A DNA stretch of 64,000 nucleotides from Malacoraja senta (lineage: Eukaryota): positions 14,384,001 to 14,448,000 of the forward strand of contig CM075986.1 in the NCBI GenBank assembly GCA_038087875.1, given 5' to 3'. Numbering within the stretch: position 1 is the first letter of the stretch; every line of letters starts with the position of its first letter. The translations under genes and the position numbers were made by a program. The notes beneath the pieces were generated by a model, which was given only the letters and a program-made list of their open reading frames with translations, searched no databases and was not told the origin of the DNA. Positions 1-64,000 of this stretch are shown piece by piece.

Positions 1-55
1 GAAAGGGGATTTAAATGGTAAATATTTTTATTAACTCGTGTTTGTTCTCATTCAG

Positions 56-192
56 TCTAAACAAGAGAAGCTTGCCTGTCGAGACAAAAGTATGCAGGAC
101 CGATTGCGACTAGGACACTTCACTACAGTCCGGCATGGAGCCTCCTTCACTGAGCAATGGACAGATGGTTATGCTTTTCAGAATCTTATTAA
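56..192 (+). CDS. TLK2: TLK2 internal coding exon (coiled-coil region; [46 protein letters not shown]); upstream exons lie outside the window
   Basis: ttcag acceptor at 51-55, gtaagt donor at 193; 137 nt; translation nearly identical to human TLK2 as recalled. Confidence 0.96.
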
Positions 193-492
193 GTAAGTGT
201 TAGATGTTGTAAGTTCTGAGCAGTCAGTAGTGTGAATTAAATCAGTGCCATTCATTACTAGCACACAAGTGCTTTCATCTTTTCCAACGGATTAAACCAA
301 TACTACATTAAAAAGTGATAAACTGCTGGAGTCAGGCAACTCTGGGGTCAGGCAGCAGCTCTGGATTATGATTATTATTTTTTGTACACCAGCATCTGTA
401 GATCCTTGTGTCTCCATGATCTACAACATGTTAGCTTACTGCTCTGGCAGTGGATGTTTATTGTACCTGAAGCCATTTCATCATCGGAAGTA

Positions 493-972
493 CAGGTCCA
501 CCACTGATTTTGCGGCAACTGATGGTCTGGCGCTTCCTTTAATCTGGACAAAATTGCGATAGCACACTTGAAATTCCCCCAGAAATCCCCCCTGGAAATG
601 GGGCACCTAGGCTGAGTAAGGCAGCTGATCTCGGCCTCACCTCCGTGCTGATCAGCGGGTCTGATTTTCCTCCTGGGGCTCTGAACTCTGGCCTAACCAA
701 AGCCAGCAGATCCGTTCTCGTAGCCGACTTCCACGGCCAATCAGCGGGTCAAATTTGTCCCTCTGGCTGAGGCTCTGGAACTTCGGCCCAGCCGGAGCCG
801 GTACCCATAGCTGTCTTCCAAGACCAAATTTGTGGGCCAGTATCTCAGTCCCTTCGGACCGTTCCAGTACCGTTGGACTCCTCCCGGAGGCCATGACCTC
901 TGTTGGTCGGCAAAACGGATAATCAAGAAAAGCTCTGGAGCCAAGGGTGCCTGAAAATTGGTGGTGGACCTG
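493..972. mobile_element. Non-autonomous Tc1/mariner-superfamily (Tigger/pogo-like) DNA element, 480 bp
   Basis: TA|CAGGTCCACCACTGATTTT ... AAAATTGGTGGTGGACCTG|TA: ~25 bp imperfect TIRs and TA duplication; no transposase. Confidence 0.8.
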
Positions 973-1895
973 TACTTGTATTTTGTTGCCATGTATCTCT
1001 GGGACAATATTGATTCTTTTTAGTTACTTGCCCTGCTTGCGATACTTTATTAATCATTTTCAGAAATCTCCATTGGGTACTTTGAAGCTGGCAACTATGT
1101 GGCAAAGTTCTTGATGTAGGTGCTTCTGTAAACCAGCTCACCATTAGTTAGCCCTATTGTCTGGGAAAAAATGTCACGAGTAACATCATCTTCATTGTGC
1201 TTTCATTTTATTTAGCCTTTGTCAGCAACGTCTACACTGCACCAGAAGTTGAGACTCAATTTTAGATTTTCAGTATGTATGTAAATTACCACTCAGTAAA
1301 CAAGTGCTTAGTTAATGGAAGCAGAATAATGTAACTGATCAAAAGTAACCACAAGAATGAAGAGATGATGGAGAATTTTAGGGCGGGGTGGAAACATAAA
1401 ATAGGAATTGTAGGTAGAAACTTGATTCCTGCCTCACTTTATTTCACAATGTTACTGAAGATTATAGTGTTAAAGGAAGCATCAACTGCTGATTATATTT
1501 AATATGGATTTTCAAATGGAAACCATTGTGCATGGAAACTCCAAATTATCTGACGGATAACCGTGTAAATGCTCAGTGATCATGTGATGTATGTGTAGTC
1601 ATCGTGACGTGTGTGGTGAGTTGAGAGCGGGGTGGTGTGGTATAGTTGTATGGGTGTTCAGTCGTGAGTAATTGAGAGTGTACAGTGTCATTGTATGAAT
1701 GCTATATCCATGTATGAATTGCTTGTAGCCATGTGGCATATTACCGTGCGTTTGCATTTTAAAGTTGCTGTTGCATTTCATATGTCCAATCTTAAATATG
1801 CTCCAGTTTCAGCCTAACATTCAGTAAACCTTTCCCCTGAACTTCTGCCACAAGATCTAATGCACCCCTTTTAAAGCTTTGTAATTTTCGAACAG

Positions 1896-2048
1896 ACAAC
1901 AAGAGCGGATAAATACGCAGCGCGAGGAAATTGAGCGACAGAGGAAGCTGCTAGCAAAACGAAAACCTGCAGCCATGTGTCAGATGCCACCTACAAATAA
2001 TGAACAGAAACAGAGGAAAAACAAAGCAAATGGAGCAGAAAATGAAAC
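1896..2048 (+). CDS. TLK2: TLK2 coding exon ([51 protein letters not shown])
   Basis: aacag acceptor, gtgagt donor; 153 nt, phase 2-2 continuity with flanking exons. Confidence 0.96.
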
Positions 2049-3077
2049 GTGAGTTGGGTTACATGCAAATTTAAAATGACTTTCCGCTGTGCAGTCAGTT
2101 TTTAGTGACCTATTAATGCCACTATTCCATTTGCCTCTTTATATATTCATTCATTGGATGGTAATACCATTGACACCACCAACCTTTATTTTCCATCCCT
2201 AATTTACCCACTTTGAACTAAGTAAGTCATTTCAGAGGACGGCAGTGTTTTAGAGGTGCATTTAGATTAGAACAGATAAGGTAATTTTCCTCCCTTTCAA
2301 AATAAAAGAATGTTTGGGATGCAACTGGATTTTGTGTTGCAAAAATCTGTTAATTTATTGGTCACTGTTTTTGATGTTATCTTTTTATTCCAGATTTGTT
2401 TGAATTGAAATTTCCCAGCTGTTATACTGTAGAACAGGGCTTTGATTACTGTTTTTCCACCCATAATTTAAGGTGCTCTAACTACATTCAGAGAGTTCAC
2501 GCTATTCTGATACCTCAGAATAAACATGATAAATAACAGGATTCCTGTTATTCGACAATTGAATAGTTGTAATTAAGTTGCTTAACCTTCTAGCCTGACT
2601 GAAACCGGTTTACTTTCTTTGTTTGGAGGTAATGCCAGGAGGAAGTGTCTTTAACAACCTCTGCAATCTTCCATGGTGTTTCATGGGCCCTGAAAAATAT
2701 AGTTTGATTTAATATTTAATTGGCCTATTTGTGGTTCGTTCACCCATGAAACCCAGCTGATGGACAAGGGTTTGACAATAACATGGAGTCACCCTAAGCC
2801 CTTTCCATTTACATTTTGCAAGCCTTCAGTGTTCAGTGCATCATTTGGCATTAAGCCATCTCTTTCCATTTGCAATAACTGGTATTCTAGCAGCTCTCGC
2901 GGGCTTTAATAGAGCCCTTCAATTTGTTACTTTATTTTTAATGGATCCATGACCACATTGCAAGGTGCATCACTGAACCTGTGAAGATCATGAAATGGAT
3001 ACCTCAATGTTTCTTTAAACCTTGAACTAGAAGGTGAACAAAGTATTCCATTCAAAAGTCTCTAGATTGTGCCCTAA

Positions 3078-3239
<162 letters not shown>

Positions 3240-4469
3240 TAATCCAGGATACATAAGGGATTCTCAGCTTCAAAGTTGGATTCAGACAGTTATTTGTGGA
3301 GAGACAAACAAGGTTAATGTCTCAGGTCAATGACCTTTCATCGTTAACTGTTTCTGTCTCCGCGGATGCTGCCTGACTATTTCCAGAATTTCCTATTTTA
3401 TTTTGGATTTCCAGCAGCTGCAATATTTTGCTACTCAACCAGTTTGTGTTCTGTGTAGAGAATTACAATCCTTCATCTCTTTCTGCCCTAAAGATACAAA
3501 TGCTTGCTGGAGTGTGGATTTATTCCTGCTCACATTATCTCTGACACTTGAGCCTAAATAATGAGTGTAATCAGTAATATAGCTAATCTTGTTCCTGTAC
3601 TAACTTCTGCCCATATGCATATTTTCCAGAACACCAAAAAAATGTCTGCACTGCTGCTAGTGCTTGAGGCAAATGCTGCCATTAAAGTGAAGGGTCGGGC
3701 ATTAAAGGGGAGGGTCAGGGAATAAGCAATTTTCGCAGTTCTGTCTGGGTCAGTGCTTTGTTTTAACTTAAATTTAAAAAGGGTTATATAGCCAGCCTTT
3801 TGTGGTCTGAGGCAACTTGCACTTGCCTCAAGGTTTAATGTTTGTGTGTAAATGGGCTATTTGCTGAACAACTGCAGGCAGGATATTTTGAAGGATGCAC
3901 AGATTAGAAGAGTAGGCGATATTGCCCTTCACATAGGCTTCACTGTTCAGTAAGATCAACTAAACTTCTAAATCAACTCCACCTTCTGTTCTGTCCCCAA
4001 ACCCATTTTCTCTGGCTGCCCTTTTCATATAGAATCAGACGTAATTATTTGCAAGTGTCAGTCTGAACGAGGCATCTATAGTTGGCCATAAAAAAATGCC
4101 GTTACATCTGACTCCGTAGTTGCCATTGAGTCATTTGCAATCATCAATTTGTAAAATGTATATGGCTGTAACTTGCATTTAAATAAAACAAATTTATAAT
4201 CTCTTTCAAATTATTTGTAAATTTTAACATGCAATTTTTAACACAATTAATTTTGTCCTTGCTGATTGTTGTTTTTAATGCTGTCTTCTTTGCGTTAATG
4301 TTTAGAGGGGTATAGGCCAAAAGTGGGCTGGTGGGACGAGCGTAGAAGGGGAATTTTGGTCAGCATGGGCAAGTAGGGTGGAAGAGCCTTTTACCGTGCT
4401 GAATTTCTCTAAGTACAGTGTCCATTGTTCTAAAGACATTGCATTGTTTGCTAAAACTGCATTTACTGA

Positions 4470-4589
<120 letters not shown>

Positions 4590-5115
4590 TAAGTTATCAG
4601 TGTTTCTTTAACCTTTTACGTATGCCTTTGTTAAAGTATAATTTTCTTGTTGTTTACTTGATACAAATTCTGATAAAGGCACCGTAAAGGTTGACAAGAA
4701 TGTTGTGGCTTTGTATTGAACCACGTAACATTTGAATGAAATTTCTATCTAATAGAAATATTTGTATCCCGAAACATACATAAGCACCTTCCATCTTGAA
4801 TTCCTTTTTAAAAGTAAGGAATTGAAATGCCATCCTTGCCTCTCCAAACTGGTCAACATCCACTCCAAAAGGTTGTGGGAATTTGTGGTAATGTGGTATA
4901 TTTAAACTTGTAAGATGATAATGTGTCCTCTCCAGTATGATGTCATATTTATTAACCGAAGATGAAAGTTATTAACTTCAGATTGCTAAACCAGCAGCCA
5001 TTTGAACCTTGACGAATGCATATTTAGCATGCCACATGAATATGAAAATATTTGTTCATGCAATTTCAACCACAAATATCTGTTGTATACATATCTGAAA
5101 GTGTTCTTGTTGCAG

Positions 5116-5197
5116 ATTTAAAGATCACCCCATGTTAAACGACAGATATTTGCTATTATACCTTTTGGGAAGAGGAGGTTTTAGTGAAGTGTACAAG
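5116..5197 (+). CDS. TLK2: TLK2 coding exon, start of kinase domain with Gly-rich loop ([27 protein letters not shown])
   Basis: ttgcag acceptor, gtaagc donor; 82 nt; GRGGFSEV motif. Confidence 0.97.
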
Positions 5198-6045
5198 GTA
5201 AGCTCGACTGATAAATAAAGTAAGAGAAAATACAGAGTGATAAAGCAAGATTTCACTTGAATAAATGCATAAAGTATGAAATATTGGGGGGGAGTAAAAA
5301 AAAAATCCATTTCCAACAACTGTACAACACATATTTCAGTTCTTTATATGGAAACTACATATTGCCGCATCTGCTGTAGACTTACTCAACTGCACACCTG
5401 ACTGAGATCAGCCAAACACATTTCACGCAGGTCCTTTTGGCCAGCAGAGAGGACGTTTGCATCTATCCTTTTTATTTGATGTGATTTAACCATTTTTGCC
5501 ATAGTTATAACTTTAGCAGACAGGTTCCTCTTTTCATTGATAGCTGAGCATTGGTTTTATAATGATAATGGGAGCGTGATTTGTAGCAGGGTGGTGTACT
5601 AAACAGGTCATCGCTCTCCCGGTATACTGCCATTGCTTATTGTATCTCCCTCCATTGGTCAGGTGAGAGCAAAGCTTTTGCGCTATCATGGTTCAGGGAA
5701 TTTGAAAAATATTCTATTGTCACCAGTAGACTGACACTCCAAATATAAGGCTACATGTGGAATTTTTAGTTCTGGCAATTTAAACGAGGTTAATTATTAA
5801 CTATAATTTCAGTTATTTTACTCTATTTTAAGGGAAAGAATAGAAGCAAGTAGTTAGAAATGGAAATCGGCTTTCTAATGCTAAACCGCCTTTTCTCAAG
5901 GCTCTCATAACGAACTGCAGTGTCTATACATGAGAGGTTGTGCTGTGAACCTAGCTCACTTCAAAGAGCCTTTTTGGAAATTTGCAAAATGTGCTACAGA
6001 TCAGGTACTGCCAGATGCACCCAAACAATAGGAAGAGGGCATATA

Positions 6046-6257
6046 CAGTGGCTTGGAAAAGTATTCATACCCCTTGAACATTTCCACATTTTGTCACGTT
6101 ACAACCACAAACGTAAATGTATTTTATTGGGATTTTATGTGATAGACCAACACAAAGTGGCGCATAATTGTGAAGTGGAAGGAAAATGATACATGGTTTT
6201 CAAATGTTTTTACAAATAAAAAACTGAAAAGTGTCGCGTGCAAAAGTATTCAGCCCC
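6046..6257 (+). repeat. Left TIR of the Tc1 element, with outer and inner direct repeats (AAAAGTATTCA core)
   Basis: Reverse complement of 7451-7662 with about 7 mismatches by manual alignment. Confidence 0.95.
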
Positions 6258-6424
6258 TTTTACTCTGATACCTCTAAATAAAATCCAGTGCAACCAATTG
6301 CCTTCAGAAGTCACCTAATTAGTAAATAGAGTCCACTTGTGTGTAATCTAATCTCAGTATGAATACAGCTGTTCTATGAAGGCCTCAGAGGTTTGTTAGA
6401 GAACATTAGTGAACAAACAGCATC

Positions 6425-7444
6425 ATGAAGCCCAAGGAACACACCAGACAGGTCAGGGATAAAGTTGTGGAGAAGTTTAAAGCAGGGTTAGGTTATAAAA
6501 AAATATCCCAAGCTTTGAACATCTCACGGAGCACTGTTCAATCCATCATCCGAAAATGGAAAGGGTATGGCACAACTGCAAACCTACCAAGACATGGCCG
6601 TCCACCTAAACTGACAGGCCGGGCAAGGAGAGCACTGATCAGAGAAGCAGCCAAGAGGCCCATGGTAACTCTGGAGGAGCTGCAGAGATCCACAGCTCAG
6701 GTGGGGGAATCTGTCCACAGGACAACTATTAGTCGTGCACTCCACAAATCGGGCCTTTATGGAAGAGTGGCAAGAAGAAAGCCATTGTTGAAAAAAAGCC
6801 ATAAGAAGTCCCGTTTGCAGTTTGCCACAAGCCTTGTGGGGGACACAGCAAACATGTGGAGGAAGGTGCTCTGGTCAGATGAGACCAAAATTGAAGTTTT
6901 TGGCCTAAATGCAAAACGCTATGTGTGGCAGAAACCTAACACTGCACATCACCCTGAACACACCATCCCCACTGTGAAACATGGTGGTGGCAGCATCATG
7001 CTGTGGGGATGCTTTTCTTCAGCAGGGACAGGGAAGCTGGTCAGAGTTGATGGGAAGATGGATGGAGCCAAATACAGGGCAATCTTGGAAGAAAACCTGT
7101 TAGAGTCTGCAAAAGGCTTGAGACTGGGGCGGAGGTTCACCTTCCAGCAGGACAACGACCCTAAGCATACAGCCAGAGCTACAATGGAATGGTTTAGATC
7201 AAAGCATATTCATGTGTTAGAATGGCCCAGTCAAAGTCCAGACCTAAATCCAATTGAGAATCTCTGGCAAGACTTGAAAATTGCTGTTCACAGACGCTCT
7301 CCATCCAATCTGACTGAGCTTGAGCTATTTTGCAAAGAAGAATGGACAAAAATTTCAGTCTCTAGATGTGCAAAGCTGGTAGAGACATACCCCAAAAGAC
7401 TTGCAGCTGTAATTGCAGCGAAAGGTGGTTCTACAAAGTATTGA
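6425..7444 (+). CDS. Tc1-like DD34E transposase, 339 aa, uninterrupted
   Basis: Paired-like HTH N-terminus, GRPP linker, basic RKPLLKKSHKKSR segment, WSDE / QQDND / SPDLNPIE catalytic motifs; 34 residues between second D and E (counted). Confidence 0.97.
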   Translation: MKPKEHTRQVRDKVVEKFKAGLGYKKISQALNISRSTVQSIIRKWKGYGTTANLPRHGRPPKLTGRARRALIREAAKRPMVTLEELQRSTAQVGESVHRTTISRALHKSGLYGRVARRKPLLKKSHKKSRLQFATSLVGDTANMWRKVLWSDETKIEVFGLNAKRYVWQKPNTAHHPEHTIPTVKHGGGSIMLWGCFSSAGTGKLVRVDGKMDGAKYRAILEENLLESAKGLRLGRRFTFQQDNDPKHTARATMEWFRSKHIHVLEWPSQSPDLNPIENLWQDLKIAVHRRSPSNLTELELFCKEEWTKISVSRCAKLVETYPKRLAAVIAAKGGSTKY

Positions 7445-7450
7445 CTCAGG

Positions 7451-7662
7451 GGGGCTGAATACTTTTGCACGCGACACTTTTCAGTTTTTTATTTGTAAAA
7501 AAATTTGAAAACCATGTATCATTTTCCTTCCACTTCACAATTATGCACCACTTTGTGTTGGTTTATCACATAAAATCTCAATAAAATACATTTACGTTTG
7601 TGGTTGTAACGTGACAAAATGTGGAAAATTTCAAGGGGTATGAATACTTTTGCAAGCCACTG
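7451..7662 (-). repeat. Right TIR of the Tc1 element (contains sense AATAAA at 7580-7585)
   Basis: Inverted copy of 6046-6257. Confidence 0.95.
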
Positions 7663-8001
7663 TAATCCAGGCTTTTTCCAATGGGTTTAAGATTGTTCAG
7701 ACAAACACTCGTGAATGATCGGCAACTGGAACAAGTCACACAGCTGAAGAGAAGACAGTGGATTTAAAAGACTATAGAGTAGTGCAGAGAGGATCTTGTG
7801 GGAGGGGAAACATATTTCTATCACAAGTGGACAAAGAGTCTAACCCAAATAAGCAGTCATTTCACTCATTTCTATGTGGTGAGATTTTTAAAGTGTCTTA
7901 AATACTGCATTAAGATACTTGTTATTTGCTGTTGATGCCATTTCTTCAAGTTTTGCCAGTTAAAAATAAAAATAAACTCTGCTTTAAAACCTTTTCAATA
8001 G

Positions 8002-8094
<93 letters not shown>

Positions 8095-8529
8095 TAAGTA
8101 CTAGCCTGAGTTTACATTAGAATTCTGATGCTATCCAAACTTCACCAGTGAATCACCAGTGATTTTTCGACTAATATTTTTAGGAGGGTTACTGCCTGAG
8201 CTTTTTTGATCGTGTGCATCCCAAAGATGAACTAGTTGGTAGGTTAACCAGCCACAGTAAATTGCCCCTCAAGTATAGCTGAATGATAGAGGTGGAGGGG
8301 TTTGATGGGAATATGGAAAGAACAAAATAGGAGCATGGTGGATGGTGTGGACTTAGTGGGCTGAATGGCCTGCTTCTCTGCTCTCGATATTTCTAAAAGG
8401 AGATCTTGTTAAATCTACTCTGCTGGAAAGTTGATCCAAAAAAATCCTTTTCTAAACAGCATCCGAAAGCATCCACACGCAGCAATGTGATGCAAACATA
8501 TAATCTGTTTAAGATCATCACTTAACTCT

Positions 8530-8950
8530 CCTCCACACCTCCCCATGCTCCTATTTCCCACTCTTCTGTTACCATCTGCCACTAGCCCTCCTTATTTAAG
8601 TTCATTCATGATCATTTTGTCCTATCAGATTCCATAATCTGCTGCCTTTTTCTTCACATCACCTCAGCCTCTGCTCCTATCTCCCACCCTTCGCATCCCC
8701 TACCTGACCTTTACTTGCCAATCAACCCCTCCTTACCCCTCCATCAATTGCTTAGTAGATTTTTCCCATCCTTCTGCCTTATCACTATACTAACTACTTC
8801 CCCTCTACTCTATTAGTCCTGATGAAGCATCCCAACCCGAAATGTTGACTATTCGTTTTCCTTCTCAGATGCTGAACTACTGAGTTTTTACAGCAACTCT
8901 TTTTCTTTGCTCCAGACTCCAGCAACTCCAGCACTCTATTGTGTCTCCAT
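8530..8950 (+). mobile_element. Old Penelope-like element 3' terminus with hammerhead-type core at 8814-8851
   Basis: Pyrimidine-rich tract, then tagtc-CTGATGA-(13 nt)-GAAA-TGTT-gacta, then the family cassette gatgct...tgagtt...ccagca. Confidence 0.6.
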
Positions 8951-9794
8951 CTGTTTTAGACTATTGCCTGAGTAAATCAAAGAACATTGAGAACTGTCTT
9001 TACAACAGCTCTGTGGAATCTATTATATCCATGAGAAGGCGGGCAGGCTGTGGCTTTCATGTCTCATCAGAAAACCATCATTGCTGATTGTGTGGCAATA
9101 TCAGTATTCCAGTACTGCATTGGATTATCGCTGATTAAGTCTTCAAATTTCTAAGTACAATCTGAAACTACAATCTTTTCACTCTGGCATGAATGTTACG
9201 AGTGAGCAACTGAAAAAGGAGAATGAAAATTACAAGTCACGTCCCATTAAAAGTTACAGATTGTATGGTTTTGATTGTAGTTCTTAAACTTGCTATATAC
9301 TTATTGCCATTCAGATGTTGAAACAGTGACTTTTTGGCTCTCGGTACAAATAAAAGATATCACTGATTTTGCACATTTTTATGGTTCATTATACAAAAAC
9401 CTCTATCAAAACGTTATTCTATTCCTTTGTGCTACGTCGGGGTTCCCAAAGGTTTACATGAACCAGTTACTCATATCGATTCTTTGCAATTGCACAGTGA
9501 CATATTTGCTTTGCCTGCTTCTCACTTTCACAGTTAAGAGAGCAAAAGAGTTAAACCGTCAGATATTGAATACCGCTCACAATCTCAGGATATTCCGAAG
9601 GCAATTTTTTAAAGAATGCCTGGCTTTATAATGAGGGAATTTATCTGGTTTCGGATAGTTCTTGGCGTGCACACCATTAATTATTATTATTTTTTTAACT
9701 TTATATTATGTTATGCTCCTGGGAAGAAATTTGACCTTGGAACATTCTGAATGCAATGGCTTATTCGCAAACAGAACGGGAGGTGATTTTGGTA

Positions 9795-10090
9795 CAGGCA
9801 ACCCCCACATTAAGGCGGTTTGGGTAACAGAAAGTGAACCGTAGATAATTTACAAATCACAACCCAAAAATTTGAGACATGAAATAAAATTTGCTCTCAT
9901 AAAATTTGTGAAACAAAGTAAGTACAAAATTTAGATTGAGATACACGGAAAAACAATATCTTCAACACTCGTTTCTTCATGCATGTGTGGATGATGCAGC
10001 TTTGTATTATGGAAAATGGCGAAATGGGCCGTTTTCTGAGAATGCAACCACACCACCCCCATCGCCCTCCTGCAGCGTAGGGATTGTCTG
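9795..10090. mobile_element. Degenerate Tigger-like MITE
   Basis: TA|CAGGCAACCCCC ... GGGATTGTCTG|TA imperfect TIRs. Confidence 0.55.
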
Positions 10091-11710
10091 TAATCAATTG
10101 GTGATTTCTAGAAAATAGCAATATATCTTGAATTCAATCATAGTCTTGCCATATGTCTGCTATATTGTGATATATGTTGCAGTTTAATTTCTACAACATA
10201 ACTTTATTCCCCCAGGCTCAGCCAATTAAATTCAAAGCGGGTTTATGAGTTGGTATCTATTAAGGGATAGAATGATTCTTCAAGCATATCTTTTTAATTA
10301 TTACTTGAGCATTAAGTGTCTTCATTTTTATTTATTTAGGCTAGTGGTCTCTTTGATTCTGCATTATTTTGCTACTTAAGGAAAAAGTTTTGGTTGAGCA
10401 CCAAGAGGCACATAAAATACTTGAATTATTACCTGCCACCAGCTGTTAATCTGTTATGAGCAGCAAAATAAGTTAGATTTATGTTCTTTAGAGTTCCGAC
10501 GAATGAGGGATAATCTTGAAACATTAGGGGATCCTGAGGGGTCTTGACAAGGTAGATGTCAAGATGTTTCCACTAGCTGGATAATCTGAAACAAGGGAAC
10601 ATAGTTGCAAGAATATGGAGCAGTTATGCAAAACGGAGGAATCTTGAAATTTCATACGGATGGTGATAATCTTTTCAAAAGTACTATCATTAATGTATTT
10701 TTAGAAAAATGGTAATGAATTGTGAAACAAAAACAGAAAAGCTGGGGAACACAGCCATTTGAGGAAGGGTCCCTGACATGAAACATTGACTGGTTTCTCT
10801 TTCCACAGACTGGTCGACTGGCTGAGTTCTTCCAGGATTTCTGTTCTTGTTTCAGATTTGCAACAACTATAGTTTTGTTTGTTTCCCATTCAATGACTTC
10901 TGTTATATGGACATCTGGAGTCTTGGTAAAGCAAAATCACATCTGGCTGGTGATTAGATTGATGCTTTAATTGATCATTTACCTTGCTTTGCTATCCATT
11001 AATTCGAGCCAAAATGGGAGCAGTTCTAGGTCAAATGCTCTTTAGCAGTACACATTGATCATCATACTTGTATCAAACACACCAAGTATTTCTGCTGCCA
11101 TTACCTTTTAGCATAGTCAGATGTAGACCACCCAACTCATGGATAAGATTTTTATTTCTAAACCTTATTACCAATTCCTCTAGACATTGTTTTTTCTTCT
11201 AAAGCAAATGGGTCCTTCCCTTTCACTCTTAGAATTATCTTCATGTCTTTTAAAATTCTCCATAAATTGGCCAAATCCAACCACATTGTGGGCACTGCCT
11301 TCAAATTGCTGTCACCCAACTACACTTTCAATTCACCCAGGCTTATTCTCTAAATCTATTGATGTCAACCTTTATCGTGCTGGATTTGCTGTATGATGAT
11401 TAGATTTGCTGTATGAAGATATTTTATGAACACTAGGTCTTTAAACCTTTTAAATCATCATTAGCAATGTTAAACCTGCACAATTCACATTATTTTTCAA
11501 TTCACCTAAGATATTCTCCACGTTTATTTGTTACATTTTGGATATGTGCACACTATGGAAGAATGAAATTATAGAGATTATCTCCTGTTTCTTGATGCAT
11601 AAAACATCTTAATACTGTTCAGAGAAGGTTAATTGTCTCATTATTAGATTTGTTAAATTTTACTACAGCAGTCTGAGCTGGTTGTCTAATGTTGCTGATT
11701 TTGTTTTCAG

Positions 11711-11800
11711 ACATGCCTGCAGAGAATATAGGATTCACAAAGAATTGGATCACCCAAGAATAGTCCGACTCTACGATTATTTCTCATTAGATACAGACTC
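11711..11800 (+). CDS. TLK2: TLK2 coding exon ([30 protein letters not shown])
   Basis: tttcag acceptor, gtaagt donor; 90 nt. Confidence 0.97.
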
Positions 11801-13337
11801 GTAAGTTTCTGTCTTCATTTAGAGTGAGATTTTGTATATCTGTAGAATAAGCTTGTCCTGCAGCCCATTGAAGTGTAGGGGCACTGGCACTGCTATGTCT
11901 GGGCTTCACTCACTGTTAGAATTGCATGCTGATGTTGAATATTCCAAATGAATTGAGTTTCATAATGCTTATAACAGCATGAATCAGAAAAATATGATCC
12001 TTTAAGAGGATGTGAAAAAATATTAGCTGACACAATGTTTTAATCAGCTTTAAATCTTTTATTGCCGCGGTTAACTAATGGTTGTAAAAGTACAAATTGC
12101 CCTACTTGCATGTTGAAGTCAAAACAATCTGCTGTAAGGATCCTTTACAAAAGGTTAGCAAAGGTTGCACAGTTTGTTGCATTTCAGAAGTGAAGTAATT
12201 GAGTTGGGTGTTATTGCACGCGTACTGAGGTACAGTGAAAGTGAAAAGCTTTTGTAGCGTGCTGACCAGTCAGCAGAAAGACAATACCTGATTACAATCG
12301 AGCCACCCACAATGTACAGATACATAATGAAGGGAATAACGTGAATAACATTCAGTGCAAGATTAAAGATAGGCCGAGGCTCTCCAATGAGTAAAATAGT
12401 AGCTCAGGACTAGTTGTCATAAATAATATAAAGTACATAAAAGAATAGTTACATAAAGTGCTCGCTGTAAAGGGGGCTTAGGAAAACATCCAGGTAGACT
12501 GAGCACTAAACCAGTTTTGTTGAACTAGCTTCTGCTTAATAACATTAGGCCATTTGATGTCGTTATAGTAATACAACACGGAAACAGGCCATTCAACCCA
12601 ACTCATTTTGCTGAGCATGAAGCCCATCTAAACTAGTTTCAATTGTCCACATTTGACCCCTATCCTTCTAAACCTCTTCCATTTCATGGAGCTATCCGAA
12701 AGCAGAGTGACCAAACTAAATACAATGCTCCAAATGCAACCTCACTTGGTCTTATTCCACTGCAACATAACATGCCAACATCTAACCCCTGACTGTTAGA
12801 GAACAGTTTGTTAAAAGCCACCTTCGCAGCCCTGATCACCTGTGATGCCATGTTGTATGAAAAATTTTCATAGTTGGAAAATCCAGCAGCATGATTTTCA
12901 TTTGTGCCTTCCCAGCCTTGCTGAGGTTTGTAACATTTCTTGCTCCCAATAGACGTTTCAAAGATCACCAGGCCAGGCATTTCAGCTGACAAACTAAACT
13001 TTTGTGAGGAAAAAGAATATTAATTGAAGATGACTATCTTGCATTTCCATCAATGCATTGTTTGCTTGAATATTTAAGTCGAGCATCATCCAGCCTCTGA
13101 AATGTTTAATTAATTCTATACTTGGGGTACATTCTATTGGTTTGAATATCTCTCACTGATCAGAGTGAAACATGGGCAATACGATAGCTGTGAAATCATG
13201 ATATATAAGATCTGATTCACAGGTATGGGAAAAGATAATGGATAATGTATATGGTGTGATCCAGCTGATTCCAAATGAAGAAGCAGATGTCATTAAAATT
13301 CTTCTAAGTGGGTTTTAAAATGTGAGATTTGTGATGA

Positions 13338-13544
<207 letters not shown>

Positions 13545-14039
13545 TGACCAAGGTTAATATTGGTAATTGGCATTAATGCAGAGTATGACTGGGGATATTA
13601 GTTTCATACACTAGTCTAAATGCTTTACAGTTAATTTATTCCAGAAAATAGCAATATTACAGTAATTTCTATAACAATTGTAAAAGGTTACTAATGTTTG
13701 AATAACAACCATTTCTATTAACTGTACAGGAATAAGTGTTGGGGGAATTTTTTTTTACAAAGATTGTTCTCTATAATTGCTCTATCTTTAAATTCCCTAC
13801 GGATAAGATTTCAAATATAAACTTGAGTTATACTTGCCTAATGCAACACTTTTGCAAATGCAAATGAAAATAAAGATGAGATGAAGAATGAAGGTTAAAA
13901 CTTCATTCTAGTGTAATTATTCCAAGACTCGTGAAAGAAAAGACTGATGGTTGGGGTGAGGGGAATTGGTAGGATGAGGGTGAAGTTCCATATGCCTCTG
14001 AACCTTTCCTATCAATGTACCTGTCCAGTATCTTTTCAA

Positions 14040-14224
14040 AAAGCTGGAGTAACTCAGCGGAACAGGCAGCATCACTGGAGGGAAGGAATGGGTGACATTT
14101 CGTGTCACGACCCGAAATGTCACCCATTCCTTCTCTCCAGAAATGCTGCCTGTCCCGCTGAATAACTCCAACTTCTTGTGATTATCTTCGGTTTAAACCA
14201 GCATCTGCAGTTCCTTCTTACTCG
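14040..14224 (+). mobile_element. Palindromic PLE-terminus insertion inside a CR1 remnant
   Basis: TSD gtatcttttcaa at 14028-14039 and 14225-14236; inverted arms; ends ccagcatctgcagttccttc. Confidence 0.75.
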
Positions 14225-15034
14225 GTATCTTTTCAATGTTGGTATTGTACCTGCCTCTACCACTTTGTTCGGCAGCTCGTTTCATCCGCACACAACCCTC
14301 TGTGGGGAGAAACCTGCCCCTTCGATCGCTTTTTAAACCTTTCCCCACTTTCTTTAAACCTTTAAATTTGGACTGTTTTAATCTGGAGGGGAAAAGGTAG
14401 ATATTCATGTTTTACCCCTGCCTTTCATTTTATAAACCTCTACGGTTGGTTCACCCCTCCAACCCAGCCTCCAATGTTCCAGGGGAAAAAGTGTCCCCGC
14501 CTCTTCTTATAACTCAAACCCTCTCAACCTGATAACATCTTTGTGATTTTTTACATCCTATCCACAACAGTGTGACCAGAACTGTCACAGTACATCAAAT
14601 GTAATGTTGACAACGTCTTGTACAGCTGTAGCTTGACATCCCAACTCATATACTTATTTCCCCAATTGATGAAGGCAACAATGCCAAATGCCTCCTTCAC
14701 CACCCTGACTATATGTGTCGATGTGTCTATTTGTCTCTGTAGTTAAGCAGAAAACCTTAAGGGCAATCTTTGTTTTTTCAAATTCAATTACCATTTTTCA
14801 GATGACATTGAAGACATTATATAAAATAAGTGTTTTGAAATAAAGTTCATCGGAAGGAATGGGTTTTGAATGTAATTAAAAATGAATATTGCAGTTGCAC
14901 GAACTAGCAGTCACTGAAGCTACAATTGTATTACGATATTTTAAACATTTCTTGATCATCAAGTATTTAATTGTCATATGTGCTAAAAACTGAACAATGA
15001 AATTGATCATGTGTGGGGTTTAATGTTTTCACAG

Positions 15035-15173
15035 GTAACATTCTGCTGGTGAACGGGACAGCATGTGGAGAAATAAAAATCACAGATTTTGGATTATCTA
15101 AAATCATGGATGATGACAGTTACAATTCAGTAGATGGAATGGAGCTCACATCACAGGGAGCAGGCACATACTG
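15035..15173 (+). CDS. TLK2: TLK2 coding exon with DFG and activation loop ([47 protein letters not shown])
   Basis: tcacag acceptor, gtgagc donor; 139 nt; VNGTACGE and [10 protein letters not shown] fit TLK2 better than TLK1 as recalled. Confidence 0.97.
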
Positions 15174-15839
15174 GTGAGCTGGCGTTGAGATGCCTGTTGA
15201 CACTTCTCATTCAAGCTCAAGTGTTTGAAGCTGAAGTAGCTTATTAGACTGAAATCTAATATAGATTGCATGTAATTTTTTTTTGTTGAGCTTGAAATGT
15301 CACTTACTGCCCTTCATGAGGCACTGCCTGAATTTTTTCTGTACCATTATGAACCATGACAGCAGGCGGCAAAGAATATTGTTAATGCTATGGTAAGGTG
15401 AAGCCTGACGTGATCAAACTAAATTATCATCAAGAACATGAAGTGACTTCATGTTGACTGCTTTTTTCTTTCTAAAACACATCATGAATATTTCATTTGG
15501 CTTGGTGTGATGCACAGCGTCAATCTGGGCTGGAACCTTTTAGCAACAGAGTGCACCAATTATATATTTGAAACCAGCCTAGGCTGAAAAGTCCTTTTAT
15601 TAGACACGTTCATTTGATGCCAGTTTTTTTCAGAAGAGCTGAACAGGTGCTTCCTAGGGCACTGAAAGAAATAGTTGAAGATGTCAAATTTCAAGGCTGG
15701 GATTTCCAAATTCTTATTGTATATAGTCTCCTATGTTCATATTTTTCAAAGAGTTATTGAAGGGATCTTAAAAGAGTCGACAAAGGAGAAAAGTTGTTGG
15801 GATTTAGGCTAGGAAATTTACTTAAAAGTTAGATCCCAT

Positions 15840-16230
15840 TGAGTATGATGGATTTCATGAATAGAATTGTCATGGTGAAATCCCATTTTATAAAATTTTG
15901 TTTAGGCTGCATTTGAAGTATTCTGTACAGTTCTGTTTGCCCCATACAGGAATAATGTGGAGGCTTAGGAGTGGGCACAGATGAGGGTTACCAGAATGCT
16001 GCTTGGATTAGAGGGTATTACCTAGAAGGAGGTTGAACAAACATGGATTGTTTTCTTTGGAGTGTCTGAGATTGAAAGGAGACCTAATAGAAGTATATAA
16101 AGATGAGAGGCATAGATAGGGTAGACATTTTGAACCTTTATCCCAGGATGGAAATATGAAATATTGCATAGCTTCAAGGGAAGAGGAGAAATGTTTGCAT
16201 TTATGGGGATAGTAATGAGGAGGGAGCATT
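15840..16230 (+). mobile_element. CR1 LINE ORF2 3' remnant
   Basis: Degenerate CR1-type sequence (cagttctgtttgcccc...gagacctaatagaagtatataaagatg); boundaries approximate. Confidence 0.7.
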
Positions 16231-16528
16231 TAGATTGTCCTCGTGTCACCAGCAGTTAGTGATTTTTGTTTTTATTTTTTGGAGATGGATCATGGAAACT
16301 AGCTGAAAATTGGGACAAAATTATTTTTGCTTTTAATGAATCTTTTCCACTATCACACTGCAGTTCTTTTTTATCCCACCTGTTCTTTTGAAGTAATATT
16401 AGTGCCCACTGGTAGAAGTTTTATAGTGCATGTGTTGATGAATTACTTTTGTTTTCTTCCATAGTAGTCCTTTAGCACATTGAGCCTGTCTATTGTTTGT
16501 ATTGTTTGCCACAGAAATGGTAACTTAA

Positions 16529-16798
<270 letters not shown>

Positions 16799-19259
16799 TG
16801 AGTTACTCTTGTTTTTCAGTTCCATGGTTGATTTGCACACTTACTGACATTTTAACAGTCAAGATATAAACTGACCTTGAAATCTGGGACTGTTGTCAAG
16901 AAATCAATTCTTTGTACATTGATGAGGGGAATAAAGACACTTTTACTTACATGACTAAATTATGTTTTTTCATATGCTTAATCCTGAGGTGAGGCTTTGC
17001 ATATATAAAATCTTTACTCCTTTTCCATTATTTCTTGACCTGTCCTTGCTTCCCCATTACCCACGAGATCATGTAATCCTAGTATTGTTCACCTTTGTTA
17101 TGTTCAGACCTGTGCCTATGAATGCTGCAGCAGAGTGTTTGTTGTACACTGACAGTGACAATGCCATTGTGACTACCAATGACTACCACCGGTCAGTGCT
17201 GGCTCGAAGGGCCGAATGGCCTACTCCTGCACCTATTGTCTATTGTCAGTATAGTTTGTTCTTGGGCAGATGTGGCTCTGGACTTTAGCCAAAGATCAAA
17301 GTGGGTCCTGAGTTTCAAATGTCCAGGTGCCAGGTCAGCATTTGTTAGGCTCTGGGCAGTGGCAGGTAGTGGGTTAGGGGATGGAGCAGAAATGAGGAAA
17401 CAGGGTGAAGGTCCATTTCAGCTGTAGCCTCCAGGGTGCTTCTGACCACCTTGCACTTTTATTCCGTGAAATCTGCCTGATGATGTTATGAGCCATTCCT
17501 TTCAAGATATCAGTGCTGTCCTGGGGATTCCAGCATATATCCCATATCCTCTTGGTTTTACAGAAAAATTGCTTCTTTGTATTAAAATTCAGTGGGACAG
17601 CAAATCTTCCATTTGGATGCAAGAAGCCTCATGCCATTCTAAACTGTTGGCAACTTTAAGGTCCCTCAACAGTTTCAAGATTCCCATTAACCTACTCCTG
17701 TATCACCCTGTGCTTGTCTTGCACTAGTTAACTTTACCAAAGTAAATTCCAATTGCCACATTGATATCCACTTAACCAATCCATTGATCCCTTTCTGTAA
17801 CACAGAACTCTCATTCTCGGCATCAATCGCACTGCCAATTTTGGCATTAACAGAGTTCATCAAGAATCTTTTGTTTGCCCAAATTGTGAATATACCACAA
17901 AAAGCAAAGGTGCCTAGAACTGAGATCTGCTGAATTCCAAACCACACAGCCCTCCATTCCTTAAACTCTAGTCACCCAATATCCTAATCCTAATGTTGTT
18001 ATACTTTTTCCTATTTTACACCAGACCCATCCCTTTTTCTGGTGTACATCATCTGAAACACCTGTACTCTTGCCCATCTTTAAGCTATGTTTCAGTAAGG
18101 GCCATTGTTCAAGGTGAAATAAAGGCAATGAACCAAGGGAACCAATATGTTACAGTATGACTAATTAGGCACTGCCAAACCACTTCGTTTCTTCAGGCTT
18201 CCAAATTCATTGCTTTGCTTAGCAGGCTCATTGGGTAAACCTTTACGATTCACATCCAGTTTTCTGTACTTCCTTCTGAAATTATGGTTGGTTCCCATTC
18301 TCTTGCCACGCTGGTTTAAATTCTTCCAACTGCATGCAAAATCCCAAACCTGGCTCTGTTGATGTCTGGCTGTGCAGGTCCAGCTATTATTCTTCACCAT
18401 TTTCTTGTTGAATTTGTATATTTAGCCACGCTGCTTGATGCAGTAATACAAATTTCGCAAATACTGGAGTAAATTGATATTGACAGAAAATATAAACATT
18501 CAAATTGGTGAAGTATCCTTTTTTGTCATGGTGGTAAGTGTGTAAAATATGCAAGATTTACTAAGGTGTAATATGTTCTAAATAAGGTGAAATTTGCCAT
18601 TTTCCTGGAGAAAGGGTATAATCGGAAAGCTGAAGAATAGCCAGGTCTGATGAAGACCTCTCGTACAGGGCTCTGGTTCTCTTTCAAACTGATGGTTCTG
18701 CATTATACAAGGTTGGGGTTAAGAGCAGAGGAACAAATCTTCAATTGATTAGTTTCATATTTAGCCCTTTCTCCAGGATTGGTAAATTTTACCTTACCTA
18801 AAGCAACTTATACCATGTCTTACTAAATCTTGCATATTGTACACACCAGTACGATATAAAAGGAAACTTCTCCACCTTGAATGATTATGAACAATGACTG
18901 ATTTTGGTTTCTCCATATGAGACGCTAATGAATAAAGAACTGGAAAGACAACATAAAAGTGCGATATTATTCTCTCCTCCTTAGTAGAATTGATTAAAGG
19001 CAAATAATTAGCGAGTGCTTCTGGAATCTGTTTCACTTGTAGCCGTGTTTGAAGTTTGGCGGGCCGAGGTTCTTAAATTTTGAGTGCTTAAAAAATATTT
19101 GGCTTCATGTGAAGTTGTTTTTTTCAAATATCCCAAATGAGAAAGAGGAAAGCGAGTGCATTAAGCATTCACTGTCTTTCCACCATGTAGTTCATGGATT
19201 GGTACACGTTAGCTGCTGTTTTAATCTCTGGTGCTCACCTTTCCTTCTCCATTTCATAG

Positions 19260-19367
19260 CCATTTGGTCACAATCAGTCACAACAGGATATTCTTCAGGA
19301 AAACACAATTTTGAAAGCCACGGAGGTGCAGTTTCCACAAAAGCCAGTGAACAGTGCAGAAGCAAAG
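19260..19367 (+). CDS. TLK2: TLK2 coding exon ([36 protein letters not shown])
   Basis: ttcatag acceptor, gtaagg donor; 108 nt. Confidence 0.97.
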
Positions 19368-19744
19368 GTAAGGCTATACAGTCAAAGGCTATTAATAATA
19401 TTGCTATCAGACCACCTATTTTTTTGTATTTTATAGTAATAAATAATCCATTTTAAATGTAACCACAGGTTTTGCTGTGCTTGCTAGTAGCATCTTGGCC
19501 TCAATATAATGAGATGTGTGTGTCTGTGATCTTGTAGCCACTGTATGGATAAGAAAAAATGTTGGGGGATATGGGCCAAATGCAGGCCAATGGAACTAGC
19601 TTAGATGGGCAGCTTGAACGGAATGGATGAGTTGGGCTGAAGAGCTGTTTCCATGCTCTATAACTCTAACGTTTATTTTCTATGAAGGGGAATCATATGT
19701 ATGCATCTCCTGCGCATTTTTCAGGAATACAATTATTTTTTCAA

Positions 19745-20100
19745 CTGACGATAGCTGTTCCTTGATAAGAGGAGAGAGGAATGCAGAATCTCTTGCCCAG
19801 AGTAGGGGAGTCGAGGACCAGAGGACATAGGTTCAAGGTGAAGGGGAAAAGATTTAATAGGAATCTGAGGGGTAACTTTTTCACACAAAGGGTGGTGGGT
19901 ATATGGAAGAAGCTGCCAGATGAGGTAGTTGAGGCTGGGACTATCCCAACTTTTAAGAAACAGACAGGTACATGGATAGGATGGGTTTGGAGCGATATGG
20001 ACCAAGCACAGGCAGGTGGGACTAGTGTAGCTGGGACATGTTGGCTGGTGTGGGCAAGTTGGGACGAAGGGCCTGTTTCCACTCTGTATCACTCTATGAC
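19745..20100 (+). mobile_element. CR1/HER1 LINE 3' end
   Basis: ORF 19781+ reads ESRTRGHRFKVKGKRFNRNLRGNFFTQRVVGIWKKLP (CR1 C-terminal motif); tail gaagggcctgtttcc...ctctatgactat. Confidence 0.85.
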
Positions 20101-21010
20101 TATAAGAATATGCCAGGGACTGGACAAAGAGAACATTTATTTCTTCACCATGTTTTGATGCATTATTCTTCTTGAAGCTCAGACATAACTAATCCAAGCA
20201 GTTGGATTAACTTAATCCACTGTGCCACTAGGATATCTGAATCAGTGGATGCAATATTATTGATTTTTTTCTTTGACTGGTAACTTCGTAGAGTAATTGT
20301 TTTTTATAAACTTTAATCATAATCATACTGAGGTATGTGCTTTGTGAGGCAAATGTGATGAAAGGCTTGAAAGTTACACCTGTATTACTCAAAATAAAAA
20401 TGGCCAGTCACGTAATGCATAAAAAAATTATGATTTATACGGTTGGTATAAGTCTGAGAGTGATTGGGGCATGAGTAAATTTAAACATTAAATCATTGAA
20501 ATTTATGGGGCAGTAAAAAGCAATTTGATTTTTTTAAAGGATGTATTTGTTTTAAATTAAAAAATTGCATGGAAAGGAGTAGTTTCTCATAATGTGTTAG
20601 TTATACTTGAGCAGAGAGCTGATTTGAACATGATATTGATGCTTGTATTTCACAAAGGGACAATATCTGGTCCTGCAGCCTGGCATCGATAAATAGTTCC
20701 ATAGTAAATCTTTTATGGAATTGGTGTCGGTACCAAAAATTGTTGTTATGGCATAAAAGATGCGATGAGAAATAATGAATTTATAAGCTGGAGTATCTGA
20801 ATAATGATAGCTTAGTGCCTTATTTGAACTTGGGAAAGTTAACGCTGTATTGACCTGTAAAACCTATAAATCATTGGCATAATATTTGCTGCACATATCT
20901 TTATCTACATTAAATTAGCTGGCTTGGATGCATTTTCTGTTATATATAGAGAGAATTACAAGTACTTTTACTATATTACATAAATTATTTTTTCTTTTAT
21001 TTTGTTGCAG

Positions 21011-21178
21011 GCATTTATCCGACGCTGTCTGGCATATCGTAAGGAGGACCGGATAGATGTTCAGCTACTTGCCAGTGACCCATACTTGATGCCTCATATA
21101 AGGAAGTCAGTGTCCAGTACCAGTCCAGGTGTGGTTGCCTCAACATCTGGATCATCAAATAACAGCACTTCAATCTGA
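21011..21178 (+). CDS. TLK2: TLK2 terminal coding exon ([55 protein letters not shown])
   Basis: ttgcag acceptor; TGA at 21176-21178; Ser-rich tail of TLK2 type. Confidence 0.96.
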
Positions 21179-21765
21179 GCATGCAGACTATCCATGTGAT
21201 AGTACGTTGAAGAAAAGAAGTACAGAATCCATGCTGGTGATGATTTGTACCAGGTGTTTTCTCCGTATGTCCACCTGTGGGGAAGAACGTCCTCGCGGAT
21301 TCTCCGAAGAGAGAGATGGACAGAGACTGCGTTGCTCCAGGCAGAAAGCAAGGAGGCGATGTCAGAGGCTATGAATCACGGACCATGACTGATGGCTGCT
21401 AACAAAAAGGACAATGATGAGAATCTGCATCCTGCTCCCATGTCCCTTGGCAGTAGCACAACCTTGAACTGAAAGTGGCTTTGTGCTGGAAGAGAGTGAA
21501 CAAGATGGGGTTTACCTTTTTAAATGTCCTTTCTCTCACACAAACTCCCACCCCTTCTCCCATATCTGCCCATCAACTACCCAATGCCCAAAATGGTAAA
21601 GTGAATTCAAGTTAAACATAAAAGACACACTGGTTATTGGACTGCTCCAGAGTTTTTTTTAGCCTGCCTCTTGGTGGCAGTGGTGTTCTTTGAGTTTGTT
21701 ACGAATACAGTTCTATTGGTCTTTAAAGAAAACAGACCTTTCCTCTTCTTCACTTGCAGTACTGC

Positions 21766-21873
21766 GCACGCACACACACCCACTCTCACACACTCTCTCA
21801 CACACACACTCTCTCACACACACACACTCTCTCACACACGCGCGCACACACACATGCGCGCACACACACACAC
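21766..21873. repeat. Compound (CA)n/(CT)n microsatellite in the TLK2 3'UTR
   Basis: Directly visible. Confidence 0.95.
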
Positions 21874-22803
21874 TTTAGAGGTCTGATTTCTATAGCTTTT
21901 TCTTGCACTGTTCCTGTAGTATTTTATTTTTTACCTGTGGATTTAGACAGACAACACTAAGTCTTTGAAAAATCTGCTGCAAAATAAGTATTTTGATGCC
22001 GTGTAGACATCTGCTTTTTCAGTTGTTTTTCTTCATCTTGGCAGTGTTTTAATATCCCTCTTGTTCATTCATGTCCTTCACCAAATTTTGCTTAACTTTC
22101 TTTCAAAGGATGCATGTGCATTTTGGTTGCCAATTTGTATGGTACATTCAGTATTTGAGAGGAACACACTGTTGTGTTCAAACATCGGTTTCCACCTGAA
22201 CTATTTACATTTTGGGGAGGGGGGAGTAACTGAGGATTTTCAGCTGAGAAAAACAGATGTCTGACTTTTAACAAAACTAGTTGTATTATCTTTTAAAGTA
22301 GGAAGCCTTTCAGGGTTTGTTTGTTAATGGTTCAAGAGGAGTGGATTTAAAAAAAATAAAATGCTGAGTGATCTAGCTTTGGACAACAAATGTTGACATG
22401 TTAATTGGCATGATCCCATCCTTTCCCACAAATGCACTGGCTGGTTGTTAGTGACTAACTGACCAGTTAAGCTGGTAACTAACTACACAGCTCTGCTGGT
22501 CAATTCTTGTTGAGTAAATTCTTACCCGATCCTAACGCTGGGGCAGTGGTTAAATGCAATTAGTATTCATGATAGTTTGACAATAGATTTTCCTTAATAT
22601 GATACTCAAATCTTTCTTTATACTCTGACTTTGAGGGAAAAAATAGAAACGAAAATGTGAATACAGAAACTTAACTTGCAGCATAGCAGTAAAATGTGGC
22701 AACAGTTAGTCAGGTATCATGGAATGTCACAGAAGGAGTACATCAGGCATGTAATGTCTATGCCGCCATCCTTTATTTGAGCAGTTTCTTTTTGTGAAGT
22801 GTG

Positions 22804-23008
22804 CAGGCACCCTGCTTTCTACACCGGGGTTACGTTCCTGAAAAGCAGCACATAATTCAAAAACACATAAATTAAACATATATATTTAAAACGAGCTTAA
22901 GTATGAGCCCATCATTTCAAAAATCACATAAATTCGATTTTGATATTACAAGTGCATTATTTAAAAAACACACATAAATTAAACATAGGTAAATGTGGGA
23001 GGTGCCTG
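22804..23008. mobile_element. MER2/Tigger-like MITE, ~205 bp
   Basis: CAGGCACC...GGTGCCTG|TA termini (left TSD reads TG), subterminal GGGGTTACGTTCC, internal repeated acacataaattaaacata. Confidence 0.65.
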
Positions 23009-26000
23009 TACTTTATTTGAAGTATAAATACGATCCGTGGTGCTGTATAATGTACACGACACCGTTTGTAGCAAGTGAGCCCAGGTTACAAATAGTGGGC
23101 ACTGCTAATTATCAGATGTCAATGGATGAGTCTCATCAGACAGATAGTCCAGATTGGCAGTAGACTTGGCACAAAGATATTTCAGCTGTCTAATTTAACA
23201 GTTAATCCCTTTAACATGAGACCAGCTTTACCAAATGAGATGGGGACTGCCCCATCATTGGCCTTTACAAACCCCTTGAGATGAATGATGGAGAAAAGGT
23301 TCTGGATGCAGTTTAGGAAATTCAAAACCCCAATTCGACATCCTTGCATGAAATATTCCATTATTAACACAATCTGAAAGTGGTGTTAAATGAAAAGCTC
23401 CAAATGCTGCTAAATATTTCGTTCATCTTGGGTGTTTCATTAACAATTAGGTGATAATAAAAATGAGGGATTACAAATACATTAACAATTTCAATTATTT
23501 ATGTAGGCTTTGATCTTGCCTTCATAAAATTTGACAACTACATCAAGTTTGTTCATCCAATCCTGCCCAGAACATCCTATCCTTGCACCTAAATGTTTCT
23601 CTACTGTCGGGGTAAAGGACATATATTTGCAAAATACACTAGATCATACTTTACCTGGTAGAATCTGCTTCAAGATACAGGTGCAGGCGAAATGCAGTTT
23701 TTCAAAAACTCTGCAGATTAGCCAAGTAGCAATTTCCTCCTATTGATCTGCTTTGAAAACAGAATGTTAATATTACACATCATTGGATATTGGAACTGGT
23801 CAATGCTGTTTAGTAATTCATCTCCTATGCACTTTTTTCCAAAAATAATCAATAATTGCTTGTGTGTACTAGACTTAAGATTCACTGGAAAACAAGGTTT
23901 TGTCATCTGAGGGCATCGTCTCGACTTTAAGGTATATCTTTGAATGGCAACCTAATTGCTGTTGAATTATGGTAAAGTCTTTACTTAACCTATAGATTTG
24001 AGTTAAATTAATTTACATCGATTAATAAAATGTCCTCCTATTTTTGTGCCTCCTCTCCCCGAAACCTCTAGCAGCCTGTGAGTACACATGTTTTAGGAAA
24101 CTAAAATTCTAGTACTATCTGAGTGCATCCCTGTCCAAATGTTGGTGCTATCCCCACAGAGATATTGCTCGCACAATATCAAAGATGAGGAGTGCAATGG
24201 AAGCTAAAGTGTTCCGTACAAAGTAGCTGAGTCAATCATAATGGAAAATGTTGTCAGTAACTCTAAAAGCTGAACTCTGATTTAGTGGCAGTCTTGTGTT
24301 TAGGTACTTGTTTGAAAAGGAAATTGCAGTAGTTTTTTTGTTGATCTGCAGTAACCAGCCCATATTTTACAACTGACTACGCGTCATTATGGATTAACAA
24401 CACTGGGGTTGTTGTGTGTGCTATATCTTAAATATATATATATATATACATATAAAATATTTGACTTTTATACTGCTTTTATTGAAGGTTTGTTGCAAGT
24501 TCTCATTTACCCATGGGATTCAATTTGGTGACCTACTTTCATCATTTTAGATAACTGACTAAAGTGCTCAGGATTCTTTTTTATTATTGACTGTCTGAAT
24601 TTCTACTCAAAGAAGCCAAACCAGTAGAAATTGGATTAAATAAATATCAAAAATAATTGCAGATGCCAGAAACCTGAAATAAAAACTAAGTGCTGTAAAC
24701 CTTCAGCGGTTCAGGCAGCAGCCTGCTAAGTGTTTTCAGTATTTTCTGTTTTTATTTCAAATATTAATATTAATGTGCATTACATTAATATTGTAATCCT
24801 GAAGGAAAGACTGTGAATATCACTAGTAAGCAAGCAGAGGTCTACTTTGCACATAGCACTGAGTTTGCAGTAGATGGTGATATCCTTGATGTAATAGCAA
24901 CATCAAGGAGCAGTAATTTGTAACTAGACATTAGTGCAAGATTCATGGGGCTGCATTTTAATTTCTCAAGTTTAGAAATAGTTCTGTCTATTGGGGAAGG
25001 GGTGTTGTAAGGAGGATTAATGATAAGTCGTATATTGAACTCGTATTGAAAGACCAAGAGCAACTGCGGAATCCTGATACCTTGTCAAAAGTACAAGAGT
25101 GCAGCACAAACTGGGTTACTTGGTTGCTTTATCCAGTGCATTGATGAATTGCTTGAAGACATTTGTTCTACCCTGTGATCATTAATCCAATGGATAATGC
25201 TGGGGTTTTGTCAGTATGAATAACGAGCTTCAACAATTTCTAACAAACGATGTGGCTTTTTTCCTTCCAGAAGGAACGGCGCTGCAGACATTAATGCTAG
25301 GAAGAGAAAGTTGCCTCGGCATAAATCTGGCAGGGAATGATGTCTGTATTAAGCATCTGCAAAAATTTTCCTGCACTGAACAACGTTAAATTGACATTTT
25401 AACAAAATGAGCAACAGTTTAGATCGTTGTAGCTGAGAATTGATGCATGGTCAGAAATGGAATACAGCATGAGTTTGCAGGTGTTCCTTTCTGAGGCTGG
25501 GGGAAGGAGGGAAAAGGTTACTATTACTTTGTGCAATGGTATGAGTGAGTTGGGGAAGAAGTGTCACGTGCAGTCATTGAGAAAACTCATGGTTCTTATG
25601 GTTTGTTCTTATGGTTTGACCTGTGAGTTCCGTCAGCTTTGGAGTTAAATCAGATAAATCTTTGAAAGTGATCGGTAGAACAGCAGCACCTTGATAGGGT
25701 GATTTATATATTGCCTAATGTATAGGACTTTTCTTTCCGAACCCTCCCAAACTATAATGGTGCATTATCCATTGCAAACCATGAAATCTCTACTTGCCTA
25801 AAGATTATAGGAAGTTGCTATTCAGTGCATTTCTGATGAGTCCTAAAGTGGTGTACAGTTGCTGCAGTTCAAACATTTAAACGAATCTTCAGAAAAATAA
25901 ATGATCTTTTACCCTTTTTGAATGTGCAAATTGGAGCGCTTTTCCCCAAAGGGAGGAGATTTCTACTGTAACAACAGTTCTGTTTATTCATGTGCCAATA

Positions 26001-27050
26001 AATATCAAAAGTGTTCACTGTTCTTTCAATTTCATTGCAGCTTGAGAAATCTTTAGCAGGTTATAAAAGTTGATCCATGTCATATATCAGTTGTGATATT
26101 TGGATTTGCTACATTCTGCGACAGCTCTGTAACAAACGATTTTATATACACTGAGTTTTGGCCGGGTTTCAGTCACTCGCCAGGAAGTTGGATCCGATGG
26201 ATTTTTTTCCCCCTCAGAAAAAAATGCTTTTACACAAAAACGAGGTGATCCTGTGTGTGTTTTGATTTTTTAAAAACTGTGTTTGAATCCCATTGTTTTC
26301 CAATGCAGATTAATTTATAGAGAACTTGTTTGGTTAATTATTTTATATGTGCGAGTTTGTTTTTCCATTTGGAATTTGGTTTATCCCAATTAGTACACTG
26401 CATATGAGTGATCTTTGGGCAATTTCTTCTATCCATGCTGCTCTTTTCTCTGCACCCTTTACCCAACCTCCCCCTCCTCTCCCAGCCACTATATCCCACA
26501 ACTAAATCACTCAGCAGCATCCCTCTGTGGCTGAGTGTCATTCAGCAGTTACACGTGCAGGAATTTGAGTTTAGATGTTTCTTGCATTGCAACTAGTTAA
26601 AACACTGTGAATAACTCCTGGTTTGGTAAACATTTCAGACCAGCTTATTTCTCCCCGTGGTTCCTCTTTCCAACAGTTCTGGGTTTTTTTTTAAAAAGAG
26701 ACAATAAATTTGTACAAATGCCTCTATATAATGTATATTGTAGTGGTATGATGACAACTGCGTGAGCCTCTTCTAGACAACAGCTTTACTTTAATGTACA
26801 AAAGAAACAAAATAAAATGAAGGGGTAAAATTAAACCGGTACGGATATTTTCTTTTGAATCAAAAGGAAGGTGCCGCAGAACCCCTATGAGTATGTGTCA
26901 CTGAAATACATGCTTGGCTAATAACCCCAGTCTGGTGACAAGGGTTGCTGTGTATATTTCAATAAATTGTATTGCTTTGTGCAGATACCAAACTGCTAGA
27001 TGTCCATTGATAGCTGCTGGTGTAGAAATTGTTTCTTTTATTCATCTGCT

Positions 27051-27056
27051 AATAAA
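27051..27056 (+). terminator. Candidate distal polyadenylation signal of TLK2
   Basis: AATAAA preceded by TGTA motifs and followed ~30 nt later by tgttttagtttttttttt. Confidence 0.45.
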
Positions 27057-27389
27057 TTGAATCTCATTAAAAAAAAAATCTCAATGTTTTAGTTTTTTTT
27101 TTCTCTTGTCTGAAATGCAGTTGTAGCCTGGAGGGCCTTGGGTCCTTTACTTTGACTGGGAATTGGAATAAGACTGCTCTGGGTACATGTCCAAGCCAAG
27201 CCCAAATATTCCAATGTGGGTAATGGGAATGTAAACCAAAATGACACCATGGCCAAGTTCTTTATGGATGGATGTGCTGTGAGGTTTTTGCATTCAGTGT
27301 GTCTCTATGCAAGAATTTAAGTCGGGGTTCACTTGCTAGTTAAAAATAAATACAATTTTTAAAATGTGTTCAAAATATGATGCAGACAG

Positions 27390-27600
27390 ATTGTTGTGAA
27401 AAATACCTTAATTTTAGTGGATTGTGAATTTGTTTCCCCACATCATGACCTCGATGTCCCAAAGGACTTTACATCCAAGACTTTCTCTTTGTTTGTTTTA
27501 TTGAAGGAAACATGGCATTCGGTCTGTCCAATCCAGAGCAATCAAATCATGTGTTTATTTTGTTGCTTTGAGAGATGAATGCTGGCCAGAACACACATAA
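27390..27600 (-). mobile_element. Ancient Deu-domain-type SINE remnant (SacSINE1/AmnSINE-like); similar remnants near 33130-33250, 38600-38850 and 49540-49850
   Basis: Recognised from memory of the Deu central domain; highly diverged. Confidence 0.45.
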
Positions 27601-27834
27601 CAGATTTTTATGACTGAGACTGGTCATAGCAAAGCCAAAATGCTCCGTGACTTGGATTATTTTTCAGTAAAAGTAAACCAGCGAGAACATCAGGGTTAGG
27701 TTTGGCCTACAGGAATGTTATAGCTTCCCCTGTCCCAACAACGTGCTTCACCCTACACTGCACCAAGAATGAAAGAAATGGGGACAGGAGGTGACTATTT
27801 GGTCTGTTGCTCCTGCTCGGCTATTCAACATGTT

Positions 27835-27963
27835 GTTAAAGAAGGAACTGCAGATGCTGGAAAATCGAAGGTACACAAAAATGCTGGAGAAACTCAGCGG
27901 GTGCAGCAGCATCTATGGAGCGAAGGAAATAGGCAACGTTTCGGGCCGAAACCCTTCTTCAGA
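27835..27963 (-). mobile_element. 129-bp PLE-terminus insertion starting at a hammerhead core
   Basis: Perfect 14-bp TSD ctattcaacatgtt at 27821-27834 and 27964-27977; minus strand reads tCTGAAGA agggtttcggccc GAAACGTT gcc...agttccttctttaac. Confidence 0.85.
27935..27962 (-). ncRNA. Minimal type-I hammerhead ribozyme core (putative)
   Basis: CUGAAGA-A-GGGU(UUCG)GCCC-GAAA-CGUU; palindromic ACGU stem III, typical of PLE minimal hammerheads; stem I weak. Confidence 0.55.
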
Positions 27964-29574
27964 CTATTCAACATGTTCATTCTGAACTTTTATCTTTAAA
28001 GCATCTTTCTTTACCATCCCATACATATCACTTGATCCCAATAATATCCATAAATCCATCAAGGTGGATTTATTTGGCATTTCCTCAACTTGCCATCCTG
28101 CGGCCTCTTGAATATGTTAGGCAATTAGTGATGCCCTAGGGTCAGCTTTGTGTGCTAAACTCATGCCAGTTCAAATTGAATAGGATCTTTTGTAACCAAC
28201 AAAGACTACTTTCACCCCATCTGTGAAGACTGCATCCAAACCCTTGTTCCAGAGGTGAAAGGTAGTTTTTGATGCAGTCGATGCAACTTGATGAAGTTAA
28301 AAGTTGTACACATTGCGTACCTGTCACCTGCTGAGGCCTAATGGTTTTGATCTTCAAAGCCTATAATGTAGTCTAATAAAGTCCTTGTGTTCTATGGAGA
28401 TGCAGGAAACTGCAGATGTCGGAATCTTGAACAAAATGGTGGTGGACGAACATGGCAGATCAGGAAACATCTGGGAAATGACCCCTCCAAAACAAACCAT
28501 CTGCTCCATCTTCAAATATTGTCTGACCCACTGAGTTCATGTAACTTTTTTTGCTTGTGTTCGATAATCTCATACTAACAATACAATTTCAGACCCAAGT
28601 TACTAAGCAAGAGCTCCAGAAACAGTTAATATCAATACGCTGAGAAGTGATGGGGTCGATTTGAATTTTGAATGCAGGTTCCAAGGCTAAGTGGTAGTCA
28701 TCAATGGGAGGTCAAAAGACAAAGTTTGGATATCCCTGACCATTAGAGTAACATTAAGTCTCAGCAATGTATTTCTGTCTCTGAGTTTTTTAGTTCATTT
28801 CCTATTATTTATATCTGCAAGTTCATTCAGTTTAGATATTAGATATGTAATAGCTTAATTGGCAAGAAACCAGAGGCTCATAGGAAAGCAAAGATAAACA
28901 TTAGTGGTGGACCTTGTATAAACTTACATTTTCTGATGTGCACTATTCCACATCTATCAGTTTATAAAAACATTTTTTTAATAGACCCTATCAATTGATC
29001 TATTTTCAGCTTCACAAGCAGTGATTTTCTGCCATGAGATGATAATTATATGTTCTGGTAATCACTTTTCCAAATGAATTGCAGCAATGACTTGTAAATA
29101 TTTTAAGCATTAATAAAACGGACTTCGAGTGTTTACTTTGTGTATTAGTAGCTACGAGGCTACCAGAGGGATTTTGGTTGTCCCACAGCACATGTAGTGC
29201 ATGTAAACTAGTGCAATCTCACTCATTGTGACTGACTTTCATCCTCTACTTTATATCCCCTACTTTTTTGTGTGTGTCCTTTCCTCTCCACTTTATACAG
29301 ACTAGGACTGACTTTCTGACCTTTTGTATTTCTGAGACCCCGTAAGACATCCAGTGGAAGTCAGTTCACACAGCTGAGATCGAAACGAGGCTGCAATCAG
29401 TGCCTAACATCAACATTCGCCATTGGCTCCGGTATTCTGTTTCCTCTCCCTCCAATTGAACCCAACCTTTGGCCTTGCATTTTTCTGACATCGAGTCCTG
29501 GGTGGATCTGGTCTTTCTGGTGATCACACTGGGTAAGAGTATATCTCCTACTTCATAACAGTGAAGCTCCTTGT

Positions 29575-30000
29575 TTTGTAGAAACAAATAACTCCAGATG
29601 CTAATTTATGCCAAAGATAGACACATAGTGCTGGAGTAACCCTGTGGGTCAGGCACATCTCTGAAGAAAAAGGATGGGTGATGTTTTGGGTCGGAACCCT
29701 TCAGACTGAAAGTAGGGTAGGGGGTGGGGGTGAAGAGCTGGAGGCGACAAAAGACCAGGATCAATCAAGGCTGGCAACTAATGACCTTGGACAGGGTGGT
29801 GCCATGGTAGACCCATTGTTGGTGAGGGAAGGTGTGATCTCAAGTAAGAATTTAATTGTTCCGTCTGGGACATATGACGATAAAACACTCTTGACATTGT
29901 GATGAACTGGTTAAAGAACTAGGGTGGAGGAAGGGAGCAAGTGGGGAGGGGAGTGTTGGTAGAAGTTGCTTAAAATTAGAGAATTTAATGTTCATAACAA
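29575..30000 (-). mobile_element. Penelope-like element 3' fragment (end of endonuclease ORF, purine tract and terminal cassette)
   Basis: Same terminal cassette on the minus strand; cttaaaattagagaatttaatgttcata resembles the reverse complement of the ORF end at 34200-34238; boundaries approximate. Confidence 0.6.
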
Positions 30001-31164
30001 GATTGTGAGCTCTTTGTCTTGTTACTCCACTGTAGATATTATTGTTCTGCATTGCCCTTTTCATTAAACAGCTTATGCTCTCACAAAATCTCCAGTTGTA
30101 TCTCTTAACCAGTTGATACCACCTCAATAGATGGCATACGCTCTCATAGATGGCACAAGCAGTGGAAAACCAATGTCGTCTCTCTACATGCAACTGGTGT
30201 CATTTGCCAGCATCAAAGTTGAACAAGAGTCTCCCGAGTCACGTTAGTGCATTAACACACCTGACCTATGATCTTTGAAATGAAATTGAATGAAAACATG
30301 TCCAGTACAAACACTCCCAATATTCTACAAGAGTGTAATGGGTGGAAAGAATGAAAAGGGAAAATTGTTCAAACTGTCACCAATAAAAGAGACAAATCCA
30401 ACAATGGACTACCTGGAGAACCCATCTGCACAACATCCAATTAGAAAATAATTGGTATTGTTCATGGTGGTTTGAATTATCTTTCTTCGTTCATTTTTAC
30501 TACTCGTTGGGCATCTATCTCTTGTATCTAATGTGACTAATTCCTATATAATACGGCCCAGTGTGAAGAAGAAATAAACTCTCGGCGTCCTGCTCCGAAT
30601 AATCCATGCTCTTATCTGCCCAGCATCACACCCATTGCTGAGTGGTTCGGGGTAATTCTCTGCAGGTACACCATGGATTCCAGAAACCTGTTACCCCGCA
30701 CCTATGCCCAACACGTCAGTGAAGTCTGAACCCTATTGAGTTAGAGCCTTTCTTATGGCTGTGCTGCTAGAAATGTCCCCCATCTATTTAGTGTCCCAGC
30801 AGGTGAGGCTGTAACTGTAACCTGGCGTTTTATTGACATGAGTGGCAAAGTGATGCCGGGCGGAGATGAGAGATTACAGATGATGGGATCTTGAACAAAA
30901 CACAAAGTGCTGGAGGAACTCAACGGGTCAGGCAGCAGCTGGGGAGGGGGACAGACCGACGTTTCGGGTCGGGACCCTTCTTCTAAAGCTTGACAGTCGA
31001 CACTGGTTGCAACCCACCAGCAAACAAAAAGAGGGTGTAAATGTGGCCAGTGGCCTCATTGCAATCAAACACCGTAGGCACAAACTGCACGACCATCCGC
31101 TGCCAATTGCTGAGATTCTGCCTGCCTTCACACACAGCTGTTGGATGCAATTGCCTCGTGGCCA

Positions 31165-31187
31165 TTATTATTATTATTATTATTATT
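31165..31187. repeat. (TAT)n microsatellite
   Basis: Directly visible. Confidence 0.9.
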
Positions 31188-31269
31188 GAAAGCAGATTTT
31201 GCTCCTGCATTAAAAAAAAATTAACGGGGGAGGTAATTTGCATTGTGAGAGAGTTTTTAAAAAAAATTG

Positions 31270-31720
31270 CAGAGGAGGCGGCTGGTTGTGCGGGAGCAGG
31301 GTGGAGTGTCGGTGGGGGCTGAGCAGCGGCGCCCCGCTCTCTGCTGACGCACGCTGCCTGCCTCTCCTCTCCTCTCCTCTCTCTGCTCTCCGCTCCCACC
31401 CCGTGCTCAGTCCGAGGCGGAAGGGGCTCCGCTCGCATCGGAGCCGCGTCCCACTCTGTTCCTCAGCTTCCCCCCCCCCCACCCCTCCAGCCAGCCAAAC
31501 CAGCCAGCCATGGGCGCTCGGCCCGCCGCCAGCCCCCGCTCGCCGCCCTCTGCCTTCTGCTAACTCTCGGCTCCGCCAACTCAGGTGAGAAGGGAGAAAG
31601 TTTTCATTCAGACTTTCCGCTGCCTGCCCGACTAACGGGGAGGAGAGAGGAGAGCGGGCTGCCGGCTTCCTTTATCTCCTCCAGGGCGCTTCTGATCCCA
31701 CTGGCGCCCACCCTGGGGTC
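31270..31720 (+). promoter_or_regulatory. MRC2: GC/CpG-rich promoter and 5'UTR of MRC2
   Basis: The most GC/CpG-dense tract seen in the window; surrounds the signal-peptide exon. Confidence 0.75.
31510..31584 (+). CDS. MRC2: MRC2 exon 1 (signal peptide MGARPAASP[P]LAALCLLLTLGSANS); one base short as assembled
   Basis: Strong Kozak gccATGG; hydrophobic LAALCLLLTLG lies in a shifted frame; cag|gtgaga donor; adding one C to the C5 run at 31533-31537 gives 76 nt (phase 1), matching exon 2. Confidence 0.8.
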
Positions 31721-31845
31721 ATTTGATGCTCCCTCCATTAAGCTTTACTAAAGTTTTGTCCTGGTTTTATTTTGTATGTGGAATGGGGTTGGTTTAATGG
31801 CTGTAAACGGAGCAGAAGGAATGTCCTGAACTGAGTGAAAACAGA

Positions 31846-31866
31846 TGTGTGTGTGTGTGTGTGTGT
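31846..31866. repeat. (GT)n microsatellite
   Basis: Directly visible. Confidence 0.9.
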
Positions 31867-32539
31867 ATATATAGGGGGGAGGGGAAGAGACTTTAGGGGG
31901 TGATGGTAGGAGGGGGAGTTGAGGGCGAAATGTTGCAAAGATTTGCACAGACGGTTCTTTAATAGGATTGTGTTTGCGGTCTGCACCCTGTGTAATACAC
32001 ATACATTATCTGGCACCCACCCCCTCCCTGACTCCTCGCTCAGCCCCTTGCTGTGTACCCCTGTAAAGGGGAGGGGATGAAGTCGGCGGGCAGGAATGAT
32101 TGGGCAGCAGGGAGCTGATTGTGTGGCTCTGCGGGGCTCCTGTACAAATGGATTCTCCCTCTGCTCCCAACTGTTCTCACTGTGAACTGTAGTGGGATTC
32201 CCACTTGGGAGTGGGCCGGTGAAAGATTGGGAGAGGGAGTTCCATCTCGGTGGGACGGAGATGAAGTTGAATTTCCATACCGGCGGGTTTGAAGCGAAAT
32301 CCTGTGGTCTTTTCTGTCGTGTGGAGGCAGACACTGCATTTTTGGCACCAGTGAAGTGACAGGATGCAAAAATGTCATCACTTGTAATTGTATTTTGGGG
32401 GATGTTTCTGGATATTAATCTGGTGGTTTGCCTCGTGGCTGTCTAACTGGAGCAAATACTGGATTTTCCCAGAACATGCATCTGTGGAGAGAGAAACCAA
32501 GTCGCTGTTTCTGAATAAATGACCTTGCATCAGGACCTG

Positions 32540-32742
32540 TTTAAGAAAGAGCTGCAGATGCTGGAAAAATCGAAGGTAGACAAAAATGCTGGAGAAATTC
32601 AGCGGGTGAGGCAGCATCTATGGAGCGAAGGAAATAGGTGACGTTTCTGGTCGAGACCCTTCTTCAGACTGAAGAAGTCTATTCCTTCGCTCCATAGATG
32701 CTGCCTTACCTGCTGAGTTTCTCCGGCATTTTCTGTCTCCCT
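32540..32742 (-). mobile_element. Palindromic PLE-terminus insertion with back-to-back hammerhead-core starts (ttcttcagactgaagaa)
   Basis: 15-bp TSD ttgcatcaggacctg at 32525-32539 and 32743-32757; minus strand CTGAAGAagggtctcgaccaGAAACGTC at 32640-32667. Confidence 0.85.
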
Positions 32743-32780
32743 TTGCATCAGGACCTGAACTGTGTGAATGTTTTCCAACG

Positions 32781-32984
32781 GAAGATGGGCACAGAATGCT
32801 GGAATAACTCAGCAGCTCAGGCAGCATCACTGGAGAAAAGGAATATGCGACGTTTCGTGTCGAGAAGGATCTTGATCTGAAACGTCACCTATTTTCTCCA
32901 GAGATGCTAGCTGAGCGGCTGAGTTACTCCAGCATTTTGTGTCCATCTTCGGTGTAAACCAGCATCTGCAGTTCCTTCCTGCAC
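32781..32984 (+). mobile_element. Palindromic PLE-terminus insertion
   Basis: Imperfect TSD gtgaatgttttccaacg / gtgaatggtttcccatg; inverted arms. Confidence 0.75.
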
Positions 32985-34037
32985 GTGAATGGTTTCCCAT
33001 GCAAGGCGAGAACCTTGTCCTTTGCCTGCAGGTGGTAGCTGGGCTCAGCCACCAGCTAATGAAGAAAAACGACAGTGTCTATTTGCTGCCCTGCCTCAAG
33101 ATGTTCCAGCGTATATTCAACCCATACTTTAAATTTGCAGTCACCATTGCAACATAGGGAACAGCAGCCAAATGACATGCAGCACGCTCCTACACACAGC
33201 AGAGCGACAATGGCTGGATAATATGTTTATTGGTGTCGGTGAGGAACAACCAGTTTAGTTTATAATCTCCAGCTGCATTAGCCACTGTAGATTCACCATG
33301 GGTGTGAGGATAAGTGGTAGAATCAGAGTTTAGTTTAGTTTATTGTCACGTGTACCGAGGTACAATGAAAGGCTTTTGTTGCATGCTATAACCAACCAGT
33401 CAGTGGAAAGTCAACACATGATTAAAGCTATTGGCCAGGGCACTGGGTTGAACTCGCCAACATTCCGCACTTGAGGGGGGATAGTCAGTGGTCCTGAGTT
33501 TAATTGTGGGGATCAGACTTTTTTTAATTTCTGCACCGTCTTCATTTGTTTTCTTTTATTCCACCCCCGCCATTCCCTATTAATTGTAAACGATGCGTGA
33601 AATCTATTCATTTCCAGAATTCCCACCCACCCCCACATTTCCTTTCGGTTTTGATAACCTACGGTCCAGAATATGTTGTAGCCAGGATCCTGTCTCAGTG
33701 GTTCATTGTCACGGGGACGAGGAACAGTTGCGGATGAGGTAGCTGAGAATTGATCCAGTGGTGCTCTGACGTGGTGTGGCTGCAGAGGCAATTGCAGAGG
33801 AGGAGATTTTTTTGGAACCATCTGTTGCAGAAAATGCACACTCCCTTGTGTCGGTGTATATGCAGACTCTTAGTCTCGTTGGAAATAGAAGCGGGAACCA
33901 GTACCGCAGCTGCACGCCACTGTCCTACCACCTTATTCCTTGGTTACTCCAGATTCCAAGACCCACTCGTGGCAATGATGGTGGTGTACACACTGTGGGG
34001 TTGGTGGATTGCACATACCCGTGGTGGGGAACACAAG

Positions 34038-34700
34038 TTTGTAGGAAGGCGCTGCAGATGCTGGTTTAAACCGAAGATAAACACAAGAAGCTGGTTCCCA
34101 CACTGACCTTTCAGTCCTGGGCCTCTCCCATTGTCAAAGTAAAGGCCAAACACAGATTGGAGGAACAGCACCTCGTATTTTCCTTGGGTAGCTTACAACC
34201 CAGCGGTATTACTATTGATTTCTTTAACTTCAAGTAATTNNNNNNNNNNNNNNNNNNNNNNNNNNNNNNNNNNNNNNNNNNNNNNNNNNNNNNNNNNNNN
34301 NNNNNNNNNNNNNNNNNNNNNNNNNNNNNNNNNNNNNNNNNNNNNNNNNNNNNNNNNNNNNNNNNNNNNNNNNNNNNNNNNNNNNNNNNNNNNNNNCTCT
34401 CTCTTCCCCTCTCCCTCTCTCTCTTCCCCTCTCTCTCCCTCTCTCTCTCTCCCCTCCCACCCAAGTCATTGCACTAGTTTCAAAGTCGACATGTTGAAAC
34501 TCATTTTCACGAGCCCACAGCTAACAATGCCGTTTCATTGTCATAACGTTTTATCGTCGTTACTTGTCTCTCTGTATCACTGTCCATATCTCTTTTCCCT
34601 GACTCTCAGTCTGAAGGGTCTCGACCAGATACGTCACCTATTCCTTTTCTCCAGAGATGCTGTCTGACCCACTGAGTTACTCCAGCTTTTTGTGTCTCTC
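34038..34700 (+). mobile_element. 5'-truncated Penelope-like element: inverted terminus, GIY-YIG endonuclease C-terminal remnant, CT tract and terminal cassette
   Basis: 34096-34238 translates with a frameshift to SHTDLSVLGLSHCQSK...HRLEEQHLVFSLGSLQPSGITIDFFNFK*; TSD gtggggaacacaag / gtgaggaacacaag. Confidence 0.75.
34240..34396. other. Assembly gap (157 N) adjacent to a CT-rich tract
   Basis: Run of n. Confidence 1.
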
Positions 34701-36609
34701 GTGAGGAACACAAGGGCAGGTCGCATAAAGAAGTCGAAGACTACGAGTCACTCTCTGGAAAGGGATGGGTAATCTGAGATACCTACAGCTGTTGAGCAGG
34801 TTACTTGTGACCTAGTTTGATGGCCATCTCAGACTGGATCACAAGCCACAGCCATGGGTTTCCAATGTGCAGTCTGGAGGTAAATAGTTAAACAGATTAT
34901 CTCGTTCTATATCAGGAACAAATTTAGGTGAAAACAAATCACTTTAACTTTTAGCTCTAGTTGCAGTTCTGGCATTCTGAGATTAAATCTTCACTCCCAT
35001 AGTCCACCACGTCTCTCCAACTCTTTGTACTCCAGCCAACCGAAAATCTATCGATCTCGGTTCTGGAACCTGCATGTCCCCCACACCCCCACCCCTGCCT
35101 TGCTGACAAACAGTTTTCAGGGAATAGCAGTGTTACAAATTTTCATTAACTGTTAGGATTTTAAAAAAAAGAGCTTTCCACTGTTAGCTGTAACCAACTG
35201 TGCTACAACGTTAAGGTCACGTCTCCTTGCCTTGTACTCTCTCATCAGAAGAAAGGGTCTTTCTCTGCCATTTTACCTTCATAGATTGTTATAAACTCCT
35301 CAATTATAGCAGACCTTAAACCTCCCAACTTAGACCGATAAAAGTCTAGATGATGCAATCTTTCCTTGTGAGTTCACAGTTTTGCCCAGTGCAAGATGCA
35401 AGTACTCTCACAACATCTGTAAGATATCCAGGGAAGTGCCTGAATTGGTCACACATTGAAGGCTAAGAACCATGAGCTGGTAAATGAATTGGTATAATAG
35501 GTACATGATGGTCAACATGAACATGATGAGTCAAACGGCCTGTTACCTTGCTGGATGACTTAGACTGCACCCGTTCCAAGGCCCATACATTGATTTGTAA
35601 TTGTAGAGTTCACATCAGGACAATGGCACCTAGATATTATCTAAGCTCTGTAAAATCTGCTGCCCTTTTGAGATGAGGGTTAATGTTCCATTTGCCTTTT
35701 AAATTCCTTTTACATCTGTGCTTCGGTCTTGTAATGAGTTCTGCACTTGTGCTTTAAGTCTCTCATCTCCACTGCTCCTGACTTTTGAACGAATTCTGAT
35801 CTGCCTGCCTGGGGTTCAAACATGAAAAAGTCACAAGTTCACATTTTCCGTCAGTGAACACCATCTGCCACATTTTTACATACTGATGTAATCTACCCAT
35901 GTTAGAAATGTATCCTATTAAAGATGCAGTCAATTTCTTACACACACAAAGTAGAAACTCAAATTTGGACAGGATTAAAATTATCTGGTCGACCAAGACG
36001 GGACGAATTGATTTCTACAGCCTTTGGACAGATGTTTGGAACTAGCCAAAGCCGTTCATCCTTAAAGCTCCTCCACATGTGGAGTCGGCTGTAATTTTCA
36101 CTGGAAGAATGGAGTGGAAAATAGCACAGAGTTTCGTGCCAACACAGGAAAAGGAGTGGTCGATGGGGAAAGCTTTCACCTGCCACCCATTTGCTCATCC
36201 CATTGCGCACAGACGTGCCTGCAGGCCACCTAGTGTAAACATTCAACCCTGGTCTTAATTTTGGATTAATGAGTCACAAAGCCAATGATAGGAAGAAAAT
36301 GCAGATTGACAAATCTAAATTTAGAAGTTGTTCACCTCGTGACACAGGCTGAAACTTTTTAAAAAATACAATTATAATTTCTTCCACAAACTTTAACACT
36401 AAACATCTTGAACCAACGGTGGTCTAAAGACCAGTTTGTCTGAAGTGATCCACTCCCATGGAATGTCGGCCCTTGGCATTACCCGACACCACCTCATAAG
36501 CCATGTCTACAGAGCCCAACTATACCCAGCAAATAAGCCCCTAAAATTGACATGATTTCACCTATTAGGAAAGGACTAGGTCATGTAGCCCTTGAATCTG
36601 GGCTCCAAT

Positions 36610-37020
36610 GGGGCCTGTACTCGCTGGAATTTACAAGGATAAGGGGAACCTATTTGAACCTTAATGAATAATGAAAGGCCTGGAGAGAGCGAATGTGGAG
36701 AGGATGTTTCCACGAGTGGGGGAGTCTAGGACCAGAGGCCATAGCCACAGAATAAAAGGACATACCTTTAGAAAGGAGATGAGGAGGAATGTCTTTAGTC
36801 AGAGTGTAGTGCATCTGTGGAATTCATTGCCACAGACGGCTGTGGAGGCCAATGGATAGTTTGAAGGCAGAGATTGACAGATTCTTGTTTTATAAGGATG
36901 TCAAAGGTTATGGGGAGAAAGTAAGCGAATGGGGTTGAGAGGGAATAATAGATCAGCCATGATTGAATGGTGGAGTAGACTCGATGGGCCGAATGGTCTA
37001 ATTCTGCCCCTATGACATGA
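36610..37020 (+). mobile_element. CR1/HER1 LINE 3' end
   Basis: ORF 36671+ MKGLERANVERMFPRVGESRTRGHSHRIKG...WNSLP; tail gatgggccgaatgg. Confidence 0.85.
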
Positions 37021-38395
37021 ATTTATTAATTGTTCCATGAATCAATAAGTTCAAGGCTTTTCTACCCTTCGTTCCTTTGATTAATAAAGATTTGTCACTC
37101 TCCAATTCAAATCTTCAATTTAAAATAAATAAATAACACCGCATCGACTATCCTTTGCAAAAGAGAATTCTGAACTTTTACGACCTTTACAAACAGTATT
37201 TAGTGTGAGATTTGACTAACTCTTGGGCTACTTTCTTTCATCCTTCCCGATAGGGTAAGTCTGGAGTGACCACTCCCACATCTAATTTGGTCAACTTTGG
37301 TGAAGTAGTGCCAGCTCCGTGTAGGAGTCACCCTGACTGTGGCTCCAGAGTTGGGTCTGCAGCATCTGGCATCTACTATCTGGGCTAATTAATCACAGGA
37401 TGCTCTTGGATTATCTGTTCATTGACATTCCACAGACATTGCTGCATCCAGGAACAGCCTCAACTGGAATGCAACTGTACAATTCCTCAGTTGACCTCCA
37501 GAACCAGGGCAAGCAAGTATAAAATTAGAACCATTTTGGAATAAGGCAGGGAAATATTATGTGAAACACGGAAAATTGGAACTGTGGAACATTTTAATAT
37601 TGAGGCCAATCTTTTTTTTTAGATGAGTGTGCCAAGCATTAGGTATTAATTGAGGTAGAGATTAGAATCAACTCCCTTTTAGATAACCATCACTCTCCTT
37701 GACTATGTGGAACCTAGCCTCCCGATGTCAAAGACTAAAGTATCTATGACCATGCTTACCATAGCACAATTGGATGATCTGTCTTGACTTCTGGTGATCT
37801 CCACCTAGTCTGCACTCGATTCACCTTGATCTACATGAAGTGTAGAATTAGGTGAGAGCATTGCGTACAGCAAAGGTTATGGGACCAGACGATGTCTATC
37901 TGTATGTAGTACCGAAAGGCTGCAATTCTCAGTCACCGCACTGCTAACCAAGCTCTGAATGAAGTTACAATGCTGGCATCTACAATTAGTACTCGCAGTG
38001 CACAATCCTTCACTGGACATTTGCCTTGCTCTGGAATCTTGCCATATCCAGTCGTGTCACATTCTCTCACAAAACATCTTTACCAAATGAGATATTTTGC
38101 CCATTTCTGAAGAGAGATGTGTGTAAAGTTTTATTGGCTAGAGGTAGACATGCTTAACTTTTTAGACCAATATTTATTCGTCCAGTACGAAGAATACCAT
38201 GATTTACATGGGTATTTCAAATACACTAGCAATAACTGGTGGATAATAAATTGGAAAAGGGACTCAGTTGTTTCCATTCCTGCTCAGAAGCTGTTAACTG
38301 GTATGTGATTGGTAGCTGCTGACAGCTACCCTTCCCCAGGTCCTAATGCCCATTCTCGGTGTGTGGATGTAGGCGCAGTTGTTCTTTTGCCCATG

Positions 38396-38420
38396 AGGGA
38401 GAGAGGGAGAGAGAGGGAGG

Positions 38421-38470
<50 letters not shown>
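38396..38470. repeat. (GA)n microsatellite
   Basis: Directly visible. Confidence 0.95.
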
Positions 38471-38474
<4 letters not shown>

Positions 38475-39814
38475 CTGTTCTGTTGATTACTGGCTGTGGC
38501 CAACAAGAATGGGCATACAGTGTGACCAGCCTCTGTATAAGGCCAACTAATTCCATCACCATTGAGAGGAACACACCATGCAGTTTTGTAACCACTCAAT
38601 GTGGCTGACTTAAAGATCACCACTGAAAATAGAATTCATTCCAGTACCCTGAAAGCCAATAATTATACCTTAGCCGAAGTAAATTTTACTCTCACTAAAG
38701 TAAATAATCTGGTCATCACTGTTTCACTGTTAGTGAATATGGCTGCGTGCAAATTGATGGTTGCATGCCTATATTACAGAAGTGCTTCTAAAATGGTTGT
38801 AAAGTCTGATGTCCTGTGGTCCCCGAAGTCTCTGTAATAATGCAAGTGCTCTTTATTCATTTTAATCTCTGGACATTATGTCTCTTTGAGGCATGCCCAC
38901 CGTACCACCACCCCAACAAGTTGACCTGCTCGTCTGCTGCATCTTTTCCAGTTTCTCAGCATTGTACGGAAGTGTGTAAGCAGCACTCTGATTTCTCTCC
39001 CTCACTCCTTCCCTGTGAAACAGAAACAGAAATGCTGGAAGAACTCTGCCAGTCAATCAGCATCCGTGGAAGGAAAAAAACAGTTAACGTTTCAGGTCGA
39101 GGTCCTTTCCCCAGAGCATCTTTGTCTCCTGGGCCCGACCCTCCATAGTGTTGATGGGAGCTGTAGACACAGGGCAGACCCTGGTGTGACGTGGCAAGAC
39201 TTCTGTGAGGATCACCATCGCAAAAGAAAACCCCAAACTTTTCAGATGCTGTAAATCTAACATTGAAACAAAATGCTGGTGATAGTCAGCAGGTCAGGCA
39301 GCATCTGTGGAGAAAGTAGCAGAGTTAGAGTATTTCAGGTCAATGGCCTCTCTGAAGAATGTTGGTTCTATTTCCTTCTCCATAGATAGTGCTGAACTGT
39401 TCAGAGTTTGGAGCATTTTCTGCTTTAAACCTCCCCTCCCCCCCCCCATCATCCAATAAATAGTCTTTCCCGATTTATTAAATGCAAATGCCATACAACC
39501 ACATTTCTCCTGAATTTTCACCTGCTTCCTTTCTCAAGGCATCAAGGAAGTTCATGACTGTTCTTAAACCTCGACCAGATTCCCAAACACCTCTCGCTGG
39601 TGATTTGTGATTTATGTGTACTTTCAATTTTGTCGCTGCACACTTCCAAGATGTGCTGTCCAAACCCAGATTGTTGGTTGATTCTCTTATCTTCCATTCC
39701 TTCTCTCCAGAGGTGCTGCCTTTCCCACTGAGATACTCCGGCATTTTGTGTCTACCTGTTGGTTGGTTTGATGGGCAAAATTGTTGTCTATGAAGCTAGT
39801 GTGCGCTTTTGGTA

Positions 39815-40830
39815 TTGATATTATCACATGTACCGAGATACTGAGAAAAGCTTTGTTTTACGTGCTATCCGGCAAATCATTCTGAACATGAGTACAATAG
39901 GTTGTGCAAAAAGTGACAGGAAACAGGATGAAAAATATAGAATTACAGGTATCGAGAAGGTACAGATAAAAGTGCGATCGGAAATATGTTCGCTAGCATT
40001 AAAGGTCTATTCAAGAGTCTGATAATAGCAGGGAAGAAGCTGTTCTTTAATCTACTGCTTTCAAGCTTTTGTATCTTGTGCCCAATGAGATGGAAGAAAA
40101 GAGAATGACCAGGCAGTGTGAAATACAGCTGAAGCCGATGGGGAGATGGCTGGTTTGCGTGGTGGACTCGGTAGTTCCTTGCCGTCTTGGGGAGAATCAT
40201 ATCAAGCTATGATGCATCCCGATTCGATATGTTCTATGGTGCATCCGTAGAAACTGGGAAGCGTCATTGACCTACTGAATGTTCTTAATCTTCTGAAGAA
40301 GTGGAGAAGCTGCTGTGGTTTCTTGACTGTAGCATTCATGTGATTGGACCAGGTCAATATGATGGTGATATTTATATTGTTGTAAAATGGGGCATGTATT
40401 CCTGTTTCCCTGTTTCCTGAAAGGGAAGCTGCTTTACTTTGCTAACATTGAGGAAAAGGTGTTGTCTGTGTGCCATGCTACCAGAGTCAAGAGTGTTTTA
40501 TTGTCGCCCATCTCCTTCCAGCACTCTATGTCATCAATGTTTGAGATCCAACCCACAGCGGTAGTGTCATCTGAAAACTTGTTAATGAAGTTGGAATAGA
40601 TCTCAGCCACACAGTCAAGAGTGTATAGGGAGTATAATAAGGCGCTGAGGATGCGGACTTGTCCGGCACCGATATTAAGGATTATCATTGAAGATGTTTT
40701 ATCGCCTATTCTTTTTGCGGTCTGCGCGTCACAAAGTCAATGATCCAATCGCAGGTGGGGGAAGTGGCGAGTCCTAGGACCAGGAGTTTGGAGAAGTGTT
40801 TGGTTGGCATTGAAGATGGAACTGGTCCAG
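39815..40830 (-). mobile_element. Rex1/Babar-type LINE remnant (RT and 3' end)
   Basis: ORF 40434..40688- reads LSALLYSLYTLDCVAEIYSNFINKFSDDTTAVG; ORF 39943- reads SSRLKNSFFPAIIRLLN. Confidence 0.75.
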
Positions 40831-41779
40831 ATCTGATCTCAGCCCCGTGCACCATTACACTGAAGCTGGACGGAAACTTAGCCTTTCAGAATGCACCCCA
40901 CAGCTTCTAGCATCAACAGTGACTTCCCCTGTCTCAGATTATAATCAACATATCATTTAAGGAATGTCTAGACAAACCTATGAATCACCAAAACATAGAA
41001 GGCTGTGGAGCGACTGCTGGTAAATGGAGTTAGTACAGATGAGGCTTGTTCAGCATGGAAGTGGTGGGACGTTCTGTTCTGTAAGATTCTGTGATGTCCA
41101 TTTCTTCCAATATCAGCCATTGATAGAAATTTGGCTAATGCCATTCACATCTCTTCAGACCCAACTTTTGTTCTCACCCCCACCCTCTGCCCATTGCAAT
41201 CCCCTGCACCATCAGCCCCAATCAGATTCTCTCCCGCCTTCCACCCACATCTCAGTGACCTTTCCTTCCTTTCTTCCAACGACCTGCCCTTCTGAATGCG
41301 CATAAACATCCATTTCTGAGGACTTACCAGACTTGCATCTGCTTCTGATCTTCACAGATACTGCAAAAAGTGGACCATTTCTTTCAATTCGGCTGCATCC
41401 ACAGCACCTGGACTCGGCATTGATTTGTTTGCCCGCACTTTCCTCCAGAAGTTCACAAATGGAGGAGAAACATTATTTAAAACTTTTCAGTCATTCCAGT
41501 CAGGTTGACCAATGTGTTTAAGTAACAATGTGTCAGCTGAAGTAACTGAAATCCTGTTACATGGATGTGTGTAGAATGGGGCTTAATAAGATGGCCAACC
41601 AGGGTGGAGGAGGGGTGGGTGGGGGGGGGCATTGGTGATGGTGGTGAGAGGAGGAGGAGTATTAAATATTGTTTTGTGCAGTGCATTAATTGATAATTTT
41701 GTTGTGTAAGGGACTTGGGGGGAAGAGTAATCATAATATGGTAGAACTTTAATTGAGTATGAAAATAATAACATTCAGT

Positions 41780-42900
41780 CCAAGGCTAGGGCAGTGGACC
41801 TAAACACAGGAACCATGAAGGTAAGAGGGAGGTTGTGGTTGATGGGACAATATGTTGAAAGGTGTGATCATTTAAGGAAATGCTGCATAATTTGCAGAAA
41901 CAAAAATATTCCTTTAAGACACAAAAATCTAGGAAAAGTGCCGAAAGGAGAAATTAAAGATAGTGTTAATTCCAAAGTGGAGACACTTAATGTTGCTAGA
42001 AATAGCAGTAGGCTTGAGGATTGGGAGCATTCTGAACCTTGGAAGGAGAACCAAGAAAGTAACAGCAAAGAATGGCAAAGAATGTGAGTGTGAACTGGGA
42101 GGGAACATAAAAATGGGTTCAATGGTATATAAAAAAACATAAAGCGCAAATGTGGATCCTTCAAAGACAGAGACAGAAGTAAAGAAAGAACAGGAATATT
42201 AAATAGCTTCTTTGTGATTTTAAATTCTGGAAGAAATCTTTAAAAAAAAACTGCCAGAAATGCCAGAGAAAAGAGGATCGAGCAGGAATGGGGAAATGAG
42301 TAATAGAGTTCTGGAAAAATTGGTGAGAACGAATCCCAAGTCTTTGCACTCTCCCGGTTTGTAAGAAGTGGTGGCTTTGGAGACAATGCACTCTTTAGAT
42401 TTTGGAATTGTTCCTGCGGATTCGAAGGGTAGCAACTGTTGAGTCCGCCATTTTATGAAGGGGAGAGGAAATGGGGAACTGTTGATCTGTTGGCTCAAGG
42501 TCAATGTTGGGGAAGATGTTGCAGTTTGTGGCGAAGGGTGTAATAACAGAAGAGCTCAAAGAATAACAAGATTCAGTAAAGTCAGCGTAGGTTTATGAGA
42601 AGGAAGTCACGTTTGACTAAACCATCGGAGTTCTCTGGGGATATGACCAGGAAAGTAATGAAAGGGAGAACAAGTGGTCATGGTTTTGTTTAGATATTCA
42701 GACAACTTTTGATAAAGTCCCACAAAGGAGGTTGGATTATAAGGTGAGAGCATACAGAGATAGACAATATATAGATGTGAATTGAGAGAATTGGTTAATG
42801 GCAGAAAACAAAGAGTAGAAATAAAGGAATCATCTTTGGATTGAAAGGCTGTGACCGAGTTAGATCATTACTTGGACCCCTCTATTCACAATCAATATTT
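41780..42900 (+). mobile_element. Decayed CR1 LINE ORF2 (RT region) remnant
   Basis: ttagatattcagacaacttttgataaagtcccacaaagg (DF.KAFDKVPH-like) and A-rich CR1 composition; boundaries approximate. Confidence 0.65.
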
Positions 42901-43769
42901 GACTGAGAATTACTTTCCTTTTTTTTTAAAACCCATTTTCCTCCCTCTTATTGACATGAGTTTGGGTTTGTCTGGCCTCCAACTGCTTGATTGAGTTGTA
43001 GCTCGAGGAGTGGTTTGAGATGTTTTCGCTCTTCGACCTGGCAATTGGCACTAGCTACCCCCAACTCTGGCACAGTTGGAAGGAGCGAGCATGGCCCCTG
43101 GTGAAGTTGCTTTGGCTGATCAGCGCAAGCAGTAACTAAGCAGAAACAAAAGGATAATGAGGACGATGCACTGGAACCTTGCCATGTTTGTCTGGCACGG
43201 TTCCAATCTCCTAGTACTTTGGATTTGGGACCACAGGGGACCAGCGCCAAGAGGTGTTAAAGAAGCCAAATCTTTCCGATGTTGGAAATCTGAAATAAAA
43301 GGCTGGATGCATTTGAAGCTTAAACGCATCTATAGGGAAGGAAATGAAGTTAGTGTTTCAGGTTTATGTGCTTTCTGGAAAACACTCACGGTAGAAGCTT
43401 TAGAGCAAGTGTTGGGGCATGTAAATGGGGTGAGAAAACAGGTGACAAATGGAAAGTGTGTGATGAGGTGAAATGATTAACTGACAGTTCAAGACAGCTA
43501 GATCCAGAAGACATGATGTAGATGTTCCCAACAGGGTACAGAAACCCACCAGCGAAGCCTCCTTCTGCCCAGGAATATGGTACCTGTGTGGCTTTTTATG
43601 CTTCTTTTAGAACCTGCATCTTAAGGGGAAACAAAATACTGTGAATGTTGGAAGTTTGAAGGAAAGGATTCATCTACGTTTGGCACGGCATGGATTACTC
43701 ACAAATAGTCAGCACGATTTTTTCCCGAGGATATCTTGTCTGACTAATTCGCTAATTTGATTGGATTTT

Positions 43770-43985
43770 TCAAAAATATAACATAATGTATGTTATGCGA
43801 TGTGGCCAGGTAAAAGTTGAGGTGCTGATGCAGGAGCTTGCCTTGGGCATTGATGGAACAACACAAGATGCTCAAGACAGATGTCAGACAGGGAGCTGTT
43901 GGAGAATTGAAATGATGGGTGACTGGAAGCTCAGGGTCACGCTGCAGGTTGAATGGAGGTGTTCTATAAAATAAGCACCCAACTA
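43770..43985 (-). mobile_element. Decayed PLE GIY-YIG endonuclease remnant
   Basis: ORF 43744- contains DPELPVTHHFNS...LLHQHLNFYLAT, similar to the remnant at 34096-34238. Confidence 0.5.
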
Positions 43986-44029
43986 TCTCCAATTCTGATG
44001 CGGTCACATATGGAGAACAAATTTTAGAC

Positions 44030-44935
44030 AGCACAGTGGTGCAGATGGTAGAGCTGCTGCCTAACAGTGCCAGAACGCTAGGTTCAATCCTGACCTCCGG
44101 TATTGTCTGTGTGCACCTGTGACCACGTGGGTTTCATCCAGGTGCTCTGGTTTCTTCCCACATCCCAAAGACATGCAGGTTTGCAGGTTAATTGGCCCCT
44201 GTATTAACTCCCTATACACTGGCATCAGCCAATCATCCCTGTCCCGCCTGCAATTGGTCCAAAACGCCGCTGCAAGACTTTTGACGGGTACCCGTAAAAG
44301 GGACCACATCACCCCGATTGGCCTCTCTCCACTGGCTCCCCGGTACGGTACAGAATCAACTTCAAGCTCCTCTTATTCGTATACAAAGCCCTTAACGGGC
44401 GTGCCCCCACCTATATAAAAAATCTGCTAACCCACCATTCTACCTCCAGGTCCCTCAGATCGGCCAACTTGGGGCTACTGACTATCCCGCGGTCCAGGTT
44501 TAAGCTCAGGGGCGACCGCGCTTTTGCGGTTGCAGCACCTAGACTGTGGAACAGCATCCCTCTTCTCATCAGAACTGCGCCCTCCATCGACTCCTTTAAG
44601 TCTAGACTTAAAACCTATTTCTACTCACAAGCGTCTCTTGTGGTCCTCTGAGGGAGCGCTGTATATATGTATTTATGTATGTATTGTTAGATCTATGTAC
44701 CATTGTATGTAGCAAGTTAGTACCTGCACTGATGTAAAGCACTTTGGTCAACGAGAGTTGTTTTTAAATGTGCTGTAGAAATAAAATTGACTTGACTTGA
44801 TTTGACTGTAAATTTCCCTTAGTGTAGGAAGAGGATGCAAAAGTGGGACAACATGGAATTGGTGCGAATGGGTCATCCATTCACACCAATGGACTCAATG
44901 GGCTGAAGGGCCTGTTTTCATGCTGTATCTTTCAA
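44030..44935 (+). mobile_element. HE1-type tRNA-derived SINE interrupted by an L2 insertion
   Basis: A-box tggtgcagatgg, B-box ggttcaatcc; body resumes after 44810 and ends in the CR1-type tail gggctgaagggcctgttt. Confidence 0.8.
44204..44805 (+). mobile_element. Young L2-clade LINE 3' end
   Basis: LSRLQLVQNAAARLLTGTRKRDHITP and RGDRAFAVAAPRLWNSIP motifs, (TTGAC)n tail, short ctgta duplication. Confidence 0.85.
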
Positions 44936-45729
44936 TCAAATGAAGCTGCACACAGACAAGAGTGAGAGAAAACAAGAGCCACAGTGTAAAGTTGATGCAA
45001 AGCACTTCTTCACTAAGCGCAATGAATCTTTGAAATTCTCTCCTCGATGGATGTAAAGGCTTTCCCAGGAGATTTTTGGGAGGGAATGTGTTGATATACA
45101 ATGGTCTTAATTTCTCCCAATCCCTCTGGTTTTTCTAGAAGTTGTTTGCAACCAAATGTTGACACAGGTGGGACCCACTGCCCCCGTGGAGACCTCTCTG
45201 TTTGAATGAGTACCTGAACCAAGAAGCTTTCTAGGAAGGGGATGAATGCTAGATTGAGTTTCTTATTCTGGGCAGTCGGGAAAGAACCTGCATGTTTTCA
45301 AGCTTTTCTGAACACAAGACATTCCATGCAACTTTACAGGCAACAGAGTGTTTTCACAGTATAATTGCTGATGCAGTTTGGGGATTATGGCATCCCCTTC
45401 CGCACAATGAGATTTGATAACATTTACTTCAAAGTTATCTTGATGAATCTAGCCATGATATCAGCAAATCACTTGAGCTTCACATTTGAGCTGCGGGGTC
45501 TGTTTTACATACTGGAGAAAAGGCAGATCCTCAGTTTGATGCCTCCATGGAATGATAGCACGTCCAACAGCCCTTCCATGGTGTTCCCTGATTCTAAATC
45601 AAGTATGTTATCCCCCTCGGCTCAGGTCAACTTCATTTCCTGCTTTGCATCCTCAGCTGCTGCCCGGCAGGTCTACAGGTCTGCATGCTCACCCCTACTG
45701 GCCAATAACCCTCAACAAAATGGAAACTA

Positions 45730-46080
45730 AAGGTAGACAAAAGTGCTGGAGAAACTCAGCGGGTGCAGCAGCATCTATGGAGCAAATATTCGAGCCTGCA
45801 ATTGGTCCAAAACGCCACAGCGAGACTTCTGACGGGTACCCGTAAAAGGGACCACATCACCCCGATTCTGGCCTTTCTCCACTGGCTCCCAGAACGGTAC
45901 AGAATCAACTTCAAGCTGCTCTTATTCGTATACAAATCCCTTAACGGGCGTGCCCCCACCTATATCAAATATCAAACAACGTTGCCTATTTCCTTCGCTC
46001 CATAGATGCTGTTGCACCCGCTGAGTTTCTCCAGCACTTTTGTCTACCTTCGATTTTCCAGCATCTGCAGTTCCTTCTTA
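45730..46080 (+). mobile_element. Palindromic PLE-terminus insertion with an internal L2 fragment (~45793-45965)
   Basis: 16-bp TSD aacaaaatggaaacta at 45714-45729 and 46081-46096; L2 piece encodes LQLVQNATARLLTGTRKRDHITPILAFLHWLP. Confidence 0.85.
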
Positions 46081-46530
46081 AACAAAATGGAAACTAGGTT
46101 TGTCTGGGTTAGACTTGGTTTAGAACAGTGAAGTGTGTAAAACCTCAGTTCAACATGGGTTGTTTATATTTGAGATGCTTGGGTACTCTTTGTACATATT
46201 CCACTTTGTCTGGATAATCGGAAAGCAAGTGTTGCCAGAATATATTGTTGGTTCCTCATTCAACAGAGCAATCAATTCCAAAGCTAGGTACAAATCACTT
46301 GTTTCCTGTGGGACGAATCATTTCTAGGGCACATTGACCAAGGCTATCAGGTTTCTTTTCCGCACTTGAATGGGGTTCCATTTTTAAACATCAGTTGGAT
46401 AGTGTGTTGACATTTACTGATACCCACTCTTTGTTTCCAGATTTTATTATCAAGTTCATAACTGACAACTATTGTGGTGGCCTTTTTGAAAATGTAAAAA
46501 CTATTAATTTAGATGGTTGAAGTTCATTGT

Positions 46531-46732
46531 AGGCAGACGCAAAATGCTGGAGTAACTTATCGGGTCAGGCAGCATCTTTGGAGAAAAGGAGTAGGTGACA
46601 TTTTGGGTCGAGACTCTGAAGAAGGGTCTCGACCCGAAACTTTTCTCCAGAGAGCTGCCTGACCCTCTGCGTTACTCCAGCATTTTGTGTCTATCTTCGG
46701 TGCAAACCAGCATCTGCAGTTCCTTCCCACAC
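46531..46732 (+). mobile_element. Palindromic PLE-terminus insertion
   Basis: 15-bp TSD gttgaagttcattgt at 46516-46530 and 46733-46747; core CTGAAGAagggtctcgacccGAAAC at 46616. Confidence 0.85.
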
Positions 46733-46818
46733 GTTGAAGTTCATTGTTCAGGAGAGCATTTGATTTGGAAGCAGGAGGAGGTGCCTTATCCTTCCTTCAC
46801 ACTCCACTGTTCAATAAG

Positions 46819-46984
46819 GAAATAGGCAACGTTTTGGGTCGAGACCCTTCTGAGTCTGAAGAATGGTCTCGATTCGAAACGTTGCCTATTTCCTTCACTC
46901 CGTAGTTGCTGCCTCACCCGCTGAGTTTCTCCAGCATTTTTGTCTACCTTTGATTTTCCAGCATCTGCAGTTCCTTCTTAAACA
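46819..46984 (+). mobile_element. PLE-terminus insertion with a short inverted arm
   Basis: 15-bp TSD ccactgttcaataag at 46804-46818 and 46985-46999; core CTGAAGA...GAAACGTT at 46856. Confidence 0.85.
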
Positions 46985-49152
46985 CCACTGTTCAATAAGA
47001 TCATTTTCCCTCTGTGCTGCTCCCTCTAGGACTAACCCCATCTCCCTTGATTCCCTGAATATCAAAGCCCAGTCAGATTCTTCACTAATTGTTAATCAGG
47101 TCGCAACCTACTCAACCCAATGAAGGATCTTGACCCGAAACTTCAACATTCCCCCCCCCCCCCCCCCCCCCACCACATACTGCATGACTTGCTGAGATCC
47201 TCCAGCAGTTTGGTTTTTGCTCCAGCTTTCGACGTCAGCAATGTTGTGTTTCCCTCTTAACATACGCCAAAAGTTCAGGAAGGTAATCTGACCCCACTGT
47301 TGTCCCCAGGGTAATTACAGATGGACAGTAAATGCAGTTCTTGCAAGCAGTGGCCACATCCTCTCAACGAATATGTTTTTTTTTAAAAGAAGTGATTTCT
47401 CAGGTTAACGTGCCCACTGCTGAAACTTCTTGGGATGTTGAATCTTAAGCTTCCTGTGTGGAAAACTGTGCAGCTGGAGTCAGGTTTCACATGTAGACTT
47501 ATGAACTGTAAAAGCTTTATTTTAGATCAGCTGAGTTTGCAACTTATTTTTGGGCAAGAGGAATGTGGGGTCAACTAGTTTTATTTGGGTTGAGAGGCCT
47601 TTACATTACAGAGTGGAATGCTGCGGCTTCGCCATCCATTCTAGCGGAGACCCAAGTTTACGTCTCTCAGACGACATTTTGATGCCCACGAGGCAGTTTC
47701 CCAAGTGAGCCAGTTTAAAAAAAGGTAAGAGCAGGGCAAGGAGCGGAGTACTGTACATGTTGCCGACTGCGGCTGTCATGAAACAGACCTGGAGCAATTC
47801 AAAGTTCAGTTCTCTTTATTCTTGACTGCAGCATCACATGCAGGCAGAGGAGATTTGTTAACCTGGCGAAGATAGACACAAAGTGCTGGAGTAACTCAAC
47901 GGGTCAGGCAGCATCTCTGGAGAAAAAGGGTGGGTGACCTTTCGTGTCAGGACCCTTCTTGTGTCATGTTCAGCGCGGACATTGTGGACTGAAGACCCTG
48001 TCCTGTGCTCGACTGTGTCTATGTATCTTCTAAGTAATTCTTAATGGGTTCCAATTGATACCATGGATGCAGCTCATGTGCTGTCCTTGGATGTTTCTTC
48101 AATATTGTTGCAGCTATTGGCAGTTCCCACGATGCATTGGTCCCCAAGGCTAGATTGTTTTCATCTACCCTGACAATGTTTTGGCTCTGTAACACAAATG
48201 AAACCATGATCCATTTGGAGGGGCACCATTTACAGAAGAGGGTTTCCAAGCAGAGCAGTTATAGCCATGGGGTGTCCAAATTCCAGCTTTGTTGCTGCTC
48301 TGTCTTGGTAGACGTTGCAAAGAATGTCCAGCATAGAAGCAAGCTCTTCAGGCAGCTGAGTTCATAAGGTCATAAGGGATAGGAGTAGCATTAGGCCATT
48401 TGGCCCATCAAGTCTACTCCGCCATTCAATCATGGCTGATCTATCTCGCCCTCCTAATCCAGTTCTCATTGGCCATCAAGTACCAATTACCGCTAATCCT
48501 CCATTGATCCCATTATATTCTCCCCACATTCCCACCTGTTTCCCCCAGGTTTACCACTTGCCTGCACTCTGGGGACTATTTACTGAGGCCAGTTGACCAC
48601 CTGACCAGCATGGAGTAAGAATGCATTAAAACTGATTTCAAGATTGTTGAAGCTTATCTACACTGCAGCACTGCATTCCAGAGCCCACAGTAATTAGTCC
48701 AGAAGCCCCTGGAAGTGGAAACATGTTATTCTGTCAATTGGAAGGAAAATTGGAGTGCTTGAGAGCAGAGAAAGGTACCACTGTACAACGACTCCAAACA
48801 AACCAACCAAGATGACTGCTAGTTGTATTGAGTAATGAAGTATGGTGCTGTATGTTTTATACCTCCTCAGGTATTTTGCAATATCCGTGGAGGAACACCC
48901 CTCTCTTAGCTTGGGCAATCAAGATGAATTGGTGGTTAAAGGATGGTCCTCCTGAGAGTGAGTTGGATGCCTGCTCCAATGTCAGCTCAGTTGAAACGTG
49001 ACGTGGGCAGCTACATGGGGCTTGGGGTCAGGCGTATGTATTTTGTCATCTTAGTGCTGTAGTAACTCAGCAGGTCAGACAGTCTCCGTATGCCACCTGA
49101 CCCATCCTTCTCATAGATGGGATATAGAATGATGCTGTCAAAGCACCATAAG

Positions 49153-49430
49153 CACGGCATGGTGGCGCAGCGGTAGAATTACTGCCTTACAACGCTAGAG
49201 GCCCGGGTTCGATCCTGACTGCGGGTGCTTGTCTAAACCGAGTTTGTACATTCTCCCTGTGCCTGCATGGATTTTCTCTGGGATCTCTGTTTGTAGGTTA
49301 ATTGGCTGGGTATAATTGTAAATTGCCCCCCTGTGTGTGTAGATTGTGTAAGTGTGCGGGGATGGCTGCTCGGCGCGTACACGGTGGGCCGAAGGGCCTG
49401 TCTACGCACTGTATCTCCAAATTAAACTAA
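49153..49430 (+). mobile_element. HE1-type tRNA-derived SINE
   Basis: A-box TGGCGCAGCGG, B-box GGTTCGATCC, tail gtgggccgaagggcctg...aaactaaa. Confidence 0.85.
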
Positions 49431-50713
49431 ATTACTTGCTTATCTTATGAAGTGCCGCATACTGTTCAACGGTATGGCTGGATTGTGAACCAGAAACCTG
49501 TGGCTTTGTGTTGCAGTTCAGGAGTAAAACAGATAGTTTGCTCCAGTGAATTGCCAGGGGGTGAGCCTTATTGTCAGAGGTAGCACCTTTTTGACCTGAC
49601 ATTAAAACCGATGACCCATGAACCTCCCAGGAGGATGTAAAATATCTCTTGGCATAGCGTTGGGAAAGAGTTAATCTCAGTGTCCAGGCCAACCTCGATC
49701 TCAATCAAAATCACTAAAACAAGGGGCTGTGAATTAGCTCATTGCACTTCCTGGGAACTTGCTGTACACAGAGATCCTTAATCGGCCAGAATTCCTTTGG
49801 GATGTACTGAGGTATTGAAAGACATCAAATAAAAGCATGTACTTTATTGTCCGTCTGCCTTGCAGAGCTGAAATCTTGTTGGTGGTTTGAAATATAAAGT
49901 AAAAATACTGGAAGTACTCAGCAGGTCCGGCAATATCTTGGAGACATAAATAGAGTTGACGTTTCAGGTCAACAACCCTTCTTCATTTCTCATGAGAAGA
50001 TACTGGGGCTACTTTCGAATCGGCCGTTTCCTGCATTCTCCTATTGAGTTAAACACCAGCGTAAATTTGAATGCAGTATTTGGCTGCCTGAACAACTCGC
50101 CTGTCCTGCCAGCTTCAAAGATCCTCCCAGCCTCGCACTATCCTTCATCCCTCGCTCGGCCCACCGCCCTTTGTTTGCCTGCCCTTGGTGCAGCGTCTTG
50201 AGTGGCACTCCCTGCTCTCTACCTGACTCCAGGTGCACGTGCTACAGAGGTATGGTGCTTGTGCAGTCAGTCATAGTCAGCAAGACGACCAGTAATGGGG
50301 ATGCTGCTCCATAGACTGCAAGCTCTAGAAGGGAGAAACAGCAACAGAGCTGTATGAGGGCTGCCTGCTTTGTTTCATTTATTTATGTTGGGGCATCTGG
50401 GCATTGGCATCAATTATTGCACATCCACAATGCAACTTGGGAAGGTGCTGGTGAGCTGCCACATTGAACTATTGAAGGTGCTCCCACTGAACATCTTTGA
50501 CCTCATGCCTATGAAGGACTGGTAGGCTGTCGCTCCAGGGGACACTTGCTATTGGGATGGTGGACATCTGACCCATGCTGGGATCAGTGTTGCAGCAAGG
50601 CCATAACTTGGGGAAGTGGAGAGGGTTTCAAACCAAACCAAACAGTGCACACAAGGCATCAAAGTTGGATTCAAAGAGCGGAGAGAAGACGAGAGAGAAA
50701 GGCATTAACATGG

Positions 50714-51056
50714 GAAGAGTTAAGATTAACAGGAAGGGATCAAGGGAATACATTGAAAAGTAAGGCTAGAAATTACAAGAAATAATAAAAGGATAAGGGC
50801 TGAAGATTCTGTAGCTGAAGGCATGTAGTTCTTTGAAACAAAACAGATGAACTGAGAACATGGATACAAATGTGTGATCTGATGGTTATTGCAGAGACAT
50901 TGCCTGTTGGTCGACAGGGATTGGGATCTGAACGTTGAAGGCCTCATGGCATTGAGGAAGGACAGGAAGCTGGAGGAATTCATAGTGGTCTTAGTACAAT
51001 GCAGTGGGATGACTTATGTTCAGGAAACCAAGATGTAGGAGCAGTTTAGATGGTCT
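50714..51056 (+). repeat. 343-bp segment of a decayed CR1 remnant, duplicated at 52159-52501
   Basis: Near-identical direct copies offset by 1445 bp (ORFs 50726- and 52171- are almost identical). Confidence 0.9.
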
Positions 51057-52158
51057 AGAAAATAATGAAGACAAGGAGTCATTAGTTTGTCTCAAGGAAT
51101 TCCTTCGAAGACCCTCCTAACAGGAACAACATGGATCGAGAGTGTAAAGGAATACTGACAGGTTCGACACAAAAAGCTGGAGTAACTCAGCGGGTCTGGC
51201 AGCATCTCTACAGAAAAAGAATAGGTGACGTTTCAGGTCGAGATCTTTCGTCTGAAGAAGGGTCTCGACCCGAGATATCACCTTTTCTTTTCTCCATGAA
51301 TAGCTCCTGCAACATGTCTGCCTTCTCATTGAGATCCACCTCTGCTCCATCCCTCTGCCTAGTGACCAGACCTCATGATGTCCTTTGGGCCTGTCAGCCC
51401 ATAGAATATATTCTGCTGACCATCTATTGCTCTCCAGGGGTAGAGGATTACAAAGCTATGCAGCCCACCATGAATAAGTGTCTTCTTTATCTCAGTCTTG
51501 AACGATGGAATTCTTATCTTGACACTGGCAACCTTCCTCTTGAAGCTCCAGCCAGATACAAGAGCGTTGACTCTGTAGAGGTTTCGAAGAAAAGTAAAAT
51601 CATATCAAACTGCTGCAAATACTCAGTAGGTCAGGGAGCATCAGTGGAGAATAAAAAGTCACCATTTCGCACTGAAGACCTGTTGTCAGATACAAAGTCA
51701 TTGACTTGAGATGATAACCCTTGTTTTACACTACAAATATCACCTGACCTCCTGACTATTTTTAGTAGTTTCCTTCTTTTAAATTTCAAATCTCTTATGC
51801 CTGCATTTTGTTTGCTTTTTGATTTCCAGAACATATCTCTTTTTAACAAGATTACGATATCCCAGCCACTGTAGCACCTGAACTGTCGTTGCTGTGGGCA
51901 ACAGTCTGTTTTGAACTTTAACTAGTGGGTCTGCCTGTCACCGGCAAGGTTACTTAAAGATTTATGATAACACAAGCTGAAACATAATCAGATCTAATAG
52001 CCTCCAGATACAAATACTAGACAGCTCAACATGAGGCTTAGGAAAGGATTCCTCACCCAAAATGTTAACTTGCACAACACACAGATAGGCAAATGGATAT
52101 GCAGAGAATGGAAAGATATGGATCACGAGCAGGCATTTATCTCATATCTCATTTATTA

Positions 52159-52501
52159 GAAGAGTTAAGATTAACGGGAAGGGATCAAGGGAATCAATTG
52201 AAAAGTAAGGCTAGGAGTTACAAGAAATAATAAAAGGATAAGGGCTGAAGATTCTGTAGCTGAAGGCATGTAGTTCTTTGAAACAAAACAGATGAACTGA
52301 GAACATGGATACAAATGTGTGATCTGATGGTTATTGCAGAGACATTGCCTGTTGGTCGACAGAGATTGGGATCTGAACGTTGAAGGCCTCATGGCATTGA
52401 GGAAGGACAGGAAGCTGGAGGAATTCATAGTGGTCTTAGTACAATGCAGTGGGATGACTTATGTTCAGGAAACCAGGATGTAGGAGCAGTTTAGATGGTC
52501 T
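52159..52501 (+). repeat. Second copy of the 343-bp duplication, interrupting a CR1 3' tail
   Basis: Flanks join into ...ggatcacgagcaggca / tggtatcatgtttagcacagg...gggctgaagggcctg. Confidence 0.9.
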
Positions 52502-53634
52502 TGGTATCATGTTTAGCACAGGCAATGTGGGCTGAAGGGCCTGTTCCCGCGCTGTGCTGTTCTATGCACAGGTTGCAAGAGAATGTGGACTCAGCCCAGT
52601 CCATCATGGGCACAGCCCTCACCACCTTTGAAAGCATCAGGAGGCACTGTCTCTAGAAGGCGAAATCTATTATCGAGGATCCCAGTCGTCATGCCTCTTC
52701 TTACTGCTGCCAGTGGGGAGGACGTACCAAAGCCTCAAGTTCCACACTAGGCTCATGAACAGCTACTTTCCTACAACCATCAGATTGATGAACTGACCTG
52801 CACAACCCTAACCCCATCTCAGCAACACTAAGCACACCTCTGCACAATCATGGACGTTTTCCAGTTGTGTTTTGCGCCAACGTTTTTTTTTTTTGCAATG
52901 TCCTTTTATTTTCACTGTCATGCTAAATGTATGTGTAATTTATGAATCATTTACATTTTTGTGAGACTATGTGCCTGTAATGCTGTTGCAAGCAAGATTT
53001 TCATTGCACCTGTACCTCTCCGTACTTGACAATATGACAATAAACTCAACTTGACTAATTAGTCCTTTCTTCCTATCCATGATACCCTCTCTCCCTCCCT
53101 CTCATCCAACTGTGGTTAGACCAGACATATATTGAAGGAAGCTTCAGACTAGTATCCTGAACTGTGCAGAGATGACTACTGAAGCTCCGTGGAGAACATT
53201 GGCCGTGACAAGTTTGAAGAACTTCTCGTAGCTTTAAATCAACCACATCTGCCACTTTATGGGTTTTATTTAAATGTGTACCCATGTTATGTTTATCAAG
53301 ACACTTCTTACCACCGACCTGCTTTGTTCAATGAGAGCAAGTCTCATCCTGTTCTGCAGTGTTTCTACATTGCTGCAGTCTATTCTGGAAGTAGTACCTT
53401 GGTGTTTGTCAGGCCCTCTGTGTTTACACCACTCAACCCAGCTCATGTTGTCCTGGTTCTCGTAATTGTGCTGTTGAGATAAGGAGGTGAAGAAATAGGC
53501 AATGTCCTTGTGTAAACCAAGCACAAGGTGAAGTTCGTCTAGCTTTACTCACACCAGCAAGCATGAATGGAGTGATGCTAGAGAAGGGCATGCAATCTCA
53601 CACTTGCCTGTTTCAGTGTACAATGATGCTTGTC

Positions 53635-54627
53635 TTTTTTTTATTTTTTTTAAATTATTTTTATTAGAAGCAATTAATAATAATAATAATAATAATAAAT
53701 TTTATTTATGGGCACCTTTCAAAAGTCTCAAGGACACCTTACAAAGTTTAACAAAGTGTAGAAACATGTAAGCGGAATGAAATAAATAGTAAAGACATCA
53801 CGAGTACAGAAATTAAAGCCAGAATTCAATCCAAAAACAAAAATCAAAAAACACAATATGGAAGAGAGAGCAGTGGCTGCTAAAGCGCGCCAACGTCCAC
53901 TCTCCCCTCCGGCAGCCATCTTGGACACAAAATAAAATATCATTTACAGACAAAAATCATCCCCCCACAATGATTACCACTGTGGGGGAAGGCACAATGT
54001 CCAGTCCCCAACCCCAGTTCACCCAATTGTATAAGAATGAAACATTCGGCATGTAAAATTATACAATTATTGTACAGCTTCAATTTTGACCTTTTACCCT
54101 GAAAATGAAGGAAAAGAAGAGAGAAAGAAGAAGAGAGAGAAAAAGTGAAAAGTGAAAAAAATAGAACCCCTAGACTACCAAAGTAGTGTGGCCAAAGAGT
54201 GAATAAAGATATAAGAGAGGAAAAGAAAAAAAGAAGGAAAAAAAGAAAAAAGTGGAGATAAAAAGCCCCTCGCCCCCCGCCCACCTCACCCAACCCATAG
54301 TTGGATTAAATCCAAATTTGTGTTGTGCCATACTATCCTTGTGAGAATTTGGTAAAGGGTGTCCATGTCGTGAAAAATTGATCTGTTTTTTCTGCCAAGA
54401 CAAGCCTAATATTTTCCAGATGTAGTGTCTCGGACATGTTTGTAATCCACATCTTTACAGTAGGGACTGATGTGTGCTTCCAAAATTTAAGTATTCGTTT
54501 TTTCGCCGTTATCAGGCCATAATTAAGAAAACCTCTTTGAAATAATGTTAGCTCAGAACAGACTTCTGACGTACCTAGAGCAATCAATTCTGTGTCGGGG
54601 TCCAATTTTATTTAAAGTATTTTAAGT
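53635..54627 (-). mobile_element. 5'-truncated L1/Tx1-clade LINE with poly(A) tail
   Basis: 13-bp TSD aatgatgcttgtc at 53622-53634 and 54628-54640; T-rich tail at left; ORF 54333- AKKRILKFWK...PTVKMW...LHLENI...WTPF resembles a fish L1 ORF2 C-terminus. Confidence 0.8.
53676..54023 (-). mobile_element. Nested short retroelement with an (ATT)n tail inside the L1 3'UTR
   Basis: Minus-strand tail gtaaggtgtccttgag...gaaaggtgccc ataaataaaattt(att)n; caatt flanking duplication. Confidence 0.6.
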
Positions 54628-56004
54628 AATGATGCTTGTCAAGGAGACGGCTTTTTTTTTTCCTTTAAGTATTCCTGCATGAAGGAAGGATAAATAAACT
54701 CCCTGAGAAAAAATCAATGTCAAACTACTTCCGAAGTTGCGCATGCAGAATGGGATGGTCTATTTCTTTCTTCCTCTCCTTGTGGGTAGGATGATTTCTA
54801 ATGTCACTTTCTCTTTAACCTGCAAAGTTAGAAGTGTCTGAAGTAGGGTCTCAAACTGAAACTAGACACAAAATGCTGGAGTAACTCAGCGGGACAGGCA
54901 GCATCTCTGGATAGAAGGAATGGGTGATATTTTGGGTCGATTTTGTGTATCTGCAGTTCCTTCTGTCTACTCTTAACGAACCTCTGTTTACTTTCAACAC
55001 TCGCATGCCATTCATGCTTTCTGCCTTTCGGAGCAGCTTCATTCCTACATCTCACTTGATTGAGAGCGTGCTGCTTAATGAGACTGTCATATTGCTGGTT
55101 TCAGAGTTTATTGAAATCAACACTTCTCAGACATTCACATTTGGCCAGCATGGTTTGCTGCTTGGCTTCTAATGTAGGCAAATGCCGGTTTGTTGCCCAG
55201 TACTTGTGTACATTAACTTTTAATGTGATGGGCTGCAGTGTCAGGACAGTGCAGTGTTTTGGGTTGAACAACAACAGTGCACAAGGATGACTATGTTTAT
55301 CCACAAAGGATGCCTGGGCATTGTTTGACTGGGCGTTGCAGGTGCTATATGAATACAAGTCATGAGTTAGCTGAGTTTGAGATTGGGCCACTTGCCAAGG
55401 ATGGGCCTCTCACTAGAAAAGGAAACACTGATTCCATCATTCTATACAGATGAACCTTCTCAGATCTGAGTCAGTCAAATAACACAGAAGCAGGTGCGTT
55501 GGAGTAACTTGTCCACGCCGACCAAGATGCCCAATCTACACTAAGCCCTCTAGCCATGTTTGACCCATGACCCTCCAAAACTTTCCTATCCATGTACCTG
55601 TCCAAATGACTTAACTGTTGTTAACCTGCCTGAACGACCTCCACTGGAAGCTTGTTCCACATATCCACCATCCCTGTGTGGAAAAGTTGCCCCTCAGGTT
55701 TCTATTAAATCTTTCCCCCCTCACCTTAAACCTATGTCCACTGATGTAAAAGACTCTGTGCATTCACCCTATCTATCCCCCTCATAATTTTATACACTTT
55801 GATAAGATTACTCCTTGGAGCACAGGAGGCTGAGGGGTGAAGTCCCAAAGGATAAAGTCCAAGCATCAGACTTTCCCAAAGACCTGGAGGTTGTTGGGAT
55901 TGGCAGGGGTTGGTCAACACATGCTCCATGGATGCTGGTAACTGCAGACTTTCTGACTGAGCCATCTTCTCAACACTTAGCTGCATCTTGTTTTATTTTC
56001 GTTT

Positions 56005-56368
56005 TTTTAGTTTTCGAGACTCAGTGCGGAAACAGAACCTTTGGCCCACCGGGTCCGCGCCGACCAGCGATCCCCACACACTAACACTATCCAACACACA
56101 CTAGCGACAATTTACAATTCTACCAAGCCAATCAACCTACAAACATGTACGTCTTTGGAGAGTGGGAGGAAATCAGAGATCCCGCGAAAACCCATGCTGA
56201 TCACGGGGAGAACGTACAAACTCTGTGCATAGTCAGAGGCCTATCCTTGGCAGGTGGCCCAATCTCAAACTCAGCTAACTCATGACTTGTATTCATATAG
56301 CACCTGTAGTCAGGATCGAACCCTGTCTCTGGCGCTGTAAGGCAGCAACTCTACCACTGTGCCACCCC
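56005..56368 (-). mobile_element. HE1-type SINE carrying a 72-bp templated insertion
   Basis: Minus-strand head gtggcacagtggtagagttgctgccttacagcgccagagacagggttcgatcc. Confidence 0.8.
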
Positions 56369-56927
56369 TGATCTAGTATAGACCAGTAATAGTCTAATGT
56401 GCACTGTTCAAGATGTTGGTATCATTGTCTGTTTTGTTGTGACATAATGTGATCTGCACCTCCTGACGATGCTCTACCTAGTTCCTCTGAAACCCCTTTT
56501 GGTTTCCTCATGATGCTTTGATGCTGGAGCGATTGCTGAGATCTTTGAATACAACTTCAAACATAATAAACCCAGAAGCAGGCCTGTGCACATTGTGGAT
56601 ATGCCCTTTGGCGAATTGGTACATAGCATAACTGGCAGCAGGAAGGGCAGTTGATTTCTCACCAGCATTGCAATGAACACACTTATTCCTGTGGGAAGTT
56701 GCTGATTTTCCCAGTAGGCATGGAGGACCTGAATCGGAATTTTGTTTGTGCTCTGTCTTATCAAAGATGTAAGTGACTTGACTACCCCGCAGTTCTAAGT
56801 GGGAATGGTGTGCAATATCGATACAGTCCGACTACAGCTCTTATTGCTGACTCAGAGATTTATTTCAGACATCTTTAACCTCTCACTATTCCATTCTGAG
56901 GCCCCCACCTGCATCTAATAGACCACT

Positions 56928-57294
56928 GAAGATAGCCGCAAATTGCTGGAGTAACTCAGCGGGACCGGCAGCATCTCTGGAGAGAAGGAATGGGTGGTGT
57001 TTCGGGTCGACACCCTTCTTCAGACTGGCAACAACTATCTAGACTACATTTCTTCCCACCCTGCCTCCTGCAAAGACTCTATCCCCCTACTCCCAATTCC
57101 ACCGTCTACACCGCATCTGCGCCCAAGACGAGGTGTTCCATACCGGGTTTTCTTTTTCGCAGTCTGAAGTAGGGTCTCGACCCGAAATGTCACCCATTCC
57201 TTCTCTCCAGACATGCTGCCTGTCCCACTGAGATACTCCAGCATTGTGTGTCTATCTTTGGTGTAAATCAGCATCTGCAGTTCCTTCCTATTCA
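56928..57294 (+). mobile_element. Palindromic PLE-terminus element enclosing a PLE RT C-terminal fragment (57030-57146)
   Basis: TSD aatagaccact / aataggccact; centre translates with a 1-nt frameshift to NNYLDYISSHPASCKDSIPYSQFHRLHRICAQDEVFHT. Confidence 0.8.
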
Positions 57295-57305
57295 AATAGG
57301 CCACT

Positions 57306-57990
57306 ATCAACCCAGTGCTGAAGAAAAGTAAGGTAGTGTGCCTTAATGTCCACCATCCACTGATGCTGACGTCCACCATCACAAAGTGCTTTGAGAGACT
57401 AGTGATGGTACACATTAACTGCAGCCTCCCAGCATATCCTTGATCCACTGCAGTTTGCTTACCATCACAACTGGTCCACAGCACCTGCCATCTTCTCCCT
57501 TGCCCTAAATTCATCTCTAGAACACCTAGAAAACAAGGACTCCTACATTACACTCCTATTTATTGCTTACAGCTCTGCCATAATCCCATCTCATCTCCAT
57601 ATTTGGGGACCTAGGAAACAGCTTCCCCCCCCCCTTCAGCCACTGAATCCTCGAATTACTAACCCACAGACGTCAATCAGTGAGGAAAGGTGACAACACC
57701 TTCCCCCACAGTAATTCTCAACACCGGTGTCCTGCAAGGCTGCGTCCTCAGTCCCCCACTGTACTCTCTACACACTCATGACTGTATGGCCAAATTCAGC
57801 TCTAATTCCATCTACAAGTTTGCAGACTAAACCACTGCGGTGGGCCGAATCACGAACAATGAAGAGACAGAGTAGGGGAAGGAGATAGAGTTCAATGGCA
57901 TCAACATTACCATATTACCACACGGCCAATGAGCCACACCAATGCCTCTACTCCCTGAGGAGATTGGGAAAATTTGGCACATCTTCAGTG
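57306..57990 (+). mobile_element. Rex1/Babar-type LINE RT remnant
   Basis: LTSTITKCFERLV, DPLQFAY, GCVLSPPLYSLHTHDC and KFAD motifs with stops and frameshifts. Confidence 0.75.
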
Positions 57991-58779
57991 ACTCTTACAA
58001 TCTCTTGAGGTCATGTTCCTCAAGGTTACATTGGGCATTGTTATAACAGTGCAGGAGGACACAGACAGAAAGGTCAGGGTGGGACCAGGAATAGACGGGG
58101 CTGGCAAAGGGCAGCTTGGAGTCACCTTGGCAGACTCAATGTCAGTACTTTGCAAACCTGTCGTCCAGACTATGTTTGATTTTACCATTGTAGAGGAAGC
58201 CATCTGCAGCTTGAACATTATTCAGAAGGTTATTGGTGCAGCACAGGGACACTGTATATCTGGGGCTGGAGCGAGGCACTGGGTTCCTACGAGGCTGTGT
58301 TTATGAAATTGGCGCTCTGTTCCAACCAGACATTTACTACTGAATTACAAATCCCACAGGAGGAAACAATCTTGCAAGTTTTGATAAGGCTGTGCCATGA
58401 ATATAAATGTTTTCATTGTTGCTATGACAAAGAAGTCTAATTAATGAACATTGAATTGAATGTGGTCCTTCTGTGGAACACTTTCTTATTCATTGAACAT
58501 CCAGATTAAACAAACATTAAGGACTGCCTAGTCAAAGTGAGGGTTTCAGCCACAGATGAAGCTGAGCCAAATGAATGACTGAGCTGGAGGTGGAACTACA
58601 GTAGGGTGAAGTTCTCTACGTTACAGGCATAGCCACTGAAATACATGTGGCATCAAGGTTGCAAGTACCCCATTTCCCTCTTCATTCGTCTGCCAGAGAG
58701 CGAGGGCCAGGACATGGTGTTTGTGGTCAGAGTGGAGATATTGCCCTCAGCTTTGTTAATATTAAGGAGGAAGAGGTTT

Positions 58780-59065
58780 TAGGCGGCACAGTGTAGAGTA
58801 GTTGCCTCACAACTTCAGCGACTCAGTTCAATACTCACCTTTGGTGCTATCTGTGTGAAGTTTTGCACGTTTTTCCTGTGACCGCCCAGGTTTTCTCCCA
58901 CATCTCAAGGACGTATGAGTTGGGAGATGAACTAGCTGTTGTAAATTGCCTCTCCTGTATAGTTGAATGATAGAATCTGGGGGCTTTTGATGATAATGTG
59001 GGGGGAATGAAATTGGATAGGTTTGGATTGGTGCTAGTGGATGCTCATTATTTCCATGCTCTAAG
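58780..59065 (+). mobile_element. Diverged HE1-type SINE
   Basis: ggcggcacagtg head and body similar to 44030 and 49153. Confidence 0.6.
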
Positions 59066-61984
59066 ACTTGTAAGTTTCTATTTGAATACAGCTGGTTGGC
59101 ATTAGTGTCCTTGTGGAAATGGGCACTCTTTGGAGGTCCACAGGTAAATCCTTGGGCGTTGCCACAGGATCTGGGAAGAAAAGCTTTTGTGTATGATTCT
59201 TCTGTCACAACTGGATAAATACAAAATGGGGCAAGGTCATTGTGGACCCAGAGTACTAGTGGTGGCAGAGAGGTGTGAGAGGATAATATGGCCAACCTGA
59301 TTGAGAAGGATGAAGAGAGATGCTTCACTTCAATCACAATCATATAGGATGTCGTGGATAACTTCAATAAGAATTGTTCGGCACTGTGGTAAGGGCAGGA
59401 ATCTATTTAGAGGAATTCAGACAAGTAGTTGTTGAAGAAATGGACACAGACACAGAAGGCTCAAACTGTTCAAAGATACTTGAGGGAAAAGGGAGATTGG
59501 CGATGAAGTGGTGGTTTGCAGGGATTTAAAAGGTACTGTTTTAAGAAGAGAGATAGATGAACATGGCAGACAAAGGAGTGGGGCCGGTTTGTGAGAGGAC
59601 TATTACAACATCAGCTAACTTTGGAATTGGGAAGGAAAGATAGGTGTTCAGTGGTTTAATGGGACAGGGTCAAAGGGACAGAACAGGGGCCTCGTGAAGA
59701 AATGATGTCACTTCATTATTGTGAGATCTTGTGTTTTCTACAATAGAGGCGACAGCTCAAGGGCTCGCTGGCAGTTATTTGCCACTGAAATGATTAAATT
59801 GCTTTTTTTTGTGGAAAAGTTGAAGGACCTGTTTCTGTGTTGTATGTCTCCGTGACTTTCTGACTCTTACGATTGCTGAGTGTTTATTTAAAGGTCCATC
59901 ATTTTGGCAACGAGATTTAAAACTAGTCAAATCTACTATAATTTTGTGATTTATTCCTGGAGATTTTTTTGGAACATGTAATTTCTGGGATGGTTCACAC
60001 TAACTGTCTCTGGATTTCCTGCCCAGATAATGACCTTTCTGGAATCTATTGCAAATACATCATAACGAGAAAGTCCAGTTGCTTGGTTGAACGTTGATGG
60101 GAAAAGTCCATATTGTTGCTCAATCCTATCCTCTGCCTTTTTCAGTGTGTCACTCGACATGGAAACGGGCCACTCCAAGTCCTCTCTGACCAGCAAGCAC
60201 TCAGTTACACGAATCCCATGTCATTCCCTCCAGATTCCCATGAGCTTCCCCCAGATTCCCTCGCTCACCAGTATACGAGGGAGATTTTAACGCAGCCAAT
60301 TAATCTACTAGCCCACTCATCTTTCTGGGATATGCAGGGTACCTTTGTTGTCACCATGTAAACATGAAAACACCACACACTTGGCTAAATTACTTCTGAA
60401 TTCTCCATTATACTGGTCTTTCACAGTAACTCATCTCTGTTTTTAATGCTGTTTAAAAAAACAGCCCCATCTCACAGCCTTACTCCAGCACTTTGTGTCC
60501 TTTTGCGTAAACCAGCATCTGCAGTTCCTTGTTTTAACCATGTCTATGTATCTCCCCCATTATTGCAAGGTAAATGGACCCTACTAGAGGTAACAGTAAC
60601 CCTTGTAATGGCATCCAGTGTATTTCCCATCTTCTCTCATTTCTATTATATCCTGTAGATTCAGCTCTTTCCTTCAATCAAAAACGAGCGGCAGAGGTTG
60701 GAAATCTAAAAGTAGAAAGATGCTGGAAATGCTCAGCAGGTCAGGCTGCATCTGTGGGTAGAGACACAGTGTTAACGTTTCAGGCCCTCTGTCGTACCTC
60801 TGCTGAAGGCTGTTTGATCTGAAACGTCAGCTCTGTTTCTTTCCCAACAAACGTGACCCAACCTGCTGAATCTTTTCTGTTTAGTCTTTGCCCTGCAGCA
60901 GTGGTTTAAAGAAACGAATAGCAAGCAAAATCGTTAGATTCCAAGTGTAAATTGTTTCAGTTGCAGGCTTCTAGTCCCCACAGATCTGAGTCGAGTTTTA
61001 GTCGCCAATTAAATCAGAAATTCAACCTTCACCCATCACCCGCAGCCTTGTTGAGATTTTGTCCGATGGGATTTTTACTATTTTGCAACTGTTTTTCCAA
61101 GTCAATAGAATCCCAATTGGACATGGCCAAATGATGTAGTGCTCCAACACACCCAAGAAAAACGTTGGCATTTTTTTTCATAATAGGCTATTTGAAACCG
61201 AAGGCAAATTTTTGGACTGGATGGGAACTGGCAGCAGATTAGAAAGTAGCAAATACTTATTGGAGGCACCATGTTGGGGTGGGTATTAAGTTCTGAGAGA
61301 GTGCCTCAGAGGCCAGAGTTGGAATAATTTCCATCTTCATTACTTGGTTTAAGAAACTCTGTAAATTGGAAAATTTTGGACTTGAACCCAAACTAGGAGG
61401 CAGGAACAACAAATGTGTTAGACTAATTACATAAGTGGAAGAAAAAAACAGCATTAAATCTAAAGTGGGTGTTACAAGTATGTGTTGAATAGTGCTAAGG
61501 GAGATTTAGAGATTTTTTACAGATTCCACCCCAACCCGGTAAATCTCTGCACTGCCTTCACAAACAATTAAACAGGCCTCTCACCTTTGTCAGGCCAGTA
61601 GTAGAGTTCAAGCTATAGGAAGAAACCACACCAACCAAGGATCTGAAATGTCACCCTATCCATGTTCTTCAGAGATTCCCCCTGACACACTGAGATACTC
61701 CAGCACTTTGCATCTTTTTTTTTTAAAGAACCAGCAGCTATCGGATCACCTCTCAGCCCCTCCACTGCAGGGATAACAATCCCAGTTTACCAGTGCACGA
61801 TATACATTGGATCACACATCCCTGTGCTTCGTGTACACGGCCCTGGACCATGTAGTGTTTGAATAATTAGACATGTAAACCAGCTATTGGCAACTGCAAC
61901 CACAGCTTATATTCATATCTGCTTTTACTCTAGTAAAATGACCAATTCTGAGGAGAGTCATCAAACCAAGTATGAACTGAGGTG

Positions 61985-62345
61985 GTCATAGAGTTATACA
62001 TCGTGGAAGCAGGCCCTTTGGCCCAACTTGCCCAAACCGACCAATGTCCCATCTGCACTGGTCCCACCTGGCTGCGTTTGGCCTATGTTCCTCTAAACCT
62101 GTCCTATTCATGTACCTGTCTAAATGCTTCTTAAACGTTGCAATAGTATCTGCCACAACTACCTCCTCCAGCAGCTCGTTCCACACACCCATCAACTTTT
62201 TTTGTAAAAAAGGTTACCCCTCAGGTTCCTATTAAATCTTTCCCACCTCACCTTAAACCCATGTCCTCTGGTTCTCGATTCCCCTACTCTGGGCGAGAGA
62301 CTCTGTGCGTCTACCCGATCTATTCCTCTCATGATTTTGTACATT
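61985..62345 (-). mobile_element. CR1/HER1 LINE 3' end
   Basis: ORF 61986- VWNELLEEVVVADTIATFKKHLDRYM; reverse complement resembles 19745-20100. Confidence 0.85.
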
Positions 62346-62662
62346 AGTTAATGAGATACTACAGCAGCTTGGAGGTAGGTTAAGAGAAAGTTTTTAGGAA
62401 GCAGTTTAATGAGGTAGAGTGAATTCCAGAGCCCGAAGCCTTGACAGCCAAGATAATGCAGTGTCTGAGGAATAGATGCTTGTGGATGGAATATGTATGT
62501 GATGCCTACAGGGATATTAGACTCGGAGATGGGCATGAAGTGTAAGATAATCTATTTGAGGTCTGTTTCATGCTGTTGAAATCTGAGTCAATATAGTTGA
62601 ACGTCAATTCCTCAGACAGGCCCTTCCGTTTAGTTCTGACGATATTTATTTTTGATTTGCAG

Positions 62663-63034
62663 ATGCCAATGTATTTCTGGTGTACAGCGAGAAAGCGAGG
62701 AGTTGCCTGGAGAGCCGGGGTTCCAGCGTGGCACTGGCCCTGATCTGCAACGAGAGCTCCAGCCACCAGCAGTGGAAATGGGTCTCCAGGCTGCGTCTCT
62801 TTAACCTTGGATCCGAGCAGTGTCTGAGCACCCAGAGGAAGAACGAGACTACACCCACCCTGGGCATGACCGTGTGTGATCAGGAGTCCGCCCAGATGCG
62901 ATGGCATTGTAACAGTCTAGGCAATCAGCTCAACAGCATTCTGAATCTGCAGTCTGAAGCCGGCGCCTCAGGGCCTGAGGACCTGTGGAGGATATACAAC
63001 ACCAATGACGACCTGTGCTCTCGACCCTATCATG
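62663..63034 (+). CDS. MRC2: MRC2 (Endo180/uPARAP) exon 2, cysteine-rich ricin-B-type domain; the gene continues beyond the window
   Basis: tttgcag acceptor, gtaagg donor; 372 nt, phase 1-1; (D)ANVFLVYS..CLE..CNES..QWKWVSRLRLFNLGSEQCL..CDQE..RWHC..WRIY..DLCSRPYH with six Cys matches human MRC2 as recalled; synteny with TLK2. Confidence 0.93.
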
Positions 63035-64000
63035 GTAAGGTCTAATATCCTCAGTACTCCTTAATCCCGCACGAGTCATGTTCATTTAGCATTTAGATAT
63101 GAATCAACTTCTAACTTGGAGATAATTTGTTAATCTAGCTCCTTTACAGTGCCACAGTTTCTGGATCTTGTAGGCATATAGCCTCCCTGTCCCTGGATGA
63201 TAATAGGACATCCCCAACATTCCCCCTTCTCCTCTTGCATTTGGCAGAAGATTTTTAAAAAGTGCGAAAGCATATACCATTAAATTCAGGAATAGATTCT
63301 TCCCTGCTGTTATCAAACTATTGAATGGTCCTCCTCTAAACTAGGGTGAGGTCTTGATCTCTCAACCTACCTGAGTTTTTGAAAATCTGAATTTTCTTTC
63401 AAACTTAAAGTCATAAGGCTGTAACATTATATTCATCACTCTGGTATATTTCTCCTTACATTACCAGTTGTACTTGTGTGTGACTTGATCGTATTCCTGC
63501 ATTGTATGATTTGATTGGATAGCACACAAAGTTTTTCACTTACATATGACACAACAATAATAAACCAATACCAAAAATGGCACAATGGCACAGCCTCTTA
63601 TAGTTTTATATATTTCTCTCAGGACTCCCTTCAACTTCCAACGCTCCAGAAATAAAACAATTCAAATTTGACCTTGTATCTCCTTATAACTGCCACCATC
63701 TAATCATCTCCTAAACATCACGTTCTGCCACCATCTAATCCGGGCAGCATTCTGTTAAGTCTCTTCTGCACCCTCTCCAAAGCCTACAAATCCTTCCCGT
63801 AATGGGACAACCAGAACTGCACCAATAGAGCCAAATGCAGCCAAACCAAAATCCTGGTTTGAATGCAAAAATTGGTTATACTGGTGATCCATTTGTGTTT
63901 CAATAAGCAGGTCATTCAAAAATTAACTGTATGCAGATGAAATGTCAGGACACCTTATTTTTGAATTAATTACTTCTATTAAACAATTTGCATCGTCCTT

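What the first reader, a model, noticed from the sequence alone, without database searches (positions are those of the whole stretch)
6046..7662. Complete, potentially mobilisable Passport-like Tc1 transposon in an elasmobranch TLK2 intron
Seen: TA target duplication, 212-bp IR/DR TIRs with only ~7 mismatches, and an uninterrupted 339-aa DD34E transposase. It sits among otherwise decayed TEs, so the insertion looks recent. Knowledge (recalled, not searched): the protein closely resembles Passport, a natively active Tc1 element from flatfish, and Tc1 elements are known to move horizontally among aquatic vertebrates. Inference: recent horizontal acquisition by a cartilaginous fish, and a candidate native gene-transfer tool. 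A few residues (KWKG, TSLVG, VWQK, AKGL) may be private mutations in this copy.
Basis: partly seen in the sequence, partly recalled or inferred. Interest (0 to 1): 0.72.

Follow-up and report, generated by a model that had tools for sequence, protein, structure and literature searches.

The report
Passport-like Tc1 transposon in skate TLK2
This is a complete copy of a very abundant Passport-type "cut-and-paste" jumping gene sitting in an intron of a cartilaginous fish's TLK2 gene; the family looks horizontally acquired, but this copy is about 1% decayed and is an ordinary example of a known kind.

Summary
Window 6046-7662 is a 1617-bp Tc1 element with TA duplications and 212-bp IR/DR inverted ends (7 mismatches). 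It has an uninterrupted 339-aa DD34E transposase, by far the longest ORF in the 64 kb.

It is Passport-like. It is 86% identical in DNA to a plaice copy and groups with the plaice, cichlid, Xenopus, bichir and salmonid transposases. It is not ZB.

It lies in sense orientation in a 2.8-kb TLK2 intron, with MRC2 downstream. The host fits an elasmobranch.

It is one of a very high-copy family (roughly 10^4 by read depth). The scan has already noted at least ten other near-intact copies elsewhere in this genome.

With a fifth, they give E47G, H137L, R169Q, D231G and A308T (family majority to this copy). Three of them hit near-invariant positions. The left outer binding site also carries a private change.

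The copy is about 1% from the family majority, with a neutral pattern of change. Both sampled individuals carry both junctions. So it is probably a fixed, somewhat aged copy, not a fresh insertion.

Horizontal transfer of the family is well supported: dS is 0.10-0.27 against teleost copies. The donor, direction and date are unknown. Verdict: a new member of a known kind.

The parts
6044..6045 (.). left TA target-site duplication
   Evidence: Sequence. The inverted repeat extends to 6044/7664.
6046..6257 (+). Left 212-bp terminal inverted repeat (IR/DR). The outer binding-site repeat is about 6046-6075 and the inner repeat 6233-6260. There is a private G at 6056 inside the outer repeat.
6258..6424 (+). 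5' untranslated leader between the left TIR and the start codon
   Evidence: It is 91-98% identical to the leaders of related copies.
6425..7444 (+). Transposase ORF, 339 aa plus stop. PAI HTH 1-51, GRPR-like motif (GRPP) about 57-60, RED HTH 68-136, lysine/arginine-rich NLS-like stretch about 117-130, DDE domain with D152/D243/E278.
7451..7662 (-). Right 212-bp terminal inverted repeat. The inner repeat is 7446-7475 and the outer repeat 7631-7662.
7663..7664 (.). right TA target-site duplication
5116..5197 (+). Upstream host exon (TLK2 kinase glycine loop, ...[12 protein letters not shown]), with a GT donor at 5198
   Evidence: The motifs were recalled from memory of TLK2, so this is a lead-grade identification.
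8002..8094 (+). Downstream host exon ([17 protein letters not shown]...), with an AG acceptor at 8000-8001

Best explanation
This is a structurally complete copy of a young, very high-copy Passport-like Tc1 element (DD34E transposase, IR/DR ends). It inserted by cut-and-paste at a TA, in sense orientation, in a 2.8-kb intron of TLK2 in a cartilaginous fish, probably a skate. The family moves as Sleeping Beauty and Passport do. The N-terminal paired-like HTH domain binds the outer and inner repeats in each 212-bp end. The DDE domain excises the element and re-inserts it at TA. This mechanism is inferred from homology and was not shown here. The family is too close to copies in teleosts, and apparently in amphibians, to have been inherited vertically since the cartilaginous/bony fish split. 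It therefore entered one or both lineages by horizontal transfer. This particular copy has since drifted neutrally by about 1%. It keeps an open frame but carries five private replacements, three at near-invariant positions, and a change in the left outer binding site. It appears fixed in the animals sampled. Its own transposase may be weakened. The element could still be moved in trans by other intact copies.
For: Anatomy and domains. SB100X catalytic domain match, E 1e-86. Passport clade: SH-aLRT 98 for the 15-member clade and 97 with plaice as sister. DNA identity is 86% to the plaice copy L004, 91.5% to the Pangasius djambal copy L005 (including left TIR and leader), 89% to the Acnodon copy L006 (including right TIR), and 95.2% over the full length to ENA contig L003. 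dS is 0.036 with dN/dS 0.88 against L003, which is neutral drift between copies. dS is 0.10 (Pangasius), 0.22 (Acnodon) and 0.27 (plaice), with dN/dS 0.26-0.51. Reads: two samples of organism A each have error-free contigs running from unique flank into both element ends. Summed depth inside the element is 2e5-1e6 against 4-25 in the flanks. 6031 of 12817 laid contigs are at least 99% alike. A second organism, B, has the same family. Private changes. Host.
Against: Host identity rests on one named shark hit (70%), on earlier unverified agent reports and on TLK2 motifs recalled from memory; run organisms are coded. No host-gene dS was computed, so saturation over about 450 My is taken from general knowledge. 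The summed contig depth is explicitly not a copy number. Only 15 of 49 joints were listed, so an empty allele cannot be excluded. No activity or expression data exist for the source organism. Copies compared across species are single genomic copies, not family consensuses, which inflates dS somewhat; this is conservative for the transfer argument.
Confidence: 0.78

Rival explanations
1. This very copy is a recent, currently autonomous element: its own transposase is active and it is newly inserted.
For: Open 339-aa frame with an intact DDE triad, all domains, complete ends and TA duplications.
Against: There are about 15-19 private substitutions (about 1%), with 5 replacement and 3 silent in the ORF. 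H137L, R169Q and D231G hit positions held by 36/37, 30/37 and 31/37 relatives. A private change lies at 6056 in the left outer binding repeat. The insertion is present in both samples, and no empty site was listed.
Confidence: 0.15
2. Vertical descent: the family has been in jawed vertebrates since their common ancestor and is simply well conserved.
For: Transposase comparisons between species show purifying selection (dN/dS 0.26-0.5).
Against: dS is only 0.10-0.27, and non-coding leader and TIR identity to teleost copies is 87-91%. Copies within a genome drift neutrally (dN/dS 0.88), so they would not stay alike for hundreds of millions of years. The tree mixes bichir, cichlid and frog on very short branches. 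The Passport paper reports the family absent from zebrafish and from the other ENSEMBL genomes it searched.
Confidence: 0.04
3. Assembly artefact or contaminating teleost/amphibian DNA.
For: Near-identical family sequence occurs in runs of several other coded organisms and in amphibian-labelled RNA samples.
Against: Contigs from two independent samples run without a mismatch from the unique TLK2 intron into both element ends. The intron keeps its GT/AG borders, and the TA duplication is exact.
Confidence: 0.01

Closest known systems
Passport (PPTN) of plaice, Pleuronectes platessa (PMC2651795)
   Same: Both are IR/DR Tc1 elements with TA duplication. Lengths are 1626 vs 1617 bp. The terminal sequence TACAGTGCCTTGCATAAGTATTC compares with TACAGTGGCTTGCAAAAGTATTC here. 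ORF start is MKTKELT vs MKPKEHT, and the ORF ends GSTKY in both. Identity to a plaice genomic copy is 86% nt, and to plaice protein P0013 it is 86% aa over 94% of the query. The plaice sequence is sister to the clade holding this element.
   Different: 14% DNA divergence, with TIRs only 79% alike. The host is a cartilaginous fish. The copy number is far higher than the 200-300 reported for plaice. Activity is untested.
Eagle/Glan subfamily of Passport-like elements (Xenopus tropicalis, pufferfish, stickleback, medaka, salmonids; PMC2651795)
   Same: The window's transposase sits inside the clade with the X. tropicalis, Oreochromis, Polypterus, Lepisosteus and Oncorhynchus sequences, at 81-88% aa.
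   Different: No named Eagle or Glan reference was available by reference, so subfamily assignment is not tested.
Sleeping Beauty (SB100X, PDB 5cr4)
   Same: Same domain order, IR/DR ends, DD34E triad and full-length catalytic-domain alignment, E 1e-86.
   Different: A different clade of DD34E/Tc1. The PAI domain match is much weaker, E 1e-6. SB is a reconstruction, not a native copy.
ZB / ZB-like elements, including ZB-like in the chimaera Callorhinchus milii (PMC7913693, PMC9777934)
   Same: DD34E, about 1.6 kb, about 200-bp TIRs, TA. PMC9777934 places ZB in the same broad clade as Passport and documents one chondrichthyan host plus widespread horizontal transfer.
   Different: The ZB ends (cagcggggaaaataagtatttgac...) and the ZB protein start (MMGKNKELSQ...) are unlike this element. 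No ZB-bearing species named apart from Oreochromis niloticus appears among the 120 best protein hits.

Membership tests
Tc1/mariner superfamily, DD34E/Tc1 family | TA target-site duplication | tested here: met
   TA at 6044-6045 and 7663-7664
Tc1/mariner superfamily, DD34E/Tc1 family | DDE catalytic triad with 34 residues between the second D and the E | tested here: met
   D152, D243 and E278, read from the ORF in register with SB100X and DDE_3
Tc1/mariner superfamily, DD34E/Tc1 family | N-terminal bipartite (PAI + RED) helix-turn-helix DNA-binding domain | tested here: met
   HTH_SB at 1-51 (E 2e-17) and HTH_Tnp_Tc3_2 at 68-136 (E 2e-24)
IR/DR group of Tc1-like elements (Izsvak et al., cited in PMC2651795) | Long (about 200-250 bp) inverted ends, each with an outer and an inner copy of a short binding-site repeat | tested here: met
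   212-bp arms; direct repeats spaced 185 bp in both arms
Passport-like family (PMC2651795) | More than 80% nucleotide identity to plaice PPTN | tested here: met
   86.0% over 1458 nt to plaice genomic copy L004. L004 is a genomic relative of the cloned PPTN, not the clone itself.
Passport-like family (PMC2651795) | Transposase groups with the plaice transposase to the exclusion of other Tc1 clades | tested here: met
   The 16-row clade has SH-aLRT 97. More distant Tc1 groups (Polyodon, Mastacembelus and others, 62-72% identical) fall outside it. SB and Frog Prince themselves were not in the tree.
Passport-like family (PMC2651795) | Transposition activity in vertebrate cells | not testable with these tools
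   Needs a bench assay
ZB (Tc1-8B_DR) family | ZB-type TIR (CAGCG end) and ZB transposase sequence | tested here: not met
   The published ZB TIR and ORF start are unlike this element

The most novel reading that the evidence does not exclude
A Passport-like Tc1 family amplified to roughly 10^4 copies in skates after a geologically recent horizontal exchange with freshwater teleosts and/or amphibians (dS about 0.1). It still includes natively active copies. That would be a first documented elasmobranch partner in the Tc1 transfer network and a further native vertebrate transposase, though not necessarily this copy.
Probability: 0.3. Interest if true: 0.55.

Novelty: new member of a known kind. 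Interest (0 to 1): 0.38.

Why it matters
Horizontal transfer of Tc1 elements among aquatic vertebrates is well documented, and Passport and ZB already provide native active vertebrate transposases, so the kind is known. The possible additions are two. First, a cartilaginous-fish host with a very large, young Passport-like family. In the library searched, the only chondrichthyan reported for these Tc1 clades is a chimaera with ZB-like, and no paper describes Passport-like elements in skates. Second, a well-defined insertion in an essential kinase gene's intron that can be used to date the invasion by presence or absence across batoids.

Tried and rejected
- Exact-protein look-up of the window's transposase found nothing on record.
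- I tried to name the host from a repeat-derived ORF (19781-20155). It gave 20 hits, none named.
- DNA for the Polypterus hit P0009 and the ENA hit P0039 could not be fetched because the files are too large.
- Literature searches for Tc1 or Passport in skates found nothing relevant. One search was a syntax error.
- ZB membership was considered and rejected.
- Using TIR left/right mismatch as an age measure was rejected, because Tc1 ends are not made identical at insertion. About 6 of the 7 mismatches are private changes and 1 is a family-level difference.
- I looked for an empty-site contig joining 6045 to 7663. None is among the 15 listed joints, and 34 more were not shown.
- The TLK2 exons are probably human-like. 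They were examined only locally, with short motifs recalled from memory, and were not sent to any search tool.
- The big representative-protein search was not used, because the protein was not left open.

Full report
**Observation**

TA (6044-6045) is followed by CAGTG at 6046. The element ends CACTG at 7662 and is followed by TA (7663-7664), giving 1617 bp.

The two ends are 212-nt inverted repeats with 7 mismatches. Each end holds an outer and an inner copy of a roughly 28-nt repeat spaced 185 bp apart. This is the IR/DR layout of the Sleeping Beauty/Passport group. The terminal 28-mer occurs nowhere else in the window, with 0 expected by shuffling.

The ORF 6425-7444 encodes 339 aa without a stop. 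It is the longest ORF in the 64 kb; the next is 198 aa. Pfam finds:
- HTH_SB at residues 1-51
- HTH_Tnp_Tc3_2 at residues 68-136
- DDE_3 at residues 148-299

Residues 112-339 align end to end with the crystallised SB100X catalytic domain, E 1e-86. The triad reads D152/D243/E278, so the element is DD34E. No second copy or fragment of the family lies in the window.

**Family**

The best protein hits are:
- unnamed run-assembly proteins at 90-91%
- Oreochromis niloticus and Pygocentrus nattereri at 88%
- Pleuronectes platessa at 86%
- Xenopus tropicalis at 85%
- Polypterus senegalus at 84%
- Oncorhynchus at 81%

In a maximum-likelihood tree of 38 transposases, the window sits in a clade of 15 (SH-aLRT 98) with cichlid, frog, bichir, gar and salmonid sequences. 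The plaice sequence is sister to this clade (97). More distant Tc1 groups fall outside.

The Passport paper gives PPTN as 1626 bp. Its end primers and ORF-start and ORF-stop primers are very close to this element's sequence. [quoted passage not shown] The plaice genomic copy L004 is 86% identical over 1458 nt.

ZB, which PMC9777934 places in the same broad clade, has quite different ends and protein. This element is therefore Passport-like and not ZB.

**Host and setting**

On the + strand the window carries a run of exons matching the TLK2 kinase domain as I recall it. They lie at about 5116-5197, 8002-8094, 11.7 kb, 13.4 kb, 15.1 kb, 16.6 kb, 19.3 kb and 21.0 kb.

The element lies in the intron 5198-8001, which has a GT donor and an AG acceptor. 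It has the same orientation as the gene, and with one TA makes up 1619 of the intron's 2804 bases.

Near the window's end, 62665-63033 is a ricin-type lectin exon of an MRC2-like gene. Its only named hit is a Chiloscyllium punctatum protein at 70% identity over the full length. An unnamed hit reaches 93%.

Earlier follow-up agents of this scan call the genome a skate. Run organisms are coded, so I could not name the species. An elasmobranch host is consistent with the evidence but only partly tested here.

**Copy number and state of this copy**

Contigs of two samples of organism A run without a mismatch from the unique flank into both ends (5260-6069/6070 and 7637/7640-7960). Both animals therefore carry the insertion. 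No contig joining 6045 to 7663 is among the listed joints, though 34 joints were not shown.

Summed word depth inside the element is 2e5-1e6, against 4-25 in the flanks. The tool warns that this is not a copy number. It nevertheless points to something of the order of 10^4 copies. That fits one copy in this 64-kb window and at least ten other near-intact copies noted by first readers elsewhere in this genome. A second organism, B, has the same family with a few fixed differences, but its run shows no flank.

Where nearly all family contigs disagree with this copy, the copy's letter is private. These sites are 6258, 6273, 6361, 6376, 6564, 6635, 6706, 6834, 6930, 7116, 7165, 7346 and 7629. Comparison with five related copies confirms seven of them independently and adds 6056 and 6206.

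In the ORF this gives five replacements (family majority to this copy) and three silent changes:

| Change | Relatives keeping the majority residue |
|---|---|
| E47G | E in 18/37, K in 9/37 |
| H137L | H in 36/37 |
| R169Q | R in 30/37 |
| D231G | D in 31/37 |
| A308T | not tabulated (family majority from reads only) |

This is a neutral pattern.

Position 6056 changes the conserved TTGCAAAAGTATTCA core of the left outer repeat. The right end, both inner repeats and the ends of L003 and L005 all keep that core.

About 6 of the 7 TIR mismatches are such private changes, and 1 is a family-level left/right difference. In total there are about 15-19 changes, or about 1%. At an assumed 1-2.5e-9 substitutions per site per year, that would be several million years. 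This is an inference, and the rate was not measured.

**Horizontal transfer**

| Copy compared | DNA identity | dS | dN/dS |
|---|---|---|---|
| ENA contig L003 (full length) | 95.2% | 0.036 | 0.88 |
| Pangasius djambal, catfish (L005) | 91.5% over 1377 nt | 0.10 | 0.51 |
| Run-assembly copies L001/L002 | 92% | 0.145 | 0.29 |
| Run-assembly copy L007 | 89% | 0.17 | 0.26 |
| Acnodon oligacanthus, characin (L006) | 89% | 0.22 | 0.26 |
| Plaice (L004) | 86% | 0.27 | 0.26 |

Notes on individual rows:
- L003: the ratio indicates neutral drift between copies, as expected within a genome or between close relatives.
- Pangasius: the left TIR is 89% identical and the leader 91%.
- Acnodon: the right TIR is 87% identical.

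An amphibian-labelled RNA sample holds a closely related family at high depth. Its longest contigs are 90-92% alike, and many short ones are at least 99% alike.

Copies drift neutrally once resident, and synonymous sites between cartilaginous and bony fishes are saturated (general knowledge, not computed here). Such values are therefore hard to reconcile with vertical descent. The tree also contradicts host phylogeny.

Horizontal transfer of the family is thus well supported if the host is indeed an elasmobranch. The donor, direction and date are unknown. Such transfers are already widely reported for Tc1 elements (PMC9777934, PMC3516227). The only chondrichthyan listed in PMC9777934 is Callorhinchus milii, with ZB-like. 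No paper in the library describes Passport-like elements in skates.

**Verdict**

The element is a real, complete, coding-intact Passport-like Tc1 copy. It belongs to a large, young, probably horizontally acquired family in a cartilaginous fish. This copy is an ordinary member of that family, slightly decayed and apparently fixed. Its own activity is doubtful, and it is not the best tool candidate in the genome. It is a new member of a known kind.

Noticed in passing
window 5116-21100 (+): Eight kinase-domain exons of a Tousled-like kinase (TLK2 by recalled sequence) on the + strand, with the last at about 21.0 kb. An MRC2-like ricin-lectin exon follows at 62665-63033 on the same strand. TLK2 next to MRC2 is, as I recall, the human gene order too.
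   Followed up: partly
window 30000-34000 and 34240-34396: A G+C-rich stretch (0.48-0.49 against about 0.40 around it) between TLK2 and the MRC2-like exon, possibly a CpG-island promoter. It is followed by a 157-base run of N flanked by GA/CT-rich simple repeats. The N run was left untouched.
   Followed up: no
window 19781-20158 (+): A 125-aa ORF from a dispersed repeat (...RGNFFTQRVVGIWKKLPDEVVEAG...), lying just downstream of a TLK2 exon. Its 20 protein relatives are all unnamed short metagenome or run contigs.
   Followed up: partly
protein P0055: A 339-aa protein named 'IS630 family transposase [Escherichia coli]' is 68% identical to this vertebrate Tc1 transposase and groups with Polypterus Tc1 copies in the tree. 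It is probably fish or vertebrate DNA contaminating a bacterial assembly.
   Followed up: partly
L003:3619-5259 (ENA ERZ25070917 contig): A full-length copy of the same family, 95.2% identical, with a frameshifted ORF and a damaged left terminus (TGGTG instead of CAGTG). It sits among LINE reverse-transcriptase fragments. The source organism is not known to me.
   Followed up: partly
window 7579-7590 and the mirror site in the left TIR: AATAAA motifs lie inside the TIRs of a sense-oriented element within an intron of an essential kinase gene. Whether they cause any premature polyadenylation of TLK2 transcripts was not examined.
   Followed up: no
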